Position numbers and translations under genes: made by a program | Shown here: one piece after another, positions 1 through 32,000 of the stretch | Position numbering within the stretch: position 1 is the first letter of the stretch | How the letters are laid out: each line of letters opens with the position of its first letter | Assembly: GCF_008065095.1 (NCBI RefSeq) | Contig: NZ_CP042911.1 | Span: forward strand, 1,830,001-1,862,000 | From: Gemmata obscuriglobus | GTDB lineage: Bacteria > Planctomycetota > Planctomycetia > Gemmatales > Gemmataceae | Reading direction: 5' to 3' | Length of the DNA: 32,000 nt | The notes under the pieces: model-generated | What the model saw: only the letters and a program-made list of their open reading frames with translations | Databases searched by the model: none | Told to the model about the DNA's origin: nothing

Positions 1-912
1 GGCGTGAAGCGGTTCGAGAACCCGCAGCCGACCGCGGAGGCGACGTGGGAGGTGCCGCTGGCGCCCGGCCCGCACACGGTCGCGGTGATCGCCGACTCGC
101 CCGTCAGCAAGGGTATGTCGAAGGTCGGGCAGGTGCTGCGCGACGGCGAGGTCCCGAAGCCGAACCTGTACGTGCTCACGATGGGCGTGGCGGCGTACCC
201 CGGCAAGCTGAAACTCAACTACAGCGCCACCGACGCCGAAATGCTGGCCAAAGCGTTTCAGGAGAAGTCCCGGGGCACCTTCGACAAGATCGAGGTGAAG
301 GTACTGACGGACAAGGCCGCTAGCCGCCAGGGCATCCGCGACGGGCTGACGTGGCTCAAGTCGAAGATGACCCCGCAGGACGTGGGCATCGTGTCCTTTT
401 CCGGGCACGGCTCCCGGGACCTGTTCGGTCGCTTCTACCTGGTCCCGTTCATCGAGTCCGACCCGACCGCCGACGAGAGCGAGTGGGCGCTGTCCGGCGA
501 CGAGTTCAAGAAGCGGCTGGAGGACATGCCGGGGCGGCTGGTCGCGATCCTGGACGCGTGCCACTCGGGCTCGGTGGCCGAGAAGGACGGCCCGCCGCAG
601 GCGGACTCGCTGGTCCGCGACCTGACCGCCGAGGACTCCGGGGTGATCGTGATGTGCGCGTCGCTGGGCCGGGAGTACGCGGCCGAGAGCAAGATCTGCA
701 AGGCCGGGTTCTTCACGCTGGGGCTGGTGGAGGGGCTGAGCGGGCACGCGGACGTGGACGGCGACGGGGTCATTTACATCCACGAACTGGACATGTACGC
801 GACGGCGCGGGTGCGCCAGTTGAGCGGCGGGCTGCAGAACCCGACCCTGGGGCGCCCGTCGGCGGTGAAACCGTTCGTGATCGCCAAGCCCGGGAAACAG
901 GCCGCTCCGTGA
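1..912 (+). CDS. Caspase-like cysteine peptidase (peptidase C14 family), 5'-truncated by the window edge
   Basis: Frame is open from nt 1. Caspase/metacaspase pattern YVLTMGV...ATDAEMLAKAF...VSFSGHGS (His codon 406-408) and AILDACHSGS (Cys codon 559-561), then FFTLGLVEGLSGHADVDGDGVIYIHEL. Followed by a strong terminator. Confidence 0.85.
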   Translation, partial: GVKRFENPQPTAEATWEVPLAPGPHTVAVIADSPVSKGMSKVGQVLRDGEVPKPNLYVLTMGVAAYPGKLKLNYSATDAEMLAKAFQEKSRGTFDKIEVKVLTDKAASRQGIRDGLTWLKSKMTPQDVGIVSFSGHGSRDLFGRFYLVPFIESDPTADESEWALSGDEFKKRLEDMPGRLVAILDACHSGSVAEKDGPPQADSLVRDLTAEDSGVIVMCASLGREYAAESKICKAGFFTLGLVEGLSGHADVDGDGVIYIHELDMYATARVRQLSGGLQNPTLGRPSAVKPFVIAKPGKQAAP

Positions 913-930
913 CCGGAACGGCGCCCGATC

Positions 931-969
931 AACGCCGCGCGGACGTTCCGCGCGGCGTTTTTGTTTTTT
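931..969 (+). terminator. Rho-independent terminator after the caspase-like gene
   Basis: Perfect 13-bp GC-rich stem AACGCCGCGCGGA / TCCGCGCGGCGTT with a 3-nt loop, followed by TTTTTGTTTTTT. Confidence 0.8.
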
Positions 970-1047
970 CGGGCGCAACCGGGACGCGCCGCCGGTCGCG
1001 CGGCAATACCTTTCTGACCGGTGCGGCCGGTCGCACGGAGGCGCACG

Positions 1048-2832
1048 ATGCCGGGTTCTGTTCTCCACGCCGTGGCGCGGCTGACCGCGCCCGATCCACG
1101 CACGGACGCGGGCCTGGTGCGGGCGTTCCTGACCGGCTCGGACGAGGGCGCGTTCGCGGAGCTGGTGCGGCGGCACGGGCCGACGGTGCTGGGCGTGTGC
1201 CGCCGCGCATTGGGCGCGACGCCGGACGCGGAAGACGCGTTCCAGGCGACGTTCCTGGTGCTGGTGCGCCGCGCCCGCTCGACCGAGTGGCGCGACGCGC
1301 TCGGCCCGTGGCTGTACGGCGTCGCGCTCAAGGTCGCCCGCAAGGCCCGTGCGGCCCGTGTGAAGCGCCGCACCCACGAACGGCCGGAGCGCCCGATGAC
1401 CGAACCTGCGACCCCGCCCGCCGAGCCCGACGACGCGGTCGCCGTTCTGGACGAGGAGCTGGCCGCGCTGCCGGCGCGGTACCGGGCGCCGCTGGTGCTG
1501 TGCGAGATCCGGGGCGCGAGCCGCCGGGACGCGGCCCGCGAGCTGGGGCTCGCCGAGGGCACGCTCTCCAGCCGCCTCGCCCGCGGGCGCAAGCTGCTGC
1601 GCGAGCGGCTCGCGCGGCGCGGGGTCGCGCCCGCGGCCGGTGGGCTGGCGGTCGCTGTGCCGGCGGGGCTGGCCGGGGCCACCGTGCGGCACGCGACCCA
1701 CGCACTGGCGCGGGCGGCGGGGGCCGTTCCGGTCGCAATTCTGTCTCTCACGGAAGAGGTCACGAAAACCATGATCGCGAAATGGAAACTGGCGCTGGCG
1801 GCGGTGGCCACCTGCGCCACACTCACCACCCTCGGCGCGTGGAACACATCGGCGCATCCCGTGCCGGTCAGTAACGTTTCGGCCGCAGTGGCACGAGCCG
1901 ACGAGAAGAAGTCGGCTCCGCCGGCCAAGCAACCCGCCCCTGAGCGGGCGAAGGCCGAGGACGGTGCGGAGCGGGTCGCCACTATTTTCGGCGATGTGGC
2001 CGTTACGCGCGAGCAGTTTACCGAACACCTCATTCGTCGGTACGGGCAGAAAGAGCTGGAACGGTTCGTGAACAAGCAGGTCATCGCGCATGCGTTCGCC
2101 CGCAAGGGGCTCGCGCTGGCCCCGGCCGACCCCGAGGCGGCGCTGAACGAGATCTGCACGGCGTCTCGGATGAGCCGCGAGCAACTCGCTCAGGCGGTAC
2201 AGAGCCAGGGCTTTACGCTCGCGGAGTGGAACGAGGATGTCAACCTCCCCCGCGTGATGCTGGCGCACATGTGTAAGGCCAAAGTGGCGCCCCCGACCGA
2301 AGCCGAACTGCGCCAAGCGTTCGACGTGCGGTACGGCGAGAAGCTCGACTGCCGCGTCATCATCTGGACAAACGAAGACGAAGCTCAAAAGGCATACGAA
2401 AAGGTGCGTGGCAGCGAGAAGGAGTTTGACGCCCACGCCCGTCGGTCCGCGGTGGCGGGCCAACCGCGAACCGGCGTGGCCGCCGACGGCCGCGTCGCGC
2501 CGATCCCGCGCGCTCAGCCGCTCAAAGAGGAAGAACAAGTCCATCACGCCGCCGTCAAGAACTTGCAGCGCGGGGACGTGAGCCCACTTCTTCGGATCGA
2601 GCCTGGCTCGTTCGGATTCATGGTCGTTAAGTGTGACCGGGTGATCCCGGCGGACAAAACGAAGTCGTTCGAGAAGGAGAAGGCGGCCCTGATGCTTGAG
2701 GCGCTCGACGCGAAGGTCGTGAACGAATTCCCGAGGTTCCGTAACGAGCTGATGCAGCAGGCCGCCCCGAAATACCACCTCACGTTCCCGGAGCGCGAGT
2801 CGCTCCCGAAGCCCGATCCGGCGAAGAAGTAA
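1048..2832 (+). CDS. ECF-type sigma-70 family sigma factor fused to one TM helix and a periplasmic SurA-N/parvulin(PpiC)-like domain
   Basis: ATG at 1048 preceded by GGAGG. Sigma region 2 (FAELVRRHGP..DAEDAFQATFLVLVRRA) and region 4 HTH (PLVLCEIRGASRRDAARELGLAEGTLSSRLARGRKLLRERL). TM helix KWKLALAAVATCATLTTLGAW. C-terminal ~330 aa show a rotamase-like pattern (DCRVIIW..EDEAQKAYEKV..EKEFDAHAR...GDVSPLLRIEPGSFGFMVVKC). ORF track start 1021 was trimmed to the ATG shared with the paralog at 4010. Confidence 0.85.
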   Translation: MPGSVLHAVARLTAPDPRTDAGLVRAFLTGSDEGAFAELVRRHGPTVLGVCRRALGATPDAEDAFQATFLVLVRRARSTEWRDALGPWLYGVALKVARKARAARVKRRTHERPERPMTEPATPPAEPDDAVAVLDEELAALPARYRAPLVLCEIRGASRRDAARELGLAEGTLSSRLARGRKLLRERLARRGVAPAAGGLAVAVPAGLAGATVRHATHALARAAGAVPVAILSLTEEVTKTMIAKWKLALAAVATCATLTTLGAWNTSAHPVPVSNVSAAVARADEKKSAPPAKQPAPERAKAEDGAERVATIFGDVAVTREQFTEHLIRRYGQKELERFVNKQVIAHAFARKGLALAPADPEAALNEICTASRMSREQLAQAVQSQGFTLAEWNEDVNLPRVMLAHMCKAKVAPPTEAELRQAFDVRYGEKLDCRVIIWTNEDEAQKAYEKVRGSEKEFDAHARRSAVAGQPRTGVAADGRVAPIPRAQPLKEEEQVHHAAVKNLQRGDVSPLLRIEPGSFGFMVVKCDRVIPADKTKSFEKEKAALMLEALDAKVVNEFPRFRNELMQQAAPKYHLTFPERESLPKPDPAKK

Positions 2833-2858
2833 CGGCACGTCGTTACCCCATCGGTCCG

Positions 2859-2884
2859 TGCGGCCGGATGTTCCGGCCGCATTT
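2859..2884 (+). terminator. Hairpin, candidate weak terminator or attenuator, between the first sigma fusion and the stand-alone paralog
   Basis: TGCGGCCGGA-tgt-TCCGGCCGCA 10-bp stem followed by TTTC. The T-tract is short, so function is uncertain. Confidence 0.45.
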
Positions 2885-2912
2885 CGGTCCCTCACGGAAG
2901 AGGTCGAGAGCG

Positions 2913-3929
2913 ATGATTACGAGACAGAAACCCGCCTTGGTGGTACTCACGGCGTGCGTCGTACTCACCGGAGCGGGCGCGTGGCGCACACCGGCCCAAC
3001 CTCCCGCCGGGCTGGCGGACAAGGCAAGCGCGGGGCCGACTGCACCGCTGCCGACGGGTAAGGCGGGTGCGGAGCCGGTGGCCACGATCTTCGGTGACGT
3101 GGCGGTGACCCGCGAGCAGTTCGCCGATCACCTCATCCGCCGGTACGGGCCGAAGGAGCTAAAGGGGTTCGTGTACCGACAAATCGTGAGCACCGTGTTC
3201 GCTCGCCAGGGGCTCAAACTGTCGCCCGAGGAAATCCAGGAGCAACTCGACCGCACCGCCGCCGCACTCAAGATGTCACGGGAGCAGTTGGGAGCGGATA
3301 TCTTGAAGAGCCAGGGAAAGACGATCGACGAGTGGCACGAGGACGTAAACGTCCCAATCATCATGCTCTCACGGCTCGCAAAAGCCAAAGCCGCACCTCC
3401 GACCGAAGCGGAGCTACGCCAAGCGTTCGACGTGCGGTACGGCGAGAAACTCGACTGCCGCATCATCATCTGGGGTGACGAAAAAGAGGCCCGTGCGGCT
3501 TACGAGAAGGTGTGCAGCAGCGAGAAGGAGTTCGACGCCCACGCTCGCCGCTGCACTCAGGCCGGACAGCCGCGATCGGGTATCGCGACCGACGGACGCG
3601 GCGAGCCGATTCCCCGGGCGCAGCCGTTTGAGGGCCACCCGGCGGAACAGGCCGCGCATGCGGCCGCGGCGAAACTCCGACCGGGCGAGGTGAGTCCCTT
3701 GATTCCCGTTGAGATTGAAGGGGAGCGGGGATTCATCGCGCTCAAATGCGACCGGATCATTCCGGCGGACCGAACGAAATCGTTCGAGAAGGAGAAAGCG
3801 GCACTCGCGGACGATGTCACGGGCGCAAAAGTAGACAAGGAGTTCCGAAGGCTGTCGAAAGAGATCATGAAAGAGGCTGCCCCGCGGTATCATTTGACGT
3901 TCCCGAAGATCGATCCGGCGAAGAAGTGA
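2913..3929 (+). CDS. Membrane-anchored SurA-N/parvulin-like protein; sigma-less paralog of the C-terminal part of 1048-2832
   Basis: Colinear protein similarity to residues ~250-603 of the upstream gene (VATIFGDVAVTREQF.., APPTEAELRQAFDVRYGEKLDCRIIIW, SFEKEKAAL, YHLTFP..DPAKK). N-terminal TM MITRQKPALVVLTACVVLTGAGAW. Start is placed at ATG 2913 (GGAAGAGG 9 nt upstream) rather than ATG 2868, which lies inside the hairpin. Confidence 0.85.
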   Translation: MITRQKPALVVLTACVVLTGAGAWRTPAQPPAGLADKASAGPTAPLPTGKAGAEPVATIFGDVAVTREQFADHLIRRYGPKELKGFVYRQIVSTVFARQGLKLSPEEIQEQLDRTAAALKMSREQLGADILKSQGKTIDEWHEDVNVPIIMLSRLAKAKAAPPTEAELRQAFDVRYGEKLDCRIIIWGDEKEARAAYEKVCSSEKEFDAHARRCTQAGQPRSGIATDGRGEPIPRAQPFEGHPAEQAAHAAAAKLRPGEVSPLIPVEIEGERGFIALKCDRIIPADRTKSFEKEKAALADDVTGAKVDKEFRRLSKEIMKEAAPRYHLTFPKIDPAKK

Positions 3930-4009
3930 CCGTGCGGCGGGTGGTGCGGCTTCCCGTCCGTGTTGGGAATCTCGATTGCGTTGTTGCTTCGGCGGCACGG
4001 GAGCAGAGT

Positions 4010-5515
4010 ATGCCGGTTTCGGTTCTTCACGCGGTGTCGCATTTGATCGCTCCGGACGATCGCACGGACGCAGCCCTGGTGCGCGCGTTCGTGATCGACT
4101 CGGACGAGGGCGCGTTCGCGGAGCTGGTGCGGCGGCACGGGCCGTCGGTACTGGGCGTGTGCCGGCGGGCGCTCGGTCCCACGCCGGACGCGGAGGACGC
4201 GTTCCAGGCGACGTTCCTGGTGCTGGTGCGCCGCGCCAGTTCGACGCCGTGGCGTGCGGGCTTGGGGCCGTGGTTGTACGGGGTGGCGCTGCGGGTGTCG
4301 CGGAAGGTGCGCGCGCGTCGGTCGCGTCGCGTGTCGCGAGAGCGTGGGGAGGTTCCGATGGTGGAGCCGGTGGCGCCGGCGTCGGACCCGGACGACGCCG
4401 GCGCGGTGGTGGACGAGGAGCTGTCGGGCTTGCCAGCGCGGTACCGTGAGCCGCTGGTGCTGTGCGAGGTGCAGGGGCTGAGCCGGCGTGCGGCGGCTCG
4501 GGAGTTGGGCGTGGCGGAGGGGACGCTGTCGAGCCGCCTGGCGCGGGGGCGCAAGCTGCTGCGCGAGCGGCTGTCGCGTCGCGGCGTGGTGCCGGTGGCC
4601 GGCGGGTTGGGCGTGGCGGTGCCGTCGGGTCTGGCGGGTGCGACGGTGCGCCACGCGGTGGCGGCGCTGGGACGCTCGTCGGGTGTGGTGCCGGCGGCGG
4701 TGTTGTCCCTCACGGAGGAGGTCACAAAGGCGATGATGGCGAAATGGAAGTTGGCCCTGGCGGTGGTGGCCACGTGCGCCACGCTCACCAGCCTCGGAGC
4801 CTGGAATACGCCCGCGTTGTCCGTACCGATCGCCAGAGCGGCACACGCGGAAACGACACGAGAACAATCGGGACCAGCGGCACCCGCGGATGCGATTCCT
4901 TCAGTCGAGATCGTTGCCCGGGTTGGTGAGAGCCGCGTCATTACCAACCACGACGTTCGCGGCGTCCTGTACCTGATGCCCGGAGCGAGGGGGGCGGAGG
5001 CGCTGGCCGCGGCACTCGGCGCGCCCGCGGGGACCGCGTGGCACAACGATCTGCCCGCACAGGCACTCCGCAAGGCGATCGAGCGGGAACTCATCCTGGA
5101 CGAGATGCACACGCGGCTGAAGAAGGCCAACAAGTTGGTCGTGCTCGACGAAATTCAAGAAGTAGCCGGACCGTCCACTGACCGGCAGTTGCGTGCGCTT
5201 CGTGACAGGACCGGGGCGAAGTCGGACGAGGAGTTCGTTGCGCGGCTTCGCACGCAAGGATTAACGGTGCAGGTGATCCGCCGCCAGATGGAACGCCAGT
5301 TCATGGCCGACCAGTACGTCGCGAGCGTGGTGAAGGCGCGCCTGAAGGGTGACGGCGTGACGCGCGAGAGACGCGAAACTGAGCGTGACGCGCTCATCGA
5401 TGAGTTGTGGCGGAAGGGAACCGTTCGCGTGTTCGATCCGCTCGCCCGTGGCGCATTGAAGCACCGCATCACGGCCCCCGCTCAGGAGCCGCCCACCGAA
5501 CCCGCAAAGGAGTGA
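4010..5515 (+). CDS. ECF-type sigma factor fused to one TM helix and a SurA-N-like periplasmic domain (no parvulin part)
   Basis: ATG 4010 gives MPVSVLHAV.., matching MPGSVLHAV of the 1048 gene. Sigma regions 2 and 4 are nearly identical to the paralog. TM KWKLALAVVATCATLTSLGAW. C-terminal VEIVARVGESRVITNHDV...RELILDEMH...QMERQFMADQYV resembles the SurA N-terminal chaperone domain. The upstream part of track ORF 3746-5515 overlaps the previous gene and is not coding. Confidence 0.85.
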   Translation: MPVSVLHAVSHLIAPDDRTDAALVRAFVIDSDEGAFAELVRRHGPSVLGVCRRALGPTPDAEDAFQATFLVLVRRASSTPWRAGLGPWLYGVALRVSRKVRARRSRRVSRERGEVPMVEPVAPASDPDDAGAVVDEELSGLPARYREPLVLCEVQGLSRRAAARELGVAEGTLSSRLARGRKLLRERLSRRGVVPVAGGLGVAVPSGLAGATVRHAVAALGRSSGVVPAAVLSLTEEVTKAMMAKWKLALAVVATCATLTSLGAWNTPALSVPIARAAHAETTREQSGPAAPADAIPSVEIVARVGESRVITNHDVRGVLYLMPGARGAEALAAALGAPAGTAWHNDLPAQALRKAIERELILDEMHTRLKKANKLVVLDEIQEVAGPSTDRQLRALRDRTGAKSDEEFVARLRTQGLTVQVIRRQMERQFMADQYVASVVKARLKGDGVTRERRETERDALIDELWRKGTVRVFDPLARGALKHRITAPAQEPPTEPAKE

Positions 5516-5658
5516 GCAGAAAAGAGGGCGGTGGCGGTCGTTTGGCGCGCCGCCCGCCGCCTTCTGCCCGCGGCCCGCTGTTCTCAGTTGCCATCGCACA
5601 CACCGGGGTTTACATTCAGCGACATTCCCTCGCCGAACGTTTCCCACCCGGAGCCGAC

Positions 5659-6942
5659 ATGTCCGCCGCTCAGTCCGCTGCGCCCCCGCTCTCGCTCCCG
5701 CTGCGAATCAATCTGTCCGTGATGATGTTCCTCCAGTTCGCGGTTTGGGGGGCGTGGTTCGTCGTGTTCTTCCCGTACCTCCTCGGGCTGAACTTCACGA
5801 GCAGCCAGGCCGGGGCGCTGATCGGCAACATGGCGCTCGGTGCCATCTTCTCAACCATCTTCGCCGGCTATATTGCGGATCGGCTGTTGGCCAGTGAGAA
5901 GCTAATGGCGATCTGTCACCTTGCGGGCGCGGGGGTGCTGTACCTGATCGCCCAAACCCAGGACACGAACCAGTACGGCACGCTGTTCGCGCTCACCTTC
6001 GTGTACGCGCTGCTGTACAACCCGACGCTGGTGCTGGCGAACTCGATCACGTTCGAGCACGTGCCGGACGGGCAGCGCGATTTCCCCGGCATCCGTGTGC
6101 TCGGCACGCTGGGCTGGATCGGGGCCGGGTTCGCGATCGATTTCTTGTTCAAGTCCGAAGGCAAAACGGCGGCCGCTACCAATGGCCCGCTGCTGATGGC
6201 CGCGGGGTTGTCGGCGGCGCTGGGCGTGTACAGCTTCTTCTTGCCCCACACGCCGCCAAAGGGTGAGGCGAAGGGCGTTCCGTTCGTCCGCGCCATCGGA
6301 CTGTTCAAGGATTTCTCGTTCGCTGCGTTCTTCATCGTGTCGCTGGCGATTACGGTGGTGCTGGCGTTTTACTACACGTCCACGTCGGACTTCCTGGCGA
6401 AGCAGTGCGGGGTGAAGGACATCGGGAGCACGATGAGCATCGGACAGGTGTGCGAGACCGTCTTCCTGCCGCTGCTCCCGCTGTTCCTGATCCGGCTCGG
6501 AATGAAATGGGTGCTGGCCCTGGGTATGTTCTGTTGGGGGCTGCGGTATTTCCTGTTCACCAACGCCGGCCCCGAAGGTGTTGGCTTCGCGATGGCCATC
6601 GTCGGCATCGCGCTGCACGGATTCTGTTTCGATTTCTTCTTCGCCGCCGGGTTCATCCACTGCGACAACAAGGCCCCGAAGGACATCCGCGCCAGCGCGC
6701 AGGCGCTGTTCAGTTTCCTCACCTATGGCGTCGGGATGTGGCTCGGTAGCCTCCTGTGCGGCATCCTCCAAGACAAATACACGAATCCCGAAACGAAGGC
6801 CGTGAACTGGAGCGAGTTCTGGATGGTGCCGAGCATCGGCGTGATGGTGTGCCTGGGGGTGTTCCTGTTGGTGTTCCGCGACCGCCCGGGGCGGATCGAG
6901 GAGCCGGCAGTCGCGGGTACAGCTGTGACCCCGCCGGCGTAA
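5659..6942 (+). CDS. MFS nucleoside:H+ symporter family transporter (NupG/XapB-like)
   Basis: From ATG 5659: LRINLSVMMFLQFAVWGAWFVVFFPYL, IADRLLASEK, DFPGIRVLGTLGWIGAGF, QVCETVFLPLLPLFLIRLGMKW, HGFCFDFFFAAGFIHCDNKAPKDIRASAQALF. This is colinear with my recollection of E. coli NupG, with about 12 hydrophobic segments. Confidence 0.85.
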   Translation: MSAAQSAAPPLSLPLRINLSVMMFLQFAVWGAWFVVFFPYLLGLNFTSSQAGALIGNMALGAIFSTIFAGYIADRLLASEKLMAICHLAGAGVLYLIAQTQDTNQYGTLFALTFVYALLYNPTLVLANSITFEHVPDGQRDFPGIRVLGTLGWIGAGFAIDFLFKSEGKTAAATNGPLLMAAGLSAALGVYSFFLPHTPPKGEAKGVPFVRAIGLFKDFSFAAFFIVSLAITVVLAFYYTSTSDFLAKQCGVKDIGSTMSIGQVCETVFLPLLPLFLIRLGMKWVLALGMFCWGLRYFLFTNAGPEGVGFAMAIVGIALHGFCFDFFFAAGFIHCDNKAPKDIRASAQALFSFLTYGVGMWLGSLLCGILQDKYTNPETKAVNWSEFWMVPSIGVMVCLGVFLLVFRDRPGRIEEPAVAGTAVTPPA

Positions 6943-7134
6943 CGCGTTGGCTCGCGTGGCTCGTCGGACGCTCTGCGCTCAAAAATGACTCGGCCGGTGT
7001 CGCGGAACGGCGCCGGCTCGAAGGCTCACCTCACGACCCGCCAGTAGACGGCGACAAATCGCGCCGTCATCATGCCCGGACGCCCGCCGCCGGCGGCGGG
7101 CGCCGTCGCTCGAAACCACGCGAGGACCCGAACC

Positions 7135-8091
7135 ATGTCCACCGACCTTTCGCGCCGGGCGGTGCTGGCCGGCGGCGCCGCCGCTCTCGTCGCACGTCAC
7201 GCCGAGGCCCGCGCCGATGCGCCCAAATCGTCCTTCGGGTTCTGCCTGAACACCAGCACCGTTCGCGACAAGGACGGAAAGTCGCGTCCCATCACCGAAC
7301 TCATCGACATTGCCGCGAAGGCCGGGTACGACGCTTTTGAGCCGTGGGTGTCGGAAGTCGACGCCTACCTGAAGGGCGGCGGCACGCTGAAGGAGTTGCG
7401 CAAGCGCGTCGCGGACGCCGGACTGAAAACCGCGGACCTGATCGGCTTCGCCGAGTGGATCGTGGAGGACGCCGACCGCCGCAAGAGGGGACTGGAGCAG
7501 GCCAAACGCGACATGGACTGGGCCGCCGAACTGGGCTGCCCGCGCGTGGCCGCCCCGCCCGTCGGCGCGACCGGCGGGGGCAGCAAGCGCGACGACCCGA
7601 AGTTCACGCAACCGGTCATCGATCTGGTCGCGGCGGCGGACCGCTACCGCGCGCTGCTCGACGTGGGGGCCAAGATGGGCGTCACCCCGGTCGCCGAGGT
7701 GTGGGGGTTCTCGCGGACCATGCGGCGGCTCGGCGAGGCACTATTGGTCGCGATCGAGTGCGGCGACGCGCGCGGGTGCGTGCTGCCGGACGTGTACCAC
7801 CTCTACAAGGGCGGATCGGATTTTGCCGGGCTGCCGCTCCTTTCGGCCTCGGCGATCGGGATCTTCCACGTCAACGATTACCCCAAGATCGGGCGCGACC
7901 GGATCAACGACGCCGACCGCGTGTACCCTGGCGACGGGATCGCGCCGCTGAAGGACGTGTTCGCGGCGCTGCGGAAAATGAACTACACCGGGTTCGTGTC
8001 GCTGGAACTGTTCAACCGCGACTACTGGAAGCAGGACCCGCACGCGGTCGCGAAGACCGGACTGGCGAAAATGAAAGCCGTCGCAGGGTGA
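7135..8091 (+). CDS. Sugar phosphate isomerase/epimerase (xylose isomerase-like TIM barrel) with Tat-type signal
   Basis: MSTDLSRRAVLAGGAAALVA..A twin-arginine-like leader. The body (FGFCLNTST..., AAKAGYDAFEPW, GCPRVAAPP, VAEVWGFS, IFHVNDYP, FVSLELFN) fits the AP-endo2/xylose isomerase-like TIM barrel pattern. Confidence 0.8.
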   Translation: MSTDLSRRAVLAGGAAALVARHAEARADAPKSSFGFCLNTSTVRDKDGKSRPITELIDIAAKAGYDAFEPWVSEVDAYLKGGGTLKELRKRVADAGLKTADLIGFAEWIVEDADRRKRGLEQAKRDMDWAAELGCPRVAAPPVGATGGGSKRDDPKFTQPVIDLVAAADRYRALLDVGAKMGVTPVAEVWGFSRTMRRLGEALLVAIECGDARGCVLPDVYHLYKGGSDFAGLPLLSASAIGIFHVNDYPKIGRDRINDADRVYPGDGIAPLKDVFAALRKMNYTGFVSLELFNRDYWKQDPHAVAKTGLAKMKAVAG

Positions 8092-8092
8092 C

Positions 8093-8171
8093 CAAAGCAA
8101 AAGTTGAAAGTGAAAAGCAAAATAGGATAATGGGATTCCTTTTTGCCTTTTCACTTTCGACTTTTGCCTTG
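8093..8171. terminator. Long AT-rich imperfect hairpin between convergent genes; probable bidirectional terminator
   Basis: Arm 8093-8122 CAAAGCAAAAGTTGAAAGTGAAAAGCAAAA pairs with arm 8141-8171 TTTTGCCTTTTCACTTTCGACTTTTGCCTTG: about 30 bp, 2 mismatches, 1 bulge, 18-nt loop. T-rich on both strands. Flanked by the stop codons of 7135-8091(+) and 8180-9301(-). Confidence 0.6.
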
Positions 8172-8179
8172 TTCCTCGC

Positions 8180-9301
8180 TCATCCCACGACGCTGCTGTC
8201 CCGCACGACGAGGCGGCCGGGCAGCAGCACCTTGGCGAACGGGTCGCCGGGGTACGCAATCCGGTTCTCCATCACCCGCAGTGCGGTCCGCACGATTTCT
8301 TCCGACGGGTACGTGTACGACGACACCCCCAGCGCGAAGCTCTGGCCGATCGGCAGGTCGTCGCAGCCCACAACGGCCACGTCGCGCGGCACGTTGAGCC
8401 CGCGGCGGAACAGCTCCAGAATCACCCCGACCGCGACGTAGTCCTGGTAGCAGATCGCCCCGTCGGCCCCGGCCCGGACGAGTTCGTCGGCGGCCCACGG
8501 GTACGCCTCCCGGGCCTCTAAACGTTCGGGCACTCGCAGCACGAGCGGCGGGCGCCCCGGGCCGGCGTTCTCAAGTGCCGACAGGTAGCCGGCCAGTCGG
8601 TCCGTGTGCGTGCTCGTCGGGGACGCCACCACGCACGCGATCCGCTTGCGCCCCAGCGCGAGCAGGTGTTCGGTGCAGCGGCGGCCCCCGTCGGCGTGGT
8701 CCGAGGCCACCAGGTCGCACTCCAGCCCGCGCCGCTCGCCGCGCAGGTTGCGGTCCAGCAGCACCACCGGGAGCCCGCGCTTGCGGCACCCGGCCAGGAA
8801 CCACTCGTCCTGGCGGCAGTCGCCCTCCGACACGCGCGACGGCAGGAAGAACACGCCCGTCGTCCCGCCCTTCGCGACCGCAGCGACCGCCCGGTCGACC
8901 TCGGCGGCGCCCGCGGTCGGTGGGACCGCGAGGGGCCGCAGCGCGAACGCCCCCTGACCCGCGACGCGCTCGAACCCTACTCTAACAACGGCCTCCGACG
9001 CGCTCTGCCACGGCCCGGGCGACACCCGCATCACCACCGCCCATCGCACCACCGGGTCCGCGCCCCGCTCGGCGGCGTACGAGCCGGACCGGTCGCGCGT
9101 GACCACCAGCCCGCGGTCGCGGAGCAACTGGAGCGCCCGCGAAGCGGTGAACGACGAAACGTCGTAGGTGTCGGCGATGTCGCGGACGGTGGGCAACTTG
9201 CCAATGCTCCACTCGCCCGCTCGCAGCCGGGCCGCGAGTTGGTCCGCGAGGTGGACGTATTTCGGCGACGCTTCGTCAACGGGCGGTTCGGGCCGAGGCA
9301 C
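8180..9301 (-). CDS. GntR-family HTH regulator fused to a LacI/PBP1-type sugar-binding domain
   Basis: GTG start at 9301. N-terminal winged HTH (YVHLADQLAARLRAGEWSIGKLPTVRDIADTYDVSSFTASRALQLLRDRGLVVTRDRSGSY). C-terminal periplasmic-binding-protein-like effector domain (GVFFLP..., PVVLLDRN, DHADGGRRCTEHLLALGRKRIA, AICYQDYVAVGVILELFRRGLNVPRDVAVVGCDD). Confidence 0.8.
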   Translation of the reverse strand: MPRPEPPVDEASPKYVHLADQLAARLRAGEWSIGKLPTVRDIADTYDVSSFTASRALQLLRDRGLVVTRDRSGSYAAERGADPVVRWAVVMRVSPGPWQSASEAVVRVGFERVAGQGAFALRPLAVPPTAGAAEVDRAVAAVAKGGTTGVFFLPSRVSEGDCRQDEWFLAGCRKRGLPVVLLDRNLRGERRGLECDLVASDHADGGRRCTEHLLALGRKRIACVVASPTSTHTDRLAGYLSALENAGPGRPPLVLRVPERLEAREAYPWAADELVRAGADGAICYQDYVAVGVILELFRRGLNVPRDVAVVGCDDLPIGQSFALGVSSYTYPSEEIVRTALRVMENRIAYPGDPFAKVLLPGRLVVRDSSVVG

Positions 9302-9598
9302 ATTGGGCTCCGTCGAAAACTACCAAGCGGTGTGCCATTCAGAGGCGGTGCGAACGGCGGCGGCGGGGCGCGGCAACGGTAACTGCCCGGGATTATTTTT
9401 AACAAGAATACGCAACAGTACCGTGGCAGCAACAGCGGTAGCGTGCCCCGGTGATATTTTTCTGATTGATGCAGATTGTCGGGTGCTTAGTGAGATCTTC
9501 ATGCTTGCTGCGTTGTAGCCCCGAGCCTGTCTCAGTACTCTCTCATCACAGATGTGCCGCCCCGGCTCACGTGTATCATCCTTCTCCCGAGGGTTCCC

Positions 9599-10549
9599 AT
9601 GGTTCGTCGTAACTGGAACGAAAAGGCCGGTTTTACGCTGATCGAGCTGCTGGTGGTGATCGCGATCATCGCGATCCTGATCGGGCTCTTGCTGCCCGCG
9701 GTGCAGAAGGTGCGCGAGGCCGCCGCGCGGACCCAGGGGCAGAACAACCTCAAGCAGATCGGGCTGGCCACGCACAACTACAACGACTCGATCGGCCACC
9801 TCCCGCCGGCGTTCGTTGAATACGGACCGTCGAAAGGGTACAAGGACGGTTCGTGGGTGGTTCACGTCCTGCCGTACATCGAGCAGGACAACTTGAAGCG
9901 GTCGGTCGACACCCGGGCCGGGGACAGCGGGCACTACTACGCGATCACCTACAACCAAGCCCCGCCGAAGCCGTTCATCAACCCGCTCGACCCGTCCCAG
10001 TCGAACGGCGCGTACAACGACAGCGGTTGGGGGATCTACAGCGTGACCGGCTACGTCGCCAACTACCTCGCGCTGGGCGGGCTCGTGAACAAGACGACCA
10101 GTCCGACGTTCATCCTCGACACGAAGAAGAACATCCTCGGCGTCAGCGACGGTACCTCGAACACCATCGCCTTCACGGCCCGCACGGCCGCGTGCGAGCG
10201 CGGCCCTAGCGCGTACCGCGCCTCGTACTCCTCGCCCCTGTACAACATCGCCCCTTACGCCAACGCCAGCGACTGGTACGAGTGGATGCCGGTCATCAAC
10301 TACTGGAAGAACGGCACCTCGAGCGAGGGGTACATCACCGGCGCCGCGACCAAGTTCCAGGTCAACCCGACGTGGGCCGGGAAGACCGCCACCTGCGACT
10401 TCCGGCTGGCCACTCAGATGGGCTCCGGCGGGCTCCCGGTCGCCATGGCCGACGGCAGCGTGCGAATCGTCGCCGCGGGCGTGTCCGGCGACACGTGGTG
10501 GGCGGCCCAGACGGCGACCGGCGGCGAAGTGCTCGGGAGCGACTGGTAA
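9599..10549 (+). CDS. DUF1559 protein with prepilin-type N-terminal cleavage/methylation domain (planctomycete H-X9-DG family)
   Basis: [55 protein letters not shown]-terminal ...[15 protein letters not shown]. Start could also be GTG 9554. Confidence 0.9.
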
Positions 10550-10617
10550 GCTTTCCGTTTCTGGGCTGGGGCCGGATCACCGTGCCCCACTCCTATCACA
10601 ATTTCGGATCACACACC

Positions 10618-10776
10618 ATGCGGCGGTTCGTTGCGCTCGCCCTATTCGCTTTCTGCGTGTTCGTTGCCCTTGGGTGCGGCGACTCCGCCCCCACCGTCAA
10701 CACGGCCCCGACGGACAAGCAAAAGCAAAAGGAGCAAGGTGCCGGTCCCGGTCCCGGCGCCGGACAGAAGAAGTAA
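10618..10776 (+). CDS. Small lipoprotein (52 aa), low-complexity K/Q/G/P tail
   Basis: MRRFVALALFAFCVFVALGCG: signal peptide plus lipobox Cys. Sits directly downstream of the DUF1559 gene. The rest of track ORF 10282-10776 is an out-of-frame overlap. Confidence 0.6.
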   Translation: MRRFVALALFAFCVFVALGCGDSAPTVNTAPTDKQKQKEQGAGPGPGAGQKK

Positions 10777-10905
10777 CGGGCTGTTCCTGTCTGTGGGCGG
10801 CACCGTTACCAGCGGCCCCGATGCGGGCCGCGGAGCCGTCCGCCGGGGCTTTAACACAACCAAAACTGGTGTGGCTTTCGCGCCCAGAACCGAACGAGGA
10901 GCACC

Positions 10906-11862
10906 ATGACTTCCCCTACCCGCCGCGACCTGTTCGGCGCGGCACTCGGCGCCGCCGCGCTGCCCGGGTTCGTTTCCACGGCGCGCGCCGCGGACCGCAA
11001 GCCGGTGCTGCGGGCCGCGCACATCACCGACGTCCACATCACGAAGGACCGCGACGCCAGTAAGGGTGTCGCCGCGATGTTCGCCCACATGGCGAACCGC
11101 CGGGACGGCAAGCCGGACCTGATCCTGAACACCGGCGACGCCGTGATGGCCGTCGACGGCAAGACGACCGGCGCGAAGGCCGCGGAGCAGGTCGCGCTCT
11201 GGAAGCAGGCCGTGAAGGCCGCCCCGGCGCCGATCCACTCCTGCCTCGGCAACCACGACGTTTGGGACGGCAACGAGCCGACCGCCGAGGTGCCCGCGGA
11301 GAAGAAGGGCTTCGGCCTGATGACCGAAGTGCTCGGCATGCCCGCCCCGTACTACAGCTTCGACAAGGGCGGGTGGCACTTCGTCTCGCTCAACAGCATG
11401 TGCAACTGGCCGAAGTATGCGACCCTCTCGCCCGAGCACTTCGACTGGCTCAAGGCCGACCTGGCCAAGACCAAGCTCCCCACCGTTGTGCTGAGTCACG
11501 TGCCGATCCTGAGCGTGACCTCGCAGGTGTACGGCGACAGCTGCCGCAAGAACAACGACAACGTCGTCCCGGGCATCTGGCACCACACGGACTGCTGGGC
11601 CATCAGCGAGGTGTTCCGCAAGAACCCGCACGTGAAACTGTGCCTGAGCGGGCACATGCACACGTGCGACCGGTGCGAGTACCGCGGGGTGTGGTACATC
11701 TGCGGCGGGGCCGCGTGCGGCGCGTGGTGGAACGGCAGCGAGTACGGGTTCCCGCCGTGCTACGGGGCCATCGACCTGTTCGCCGACGGCACGTTCAGCT
11801 ACGACTTCGTCGATTACGGCTGGGCCGCCCGCAAGTGGAACGGCAAGGAACTGAAGGACTGA
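10906..11862 (+). CDS. Calcineurin-like metallophosphoesterase with Tat-type signal
   Basis: GAGGAG 5 nt upstream of the ATG. Leader MTSPTRRDLFGAALGAAALPGFVSTARA. Metallophosphoesterase motifs HITDVH, NTGDAV, GNHD, SHVP, GHMH. Confidence 0.9.
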   Translation: MTSPTRRDLFGAALGAAALPGFVSTARAADRKPVLRAAHITDVHITKDRDASKGVAAMFAHMANRRDGKPDLILNTGDAVMAVDGKTTGAKAAEQVALWKQAVKAAPAPIHSCLGNHDVWDGNEPTAEVPAEKKGFGLMTEVLGMPAPYYSFDKGGWHFVSLNSMCNWPKYATLSPEHFDWLKADLAKTKLPTVVLSHVPILSVTSQVYGDSCRKNNDNVVPGIWHHTDCWAISEVFRKNPHVKLCLSGHMHTCDRCEYRGVWYICGGAACGAWWNGSEYGFPPCYGAIDLFADGTFSYDFVDYGWAARKWNGKELKD

Positions 11863-11979
11863 TTGTGTTTGGTGTGGTTTGGTGTTTGGTGTTTGGTGTT
11901 TTCGTATTTTGCCCGAGCGGTAGTATGTGAACCGCGACGGTGAAACACCAAACACCAGAACCCAACCCACACCCAAAAA
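11863..11979. repeat. Low-complexity inverted repeat: 40-nt pure G/T arm versus ~37-nt A/C arm
   Basis: 11863-11902 contains only G and T (TTGTGTTTGGTGTGGTTTGGTGTTTGGTGTTTGGTGTTTT). 11943-11979 is A/C apart from one G (AAACACCAAACACCAGAACCCAACCCACACCCAAAAA). The inner ~19 bp (11885-11903 with 11942-11959) pair almost perfectly; the outer parts pair imperfectly. The right arm abuts the next start codon. Confidence 0.7.
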
Positions 11980-12638
11980 TGTCACTTCCGAACCGCCCGA
12001 TCGAGTGGGCCGACCGGCTCGCCAAGCTCTACACCCCTGTCGTTGCCGATGTGCTGGACAAGCTCGGGTTCCGCAACCAGAGCATGAACCCGCGGGTCCG
12101 CCCCCTTTGGCCCGAGGCGAAGGCCGCCGGGTTCGCGCTCACCGTCCAGACGGTCCCCGCACGCGAGCAATCGCCAGCACAACCGTATGCCGGTGAACTG
12201 GCGGCGGCCGATTCGCTCCGGAGGGGCGACGTGCTGGTGGTGTCGGAGTCGGCGTGTAGCTTCTGGGGCGAGCTGCTCTCGACCGCCGCGACGTACCGCG
12301 GGTGCCGCGGCGTCGTACTCGACGGCCCCACGCGCGACTCGCTCGCGATTCGGGAGATGGGGTTCCCCGTCTTTCATGTCGGGTTTCACCCTGCGGACAG
12401 TCTCGGGCGACTGGACGTGACCGCGCACAACGTTCCCATCTCGTGTGCGGACGTACTGGTGTACCCTGGCGACCTGATTCTCGCCGATCACGACGGTGTG
12501 GTCGTGGTGCCCAACGGGGTGGCGGAGGAGGTGCTGCGGCTCGCCGAGGAGAAGGTGAGCGGCGAGAACCTCGTTCGCAAGGCGCTCGCGGGCGGGATGA
12601 CCACCGCCGAGGCGTTCAAAAAGTACGGCATCCTCTGA
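11979..12638 (+). CDS. RraA-family protein (RraA / 4-hydroxy-4-methyl-2-oxoglutarate aldolase-like)
   Basis: LYTPVVADVLDKLGF, GDVLVVSE...FWGELLSTAATYRGCRGVVLDGPTRD, GFPVFHVGFHP, VYPGDLILADHDGVVVVP. Start is placed at ATG 11979; the upstream part of the ORF is the AC-rich repeat arm. Confidence 0.8.
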   Translation: MSLPNRPIEWADRLAKLYTPVVADVLDKLGFRNQSMNPRVRPLWPEAKAAGFALTVQTVPAREQSPAQPYAGELAAADSLRRGDVLVVSESACSFWGELLSTAATYRGCRGVVLDGPTRDSLAIREMGFPVFHVGFHPADSLGRLDVTAHNVPISCADVLVYPGDLILADHDGVVVVPNGVAEEVLRLAEEKVSGENLVRKALAGGMTTAEAFKKYGIL

Positions 12639-12670
12639 ACGCCGGGCGCGGTGGCCGCGTCCCGACGTTC
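12638..12670. terminator. GC-rich hairpin between convergent genes
   Basis: GAACGCCGGGCGCGG-tgg-CCGCGTCCCGACGTTC, imperfect (1 mismatch, 1 bulge), no clear T-tract. Confidence 0.45.
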
Positions 12671-12678
12671 GGCACGCG

Positions 12679-13140
12679 TCAGCGAAGGGCGGCGAGGCTG
12701 TTGTGGGCCAACCCGGTTTCACGGATCTGCTTGACGCTGATCTGGGCGGACGGCTTCATCCCCGGGCGCACGTAGTACACGCACACGTGCGCGAGCGGCG
12801 TTCCCGCCGGGATGCGCTGTTGCGCCGGGGACGGGCGGCCGGCCTCTTCGCCGGGCATTTGAATCATCCACCGGTCGTTACCCGGCAGGTCGTACAGTTT
12901 GAGAACCCCGGTCTGCTCGTCGTAGGTAATGCGGTCGGCGTCCGGCGCCGGCAGTTGCGACCGGAGGGCCACCCAGGGCGGGTCCTGCGTACCGACGCCC
13001 GACGACGGCGGTTGGCCGGCGGTCGGCACGGTCGGCGCGCCGCACCCGGTGAGCGCGAGCGGAAGGGCGAGTACGGCGGCGAGCCGCGCGGGGCTCGTTC
13101 GGACCGCGCGCGGGGACGGGGGTGGTGAAAATGCGGTCAT
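12679..13140 (-). CDS. Hypothetical lipoprotein
   Basis: From ATG 13140: MTAFSPPPSPRAVRTSPARLAAVLALPLALTGCG, a signal plus lipobox. High third-position GC. No recognisable domain. Confidence 0.65.
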   Translation of the reverse strand: MTAFSPPPSPRAVRTSPARLAAVLALPLALTGCGAPTVPTAGQPPSSGVGTQDPPWVALRSQLPAPDADRITYDEQTGVLKLYDLPGNDRWMIQMPGEEAGRPSPAQQRIPAGTPLAHVCVYYVRPGMKPSAQISVKQIRETGLAHNSLAALR

Positions 13141-13333
13141 GGGAACCCTCCTCCGTGGGGCGCCGTTGTGGGAGAGGCGAATCTCGGGCCGTGGCCCCGT
13201 TAGTCGATACCGGTCAGAGGCGGCGACCAAACACGGGACATCTACGGGGTGATCCGCATACTTGAAGCGTAGCACCTGATCGTGTCAAGCGAAAGAGGCG
13301 GAGCCAGAACGACACAACCGGCTGGCCGGGCGT

Positions 13334-13525
13334 TCAGTCCCTCAGCCAGATGAGGCCGAGTGTGAAGGTCGTAACTCCGATCAGCCCGCCGGTGAGGGCG
13401 GTGACGGAGAAGTCGTCCGTGATTGATATCCGGGCGCCGGCCGAACCACTGAGTACCGAGAGACCGCCCCAGATGAGGGGCACACTGCTAAGAACGGTGA
13501 GTACAAGACCGGCCAGTCGCTTCAC
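13334..13525 (-). CDS. Small hypothetical membrane protein (63 aa, two hydrophobic segments)
   Basis: GTG start. LAGLVLTVLSSVPLIWGGLSVL and LTGGLIGVTTFTLGLIWL. Hand-counted GC3 is about 75 percent. No homology recognised. Confidence 0.4.
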   Translation of the reverse strand: MKRLAGLVLTVLSSVPLIWGGLSVLSGSAGARISITDDFSVTALTGGLIGVTTFTLGLIWLRD

Positions 13526-13682
13526 GTGAAATCCTCCGCGGGAATCGGATACCGAGGAACGGGCGCGTTCGTGTCACGGCCCAATATTCCTTTGGCACGC
13601 AAGGCCGCGGCTGTCACGCTCGGGTGCGCAGTTTTATCGGCACGCTGTCAGAAAACGCTACTGATCGGTGCGCCGTCGGCCC

Positions 13683-15365
13683 TCATTTCGCGCCGCCGAT
13701 GATCTCGACCATCTTTTCGGTCTGCATCGGGCGGTCGCCGAGGCAGTCCGCCGTGAGCCGAAGTTTGAACCACGCTTCGGCGGGCCTGGTCCCTTTGAAC
13801 GTGAGCGTGTAGGTCCGCTCGCCGTTACCCGGGATCGATTCCGCCTCGAATTGGATGGTGTTGCTGTCCGTTCTCCCCTTCGGTGTGGAACCCGTTACAC
13901 TCACATTGTCCGGGATATCAATCAGTAGCTGCACTTTGCGAGCGGCCTCGCCGCCGACGTTCTTCACATTTACCGTGAATGTGCCTTCTTTGCCGACTTG
14001 AACGGCCTGCGGCGGGAACAGTGTTTCCCACAGCAGTGCCGCCGTGCCTTCGAACGTGGTCGCCAGCTCTTGCGATGTGCGGATGCCGCGCGCGTCCGCG
14101 GCCCGCGCCGTGAGCACCCACCGCCCGTTCGTATTCGCTTTCACCGCGTACCGCAGCGACACGGCCTCTTTGGGCTCCAGCCGCGGGATCTGCCAAACCA
14201 CCGAGTCCCGGTAGACGGTGCCGCCGTTGGTCCGACTGGTGGGCAAACAGTTGACCGGGATGCTCCCCGTGACCTTGATGTTCGTGCTGGGGAGCGTTCC
14301 CGTGTTGCGCACCACGATTTCGTACTTGGCGGACTCGCCGGGCTTGACCACCTCGTTCCCGGTCGGGCCGGTGAATTTCATTTCGAGGCCGGGAACGAGC
14401 ACTTCCGTCCGGGCTTCCGAAGGGCGATCCGCGACCAACTTCGACCCGGTCACGTTGGTCAGGGTGAACACCTCGGACGCCTCGCGCGCCGTGACTCGGT
14501 ACTCAATCACCTTCCGCTCGCCCGGGAGCATGCGCCCGAGGTCCCAGCGCCACTGCTGGCCTTCGTTGTGTGGTGCGCGAGTTGCGCCCGTCGTGATCGG
14601 TTCGAACTCGGCGGACTGTGTCAGGTTCTCGATGATCCGCACGCCTTCTGCGGGAACTTTTCCCTGATTCTGCACCAGTATGCGCACCGTGTAGGCTTCG
14701 TCGCGCACCGCCTGCTTCGGCGCGGACTTCGTGACCTTGACCGTGGGGGTGCCGATCTTGGTCGTTACCGCTTGGCCGTGCTCGTACCGCACGTACGCGA
14801 GGTTTTTCAGCTCCTTGGTGCCCGGCTTGGGGCGCAAGGTCAGTTCGACCGACTGCGACTTGCCGGCTTTGAGCGTTCCGAGATTCCAAATCAGTTGCTT
14901 GTCGGTTTTCGCGTCGTCGGGCATCGGTTTCGCGGTGACGAACTCGGCCGCTTCTGGCGCGAGCGGGTTACGGAGGCTCACGGAGTGGGCGTCCGCCGCC
15001 GAGACGTTCTGCACGGTGAGGACGTACTTGATGTTCTCCCCGTCGAGCGCGTCGGCCGGGACGCGCACGCGGACGGTGACGACCGGGTACGCGGGGTCTT
15101 GAACGTTGGTCGCGGGCCGCGGGAACTGGCCCGGAGTGCCGGGCACGCGCTGCAAGAGCTGAGCCTGCTCAACTTCTCCCGTCGGAACGTCCAGGGGCGT
15201 GAAGTGCTCGGTTTCGGCCGGTAGGGCGGGTGGGAGGTTGCCGAACGTGAGTTTGGCCGGTTCCTGAGGGTGTTGCGCCGGCGCGGTCAGGGCGATCACG
15301 GCCCACACCACGACCACCACCGCCCCGCCGACCGCCGCCGACCGCGCGTGCTGCCACCGGCTCAT
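13683..15365 (-). CDS. DUF11 (conserved repeat domain) protein with N-terminal membrane anchor
   Basis: N-terminal AVGGAVVVVVWAVIALTAPA. Four to five repeats of the DUF11 pattern: YVLTVQNVSAADAHSVSLRNPL, YTVRILVQNQGKVPAEGVRIIENL, YEIVVRNTGTLPSTNIKVTGSIP, FTVNVKNVGGEAARKVQLLIDIPDN. Confidence 0.8.
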   Translation of the reverse strand: MSRWQHARSAAVGGAVVVVVWAVIALTAPAQHPQEPAKLTFGNLPPALPAETEHFTPLDVPTGEVEQAQLLQRVPGTPGQFPRPATNVQDPAYPVVTVRVRVPADALDGENIKYVLTVQNVSAADAHSVSLRNPLAPEAAEFVTAKPMPDDAKTDKQLIWNLGTLKAGKSQSVELTLRPKPGTKELKNLAYVRYEHGQAVTTKIGTPTVKVTKSAPKQAVRDEAYTVRILVQNQGKVPAEGVRIIENLTQSAEFEPITTGATRAPHNEGQQWRWDLGRMLPGERKVIEYRVTAREASEVFTLTNVTGSKLVADRPSEARTEVLVPGLEMKFTGPTGNEVVKPGESAKYEIVVRNTGTLPSTNIKVTGSIPVNCLPTSRTNGGTVYRDSVVWQIPRLEPKEAVSLRYAVKANTNGRWVLTARAADARGIRTSQELATTFEGTAALLWETLFPPQAVQVGKEGTFTVNVKNVGGEAARKVQLLIDIPDNVSVTGSTPKGRTDSNTIQFEAESIPGNGERTYTLTFKGTRPAEAWFKLRLTADCLGDRPMQTEKMVEIIGGAK

Positions 15366-15553
15366 GAATGCACCCTCACCTGCGTCCCGGTGTTCGTTCG
15401 ACTCGCGGTGGGGATATAGTGTTTTCAGCGAAGCTGCGAAAGGTCAAGTCGGGGCGACCGCGGCCCCGCAAATGCGGTTGACGGGTTCCACCCAATGTTG
15501 ACAATGGCGTGTTAGTTATCGGCCATGCCGGCCAACCGGAGAGGGACAGTTTG

Positions 15554-18169
15554 ATGAACGCGCGAGCGTGGACGATAGGCGCACTTGCTGCGATAGGACT
15601 GCTGGCGGCCCCCCTGGTCGGTTCCGCCGCAGAACCGGCCGCGGAGCCGGCCGGCGGAAAAGCTCAGGGACCCTACGTCGTGGTCGTCGGCGTCGGGGAG
15701 TTCCAGGACAAGGCGATCAGCCCCCGGCCGACCGCCGACGCGGACGCGAAGGCGCTCCACGCGCTGCTCACCGACAAAAAGTACCTCGGCGCTTCCCCCG
15801 ATCGGGCCAAGCTCCTGACCTCTTCGGGTGCGACCCGCGAGGCGGTGGTGAAGGCCGTCGACGCGGCCGCCGCCGCCACCGGCGGTGACGACACCGTGAT
15901 CCTCGCGTTCTTCGGCCGCGGGTCGTCCACCGGCGACAAGCCGTGCTTCTTGACGAACGACAGCACGGTGAAGGACCGGGCGAAGACCGCTCTGCTGATG
16001 AGCGACCTGGAGCCGGCGTTTAAGAAGTTCAAGAGCCAGAACGTCCTGCTGCTGATGGACGTGCAGTACAAGGGCGGGGTCGACGCGGGGGCCGAGAAGA
16101 TCCTCGAGCCGAGCTGGCTCGAGATCATGAAGCTCGTGTTCGGCGACGAGAAGGACGAGAACATGCTCCCGCCGAACCGGGTGCTGGTCCTCGGCAACCC
16201 GCCGTTCCAGGACGCGCTCACGAAGGGCGACCACGGCCTGTTCTACTCCGTGCTCTCCGACGCGCTGGGCGGGAAGGCCGACCAGGCGCCGTACAACGAG
16301 GGCTACGAGTCGGACGGCATCGTCACCACCCGCGAGCTGCTCAAGTACCTCGAAAAAGAGATCCCGAACGCGGCCCGCGCGACCGGCAAAACCGACAAGG
16401 AAAAGGAACTCGAACCCGTCTTCGTCGGCCGCGGCGCCAGCAAGTTCTGGGTCACCCGCAACCCGGCCGAGACCGACACCATCAAGAAGCGGCTCGACGC
16501 CGTGGAGGGGCTCGCGAAGGCCGGCAAGCTCACCCCCGACCTCGTTAAAGAGGGCGTGGACCTGCTGTTCCGGATGCCCAAGCTGAAGTGGTCGCAGGCG
16601 CTCCGCAAGGAGTACCAGAAGCTGGCCGACGGCGGCGCCACCGTGGCCGATCTCGAGGCGCACCGCAAGAAGCTGCTCGAGGACCTGAAGCTCGATACCG
16701 ACGCCGCCGCGGAGTTCACCCGGAAGGTGCTGCCGGCGATCTACAAGCTGTCGGCCGAGTACATCAAGCCGATGACCCGCGGCGAGCTCACCGCCCTCGC
16801 GGTGAAGGGGCTGTTCGCCGAGGCCGACGAACCCGTCCCGGCCGACATCGCCGACACGATCAAGACCCCCGAGAAGATCAGCGACGAGCGCGGCAAGGAG
16901 CTGCTCACCGAGGCCCGGTTGCGGCTCGGCAAGCGCGAGGACCTCGACGGCGCGAAGGGCGCCGATGTGACCGTCCGCGCGCTGGTCGGCGCCCTCCACG
17001 ACCCCTACGCCGGTTACTTCACAAAGGAAGAGTGGCTCCGCACACAGGGCCAACTGTTCGGCCGGTTCCCGGGCGTCGGGATTATAATCCGCCGCGAGGC
17101 CGTGCGCGACGGGCTCCTCGTCGTCACCCCGATTAAAGGCAGCCCGGCGTTCCGCGCGGGTATTCAGGCGGGGGACCTGATCACGGAGATCCGCCTCGAA
17201 GTGGACAAGGAGGGCAAGCCGCTCCCGGCCGACGCCAAGAAGGTCCACAGCACGAAGGGGCTGAAGACCGACGACGCGGTGAACCTGATCACCGGCGCCC
17301 CGGACACCCCGGTTTCGCTCGTCGTCTCGCGGGAAGGTGAACCGGAGCCGAAAGTGTACCGCATCACCCGCAACTATGTGATGGTGGAAACCGTTCACGG
17401 GGTCAAGCGGGACGAGAAGAACGACTGGGGCTACTACCTCGACGAGAAGAGCAAGATCGGCTACCTGCACCTGAGCCAGTTCATCACGGTGTCCAACGAG
17501 TTGGGCACGCCGGCCGATGTCCGGCGCGCGGTGGCGGCCCTGAAACGGACCGGCCTCAACGGGCTCGTCATTGACGTGCGCAACAACCCCGGCGGGTCGC
17601 TCAAGGCCGTCATCGACATCTGCGAGCAGTTCGTCGGCAAGGAGGCGATCGTGACCACGAAGGAGCGGGGCGGCGCGGGCGCCACGTTCACCTACTCGGG
17701 CCGCAGCGCGGGCGACCGGAGCTTCCCGATTGTGGTGCTCATCAACGGGAACAGCGCCAGCGCCAGCGAGATCCTGGCCGCGTGCCTGCAGGACCACAGC
17801 CGCGCCACGATCATGGGCGAGCGGACCTACGGGAAGGGCAGCGTCCAGCACGTCGAGGAGTACGACGCGACCGGCGGGCGGGTCAAGTACACCGTCGCCC
17901 GGTACTACCCGCCGAGCGGGCGCAACATCGACAAGGTGGCGATGGAGCAGTCGACCGAGCTGAAGTCCCGCGACGAGTGGGGCGTGAAGCCCGACGCCGG
18001 GTTCGAACTCAAGATGACCCGCGAGGAGCTGGCCGACTGGTTCGAGTACAGCCGCGACCTCGAAGTGATCCCGGTGCCGGGCAAGAAGGCGCCGACGGTC
18101 GACCCGGGTAAGGACAAGCAACTGGCGAAGGCGCTTGAGCACCTCCAGGGGCTGGTCAACCGAAAGTGA
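15554..18169 (+). CDS. Secreted fusion: degenerate caspase-like (C14) domain + linker + PDZ + S41 C-terminal processing peptidase (Ctp/Prc family)
   Basis: Signal peptide MNARAWTIGALAAIGLLAAPLVGSAAEP. Caspase-like fold pattern YVVVVGVGEF..DADAKALHALL..ILAFFGRGS..LLLMDVQYKG..GDHGLFYSVLSDALGGKAD..DGIVTTRELLKYL. PDZ (GVGIIIRRE..LLVVTPIKGSPAFRAGIQAGDLITEI). S41 core (GLVIDVRNNPGGSL, VLINGNSASASEILAACLQD, GERTYGKGSVQ). Confidence 0.88.
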   Translation: MNARAWTIGALAAIGLLAAPLVGSAAEPAAEPAGGKAQGPYVVVVGVGEFQDKAISPRPTADADAKALHALLTDKKYLGASPDRAKLLTSSGATREAVVKAVDAAAAATGGDDTVILAFFGRGSSTGDKPCFLTNDSTVKDRAKTALLMSDLEPAFKKFKSQNVLLLMDVQYKGGVDAGAEKILEPSWLEIMKLVFGDEKDENMLPPNRVLVLGNPPFQDALTKGDHGLFYSVLSDALGGKADQAPYNEGYESDGIVTTRELLKYLEKEIPNAARATGKTDKEKELEPVFVGRGASKFWVTRNPAETDTIKKRLDAVEGLAKAGKLTPDLVKEGVDLLFRMPKLKWSQALRKEYQKLADGGATVADLEAHRKKLLEDLKLDTDAAAEFTRKVLPAIYKLSAEYIKPMTRGELTALAVKGLFAEADEPVPADIADTIKTPEKISDERGKELLTEARLRLGKREDLDGAKGADVTVRALVGALHDPYAGYFTKEEWLRTQGQLFGRFPGVGIIIRREAVRDGLLVVTPIKGSPAFRAGIQAGDLITEIRLEVDKEGKPLPADAKKVHSTKGLKTDDAVNLITGAPDTPVSLVVSREGEPEPKVYRITRNYVMVETVHGVKRDEKNDWGYYLDEKSKIGYLHLSQFITVSNELGTPADVRRAVAALKRTGLNGLVIDVRNNPGGSLKAVIDICEQFVGKEAIVTTKERGGAGATFTYSGRSAGDRSFPIVVLINGNSASASEILAACLQDHSRATIMGERTYGKGSVQHVEEYDATGGRVKYTVARYYPPSGRNIDKVAMEQSTELKSRDEWGVKPDAGFELKMTREELADWFEYSRDLEVIPVPGKKAPTVDPGKDKQLAKALEHLQGLVNRK

Positions 18170-18205
18170 TCGCGCCGGCTCGGTGCATCTAAACGCGGTC
18201 TATCA

Positions 18206-18240
18206 ACGCCCGGCGGGCCAGTACCCGCCGGGCGTGTTTG
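18206..18240 (+). terminator. Probable intrinsic terminator after the S41 peptidase gene
   Basis: ACGCCCGGCGGG-ccagta-CCCGCCGGGCGT, a perfect 12-bp stem followed by GTTTG (short T-tract). Confidence 0.55.
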
Positions 18241-18638
18241 CGCGCGGCCGATCTCGTTACTCCTCTCGTTGTCTGAAATCTGAAGCCGACGCTTCATCAC
18301 CGGATGGGACGAGGCGTCGATCTCCCCAGAACGCAAGCATTCTGCTCTTGGCTGCCGGGCTCACTTCCAGAAGGTGACAGCACCGGCTGTCTTCCCAGCG
18401 GCCACGATCCGCCGCGTCCATGATAGTTAATCTGGCAAATGTGTTCTTTTTGAATTCGTTGTGGCGAATGTAGGGGCTTGACGACTTGCGCCGGCTGCGC
18501 CCGGCGGAGTTGTTGCGCGTGTGTGTTTTGTTGCGCGCGTTTCATTGCGAGAAATGGGGCACGAAGCAGAATTAGCTCAAGTGCGGTGCGCCGGCCGACG
18601 TAACGGGGCAGGCGAGGCACGACACGAGGGGTTCCGCG

Positions 18639-19049
18639 ATGTTCCGCCGTGCGCTTCTGGTCGCCGCCGTCGCGGCTCTGATCGCGGCCCAGACCGGTTG
18701 CCGCTCCGCGTGCGGCGAACGCCACAGTTGGTTCAGCTCGCGCTCGTCGTCGGATGTGCCGTGCCGGACGGTGGGACGCAGCAGCGGCTGCTTCGACACC
18801 GCAACCGGTGCTTCAGTGCCGTGTCCGACGGGGGGAGGGATGCTGGTCCCCGGTGGCCCGTCTGTGACCGGTCCGGTGGTCCCGGGCCGCGGGCCGATTG
18901 AAGTGGGGCCGATGCCGTCGCTGAACGATGGAGGACTGATCCCTCCGTCCGCGCTGCCTGTTCCGGCGCCAGCGCCGGGGGCGAACAACACAGAGTTGCC
19001 GTTCCCGTCCCTCTCAGGGACGCCGGTGAAAGGCCCTTTGAACAAGTGA
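18639..19049 (+). CDS. Hypothetical Cys/Pro/Gly-rich lipoprotein
   Basis: GAGGGG 8 nt upstream of the ATG. MFRRALLVAAVAALIAAQTGC gives a signal plus lipobox. High GC3. A strong terminator follows. Confidence 0.7.
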   Translation: MFRRALLVAAVAALIAAQTGCRSACGERHSWFSSRSSSDVPCRTVGRSSGCFDTATGASVPCPTGGGMLVPGGPSVTGPVVPGRGPIEVGPMPSLNDGGLIPPSALPVPAPAPGANNTELPFPSLSGTPVKGPLNK

Positions 19050-19072
19050 ATCACCCGGGAGGGTGACCCTCG

Positions 19073-19114
19073 GACGCGGCCGGCGGATGGAGATCCGCCG
19101 GCCGCGTCTTTTTT
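19073..19114 (+). terminator. Rho-independent terminator
   Basis: GACGCGGCCGGCGGAT-ggag-ATCCGCCGGCCGCGTC, a perfect 16-bp stem, then TTTTTT. A small hairpin TCACCC-ggga-GGGTGA lies just upstream (19051-19066). Confidence 0.85.
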
Positions 19115-19147
19115 ACCTTGGGCTCGATACGATTCCGTGCCGGTCGG

Positions 19148-19795
19148 TTAGCGAGCGGTCGGGCAGCGGCCGTTCGCGCAACCGCCCATGGTCGGCAGCA
19201 CGTAACCGCCCTGGATCACGGTCGGGCAGCGGCCGCTCGCGCAGCCGCCGACGGTCGGCAGGTAGCCGCTCTGGATCACGCCCGAACAGCCCCCCCCGGA
19301 GCAACTCCCGCGGTACAGCGGGGCCGGGTACGCGGTGTACGGCGCGCTGGTGGCGGCCGCCGGGGCGCCCACGGTCACGGTCGTGCTCGGGGTGTTCGGA
19401 GCGCTCGCGTAGGTGCTCAGGTGGTTGGCGAGGTCCCCAGCCGACACCGCGCCGGGCTGGCGCAGCGCCTGGTAGGTGCCGCCGGTGCTGCTGATCACCA
19501 GTCCGTCGGTGAGCTGAAACTGGCTCGCGAGTTCCGCGCCCTTCGCGGTGCCAGTGTCCACCGCCACGCACACGAACTTGTCACGAAGCAGCTTGGCGGC
19601 CTCGTCGGTCATGGCCGAGTCGTTCAGCACCTTGGCGAACGGGTTGCCGGTCCCGATCAGCACCGCCATCGGTTTGCCTTCACTGGCCGCGAGCTTCAGG
19701 GCGGAAGCGTAATCGGTGTGCGTCTGGAACTCGGGCTTTGCAGCCGGGGCCAGCACACCGGACAGGGCGATCGCAGCCAGAATCGTCGTGGTCAT
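19148..19795 (-). CDS. Secreted thioredoxin-fold-like protein (no CxxC) with C-terminal Cys-rich repeats
   Basis: Signal MTTTILAAIALSGVLAPAA. YASALKLAASEGKPMAVLIG...DKFVCVAVD...ASQFQL..GLVISS resembles the thioredoxin_7/DUF255-type layout but lacks the active-site cysteines. C-terminus is GGCSGVIQSGYLPTVGGCASGRCPTVIQGGYVLPTMGGCANGRCPTAR. The functional call is weak. Confidence 0.75.
   Translation of the reverse strand: MTTTILAAIALSGVLAPAAKPEFQTHTDYASALKLAASEGKPMAVLIGTGNPFAKVLNDSAMTDEAAKLLRDKFVCVAVDTGTAKGAELASQFQLTDGLVISSTGGTYQALRQPGAVSAGDLANHLSTYASAPNTPSTTVTVGAPAAATSAPYTAYPAPLYRGSCSGGGCSGVIQSGYLPTVGGCASGRCPTVIQGGYVLPTMGGCANGRCPTAR
19157..19279 (-). repeat. In-frame tandem repeat (63 + 60 nt) encoding the V-I-Q-G-G-Y...G-G-C-A-x-G-R-C-P-T motif
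   Basis: 19157-19219 and 19220-19279 are clearly homologous at the nucleotide level (GGTCGGGCAGCGGCCG.TCGCGCA.CCGCC...GGTCGGCAG...CTGGATCAC). Confidence 0.8.
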
Positions 19796-19859
19796 GCATT
19801 ACTCCTGGTGTAACCACTTGGTGGGCGATCTCCCGCGCCTTACATGCCGCGGGAATTGC

Positions 19860-20045
19860 CGTTTATAGACATTTCTGCCGCAGATGTGAACCTTAAAGCC
19901 GTTAAAAAAGGAAAATTCGGAATAATTCGGTTGCGTAATGAGTCAAGACTGGACATTTGCCGCGTGGTGTTCTGGTGAGAATAGATAATTCGGGATTAAT
20001 GTGAAGTTTTTTAATTGTTGTAGTGTGATATTGTTTATTGAGGTT
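19860..20045. promoter_or_regulatory. AT-rich island with duplicated short motifs (putative promoter/operator region)
   Basis: Local composition is far below the window's GC. GACATTT(CT/-)GCCGC occurs at 19868 and 19952. ATAATTCGG occurs at 19922 and 19985 (plus AAAATTCGG at 19912), each followed by TAATG. Lies upstream of 19148-19795(-) and of the hairpin element at 20065. Confidence 0.4.
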
Positions 20046-20064
20046 TGTTGGTAGCCTTTGCTGT

Positions 20065-20184
20065 CTCATACCAAATCCGACTGAAGAGTAACGGTGGTTG
20101 GGAGCGCCACCCGCCCGCTAACGCAGGCGGGTGCAACCGACACCCTGCCGAGCGGTTACTCTTCAACCGGATTTGGTATCAGAG
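20065..20184. repeat. 120-nt long-stem hairpin element (candidate structured ncRNA or MITE-like inverted repeat)
   Basis: Outer arms 20065-20094 (CTCATACCAAATCCGACTGAAGAGTAACGG) and 20155-20184 (GTTACTCTTCAACCGGATTTGGTATCAGAG) pair over about 27 bp with a 2-nt internal mismatch and a 2-nt bulge. Apical hairpin 20108-20133 is CACCCGCCCGC-taac-GCAGGCGGGTG. One arm recurs at 25559-25573. Confidence 0.7.
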
Positions 20185-20490
20185 CGTCGCATCGTCGCCC
20201 GTTGGCGCGTCGCAGGACAAACTGATCACGCTGCCGGGATGGGGTAACGCTCGGAAACGAGTCGGGACCGCTCGGGAGCGGGTGATGTATCCCGCTTCCG
20301 AGCAGTGCGGATCGTCAAAAACGCTGCGCACTTACGTCCGTCTGCTCAGTCTTTTGAATCGTTATTACACCCTTGACGCCCCACATGGTGGGCGCTCGCT
20401 CTACCAGCGGGTTGATTACACCTCAAACGGTGAGGGGCGTTGAATCCGCCTCGACTGCCCGAGCGAAACCACTGGGTCAGGCCGTTGTCC

Positions 20491-21753
20491 ATGCGAGGAA
20501 TGCCCATGAGCCCGATCCGTGCGTTCGCCTGCGTGCTCCTGTTGGTTCCGCCGGTGGCGGGCGCGGAGCCAGAGGTGTGGCCCCAGTGGCGTGGCCCCAC
20601 CCGGGACGGTCTTGTCGCCGGTGCCGCCTGGCCCGACAAGTTGGGCGGCGACGCTCTCAAACGCGTCTGGCGTGTCGAGAACCTCGGCCCCAGTTACTCG
20701 GGACCGATCGTGACCGCCGACCGCGTGTTTACGACCCAGACCGTGGACAAGAAGACCGAAGTCGTCACCGCCCACGACCGCAAGACGGGAAAGGAGCTGT
20801 GGAAGGTTTCGTGGGAGGGCGCCATCACGGTGCCGTTCTTCGCCGCGAAGAACGGGAGCTGGATTCGCTCGACTCCGGCGTTCGACGGGAAAACGCTGTT
20901 CGTTGCCGGTATCAAGGACCTGCTGGTCGCGCTGGACGGGGCCACCGGGAAGGAGCGGTGGCGGTGCGATTTCGTCAAGGAGTTCGGCGCTCCGCCCCCC
21001 GACTTCGGGTTCGTCTGTTCGCCGCTCGTCGACGACACCGGCGTGTACGTCCAGGCCGGCGGGTGCTTCGCGAAGCTCGACAAGGCTACCGGTAAGGTGC
21101 TCTGGACGGCACTCAAGGACGGCGGCGGGACCATGGGGTCCGCGTTCTCGTCGCCGGTGTTCGCGCGGCTCGCGGGCAAGGAGCAGGTGCTCGTGCAGAC
21201 GCGCACGAAGCTCGCCGGGGTGGACCGCGGCACCGGCGAGGAACTGTGGGTGAAAGAGATCCCTTCGTTCCGCGGGATGAACATTCTCACCCCGGTGCCG
21301 GTGGGCGACGACGGCGTGTTCACCAGCACCTATGGCGGGAACACCCGGTTGCTGCGGCTGAAGAGCGACGGAGGCCAGTACTCCGCCCAAGACGCCTGGA
21401 GCTTCAAATACGAGGGCAACATGACTTCGCCGGTGGTGGTGGCCGGCCACGCCTATTTGCTCGGAAAGGACAAGCGGTTGCTCTGCACGAACCTCGAAAC
21501 CGGCAAAGAGGTCTGGCGTTCGGAGGAGCGGTTCGGGGACTACTGGAGCTTGGTCGCGAACCGCGACAAGGTGCTGGCCCTCGACCAGCGCGGGACGCTG
21601 TACCTGTTCCGCGCGAGCGCAAAGGAGTTCGACCTGCTGGACCAGAGGAAGGTCGCCGACGCGGAGACGTGGGCGCACCTCGCGGTGTGCGGCGACGAAG
21701 TGGTGATTCGCGATCTGACCGGGCTGACGATGTGGCGGTGGGGCGTCCGGTAA
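20491..21753 (+). CDS. PQQ-like / BamB-like beta-propeller repeat protein, secreted
   Basis: Signal MRGMPMSPIRAFACVLLLVPPVAGA, then EVWPQWRGPTRDG. Repeated ...G.V(F/Y)....G.L.ALD..TGKE.W motifs are typical of PQQ_2/BamB-type propellers. Start is ambiguous among ATG 20491, 20500 and 20506. Confidence 0.8.
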   Translation: MRGMPMSPIRAFACVLLLVPPVAGAEPEVWPQWRGPTRDGLVAGAAWPDKLGGDALKRVWRVENLGPSYSGPIVTADRVFTTQTVDKKTEVVTAHDRKTGKELWKVSWEGAITVPFFAAKNGSWIRSTPAFDGKTLFVAGIKDLLVALDGATGKERWRCDFVKEFGAPPPDFGFVCSPLVDDTGVYVQAGGCFAKLDKATGKVLWTALKDGGGTMGSAFSSPVFARLAGKEQVLVQTRTKLAGVDRGTGEELWVKEIPSFRGMNILTPVPVGDDGVFTSTYGGNTRLLRLKSDGGQYSAQDAWSFKYEGNMTSPVVVAGHAYLLGKDKRLLCTNLETGKEVWRSEERFGDYWSLVANRDKVLALDQRGTLYLFRASAKEFDLLDQRKVADAETWAHLAVCGDEVVIRDLTGLTMWRWGVR

Positions 21754-21804
21754 CGCGCCCCACTCCCGGAGGAGCGGAGCCGACCGGCGGCCGTGGTGAA
21801 GCGG

Positions 21805-23382
21805 TCAACTGGAACCGGCGTCGCTTTCGGGGCGCTCGGGCTTCCTTCGGAGCAGCCGGGCCATCCCGTACCCCAGCCCGACCGCCGACAGCACGCCGGA
21901 CGCGCCCACGGCGAGCATGATCCAGTCGCGGCGGTCCGGTTGCCAGAGCGGACGGTCCGGTTCGGGGGCCATCAGCGCTCCCGAGTCGGCCACCAGTTCG
22001 ACGTTGATCTCTCCCGGCGGCAGCGGTAGCGGCACCGGCACCGGGACGGGTATCGGAGCCGCGGTCGGGACGGCCCGTGGCGGCGTCGGGGTGCTTGCGA
22101 GTGCGGGCGTCGGGGCCGTGCCCACTTTCGGCGCCGCTTTCGCAGTCGCCTTCGGCGCCGGGGCCGGTGGCTTCATAGGTAGGGCGGGTGCCGAATCGTG
22201 TTTCGCCGGTCGAGCCGTCGGCAGCTTCGGCGCTTCCAACTGCGACTCACTTTCGAGCCAGTCTTTGAACGCGGGCTGGAGGTTCGGCGCCGGCGCGGCC
22301 CCGCCTGTGGTGAACCGCTTTAGCGCGAGAGCCGCCTCGGTCGGAGTCTGGTACCGCGCCTCGGGCGTTTTCGCGAGCAGCTTGTCGAGCACCTGCTGGA
22401 ACCCGTTCGGCAGGTCGGACACGAACGTGCTCAGCGGCGGCGCCTTCTCGGTCGCGTGCTTGAGCATCTGCGCCATGATGTTCGACTCGGGGAAGGGCGG
22501 GTTCCCCGCGACGCACTGGTGCACCAAGCAGCCGAGCGAGTAGAGGTCCGCCCGGATGTCGGCGGTGCTTGCGTCCTTCGCCTGCTCGGGGGCGAGGTAG
22601 TCGGGCGTGCCGAGCACCGACCCTTCCAGAGTGAGTTTCGCGTCCGCCTGGGATTCCGGAACGCTGTCGTCGAACAACTCGCGGCCCAGCCCGACGTCCA
22701 GGATCTTGACGGTCGCGTCGAGTGTGGTGTCGGGCTTGCCCTTCGCCGGCTCCGGGGTGAGCATGATGTTCGCGGGCTTCAGGTCGCGGTGCACCATGCG
22801 GCGCTCGTGCAGGTGCTGGAGCCCGTCGAGCGTTTGCGTCGCGAGCCGCACCACCTCGGGCCAGGGCAACCGCTTGCGGCGCTCCAGCACGTCCGCGAGC
22901 GTCTCGCCCTCAATGTGTTCCATCGCGATGAAGTGGACCCCGCCGCTCTCGCCGACCTGGAACGCGCGCACCACGTTCGGGTGGTCGAGCTGGGTGAGCA
23001 ACCGGGCCTCGCGCTGGAACCGCCCCAGCACCTGCGGGTTCTTGGCCCGCGACGCCGACAGGATCTTCAGCGCCACGACCTGCCCGAAGTTGTGGACGGC
23101 CTTATACACCCCGCCCATTTGCCCCTTACCGATGCGGTCGAGGATCTTGTACCCGCCGAGGAAGAACCCGTCGGCGCGGCCGCGCTGCACGATCGCGGCC
23201 TGGTAGTCGGTCAGGCACTTGCGGGCGACGAGGAACCGGCGGAACGAGTCCACGCGGTCGTCCGGGCCGGGCTTCTCCTGTTGCCACTGGTGATACTGCG
23301 CGCTCACCTCTTCCGGCGGGAGCAGCCGGCTCTTCACCAGCAGCGTGCAGTACTCGGCCGCGGTCGTGACGGGAGTAGCCAT
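21805..23382 (-). CDS. Ser/Thr protein kinase with C-terminal TM segment
   Basis: ATG 23382 (track start 23391 is a TTG). GKGQMGGVYKA, VALKIL, HRDLKPANIML, DVGLGR, GTPDYLAPEQ. Pro/Ala-rich linker and TM WIMLAVGASGVLSAVGLGYGMA. Confidence 0.9.
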   Translation of the reverse strand: MATPVTTAAEYCTLLVKSRLLPPEEVSAQYHQWQQEKPGPDDRVDSFRRFLVARKCLTDYQAAIVQRGRADGFFLGGYKILDRIGKGQMGGVYKAVHNFGQVVALKILSASRAKNPQVLGRFQREARLLTQLDHPNVVRAFQVGESGGVHFIAMEHIEGETLADVLERRKRLPWPEVVRLATQTLDGLQHLHERRMVHRDLKPANIMLTPEPAKGKPDTTLDATVKILDVGLGRELFDDSVPESQADAKLTLEGSVLGTPDYLAPEQAKDASTADIRADLYSLGCLVHQCVAGNPPFPESNIMAQMLKHATEKAPPLSTFVSDLPNGFQQVLDKLLAKTPEARYQTPTEAALALKRFTTGGAAPAPNLQPAFKDWLESESQLEAPKLPTARPAKHDSAPALPMKPPAPAPKATAKAAPKVGTAPTPALASTPTPPRAVPTAAPIPVPVPVPLPLPPGEINVELVADSGALMAPEPDRPLWQPDRRDWIMLAVGASGVLSAVGLGYGMARLLRRKPERPESDAGSS

Positions 23383-23555
23383 AAGACTCAAAAGTCAGAG
23401 GACAGGGGACGCAGTCAGGAGACAGAGCCCGACGCCCGGTCCGGTTGGCCGCGCCTGGTGTTTCGTAGCACAGGTCGGAACACCAGTGCCGTAATGGGGT
23501 AACGCCAGCGCACACGCCAACAACCGGATCGCGAACCAGACGCGCTCGCTGCCTG

Positions 23556-25124
23556 CTACTTCTTTCTCGAATCCTCGACCATCTGGCGCACGGCCGGGTC
23601 GTCACCGGCCACCCCTAGCACGGCGTCCCGGACGGCCGCGGCCTCGGCCGCGCGGCCCTGGGCGTCGAAGGCCTTTGCGTGTTCGAGGGCGGCACGCACC
23701 GGCTCGCGGTCGAGCGGCGGTCGGGGGGCGCGCACCGTTTGCTGGGCCAGGAGTGCGTGCCCCGTACGCGCGAGTTCGACCCAGCGCTGCTCCGACGGGA
23801 CCGCCGCGAACGCCGCAACCACGCCCTCCCACGCCTCCCGCGCCTGCGCGGTCTCGCCCGCCTGCGCGAACCGCAGCCCGCGCAGATACCCGCGCTCGGC
23901 GTCGGTCCGCGGGTCGGCTTTCGCCCCCTCCGTGATCGCGCGCCGCAGTTCTCGGCGGTCCCGGATGCGCCGGCGGGCGGCGGCCAACTCGTCCTTGTAC
24001 CGGTCGGCGTACTTTCGCGTGAGCGGCTCCAGGTACTTCTCGGCGGCGTCCCAGTCGTCGGGGTTGTCGGATTCGACCAGCGGTTGGGCGGCGGTGAACA
24101 ACTCGTCCGCGGACGGCTCCGGCCACGCGAACGGCAGCACCAGCGCCGCCACCGCCGCCAGGAACAGGGGGATCACGACGACGGGCCGCTTCAGGAGGGG
24201 CCGCGGCTCGGGGGCCGGGTCGTCCGTATCGCCCCCGCCCAGGGCCGCCGGGAGCGCCGGCATTTCGGCTGTGTCGGGCGTGAGCTTCGCGGGCCACACG
24301 AGTTTCTCGCCCTTGCGCTCCAACTTGCCGCGCACCCGCTCCAACTCGTCGAGCAGCGCGGCGGCGGTCGCCGGGCGCCGCGCCGGGTTCTTGTCGAGCA
24401 GGGTGCAAACGAACTCGTCCACCTCCGCCGGGAGGTCGGGGACGAGCAGCGCCGGCCGCTCCGGGAGCGTGTAACACTGCTTGTGCATCAGTTCGACCAC
24501 CGACCCGGCGGAGAACGGGGGGCGGCCGGTCACCAGAGTATAAAGCACGCCCCCGAGCGAGTACAAATCGCTCCGCCGGGTGAGCGGCTTGCCGCTCGCG
24601 GTCTCCGGCGGCAGGTACGCCGCCGACCCGATCGCCGGAACGTGGCTCGGGGGCGAGGGGAACACCTTGGCGATCCCGAACGCGAGGAGCTTCAGCGTCC
24701 CGTCGGGCGCGATAACGAAGTTGGCGGGCTTGAGGTCGCGGTGCAGGACGTTCCGGTTGTGCGCGTGTTTCAGCGCCCGCGCCGCCTGAACCGCGACGCC
24801 CAGCACCTCGCGCCAGGGGAGCTTTCCCGCTTCGAGGCGCTTCGCGCAGTCGGTGCCGGCGACGAACTCGGACGCGACGAACGCCAGCCCGCCGTGGGTG
24901 CCGCAGTCGATGGTTTTGGCGATGTTCGCGTGGTCGAGCCGCTGGAGCGGGAGCAGCTCGGCGGCCATCCGCTGCACCGCCGCGGGGTCGCGCACCCCGG
25001 TGAACACTTTTACCGCGGTCACCTTCTCGGGGTCGTCGAACCCGCGGGCGCGGTACACCACCCCGAGCGGACCGTGCCCGATTTCGGACTCGACGTACCA
25101 GTTTCCGACCCGCGCACCGATCAT
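23556..25124 (-). CDS. Ser/Thr protein kinase, single TM, helical repeat (TPR-like) C-terminal domain
   Basis: ATG 25124 gives MIGARVGNWYVESEIGHGPLGVVYRA. AVKVF, HRDLKPANFVI, AFGIAKV, AAYLPPE. TM VVVIPLFLAAVAALVLPFAW. Helical Ala/Arg-rich tail. Confidence 0.9.
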   Translation of the reverse strand: MIGARVGNWYVESEIGHGPLGVVYRARGFDDPEKVTAVKVFTGVRDPAAVQRMAAELLPLQRLDHANIAKTIDCGTHGGLAFVASEFVAGTDCAKRLEAGKLPWREVLGVAVQAARALKHAHNRNVLHRDLKPANFVIAPDGTLKLLAFGIAKVFPSPPSHVPAIGSAAYLPPETASGKPLTRRSDLYSLGGVLYTLVTGRPPFSAGSVVELMHKQCYTLPERPALLVPDLPAEVDEFVCTLLDKNPARRPATAAALLDELERVRGKLERKGEKLVWPAKLTPDTAEMPALPAALGGGDTDDPAPEPRPLLKRPVVVIPLFLAAVAALVLPFAWPEPSADELFTAAQPLVESDNPDDWDAAEKYLEPLTRKYADRYKDELAAARRRIRDRRELRRAITEGAKADPRTDAERGYLRGLRFAQAGETAQAREAWEGVVAAFAAVPSEQRWVELARTGHALLAQQTVRAPRPPLDREPVRAALEHAKAFDAQGRAAEAAAVRDAVLGVAGDDPAVRQMVEDSRKK

Positions 25125-25179
25125 GTCAGATATGGTAATCACTGGCCGGAGTGGGGCCACCGCGAAACGAAAGGTGGAT

Positions 25180-25554
25180 ATGGGTACACGCACCGTCGCC
25201 GTGCTGCTGATCGCGCATGGGAGCCGCCGCCCGGAGGCGAACGCCGACCTCGAGTTCGTCGCCGCTTCCCTGCGGGCGCGGGGGCGGTACCCCGTCGTGC
25301 AGGTCTCCTACCTCGAACTGGCGGAACCCGACATCGAAACCGGCGGCGCGCAGTGCGTCGGGGCCGGTGCCACGGATGTGCTTCTGCTGCCGTACTTTTT
25401 GTCCCCGGGGATTCACGTTGCCGAAGACCTGACCGAGGCCCGCGAGAAGTTGAGCGCGCGGTTCCCGTGGGTGCGGTTCGCGCTGGCCGAGCCGCTCGGC
25501 CGGCACCCGCTCTTGATCGACGTGCTGGAGCAGCGCGCCCGGGCGGCGGAATAA
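25180..25554 (+). CDS. cbiX: Small CbiX/SirB-type sirohydrochlorin chelatase
   Basis: AAGGTGGA just upstream of ATG 25180. AVLLIAHGSRRPEANADLE and VLLLPYFLSPGIHVAEDL match the CbiX(S) pattern. 124 aa. The upstream part of track ORF 24853-25554 is antisense to the kinase. Confidence 0.8.
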   Translation: MGTRTVAVLLIAHGSRRPEANADLEFVAASLRARGRYPVVQVSYLELAEPDIETGGAQCVGAGATDVLLLPYFLSPGIHVAEDLTEAREKLSARFPWVRFALAEPLGRHPLLIDVLEQRARAAE

Positions 25555-25786
25555 GACGAAATCCGGTTGAAGAATGTCCACATCCTGGAGCCGGATCGTT
25601 AACCGATTTTCAATCCTGGGCAGGCGATAGGACCATTGTCCATGCAATCCGTGATGTTGGGGTCACTCGGGTTCGAGTGAGGTCGAGATGGTTTTTGAGC
25701 CGCTCTGGCCAATACCCCGCACGGATTTCCCGGATTGGAATCTGTTGACAGCGGTCGGCATCCAGAATGCGGCGTGGGTTCGGCGC

Positions 25787-27388
25787 TCAGTGCGGCTCAG
25801 CGCTGAGCAACCCGAGTCGCGCGAGCGCGGCCCGGGCCAGCGCGACGGCTTCCGCCGGCGTCCCCTCGGTCGAAACGTGCGCGAGCACGCGACTCACGTC
25901 CGGCCCGGGGTGCTCCCAGCTCGCCGCCAGTTGCTCGTAAACCTGCCAGTCCGCGTCCGAGGCGTCGCCCGTGCGGGCCGCGAGCCGGGCGCGCGTCGTT
26001 TCGGGCGACGCCGCACACACCAGCACCGCTCCGGGCACGCCGTACCGCGTGACGCAATCGAGGAACTCGTGCCGGCGGCGCTCCTCGCGGAACGTCGCGT
26101 CCACAATGACGCGCCCCCCCGCGCGCAGGAACGTTTCGGCCCGGCTCAGGCACTCGGCGTAGGTGCGGTCGGTTCGCTCCGGGGTGTAGCGCGCGGCGCG
26201 CTCTTCGCATGGCGACGCCCGGTTCACCGCGAGCCCCTCCAGTTCCTTGCGGACCACGTCCGAGCGGATCAGCTCGAACCCGCCGGCCGCCGCGAGTTCG
26301 CGCGCGAGTGTGGATTTACCCGACCCCGGCAGCCCGCCGACGAGCAGCAGCCCCGGGCGCCGGTCGGGCGTTTCCAGTTCCGCGAGCGCGAGCAGCCAGT
26401 GCGCCCGTGACCGCGCCGCGGCCCGCTCGCGTTCGGCCGCCGGCACTTCGGGTTCGGCGAGCAGCAGTTCGTCAACCATCCCGCGCACGGCGGCCCGGTA
26501 CGCGGTGTACAGCGGCAGCAGCGCGCGCCCCTCCTCGTCCCCGGACGCGCGGAAGTAGGCGTCCGCGAACGCCCGCCCGAGGTCGCGGCGCCCACGGAAC
26601 GCGAGGTCCATGACCACGAACGCCGCGTCCGCGACCGGGTCCGTGCAGCGGAGCGCCTCGCTGAACTCGATGCAGTCGATGACCACCAGATCGTTGGGCG
26701 GCGCGGCGTCCGGGAAGTGGTAAATGTGGTCCAGGTGCAGGTCGCCGTGACAGTCGCGGGGCACCCCGCGGGCCGCGCGGGCATCGATCAGCGGTTGAAG
26801 GCGCGCCAGAGCCTCTTCCGCCAGCGCCCGGACGCGCGCGAAGACGCCGGGCGCGAGCACCTTCGCGGCGTGGGCCTCGGCGCGGGCGAACACGTCGCGC
26901 ACCGCCCGCGCGACGGCGGCAGACGTGCCGAACGCGGCAATTCGGTCGTTCGTTTCGGCGGCGCGGTGGAACGCCGCCAACCGCTCCGCGAGCGCCACCA
27001 CCAGCGCCTCACCGACTGCGCCGCGCCGGAGCCGTTCGAGGAGCGTGGCGTCGTTCGGGAGCCGGCGCATCTTCACGGCCCACTCGACTGGTTCGCCCTC
27101 GCCCCCGAACCGGAGCCCCGTCGCGGTGCGAGTGACGGGCACGACGCCGCGGTACACGTCCGGCGCCAGCCGGCGGTTCAGCCGCACCTCTTCTCGGCAG
27201 AAGTGGAGCCGCTTGTCAAGCGTGGTGAAGTCGAGGAACCCGGGCGCGACCGGCTTCTTGAGCTTGTAAACGTGCTCGCCCGCGAGGAACACCACCGAGA
27301 TGTGCGTCTGGCACACCTCGACCGCCTCGACCGCATCGGGGTACGCCGCGGGCCGCGCCAGCGCGTCGATCAGGTGCGGGAGGTCCAT
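25787..27388 (-). CDS. Bifunctional aminoglycoside-phosphotransferase-like (APH) / P-loop kinase (AAA_33-like) protein
   Basis: ATG 27388 gives MDLPHLIDAL. CQTHISVVFLAGEHVYKLKKPV, DCHGDLHLDHIY (Brenner-type HxDxxxxx motif), VIDCIEF. C-terminal Walker A LLLVGGLPGSGKSTLAREL. The 133 codons upstream in the track ORF are Arg-rich and overlap the next gene. Confidence 0.8.
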   Translation of the reverse strand: MDLPHLIDALARPAAYPDAVEAVEVCQTHISVVFLAGEHVYKLKKPVAPGFLDFTTLDKRLHFCREEVRLNRRLAPDVYRGVVPVTRTATGLRFGGEGEPVEWAVKMRRLPNDATLLERLRRGAVGEALVVALAERLAAFHRAAETNDRIAAFGTSAAVARAVRDVFARAEAHAAKVLAPGVFARVRALAEEALARLQPLIDARAARGVPRDCHGDLHLDHIYHFPDAAPPNDLVVIDCIEFSEALRCTDPVADAAFVVMDLAFRGRRDLGRAFADAYFRASGDEEGRALLPLYTAYRAAVRGMVDELLLAEPEVPAAERERAAARSRAHWLLALAELETPDRRPGLLLVGGLPGSGKSTLARELAAAGGFELIRSDVVRKELEGLAVNRASPCEERAARYTPERTDRTYAECLSRAETFLRAGGRVIVDATFREERRRHEFLDCVTRYGVPGAVLVCAASPETTRARLAARTGDASDADWQVYEQLAASWEHPGPDVSRVLAHVSTEGTPAEAVALARAALARLGLLSAEPH

Positions 27389-27447
27389 CGGTTCAGCTCC
27401 GGGCGCGGAAGGGGCCGCGTACCCGGAGTGTACCACGCCGGGGCGCG

Positions 27448-28047
27448 TCACGTGTGCCCGAGAACGGCGTCCACGAGCCAGCACCCGCGGGCGTGGGGCT
27501 GGCTCGCGTCGCGGCAGTGGTGCAGGACGTCGGCGCTGTCGCACCCGGCGTCCTGAAGGGCGTCGGCGAGGATGGGCATGGCGCTGAAGTCCCGGGACTC
27601 GTATATCTGCCGCGCGAGCGCGGTGACCGTGCCCGTGCGCCACTCCGGGGCGAGCGCGACCGGCCGGAACGCGGTCGCGAAGATGTCGTAGATGACGGCG
27701 ATCTCGACCTCCGGCGCGACCCCGGAGCCAATGGCGAACTCGGCGGCCGACCGGCCCGTTTCGACGACCGTGCAGGCGGGGAGCCACAGCTCGCGGCGCA
27801 GCGCGTTACTGCCGCCCGCGGCGCGCAAGTGGCCGAAGTGGTGCTGCCGGGCCGCGTCCGTCCCGCCGCCGTCGGCCAGGTCTTCGGCGAACGCGACCGC
27901 CTCCCGGGCGCGGGCGGACAGTTCGTCCCAGATGGCGCGGCACAGCGCGCAGGCGACCAGCCGCAGCCGGCGGTCGGTCTGGTTCCGCACCAGCCCGAGG
28001 AGCCACGCGGTGTCGATGTGCGCTCGCGGGGTGCCGCCGGGGTTCAT
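27448..28047 (-). CDS. Conserved hypothetical protein of the Cys-motif family expanded in planctomycetes and myxobacteria
   Basis: RRLRLVACALCRAIWDEL..REAVAFAEDLADG and C-terminal WRTGTVTALARQIYESRDFSAMPILADALQDAGCDSADVLHHCRD..PHARGCWLVDAVLG match a paralogous family I recall from Gemmata-type genomes. No known function. Confidence 0.7.
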   Translation of the reverse strand: MNPGGTPRAHIDTAWLLGLVRNQTDRRLRLVACALCRAIWDELSARAREAVAFAEDLADGGGTDAARQHHFGHLRAAGGSNALRRELWLPACTVVETGRSAAEFAIGSGVAPEVEIAVIYDIFATAFRPVALAPEWRTGTVTALARQIYESRDFSAMPILADALQDAGCDSADVLHHCRDASQPHARGCWLVDAVLGHT

Positions 28048-28319
28048 CGCTCGCCCCTGCTCGTGACGTGTGGAGGCTGTCTTCCCGACTTATACCACAG
28101 CCGCCGCCACGGGTCACGGAGAACGCCGCCGCGCCGGCATCGAAGGTGAGGTCGGGCCGCGTGCCCGCGTCACGAACGTGTGCAACCGGGCCGATGGTGC
28201 CCTCGACGAGGGCCGTAAGGGGCGAGCCTTCGGAGAGGTGAGAGTACGGGCCGTCGGACGGATTCACGGCGGCTTCAAGGCGCCACGAAAGAGTAACCCC
28301 CGAGTGCCGCTCCGGGATC

Positions 28320-28380
28320 AGTGTGAATTACGTAATTTTAATTGGTTGATTGTTAATAAATATTGCGAAATATTATCGGG
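28320..28380. promoter_or_regulatory. 60-bp AT-rich island with a perfect 12-bp palindrome in a divergent intergenic region
   Basis: AATTACGTAATT (28326-28337) is a perfect palindrome. AATATT-gcga-AATATT lies at 28359-28374. About 80 percent A+T within a GC-rich 820-bp gap between 27448-28047(-) and 28869-30008(+). Confidence 0.4.
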
Positions 28381-28868
28381 TGTACGCGGCCAGATCGGGA
28401 TCCCGGTGCGCGCGGGCGCAAAATTTTGCCGGGTTGTGACGGTTGCCCGCGCGGATCCGAGTTTCATCGGCTCGCAGGTCCCGGGGTAGCCGTAAAACAC
28501 GCAATTTACGCTGACACCGATCTTTGCCTGTTCTAGTGTTGCGTAAAGTTTGCAGCGCTGCTGCCGGTGAGCGCCCCGGAGCGCCTTTCGCCACCCGTTC
28601 TTGCGCCCTGCCGCCTCGTTCAGCGACGGGATGCCCAGTCAGGAACGTAAACGGACCGGGCGACTTCCGGCACGCCGTTACAGACGTTGTGCCCCACGAT
28701 TTTCTGGTCGTTCCAGCGGGCACGACCAGCGACCGCGCGGTAACCGACGGATCAGGAGGGACACGCGGCGGTTGTCACCGGCAGGTCGGGGAACGGGCCG
28801 CTCGGTCCCGGCTGGCGGGCGAAGCGCAACGGTAATGGCCGCCCCCGCGAACACGAGGTACCCACACA

Positions 28869-30008
28869 GTGTCTCCTGACCATTTGCCGCGGACGACCGA
28901 GGGTGACGGGGCGCCCGCGAGCGGCCACGCGGACCGGCTCGCGGGGCACGGGTTCGACTACCGCTACTCTCCGGGTGTCGCGGAGTTACTGGAGGGCCTC
29001 GGCGCGTCGCTGCTGGTGAGCACGTACCAGGCCGGCAAACTGGCCGTGCTGCGATCGTCCGGGGGCAAACTGTCGCTCTTGCTGCGCACGTTCGATAAGG
29101 CCATGGGGCTCGCCGTCGGCCCGGACCGTCTGGCCGTCGGCACCAACTACCAGATTTGGACGCTGTGGAACTCGCCCTCCGTGGCGGCCAGACTCAACCA
29201 GGCGCCCGACCGGTCCCCCGGCCCCGACCACGACGCCTGCTACCTGCCGCGGTCCGCCCACCTGACGGGGGCCATCGACGTCCACGAGATGGCGTACGCG
29301 CGGGGGGCCGACGGCGGGCACGAACTGTGGCTGGTGAACACCCACTTCTCGTGCCTGTGTACCCTGGACGAGCGCTTCAGCTTCGTGCCGCGGTGGCGGC
29401 CCCCGTTCGTGACGGCCCTGGCCCGCGAGGACCGGTGCCACCTCAACGGTCTGGCGGTGCGCGACGGCCGGCCGCGCTACGCCACCTGTTTCGGCCGGAC
29501 CGACACCTACGAGGGGTGGCGGCCCGCCAAGCGCGACGGCGGCCTCCTGCTCGAGGTTCCCGGCGGCGAGGTGATCGCCGCCGGCCTGTCCATGCCGCAC
29601 TCGCCCCGCTGGCACAACGGCCGGCTGTGGGTCCTGGACTCCGGCCGGGGCCGGTTGCTCGCCGTCGACCTCGCGAGCGGGAAGGCGGAGTGCGTGACCG
29701 AACTCCCCGGCTACACCCGCGGGCTTGCGTTCGCCGGGCGATACGCGCTCGTCGGCCTGTCCAAGACCCGCGACACGGCTACGTTCGGAGGCGTCGAGGT
29801 GGCGGAGCGGTACGCCGAGCGGCCCTGCGGCGTGGCGGTCGTGGACCTCGCGACCGGAGCGCTGGTCGGCCTGATCGAGTTCCTCGGCGGCATTCGCGAG
29901 GTGTTCGACGTTCAACTTCTTCCGGGCGCCCGCTGGCCCGCCGTGGTCGGCCTGGAAAAGGACGCCGTCCGCCAGGCCAGCGTCCCGGCCCCGGAAGTCC
30001 CGCTATAG
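28869..30008 (+). CDS. TIGR03032 / DUF4915 family protein
   Basis: GTG start, the first start after an in-frame TAA at 28833. LLVSTYQAGKL, FSCLCTLDERFSFVPRWRPPFVTALAREDRCHLNGLAVRDGRPRY, GLSMPHSPRWHNGRLWVLDSGRG, PGYTRGLAFAGRYALVGLSK and EVFDVQLLPG match the near-invariant motifs I recall for TIGR03032. Confidence 0.88.
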   Translation: MSPDHLPRTTEGDGAPASGHADRLAGHGFDYRYSPGVAELLEGLGASLLVSTYQAGKLAVLRSSGGKLSLLLRTFDKAMGLAVGPDRLAVGTNYQIWTLWNSPSVAARLNQAPDRSPGPDHDACYLPRSAHLTGAIDVHEMAYARGADGGHELWLVNTHFSCLCTLDERFSFVPRWRPPFVTALAREDRCHLNGLAVRDGRPRYATCFGRTDTYEGWRPAKRDGGLLLEVPGGEVIAAGLSMPHSPRWHNGRLWVLDSGRGRLLAVDLASGKAECVTELPGYTRGLAFAGRYALVGLSKTRDTATFGGVEVAERYAERPCGVAVVDLATGALVGLIEFLGGIREVFDVQLLPGARWPAVVGLEKDAVRQASVPAPEVPL

Positions 30009-30041
30009 ACCCAGACCCAACTCCCTCTCCGAGGAACGAAC

Positions 30042-32000
30042 ATGCGGCTGCGTGCCTGGTTGAAGGTGCTCGCTCAGCGCGGCGGTGTCGGCGCACGTGG
30101 CCGGCGGACGTGGCGCCAGCGCCTACTGGTGGAAGAGTTCGAGTCGCGGGCGCTCCCGTCCGCCAACCCGGCGTACACCGAAGTTACCGGGGCCGCCAAC
30201 CCGTTCAACGGCTTCGACATCGGGACCTATTCCGTCCCAAAACTCGCCGACCTGGACGGCGACGGCGACTTCGACCTCTGTGTCGGGGAGACCAACGGCG
30301 CGTTCTTCTACTTCGAGAACACGGGGACGGCGGGCGCCCCCACGTTCGTTCAGCGGACCGGCGCCGCCAACCCGTTCAACGGCTTCGATGTCGGGAGCTA
30401 CTCCTCGCCCGCGTTCGGCGATCTGGACGGCGACGGCGACTTGGACCTCGTCTCCGGGACCCAACCCGGGACGCTCCTGTACTACGAGAACACGGGCACG
30501 GCCAGTGCCCCCACGTTCGTCCAGCGGACCGGGGGCGCCAACCCGTTCAACGGCTTGGATGTTGGCAACTTCTCGATCCCAGATCTGGGGGACGTGGACG
30601 CCGACGGCGACCTCGACATGGTGTCCGGGGACACCGTCGGCAAGTTACATTACTTCGAAAACACGGGCACGACCAGCGCCCCCGCCTTTGTCGAGCGGAC
30701 CGGCGCCGCCAACCCGCTCAACGGCTTCGATGTCGGTGCCGCCGGCTCCACCCCGGCGTTGGGGGACGTGGACGCCGACGGGGATCTCGACCTCATCTCC
30801 GGGGAGAGCAGCGGAGTTCAGTTCTACTTCAGGAACACGGGTACGACCAGCAGCCCCGCGTTCGCGCAGCAGACCGGGGCCAACAACCCATTCAACGGCT
30901 TCGACGTCGGCAGCTTCTCCGCGCCGGCGTTCGGCGATCTGAACGGGGACGGTGCCCTCGATCTCGTCTCCGGGAATTCGTTCGGCTCACTGAATTACTA
31001 CCAGTCCGCCCCCGGCCTCGCGACGAGTGCCTCCTCGCTGAACCTGGGGACAACGACCGCGGGCACGGCGGGCATGCCCCAGACCTTCACTGTGAGCGGT
31101 ATCGCACTGAGCGCCAACATCGTCGTGGCGGCCCCCACCGGCGTGGAACTCTCCACCGACGGAACCACCTGGACTACCTCGGTGATGCTGACACCGACCG
31201 GCGGCAAGGTCGCTAACACCCTCATCTCGGCCCGGATCACCGCCGGTGCTTCGGTGGGCGCGGTCAGTGGTAACATCACCGTGAGCAGTACGAACGCGAC
31301 TACGCAGAACGTGGCCGTCACCGGGACGGTCAACGCGGCCGACTCCACTGCACCCACGGCCACGGTGACGACGCCGGCCCCTTCGATTACCGCGGCCACC
31401 GGCGGCACCAGCACCGTCACCATCACCGTGACATATGCCGACGCCGGCTCCGAGGTCAATACCAGCACCTTCGGCACCGACGACATTACGGTCACCAACG
31501 GGGCCACCGTGACTGGGTTCTTGGCGGCGGGTAACGTGGTCACGTACACCATCACCGCCCCCGCGGCCACCTGGGCCGCCAGCACACAGGGCACCTACAC
31601 CATCGCGCTGGTCGCCGGCGCGGTGACCGACCTGGCCGGCAACCCGGTGGCCGCGAACCCGTCACTCGGCACCTTCGCCGTCGATACCACCGTCCCGACC
31701 GCGGCGGTAACGACGCCGGCCCCGGCCATCACCGCGGCCTCCGGCGGTACCAGCACCGTCGCCATTACCGTAACCTACGCCGACACCGGCTCCGGGGTCG
31801 ACACCAGCACCTTCGGCACCGACGACATTACGGTCACCAACGGGGCTACCGTCACCGGGTTCTTGGCGGCGGGCAACGTGGTCACGTATACGATCACCGC
31901 CCCCGCCGCTACGTGGTCCGCCAGCGCCCAGGGGACGTACACGATTGCGCTGGTCGCCGGCGCGGTGACCGACCTGGCCGGTAACCCGGTGGCCGCGAAC
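30042..32000 (+). CDS. Large FG-GAP/VCBS-repeat surface protein with Ig-like tandem repeats, 3'-truncated by the window edge
   Basis: My own translation from ATG 30042 (GAGGAA 6 nt upstream) is open for 653 codons to the window end, so it is absent from the ORF track. MRLRAWLKVLAQRGG...RQRLLVEEFESRALPSA, then 5 x (NPFNGFDVG..SP.FGDLDGDGDLDLVSG....L.Y.ENTGT...P.F), then Thr/Ala/Val-rich beta domains. Confidence 0.9.
   Translation, partial: MRLRAWLKVLAQRGGVGARGRRTWRQRLLVEEFESRALPSANPAYTEVTGAANPFNGFDIGTYSVPKLADLDGDGDFDLCVGETNGAFFYFENTGTAGAPTFVQRTGAANPFNGFDVGSYSSPAFGDLDGDGDLDLVSGTQPGTLLYYENTGTASAPTFVQRTGGANPFNGLDVGNFSIPDLGDVDADGDLDMVSGDTVGKLHYFENTGTTSAPAFVERTGAANPLNGFDVGAAGSTPALGDVDADGDLDLISGESSGVQFYFRNTGTTSSPAFAQQTGANNPFNGFDVGSFSAPAFGDLNGDGALDLVSGNSFGSLNYYQSAPGLATSASSLNLGTTTAGTAGMPQTFTVSGIALSANIVVAAPTGVELSTDGTTWTTSVMLTPTGGKVANTLISARITAGASVGAVSGNITVSSTNATTQNVAVTGTVNAADSTAPTATVTTPAPSITAATGGTSTVTITVTYADAGSEVNTSTFGTDDITVTNGATVTGFLAAGNVVTYTITAPAATWAASTQGTYTIALVAGAVTDLAGNPVAANPSLGTFAVDTTVPTAAVTTPAPAITAASGGTSTVAITVTYADTGSGVDTSTFGTDDITVTNGATVTGFLAAGNVVTYTITAPAATWSASAQGTYTIALVAGAVTDLAGNPVAAN
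30195..31049 (+). repeat. Five in-frame 171-nt (57-aa) FG-GAP repeats
   Basis: GCCAAC(C/A)C(G/A)(T/C)TCAACGGC recurs at 30195, 30366, 30537, 30708 and 30879, exactly 171 nt apart. Confidence 0.85.
31365..32000 (+). repeat. 342-nt (114-aa) tandem repeat, at least 1.86 copies, running off the window
   Basis: 31365-31706 versus 31707-32000. My hand alignment gives about 33 mismatches in 294 nt (roughly 89 percent identity), no indels, mostly third-position differences. Confidence 0.9.

Follow-up and report, generated by a model that had tools for sequence, protein, structure and literature searches.

Two ECF sigma factors of Gemmata obscuriglobus tethered through a membrane helix to chaperone-like domains: candidate single-protein sensors of envelope folding

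Two of three consecutive genes of Gemmata obscuriglobus, designated here A, B and C (table 1), encode an ECF sigma factor that continues, in one reading frame, into a conserved linker, a transmembrane (TM) helix and a periplasmic chaperone-like part. The gene between them, B, encodes a membrane anchor and a module of the same PrsA/SurA type as that of A, with no sigma factor. By analogy with characterized systems, we propose that A and C could act as single-protein sensors of envelope folding, whose tethered sigma factor would be released by regulated proteolysis and for which B would serve as a partner; we give this reading about an even chance of being right. The window, i.e. the whole stretch of 32 000 nucleotides analysed here, contains the three open reading frames where the earlier note had placed them, and the product of A has an exact counterpart among G. 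obscuriglobus proteins.

Table 1. Features of the A–B–C locus (positions are those of the window; aa, residues of the encoded protein).
Feature	Position	Strand	Remarks
Intrinsic terminator of the upstream caspase-domain gene	931..969	+	13-bp stem and T run
Candidate promoter of A, motif GGGACGCGC-N-CGGCAATAC	981..1009	+	upstream conservation
GGAGG ribosome-binding site of A	1037..1041	+	within block CGCACGGAGGCG(C/A)AC
Gene A	1048..2832	+	ECF sigma factor, linker, TM helix, Pro/Ala spacer, PrsA/SurA-like module; 594 aa
A, sigma region 2	1162..1350	+	aa 39–101; contains invariant C51
A, sigma region 4	1447..1599	+	aa 134–184; contains invariant C152
A, conserved cytoplasmic linker	1615..1770	+	aa 190–241; juxtamembrane end motif LTE(G/E)V.K
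A, codon of M242	1771..1773	+	invariant across the cassette family; equivalent to the B start codon
A, TM helix	1783..1845	+	approx. aa 246–266; N-terminally flanked by Lys residues (cytoplasmic side)
A, Pro/Ala-rich periplasmic spacer	1846..1962	+	aa 267–305; low confidence, AF2 pLDDT below 50
A, SurA-N/PrsA N/C chaperone domain, N-terminal part	1963..2334	+	aa 306–429
A, parvulin-like domain	2335..2652	+	aa 430–535; both conserved His replaced (R436, M525)
A, C-terminal helix completing the N/C chaperone domain	2668..2775	+	aa 541–576
B 5'UTR, degenerate relic of cassette linker codons (GAVPVAILSLTEEV)	2863..2912	+	DNA homology
Gene B	2913..3929	+	sigma-less paralogue: N-terminal membrane anchor and PrsA/SurA-like module; 338 aa
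Gene C	4010..5515	+	sigma–linker–TM cassette and N/C chaperone scaffold without parvulin; 501 aa
C, sigma regions 2 and 4	4124..4561	+	aa 39–184
C, TM helix	4745..4807	+	approx. aa 246–266
C, periplasmic SurA-N/PrsA N/C-like domain	4892..5437	+	aa 295–476; no parvulin insert

The sigma–linker–TM cassette of A and C

The intrinsic terminator upstream of A indicates that this gene opens its own transcription unit. The candidate promoter motif, which occurs a single time within the window, is also found in G. algarum, Gemmata sp. IIL30 and the MAG RYN_437, and the block that surrounds the ribosome-binding site is unchanged in five genomes, Frigoriglobus included, which supports ATG 1048 as the predicted start of A.

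Both A and C are members of the ECF (group 4) sigma-70 family. Indeed, the sigma regions 2 and 4 recognized in the earlier note exceed the Pfam cut-offs in the two proteins (Sigma70_r2, PF04542; Sigma70_r4_2, PF08281), and the same scan gave no match to sigma region 1 or region 3. TIGR02937 (sigma70-ECF) likewise passes, with 63 bits for a cut-off of 42.9, and Foldseek matches the sigma part to SigW, sigmaE, SigH, SigL and AlgU. Over aa 1–312, i.e. sigma factor, linker and TM helix, A and C are 71% identical (approx. 78% for the sigma cassettes): a cassette is clearly shared, but it is similar rather than ‘near-identical’, as had been stated. The similarity between B and C is confined to the TM region.

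The single TM helix proposed for A is recovered in its AF2 model (pLDDT 83), in which a helix at 206–220 is followed by one long helix at 229–261 that includes the hydrophobic stretch. An extracytoplasmic placement of what follows is consistent with the position of this module family elsewhere, behind N-terminal signal anchors. Hydrophobicity is only moderate in the TM segments of the two proteins (Kyte–Doolittle 1.3–1.45, 19-residue window), which counts against the sensor reading, although it is clear in those of relatives. A stop or frameshift separating the sigma and membrane parts can be dismissed, as 48 full-length homologues, down to 36% identity, keep the frame from sigma factor to module uninterrupted; the fusion is thus no assembly artefact.

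The linker (approx. 55 aa) is common to relatives whose C-terminal domains are unrelated, and LTEGVLKxM followed by a TM helix also precedes secretin-like, Poly_export, ExbD, DUF2807 or WD40 domains. Since the shared unit extends through the linker and the TM helix, each acquired domain ends up in the periplasm. The methionine ahead of the helix (M242 in A) is invariant not only in the 48 fusions but also in 21 relatives that carry the cassette in front of unrelated C-terminal domains. The idea that sigma, anti-sigma and sensor are combined in one polypeptide lacks support for its anti-sigma part: searched at E-values up to 10, neither the linker sequence nor a linker profile gave a Pfam match or a PDB sequence match. 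An anti-sigma domain is thus not detectable there, though the linker could be a cryptic structural mimic of one.

A and C belong to the planctomycete family of sigma factors that bear a C-terminal extension; by origin, extension and cysteine pair, this is probably ECF57, which we take to be the former ECF01-Gob. ECF57 members are planctomycete ECFs whose C-terminal extensions are long (Jogler 2012; Casas-Pastor 2021, PMC7826278; review PMC8999054), and the sigma duplicates of Gemmataceae bear many unrelated ones (Pinto & da Fonseca 2020, PMC7671368; Casas-Pastor 2021, PMC7826278). The hallmark of ECF57 is two conserved cysteines, one each in sigma2 and sigma4 (PMC8999054); A and C carry them as C51 and C152, present in 48 of the 48 homologues, and the comparison with ECF01-Gob made previously was apt. 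Further traits in common are the many paralogues per genome, the sigma2–sigma4 core, extensions that are long (approx. 400 aa in A and 310 aa in C) and reach beyond the membrane segment, and the occurrence of WD40 extensions on close sigma relatives of A (P0109, P0118). The two proteins differ from the group in what they bear: instead of WD40 repeats, which are prevalent but not universal in ECF57/ECF01-Gob and gave no Pfam match in A, B or C, A has a PrsA/SurA-type module and C a parvulin-less scaffold. We found no description of a PrsA/SurA-type extension on an ECF sigma factor in the literature, in line with the earlier note. However, an ECF class with varied extensions is published and UniRef already labels an orthologue ‘PpiC domain-containing protein’, so that the novelty is narrower than had been implied, namely a form not yet described within an established planctomycete family.

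The periplasmic modules and the sigma-less paralogue

The module of A and B is of the PrsA/SurA type, i.e. a helical N/C chaperone domain into which a parvulin fold is inserted. Taken by themselves, the window proteins stay below the Pfam thresholds (SurA_N, E = 3e-4; Rotamase_2, E = 9e-3). A 24-sequence family profile matches PrsA structures across both domains (E = 1.2e-15 and 3.9e-14), the orthologue P0003 exceeds the Pfam Rotamase cut-off, and the confident periplasmic fold in the AF2 model of A has LIC12922, PrsA, SurA and PEB4/Cj1289 as its best Foldseek matches (E = 5e-9 to 1e-5), all of which bears out the SurA-N/parvulin-like part first seen in A. For C, a resemblance restricted to the SurA-N-like scaffold had been suggested, and this holds: its periplasmic part matches free PpiC-family proteins (E = 2e-30) in such a way that the N-domain and the C-terminal helix align and the parvulin domain is skipped. 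The fold match of C is weak owing to a poor structure model.

Replacement of the first parvulin histidine, already suspected in A, is visible where ‘SHILV’ of PrsA aligns with ‘CRVII’, and the second is replaced as well (‘GYHIIK’ aligned with ‘GFMVVK’). In Pin1, the active-site histidines are H59 and H157. No histidine was found at or adjacent to either active-site position in the 48 homologues and, as both are replaced in all of them, the parvulin domain is probably not a PPIase; PPIase-inactive parvulin domains also occur in SurA P1 and PpiD. A cysteine pair of the parvulin-like domain of A, C435/C529, co-occurs in 33 of the 48 homologues.

B matches aa 242–594 of A (56% identity, E = 1e-125), i.e. 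the TM helix and the SurA/parvulin-like part without sigma factor, as originally described. Judging from its DNA, it is a 5'-truncated duplicate of a fusion gene: its start ATG is the invariant methionine of the cassette, the former T-E-E codons now form its Shine–Dalgarno sequence (GGAAGAGG), and a relic of the linker codons persists in its 5'UTR. The role of a partner fits B better than that of a decoy, since sigma–TM–module–module single chains exist (P0002 and P0004, the modules of P0002 being A-type then B-type) and sigma-less double modules are common (39 among the 150 best cluster representatives), although the two roles are inseparable in silico. A possible lipobox, LTAC, lies near the N-terminus of B.

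The whole triplet is syntenic, with its flanking genes, in G. algarum, and the A–B pair is kept in Gemmata sp. IIL30, SH-PL17, GCA_049309705 and Frigoriglobus; more distant sigma–module fusions have no adjacent B gene, which speaks against the sensor reading. Relative to G. algarum, dN/dS amounts to 0.13 for the sigma factor and 0.22 for linker and TM helix; B has a value of 0.31 and the periplasmic part of C one of 0.30. The periplasmic module of A is 50.7% identical between G. obscuriglobus and G. algarum (dS 1.17) versus 94% for the sigma factor: in G. obscuriglobus, a module of the B type has taken its place. The exact module may thus matter little, another point against a sensor.

Such exchange of modules between paralogues would also fit an evolutionary by-product, in which a duplicated sigma cassette landed beside or inside chaperone genes; the chaperone of these young fusions would work, and the sigma factor would have little or no signalling role or be decaying. 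Consistent with this are the 130 sigma-less module forms versus 18 fusions among the best 150 representatives, the apparently frameshifted A orthologue of Gemmata sp. IIL30 and the more than 115 ECFs of G. obscuriglobus (PMC4598750); fortuitous insertion has moreover been advanced for Planctomycetes, and a regulatory role of the extensions questioned (Pinto & da Fonseca 2020, PMC7671368). We nevertheless consider this explanation unlikely. Constraint is strongest on the sigma part (dN/dS 0.13, 94–98% identity between species), the two cysteines and at least 60 other sigma and linker positions are (nearly) invariant in the 48 fusions, across several genera, and the fusion frame persists down to 36% identity.

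Possible routes from periplasmic load to sigma factor

In the mechanism that we favour, the TM helix would keep the sigma factor at the membrane and inactive, possibly with a contribution of the conserved linker. Secreted or envelope proteins that are unfolded would be bound by the periplasmic chaperone-like module, either by itself or in a pair with B; the dimeric state of PrsA and the natural sigma–TM–module–module chains speak for such pairing. Under client load, or once B is titrated, the spacer or the module would become accessible to a site-1 protease, and intramembrane cleavage would free the sigma factor, as shown for the sigma/anti-sigma hybrid IutY. With sigma cassettes as similar as those of A and C (approx. 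78% identity), two different periplasmic inputs would feed a similar regulon.

Proteolytic release is inferred by analogy with IutY (ECF243; Prc and RseP) and SCO4117 (ECF52), both of which are released by regulated proteolysis (PMC8999054), and membrane fractions of Tuwongella, a member of Gemmataceae, have yielded ECFs (PMC8567305). Like A and C, IutY of Pseudomonas putida and SCO4117 of Streptomyces coelicolor unite an ECF sigma factor, a TM helix and an extracytoplasmic sensing domain in one polypeptide, and SCO4117 shares with A a Pro-rich spacer before the binding domain. Their sensing domains differ from those of A and C, and they have recognizable anti-sigma domains (FecR-like, ZAS), of which none is detectable in A or C; activation by proteolytic removal of the extension, as in both hybrids, is for A and C a proposal. 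The A–B–C locus has no linked site-1 or site-2 protease, which weakens the sensor reading; an S41/PDZ peptidase is encoded at 15509–18169, 10 kb from the triplet.

The lack of a detected anti-sigma domain and linked protease would suit a sigma factor that is active at the membrane. The full-length protein would bind RNA polymerase and drive transcription while anchored, in a ToxR/CadC-like manner, and periplasmic client binding would act through conformation or oligomerization, with no proteolysis. For ECF57, control through protein interaction or a change of conformation has been proposed in reviews, as has a role of the two conserved cysteines (PMC8999054), and the membranes of Gemmataceae are heavily invaginated, with ECFs and SigA paralogues in detergent fractions (PMC8567305). 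The characterized hybrids IutY and SCO4117, on the other hand, are activated by losing their extension. To our knowledge, there is no precedent for a sigma factor active in the holoenzyme while covalently membrane-anchored, and we regard this alternative as very unlikely.

Each gene could also give two products if M242 were an internal start, in which case a sigma-less, anchored periplasmic protein would be made as well and the ratio of tethered to free forms would set the response, a scheme that we find doubtful but that is compatible with proteolytic release. Purine-rich T-E-(G/E) codons lie 9–12 nt upstream of the invariant methionine, B uses exactly the equivalent methionine and former codons as start and Shine–Dalgarno sequence, and an in-frame relic, VLSLTKGVVKTM, is still present in the free paralogue of Frigoriglobus. 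However, the Shine–Dalgarno-like sequence follows from the conserved T-E-G amino acids, so that selection on nucleotides is inseparable from selection on the protein, and the spacing of 11 nt in A and C is longer than the 6–9 nt at real starts; M242 is thus a candidate start to which we attach little probability. In an equally improbable extension, the cassette, with its internal start, would be a portable ‘plug-in’ able to make a transcriptional sensor of any protein in the periplasm. As the start is borne by the cassette, each gene would yield a tethered sigma factor and a sigma-less copy of the sensor, and unfolded clients would draw the free modules (B and the products of the internal start) away from the sigma-linked module by titration, leading to release of the sigma factor. 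If so, the triplet would be self-contained as a chaperone-based sensor of folding load in the periplasm, and a one-polypeptide counterpart of the sigmaE–RseA–DegS pathway.

Relation to known systems

The logic that A and C would share with sigmaE–RseA–RseB–DegS of Escherichia coli is the sensing of unfolded proteins in the periplasm and its relay to an ECF sigma factor via proteolysis at a single-pass membrane protein. In the E. coli pathway, sensor, anti-sigma and sigma factor are separate and the sensor is a PDZ protease, whereas in A and C a chaperone-like domain is covalently attached to the sigma factor; the likeness would be a functional analogy only.

A helical N/C chaperone domain interrupted by a parvulin domain is a layout shared with PrsA of Firmicutes, SurA, PpiD, PEB4/Cj1289 and LIC12922, with identities of only 10–18% to solved PrsA/SurA-type structures. 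Membrane tethering recalls PrsA (lipid anchor) and PpiD (N-terminal TM helix), and B alone has a PpiD/PrsA-like layout. Unlike in PrsA, both conserved histidines are lost throughout the family of A and, unlike in PrsA/SurA-type chaperones, the anchor helix of A and C runs on into a cytoplasmic sigma factor.

The model of Pinto & da Fonseca 2020 (PMC7671368) is matched in that A and C combine similar sigma parts with unrelated-looking extensions, and in that the extensions have free relatives, both within the genome itself and in related ones. Two points set the locus apart: only the minimal sigma2–sigma4 is duplicated in that model, whereas the unit shared by A and C includes the 55-aa linker and the TM helix, and the reverse event is also documented at this locus, with the sigma-less B arising from a truncated fusion.

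Composition and surroundings of the triplet

The three consecutive same-strand genes described in the earlier note were all recovered as open reading frames on the forward strand. Sigma70_r2 and Sigma70_r4_2 scored above their Pfam cut-offs in A and C, and the NCBIfam model of the ECF superfamily was passed as well, which bears out the ECF sigma domains proposed for these two proteins. A and C share 71% identity over aa 1-312 and B is 56% identical to aa 242-594 of A, the similarity between B and C being confined to the membrane segment. A GGAGG precedes ATG 1048 of A, within a block invariant in five genomes, and orthologs of A and C begin at the same Met as these proteins. No other sigma or module paralog was found within the window.

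Positions of the triplet and of neighbouring features in the window
Feature	Position	Strand	Remarks
Caspase-domain (Peptidase_C14) gene	4-912	+	directly upstream of A
Terminator of the caspase-domain gene	931-969		strong; 13-bp stem
Gene A (ECF sigma, linker, TM helix, PrsA/SurA-like module)	1048-2832	+	ORF of 594 aa
Hairpin in A-B spacer	2858-2884		perfect, 9 bp, GC-rich
Gene B (sigma-less paralog)	2913-3929	+	ORF of 338 aa
Gene C (sigma cassette, parvulin-less scaffold)	4010-5515	+	ORF of 501 aa
S41 (tail-specific, Prc/Ctp-type) peptidase gene	15509-18169	+	886 aa; PDZ domain
BamB-like PQQ_2 beta-propeller gene	20440-21753	+	
Ser/Thr protein kinase gene	21805-23391	-	
Ser/Thr protein kinase gene	23556-25193	-	

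The caspase-domain gene has a syntenic counterpart of 98.7% identity in G. algarum and is found in Gemmata sp. IIL30 too, but the Frigoriglobus and SH-PL17 loci lack it. A terminator scan of the A-B and B-C gaps yielded no passing site. The hairpin of the A-B spacer (GCGGCCGGA-TGT-TCCGGCCGC) has no proper T tract and overlaps a relic of linker codons, and the spacer as a whole folds no better than shuffled sequences (z -1.7). A conserved motif upstream of A, at 981-1009, occurs once in the window, and upstream of neither B nor C, so that no regulon can be inferred from it. One NCBI record titles the exact protein A (P0001) ‘MraY-like glycosyltransferase’, a name that fits none of the domains found and is probably a misannotation. 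Farther downstream, the content of 20440-25193 corresponds to typical Gemmataceae signalling genes with no evident tie to the triplet.

The periplasmic modules

Taken individually, the window proteins match chaperone-like families below threshold (SurA_N, E 3e-4; Rotamase_2, E 9e-3; B to PrsA, E 5e-4), but the SurA/parvulin-like part that had been read in A is confirmed by family profile and fold. An ortholog at 72% identity (P0003) clears the Rotamase cut-off, and for many homologs PF00639 or PF13145 matches are already precomputed. A profile of the periplasmic part (24 sequences) matched solved PrsA proteins along the helical as well as the parvulin part (E 1.2e-15, 3.9e-14 and 3.8e-11), followed by LIC12922, SurA and Pin1. 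The best PDB matches of the AlphaFold2 model of A (mean pLDDT 83; aa 305-580 mostly >90) were LIC12922, six PrsA structures, SurA and PEB4/Cj1289 (E 5e-9 to 1e-5), and its N-terminal part matched ECF sigma structures. Since the ortholog's Rotamase match, the PrsA profile matches and the model of A agree, the PrsA/SurA-like identity of the module can be considered settled.

The first parvulin His was suspected to be replaced in A; indeed, when A is aligned with B. subtilis PrsA by HMMER, the conserved parvulin His pair falls on R436 and M525, so that the second is lost too, and all 48 homologs lack a His at or adjoining either position. With both residues replaced in A and absent from the homologs, this domain is unlikely to act as a PPIase in the A family. 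Inactive parvulin domains are also known in SurA (P1) and PpiD. Flanking the positions of the lost His, C435 (2350-2352) and C529 (2632-2634) occur together in 33 of the 48 homologs, are both missing in nine and are mismatched in six, which suggests a periplasmic disulfide that would staple the two central strands.

The periplasmic part of C is 40% identical to a free PpiC-family protein (E 2e-30) over residues 5-166 and then the last 50 residues, and the match skips exactly the Rotamase domain (173-274) of that protein. C thus retains the N/C chaperone scaffold and lacks the parvulin insert, in agreement with the SurA-N-only periplasmic part expected for it. A homolog search with this part gave three matches only and missed known orthologs. 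The periplasmic helices of the C model match SurA weakly, this model being poor (pLDDT 57.8) because its alignment held only six sequences.

Two sigma-TM proteins from MAGs/metagenomes, P0026 (704 aa) and P0061 (875 aa), have Poly_export/SLBB-like or lipocalin-like repeats as an extra domain after the TM helix and before a C-terminal PrsA-like module, so that other periplasmic domains can lie between the membrane and the module.

The sigma cassette and the origin of gene B

All 48 full-length sigma-module homologs keep C51 and C152. This two-cysteine hallmark is that of ECF57, a planctomycete group with long, often WD40, extensions (PMC8999054) and about 5.3 copies per planctomycetal genome (Casas-Pastor et al., PMC7826278); G. 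obscuriglobus has >115 ECFs in all (PMC4598750). Conservation continues beyond sigma4 through a Gly/Ala-rich stretch, a helix and the motif LTEGVLKxM to basic residues and the TM helix, and these linker-to-TM elements are common to relatives with secretin-like, Poly_export, ExbD, DUF2807 or WD40 C-terminal parts. No recognisable anti-sigma domain was detected in the linker, which matched no Pfam family and no PDB sequence. According to Pinto & da Fonseca 2020 (PMC7671368), a ‘minimal’ sigma2-sigma4 was duplicated and then captured downstream sequence fortuitously, whereas the unit conserved among the relatives examined here brings a membrane anchor of its own. This adds to the published picture that paralogs share linker and membrane anchor beyond sigma2-sigma4.

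The earlier note had regarded a stop or frameshift between the sigma and membrane parts as fatal to its reading; an assembly or frameshift artefact was rejected, since the frame is kept in 48 homologs. We also rejected a second TM helix at aa 193-211, which would leave the module cytoplasmic; though it is the most hydrophobic window (Kyte-Doolittle 1.57), this segment is Gly/Pro-rich, is predicted as coil at pLDDT <50 and is only ~13 hydrophobic residues long in relatives.

The start Met of B aligns with M242 of A, the invariant Met of the juxtamembrane motif. The 50 nt 5' of the B ATG show DNA homology to the A and C codons for GAVPVAILSLTEEV, the Shine-Dalgarno sequence of B being the former T-E-E codons, and the free paralog of Frigoriglobus retains the in-frame relic VLSLTKGVVKTM. 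Judged from these three sequence traits, B-type genes are 5'-truncated duplicates of a sigma fusion and not the ancestor of the fusion. Exchange thus goes in the opposite direction as well, B being a fusion gene that lost its sigma. That a single gene yields two products through the internal Met seems rather improbable. The N-terminus of B (2913-2984) starts MITRQKPALVVLTAC, where LTAC fits a lipobox; orthologs have VAAC, the Cys is missing in B of SH-PL17, and A and C carry a non-canonical ATC. B might be a lipoprotein like PrsA.

Distribution, selection and a proposed tethered-sigma model

At E up to 1e-3 the module family contains 672 clusters, mostly sigma-less; of the best 150 cluster representatives, 91 have a single module with its own signal anchor, 39 carry two modules in tandem and 18 are sigma fusions. 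A locus search with a tighter module alignment returned four loci only. Gene order is identical in G. algarum JC673 (caspase, A, B, C, nucleoside:H+ symporter, TIM-barrel gene), A-B occurs without C in Gemmata sp. IIL30, SH-PL17 and GCA_049309705, Frigoriglobus has B then A in a different context, and more distant sigma-module fusions stand alone. The A ortholog of Gemmata sp. IIL30 (locus L003, 3795-5784) was matched by tblastn in two segments (aa 1-246 and 151-588) that overlap but lie in different frames, and the database protein, P0039, begins inside sigma4; the cause is a frameshifted pseudogene or else an error of assembly.

Purifying selection clearly acts on all parts of the locus, dN/dS against G. 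algarum being <0.4 in every region (A sigma, 0.13; A linker and TM, 0.22; B, 0.31; C periplasmic part, 0.30; flanking genes, 0.03-0.09). That the sigma part is so strongly constrained speaks against the sigma-module fusion being a functionless by-product, a reading we hold to be quite unlikely. Between the two species the A module is 50.7% identical (dS 1.17) and the A sigma part 94% identical. Modules cluster into two types, and most genomes have type 1 linked to sigma and type 2 in B. The sigma-linked module of G. obscuriglobus is of type 2 and 90% identical to the free paralog of G. algarum JC717; by their sequences, modules have evidently been swapped between paralogs. P0002 and P0004, both from metagenomes, have the chain sigma-TM-module-module, the order in P0002 (type 1, then type 2) matching the gene order A, B. 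By a Rosetta-stone argument, the A and B modules would thus act together. PrsA is a dimer.

With the architecture itself observed, the best-supported model would be a tethered sigma that reports periplasmic client load and is freed by proteolysis. The sigma of A and C would be held inactive by the membrane tether, the chaperone-like module would report client load with or without B, and site-1 followed by intramembrane proteolysis would free the sigma. Such a cascade was demonstrated for IutY and proposed for SCO4117 (PMC8999054). ECFs were recovered in membrane fractions of the related gemmataceal species Tuwongella (PMC8567305), which fits membrane anchoring. A sigma active while resident in the membrane appears unlikely.

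The class of extended planctomycete ECFs and its evolutionary process are known from published work, which leaves the regulatory role of the extensions undecided, and the reviews consulted name no ECF57 member characterised by experiment. The earlier note knew of no described SurA/parvulin-type extension, and our literature search found no sigma or anti-sigma factor described with an extension of PrsA/SurA/parvulin type. Nor did it find a description of the conserved linker-TM cassette or of sigma-less derivatives arising by truncation. UniRef already labels an ortholog ‘PpiC domain-containing protein’. If the tethered-sigma model is true, this would be the first case of a sigma factor directly coupled to a chaperone domain for envelope folding. 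The triplet should be tractable, as the PrsA/SurA-type chaperone extension should have an activity that can be assayed (the binding of clients), a sigma-less partner naturally adjoins and the second sigma bears a trimmed version of the scaffold. In the sigma/anti-sigma hybrid IutY, site-1 cleavage is carried out by Prc (PMC8999054), which makes the S41/PDZ peptidase encoded 10 kb downstream a candidate worth checking.

Follow-up and report, generated by a model that had tools for sequence, protein, structure and literature searches.

In-frame internal translation initiation sites (iTIS) have been described in E. coli, where arcB (ArcB-C), infB, clpB and mrcB give rise to N-terminally truncated isoforms (Meydan et al., Ribo-RET, bioRxiv 10.1101/520783). 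ECF sigma factors with a transmembrane (TM) anti-sigma-like extension are also known, such as IutY of P. putida (ECF243) and the actinobacterial ECF48/52/53, e.g. SCO4117 (PMC8999054), and planctomycetal ECFs with large C-terminal extensions have been reported (PMC7671368, PMC8567305). A literature search did not turn up any report of internal starts in ECF fusions, and the corresponding terms are absent from PMC7671368. A search for ribosome-profiling data sets of Gemmata obscuriglobus likewise gave none.

The locus described here is located in a stretch of 32,000 nt of Gemmata obscuriglobus DNA, referred to as the window, and has features of these systems. As with the iTIS of E. coli, a domain boundary within an ORF carries a Shine-Dalgarno (SD)-like sequence and a start codon. 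Homologues share the site, synonymous variation drops there, and the predicted second product would be the free C-terminal module of a signalling protein. Unlike the E. coli sites, it is conserved over a whole expanded paralog family and not in a single orthologous gene. Its short product would consist of the membrane/extracytoplasmic half, which would be self-targeting since its Met opens the signal-anchor, and the internal start is predicted here from sequence alone. The likeness to IutY and ECF48/52/53 consists of a single polypeptide in which sigma2 and sigma4 are followed by a linker, then by a TM segment and an extracytoplasmic domain, and of the lack of an adjoining separate anti-sigma gene; by analogy, membrane retention and release by regulated proteolysis would be expected. 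In contrast to these proteins, the fusions have no recognised anti-sigma domain (ASD/ZAS) in the stretch from sigma4 to the TM segment, where the linker of about 50 aa gave no Pfam or NCBIfam match, and the family combines a fixed module of linker, ALTEGVxKxM and TM segment with varied sensor domains after it. The arrangement also resembles sigma/anti-sigma two-gene operons with translational coupling, in that the ribosome-binding site for the membrane partner would lie within the sigma-coding sequence, in its 3' part. However, there is no stop codon here, and the sigma frame continues into the membrane protein. Split versions were limited to nonsense or frameshift variants (L074; JC717 fusion 2), whose status is uncertain.

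The reading that we favour, with a probability of roughly 60 %, is that a short element and the ATG following it form a conserved in-frame internal translation initiation region of Gemmataceae ECF sigma-TM-sensor fusions. Internal initiation is supported by the codon constraint on the element, the ATG, the open mRNA around it and the use of the same region as a leader in sigma-less genes.

Genes of the locus and copies of the element

The following features were identified in the window:

931..959, + strand: terminator-like hairpin with a 13-bp stem (10 G-C pairs), followed by the T-run TTTGTTTTTT
1048..2832, + strand: fusion 1, with ECF sigma (r2, r4), a linker of about 50 aa, TM segment and periplasmic SurA_N/parvulin-like domain
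1747..1761, + strand: element copy 1, CTCACGGAAGAGGTC, encoding L-T-E-E-V, with the SD-like core GGAAGAGG at 1752-1759
1771..1773, + strand: candidate internal start codon of fusion 1, 11 nt after GAGG, opening M-I-A-K-W-K and then the TM segment
2858..2882, + strand: predicted hairpin GUGCGGCCGGA-UGU-UCCGGCCGCAU of 11 bp (fold), between fusion 1 and the stand-alone gene
2870..2905, + strand: deletion scar, non-coding, homologous to the linker-coding positions 1726-1761 of fusion 1 (31/36 identical)
2891..2905, + strand: element copy 3, inside the deletion scar, with an SD-like core at 2896-2903
2913..3929, + strand: stand-alone gene of 338 aa, with signal-anchor/TM and PrsA/SurA-like periplasmic domain, no sigma part
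4010..5515, + strand: fusion 2 of 501 aa, with ECF sigma, linker, TM segment and a different periplasmic domain
4709..4723, + strand: element copy 2, CTCACGGAGGAGGTC, with the SD-like core GGAGGAGG at 4714-4721
4733..4735, + strand: candidate internal start codon of fusion 2, opening M-M-A-K-W-K and then the TM segment

Because the strong intrinsic-terminator-like hairpin at 931-959 closes the preceding WD40/caspase-like gene, fusion 1 begins a new transcription unit. The ORFs 1048-2832 and 4010-5515 are continuous across their sigma, TM and extracytoplasmic parts. Both match Sigma70_r2 (PF04542) and r4_2 (PF08281) above the cut-offs as well as TIGR02937 (sigma70-ECF) with 63.0 and 62.6 bits, respectively (cut-off 42.9), and by their sigma region 2 and region 4 domains both are ECF (group 4) sigma-70 factors. 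A hydrophobic stretch of about 20 residues after a K-rich n-region was read as a TM helix, and SurA_N/Rotamase_2-like matches are located downstream of it in fusion 1 and its orthologues. Fusion 1 itself is chimeric, with aa 1-345 resembling fusion 1 of JC673/JC717 (89-97 % identity, and 31-56 % thereafter) and aa 346-594 resembling the stand-alone paralog P0002 (78-96 % identity). Exact runs of at least 15 nt are nothing exceptional among these paralogs, whose shared coding part has runs of 32, 17 and 16 nt. The hairpin at 2858-2882 is no canonical terminator since it has no T-run, and the terminator listing of the window has no entry at this position. Its 3' arm consists of scar DNA, and JC673 has an equivalent hairpin.

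The sequence CTCACGGA(A/G)GAGGTC occurs exactly three times in the window, each time preceding an ATG, namely at 1771 in fusion 1, 2913 in the stand-alone gene and 4733 in fusion 2. Even when two mismatches were allowed in the search with CTCACGGARGAGGTC, only the sites 1747-1761, 2891-2905 and 4709-4723 were found. A chance origin was ruled out, as none of 100 shuffled sequences reached three matches (mean 0.21). The search returned the very copies, ATGs and spacers that an earlier note on this DNA had listed, with element and ATG 9 nt apart in each of the fusions and 7 nt apart in the stand-alone gene, and the elements of fusion 1 and the stand-alone gene are, as it had stated, identical at 15/15 positions. 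Among the 43 in-frame ATG/GTG codons of fusion 2, ATG 4733 has the strongest anti-SD binding (-12.3 kcal/mol), and it lies in the 40-nt window with the weakest structure of the whole gene (rank 1/1465). For ATG 1771, the ranks are 3/32 for SD binding among the in-frame ATG/GTG codons of fusion 1 and 31/1744 windows for local mRNA structure.

Several other roles of the element were considered and rejected. The RTG codons at -3 and -4 were ruled out as true starts, being only 0-2 nt from the SD. A 4-bp CCUC/GAGG hairpin as a regulatory structure was discarded because the Leu codon is free to vary in the family and the pairing is not conserved. Programmed frameshifting with an internal SD was dismissed because there is no slippery heptamer (X XXY YYZ) in GAAGGAG TG RTG AAR GCC ATG or in the window copies; a CUU-UGA type site downstream of the SD was likewise absent from the family consensus and the window copies. 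Neither a sigma-70 promoter, an intrinsic terminator nor a conserved alternative-frame ORF was found at the element, and Rfam covariance models gave zero matches in window positions 800-5700 at E-values up to 1.

Codon usage, start codons and mRNA structure in the family

Codon usage was analysed in 37 genomic and 71 metagenomic non-redundant members with the motif ALTEGV[VM]KxM and a TM segment. The metagenomic sample is an independent replicate, retrieved with a pattern that was fully degenerate at third codon positions; both retrieval patterns included the ATG, Lys(-2) and the T-E-G-V residues. In the genomic set, Gly(-5) is encoded by GGA in 23 of 35 cases (5.0 expected) and never by GGC (16.9 expected), with p=1.6e-17, a value that like the other p-values is inflated by the non-independence of paralogs, so that the argument is based on the contrast between sites. 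GAA, AC[GA], GTG and AAA(-2) are also enriched. In the metagenomic set, GGA accounts for 56/71 Gly codons (12.3 expected) and GGC for 0/71 (30.7 expected; p=2e-41), GAA for 65/71 Glu codons (p=4e-15), and AAA for 49/71 Lys codons at -2 and 40/64 at +4, while the codon usage of Lys(+6) corresponds to the background (p=0.6). The earlier note had proposed to check the synonymous positions of this peptide, and the T-E-G/E-V and Lys codons are indeed strongly constrained in two independent samples.

The ranking of Gly codons, GGA > GGG > GGT > GGC, tracks SD quality and not an A/T preference. A simple A/T-rich or rare-codon cluster was ruled out because GGT is not enriched and the common codons GTG and GCC are. 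Bias of the retrieval tool as the source of the skew was addressed by the degenerate second scan and by unrelated proteins containing the same peptide, which mostly use GGC or GGG. As a result of the skew, GAAGGAG is located 11 nt before an ATG found in every motif-bearing member. With the canonical anti-SD sequence assumed, which agrees with the SD enrichment at real starts, anti-SD pairing is stronger by codon choice than the amino acids impose (-8.5 kcal/mol observed vs -7.4 kcal/mol for the null; z -3 to -7). The SD-likeness is mostly already forced by the amino acids T-E-G-V, which counts against the internal-start reading. Leu(-8) is an invariant residue for which all six codons are in use, and Leu, Thr, Val and Lys are kept as residues with varying codons, which therefore indicates a peptide-level function too.

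The candidate start codon is ATG in 43/43 genomic and 92/92 metagenomic motif-bearing members, although it belonged to the retrieval pattern; with this limit, the invariance of the Met, another check that had been suggested, was borne out. Twelve genomic loci lack the motif, four of which are incomplete, and the relatives displayed have ATG, or GTG in L016, L025 and L030. In these three distant relatives, the change from ATG to GTG left the SD in place, and L016 and L025 both have AAGGGAGGTT, each in its own reading frame, 6-7 nt ahead of the GTG and an RK-TM segment. The peptide variant TQEV is coded with CAGGAGG and thus keeps the SD, as do the variants L030, L036, L059 and L055. SD use is real in these genomes: upstream of 143 putative starts of these loci, GGAG is most frequent at a distance of 5-9 nt, with a tail to 12 nt. 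The 11-nt spacing between SD and ATG falls inside this range but is long and sub-optimal, lying in the tail of the real-start distribution (mode 5-9 nt), and counts against initiation. Two further points count against the internal-start reading, namely that few SD-led genes have been reported in planctomycetes (PMC5397173) and that ribosomes elongating through the sigma part would compete with internal initiation.

Across the family, the folding energy of 40-nt windows, about -13.5 kcal/mol in the flanks, weakens to -5.3 kcal/mol where the window is centred on the ATG, and this trough is more weakly folded than in synonymous-recoded nulls (z ~+6). A conserved in-frame start codon, an SD kept by selection and locally open mRNA, which are among the features expected of iTIS, were all found here. 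The SD alone does not explain a conserved, stabilised hairpin about 43 nt upstream of the site or the synonymous bias that is also present at +1, +3 and +5 (TTG, ACC, CTC).

This nucleotide constraint is real and, at about -30 to +18 nt, wider than an SD requires. Together with the upstream hairpin and the sub-optimal spacing, it fits an alternative in which the SD-like sequence acts not in initiation but in elongation, as a pause before the TM segment that would aid sigma folding or membrane targeting, or as the binding site of an RNA-binding regulator or sRNA that would co-regulate the family. We consider this unlikely. The pause would precede any TM residue and cannot help SRP to recognise this TM segment, a start-capable codon always follows the SD (ATG, or GTG in relatives without the Met), and the structure minimum is centred on the start codon. 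Moreover, the same sequence is the leader of sigma-less genes, and no Rfam family was matched.

The sigma-less gene and its upstream sequence

The stand-alone gene, whose PrsA match is weak, has orthologues in Gemmata JC673 (96 % identity), JC717, SH-PL17 and Frigoriglobus. Its protein homology to the fusions begins at the Met, as had been claimed before, and M242 is invariant in an alignment of 17 sequences. The description of its element as an out-of-frame island needs revision: the frame is broken in this genome, but the DNA homology runs over 2870-2905 and is not isolated. A recent 2-nt deletion lies directly after the scar in the spacer to ATG 2913, and the start is only 9 nt past GAGG because these 2 nt were lost. 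In JC673, JC717, SH-PL17 and Frigoriglobus, the element lies 9 nt before the stand-alone ATG and in frame, so that the out-of-frame state is confined to this genome against four others. The argument that out-of-frame conservation points to selection is weakened by this. The idea of an internal SD and start proposed in the earlier note is partly supported, by the nucleotide-level constraint and less by the frame than it had seemed, and the homology upstream of the ATG, about 45-55 nt in extent, represents a scar. The alternative given there, a remnant of duplication and deletion, is historically true as well, since the scar resembles the same-genome fusion at least as much as the stand-alone copies of other genera.

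ATG 2868 was rejected as the start of the stand-alone gene, as it is located in a hairpin loop and lacks both an SD and a counterpart in JC673/JC717. Translation of the element from an upstream start was ruled out by the frame shift in the window and by the absence of an in-frame ATG/GTG/TTG in 44 open codons in JC673/JC717. Such a start is possible in Frigoriglobus (GTG -26, as annotated), SH-PL17 (TTG -10) and L110 (ATG -16). Several sigma-less genes have the same 24-27 nt as their leader. In two of them (L063 and L085), the stop codon of the upstream gene is located 14-17 nt before the element, and three others (L111, L156 and L171) have unrelated upstream contexts.

These observations also bear on the view that LTE(E/G)VxKxM is a juxtamembrane peptide motif and that the stand-alone copy is an inert deletion remnant kept similar by gene conversion. 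The 45-55 nt of homology, the frame-breaking indels of individual lineages (2 nt lost here, 1 nt gained in JC673/JC717, 1 nt lost in Frigoriglobus) and the species-specific variants common to the scar and the same-genome fusion agree with it, as do the recombination among array paralogs seen in the chimeric fusion 1 and the peptide-level constraint on Leu(-8). It is nevertheless improbable, as it leaves unexplained the bias for GGA against GGC and for GAA and AAA in two samples with Lys(+6) at background, the SD kept when the peptide or the frame differs, the contribution of codon choice to the depth of the structure trough, and the persistence of just the last 24-27 nt before several sigma-less genes in unrelated contexts. 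In addition, positions -55..-1 are only 78 % identical between the window and JC673 (protein 96 %), yet the 15-mer differs at a single position.

There is also little to recommend the proposal that the conserved ~50 nt are a homology tract for shuffling sigma and TM-sensor modules under concerted evolution and have no role in translation: the different histories of sigma2-sigma4 and C-terminal extensions in Planctomycetes (Pinto & da Fonseca 2020, PMC7671368), the mosaic genes and tandem paralogs at the locus and the variants shared by stand-alone upstream regions and the same-genome fusion are in its favour, but conversion would even out all synonymous sites, whereas codon choice is free at Leu(-8), Thr(-7) and position -1 and GGA/GAA are near fixed, protein variability starts after the TM segment and not at the element, the sole mapped crossover here lies about 100 codons downstream of it, and the same bias extends across many genera and metagenomes.

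Proposed mechanism and its meaning for the family

In the favoured reading, initiation would take place at the sigma/membrane boundary of a large family of Gemmataceae ECF sigma-TM-sensor fusions. The T-E-(G/E)-V codons would spell an SD (family consensus GAAGGAG; GGAAGAGG and GGAGGAGG in the window) 11 nt upstream of the invariant ATG, within a stretch that is A-rich and predicted to be locally unstructured. Ribosomes would initiate at this internal ATG in addition to producing the full-length membrane-tethered sigma factor, and we infer that the site fires within intact fusion mRNAs. The predicted short product would comprise a signal-anchor-like n-region (M-x-x-x-K-x-K), the TM segment and the extracytoplasmic domain without the sigma part, and it could be a partner or competitor of the sensor domain of the tethered sigma. 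The gene at 2913-3929 would be an old fusion derivative without the sigma-coding DNA, for which the region would now be the sole ribosome-binding site, and the recent 2-nt deletion has cut its spacer to 9 nt and broken the old frame.

A more far-reaching version is put forward only tentatively. Here, ALTEGVxKxM would be a translated ribosome-binding leader, the sigma part having been fused in frame to the 5' leader of a signal-anchored sensor gene. This leader would have kept its function as an internal start, and every one of the many fusions in a genome would be a two-product gene for a membrane-tethered sigma and a stoichiometrically coupled, sigma-less version of the same sensor, a partner or decoy that would set the threshold for sigma release. 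Under this assumption, stand-alone genes may recur because loss of the sigma part would give viable genes at once.

Gemmataceae have many ECF sigma factors in which the sigma part is joined to a TM segment and to sensor domains of diverse kinds. If the internal start is real, each fusion gene would supply its own sigma-less sensor, leading to a heteromer or decoy model for proteolytic release. Such a start would account for the juxtamembrane motif being better conserved than the rest of the extension and for the repeated origin of sigma-less paralogs, which would be expressible immediately. Annotation pipelines may then miss a second proteoform in many genes, and the family would provide a case of overlapping protein and translation-signal coding that is family-wide and can be detected by sequence alone.

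The element and its genes

Searching the window with CTCACGGARGAGGTC at up to two mismatches returned exactly three matches, a number reached by none of 100 dinucleotide-preserving shuffles. Each match lies ahead of an ATG, and the coordinates and factual statements of the earlier note are all correct.

1048-2832: fusion 1, ECF sigma factor with a SurA_N/parvulin-like periplasmic domain; element 1747-1761, spacer 9 nt, ATG 1771
2913-3929: stand-alone gene, hydrophobic segment and PrsA/SurA-like domain only; element 2891-2905, spacer 7 nt, ATG 2913
4010-5515: fusion 2, ECF sigma factor with a periplasmic domain; element 4709-4723, spacer 9 nt, ATG 4733

Both fusions match Sigma70_r2 and r4_2 and exceed the TIGR02937 cut-off. 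In each, about 50 aa of linker separate the sigma part from a hydrophobic segment, with the periplasmic domain after it. ATG 4733 has the best anti-Shine-Dalgarno (anti-SD) binding among the 43 in-frame ATG/GTG codons of fusion 2 and the weakest local structure (rank 1 of 1465 windows), while ATG 1771 ranks 3 of 32 for binding and 31 of 1744 for structure in fusion 1.

As a separate feature of the locus, positions 4-912 carry the 3' part of a gene whose product is a very large WD40-repeat protein with a caspase-like last domain (HG...DACHSG). Its orthologues have 1188-1231 aa (gene 1-3017 in loci L001, L003 and L004), and a strong terminator follows at 931-959.

Codon choice and initiation-like signals in the family

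Scanning one genome per species with a sigma4-linker-TM alignment identified 55 loci, nearly all in Gemmataceae. In 43 of them, LLTKLK-like residues and the TM segment come after the motif (A)LTEGV[VM]K[AT]M, and beyond the TM segment these motif-bearing members vary widely in size and sequence. The expansion of planctomycetal ECF factors with heterogeneous C-terminal extensions is already known (PMC7671368; PMC8567305), and this literature mentions neither the motif nor an internal start.

The earlier note had proposed the element and ATG as a possible internal ribosome binding site and start, and the synonymous constraint that it suggested looking for in the motif codons was found in both samples. 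The metagenomic sample was collected against retrieval bias with its own pattern, in which every third position was degenerate, and shows the stronger skew.

Codon use around the internal ATG, observed against expected, for 37 non-redundant genomic members (background: rest of the same ORFs) and 71 metagenomic members; positions are codons counted from the internal Met, and paralogs of the family are not independent of one another, which limits these statistics.
Leu(-8), genomic: six of six codons in use
Thr(-7), genomic: ACA 12 against 3.8, ACC 5 against 13.5
Glu(-6), genomic: GAA 24/35 against 15.3; metagenomic: GAA 65/71 against 32.1 (p=4e-15)
Gly(-5), genomic: GGA 23/35 against 5.0, GGC 0 against 16.9 (p=1.6e-17); metagenomic: GGA 56/71 against 12.3, GGC 0 against 30.7 (p=2e-41)
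Val(-4), genomic: GTG 26/34 against 13.6
Lys(-2), genomic: AAA 22/35 against 10.4; metagenomic: AAA 49/71 against 20.6
Lys(+4), metagenomic: AAA 40/64 against 18.6
Lys(+6), metagenomic: equal to background (p=0.6)

The resulting DNA consensus is GCC GCN YTN ACR GAA GGA GTG RTG AAA GCC ATG TTG CTG ACC AAA CTC AAG. Background GC3 is 0.77, compared with 0.30-0.57 for codons -9 to -5 and 0.38 for -2 and +4. The ranking of the Gly codons (GGA > GGG > GGT > GGC) tracks SD quality (AAGGAG, AAGGGG, AAGGTG, AAGGCG) and not A/T content. Where this peptide occurs in unrelated proteins (cytochrome-c-like, an MFS group, an EF-hand protein), its Gly codon is GGC or GGG, except in one closely related MFS cluster, which has GGA. 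The peptide is constrained as well, as the Leu is invariant as a residue while its codons are free.

The folding and pairing properties of the site also resemble those of a start region. The amino acids alone already impose an anti-SD pairing of -7.4 kcal/mol (null), and codon choice adds to this, giving an observed -8.5 kcal/mol; at offsets of -19 to -15 nt relative to the start codon, z lies between -3 and -7. Mean folding energy in 40-nt windows is -5.3 kcal/mol centred on the ATG against about -13.5 kcal/mol on both flanks, and this open structure is partly codon-driven, with z=+6.4 at -10, +5.9 at +2 and about 0 at controls against synonymously recoded nulls. The same loci offer 143 putative gene starts for comparison; at these, GGAG is most frequent 5-9 nt 5' of the ATG, and its tail extends to 12 nt. 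The internal SD-ATG spacing of 11 nt is long, but within the tail, and in the stand-alone gene of the window the 2-nt deletion shortens the spacing to 9 nt. SD-led genes are reported to be few in Planctomycetes (PMC5397173).

Two further features were observed around the site. Bias also occurs 3' of the ATG in metagenomic members (Leu+1 TTG 21/40, Thr+3 ACC 28/40, Leu+5 CTC 27/45), and a synonymous bias reaching +5 is not explained by an SD alone. A GC-rich hairpin just 5' of the SD-like sequence occupies about -65 to -25 nt relative to the internal ATG in family loci L060-L179. This hairpin (about 43 nt 5') is stabler than the amino acids require through its codon choice (GCG GCG... versus ...GCC GCC, z=-5.2). 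It is likewise not accounted for by an SD and may serve as an insulator, a processing site or a barrier to ribosomes.

Leaders of the sigma-less genes and the deletion scar

In variant loci, the SD is kept while the peptide changes. ALTQEVLKTM variants use CAG GAG GTT, spelling AGGAGG, and an ALTEAGVKAM variant retains GGAG. Distant Gemmata relatives have neither the motif nor the Met, yet an SD and a start codon are present. L016 (AAG GGA GGT TCA CCC GTG CGG AAG) and L025 (AAA GGG AGG TTA ACG GTG CGC AAG) share AAGGGAGGTT in different reading frames, followed 6-7 nt on by GTG and an RK-TM segment. The frame-independence sought by the earlier note was found here, inside coding sequence. Further combinations among these distant relatives are GGAAGGGGA, 6 nt and GTG in L030, GAGGGG, 6 nt and ATG in L036 and L059, and CAGGGAG, 11 nt and ATG in L055.

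Sigma-less genes recur. In several metagenomic genes the conserved ATG is the start codon and just the final 24-27 nt of the element precede it, in unrelated contexts: the TGA of an upstream gene 14-17 nt 5' of the element (L063, L085), a T-run (L111) or AT-rich intergenic DNA (L156, L171). L109 (downstream ORF of 902 aa) and L125 partly keep the linker without a sigma domain, and L074 has a nonsense codon within the linker. Since the element alone stands in front of such genes, it serves as a true leader where no other is present. Evolution may have run from leader to codons or from codons to leader.

The nearest relative of the stand-alone gene is in Gemmata sp. JC673 (96% protein identity). 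This sigma-less gene is old: Gemmata JC717, Gemmata SH-PL17 and Frigoriglobus tundricola have orthologues with 58-66% identity, each adjoining a sigma fusion. An alignment of -110 to +80 nt around the Met codon in seven fusions and six stand-alone genes showed upstream homology beyond the 15 nt, with about 45-55 nt of the stand-alone leader matching linker-coding DNA (in the window, 2870-2905 against 1726-1761, 31/36 identical). Stand-alone upstream DNA resembles the fusion of its own genome, with TTGTTCCTCACGGAAGGGG in both SH-PL17 copies and GGAGTG.TGAAGAC.ATG common to both Frigoriglobus copies, and upstream-region identities agree modestly with this. Frame-breaking indels differ by lineage (-2 nt in the window, +1 nt in JC673/JC717, -1 nt in Frigoriglobus). 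Together, these three observations indicate that the deletion scar, the alternative raised in the earlier note, is historically true, and in the window lineage the 45-55-nt scar argues for a stand-alone gene derived from a fusion. DNA farther 5' is untranslated. Part of the scar DNA has been recruited into an 11-bp hairpin (2858-2882) at the position equivalent to the family hairpin.

JC673 and JC717 have no ATG, GTG or TTG in the 44 open codons 5' of the stand-alone Met, so translation has to begin at this conserved Met, with the element as its leader. Between the window and JC673, the 15-mer differs by one base within a -55 to -1 region of 78% identity, which focuses constraint on the element.

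Recombination has also shaped the locus. Fusion 1 is chimeric, with a junction at about 2083-2130: it matches fusion 1 of JC673/JC717 at 89-97% identity over residues 1-345, whereas residues 346-594 are 78-96% identical to the JC717 stand-alone paralog P0002 and 31-56% to the JC fusion. Recombination with a neighbouring sigma-less copy has swapped its periplasmic domain. JC717 carries two tandem stand-alone copies (L001 5001-7122) with identical 130-nt upstream regions that take in ~50 nt from the end of the gene before, JC673 carries one, and the window one plus the chimera, which indicates frequent unequal recombination. In Frigoriglobus (L002 4900-5100), the stand-alone gene lies 5' of the fusion. 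It retains the fusion-type upstream motif GCGCGGCAATACCT, also found at ~990-1003 before window fusion 1, and the sigma N-terminus codons LVADFLRTA, fused directly to the linker end, so its deletion end-points differ from those of the Gemmata copies.

Proposed internal initiation at the sigma/TM boundary

The interpretation of the earlier note is partly supported. Its internal SD and start idea passed the computational test, but the argument from out-of-frame conservation is weaker than it seemed: all other stand-alone orthologues keep the 9-nt spacer, and the out-of-frame state of the window genome alone is largely a recent accident atop the scar. One rival, a deletion scar plus a peptide motif only, has the true scar and the peptide constraint on its side. 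Two others are a recombination tract and a site that pauses elongation or binds a regulator. All three fail, whether on the between-site contrast, on the invariable presence of a start codon after the SD, or on the leader use.

In the JC717 orthologue of fusion 2 (L001 7119-8000), a G-run within sigma region 4 contains an additional G, which splits the gene: the sigma ORF stops at 7760, and the TM and periplasmic part, with its element (7903-7917) and ATG 7928, is read in another frame. This is either a natural split gene, which would depend on the internal start, or a draft-assembly error.

The closest known kind are in-frame internal initiation sites at domain boundaries (arcB, infB, clpB, mrcB; 10.1101/520783), for which a local drop in synonymous variation was likewise supporting evidence. 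The protein architecture resembles the sigma/anti-sigma hybrids IutY and ECF52/53 (PMC8999054), although no recognisable anti-sigma domain is found in the fusion linker. That constraint acts at the nucleotide level and is SD/start-like is assigned a probability of about 0.85. Judged from sequence, the best-supported explanation is that translation can also start in frame within these genes, at a conserved site where the sigma part meets the TM segment, and intact fusions probably, though with distinctly less confidence, also produce a short isoform.
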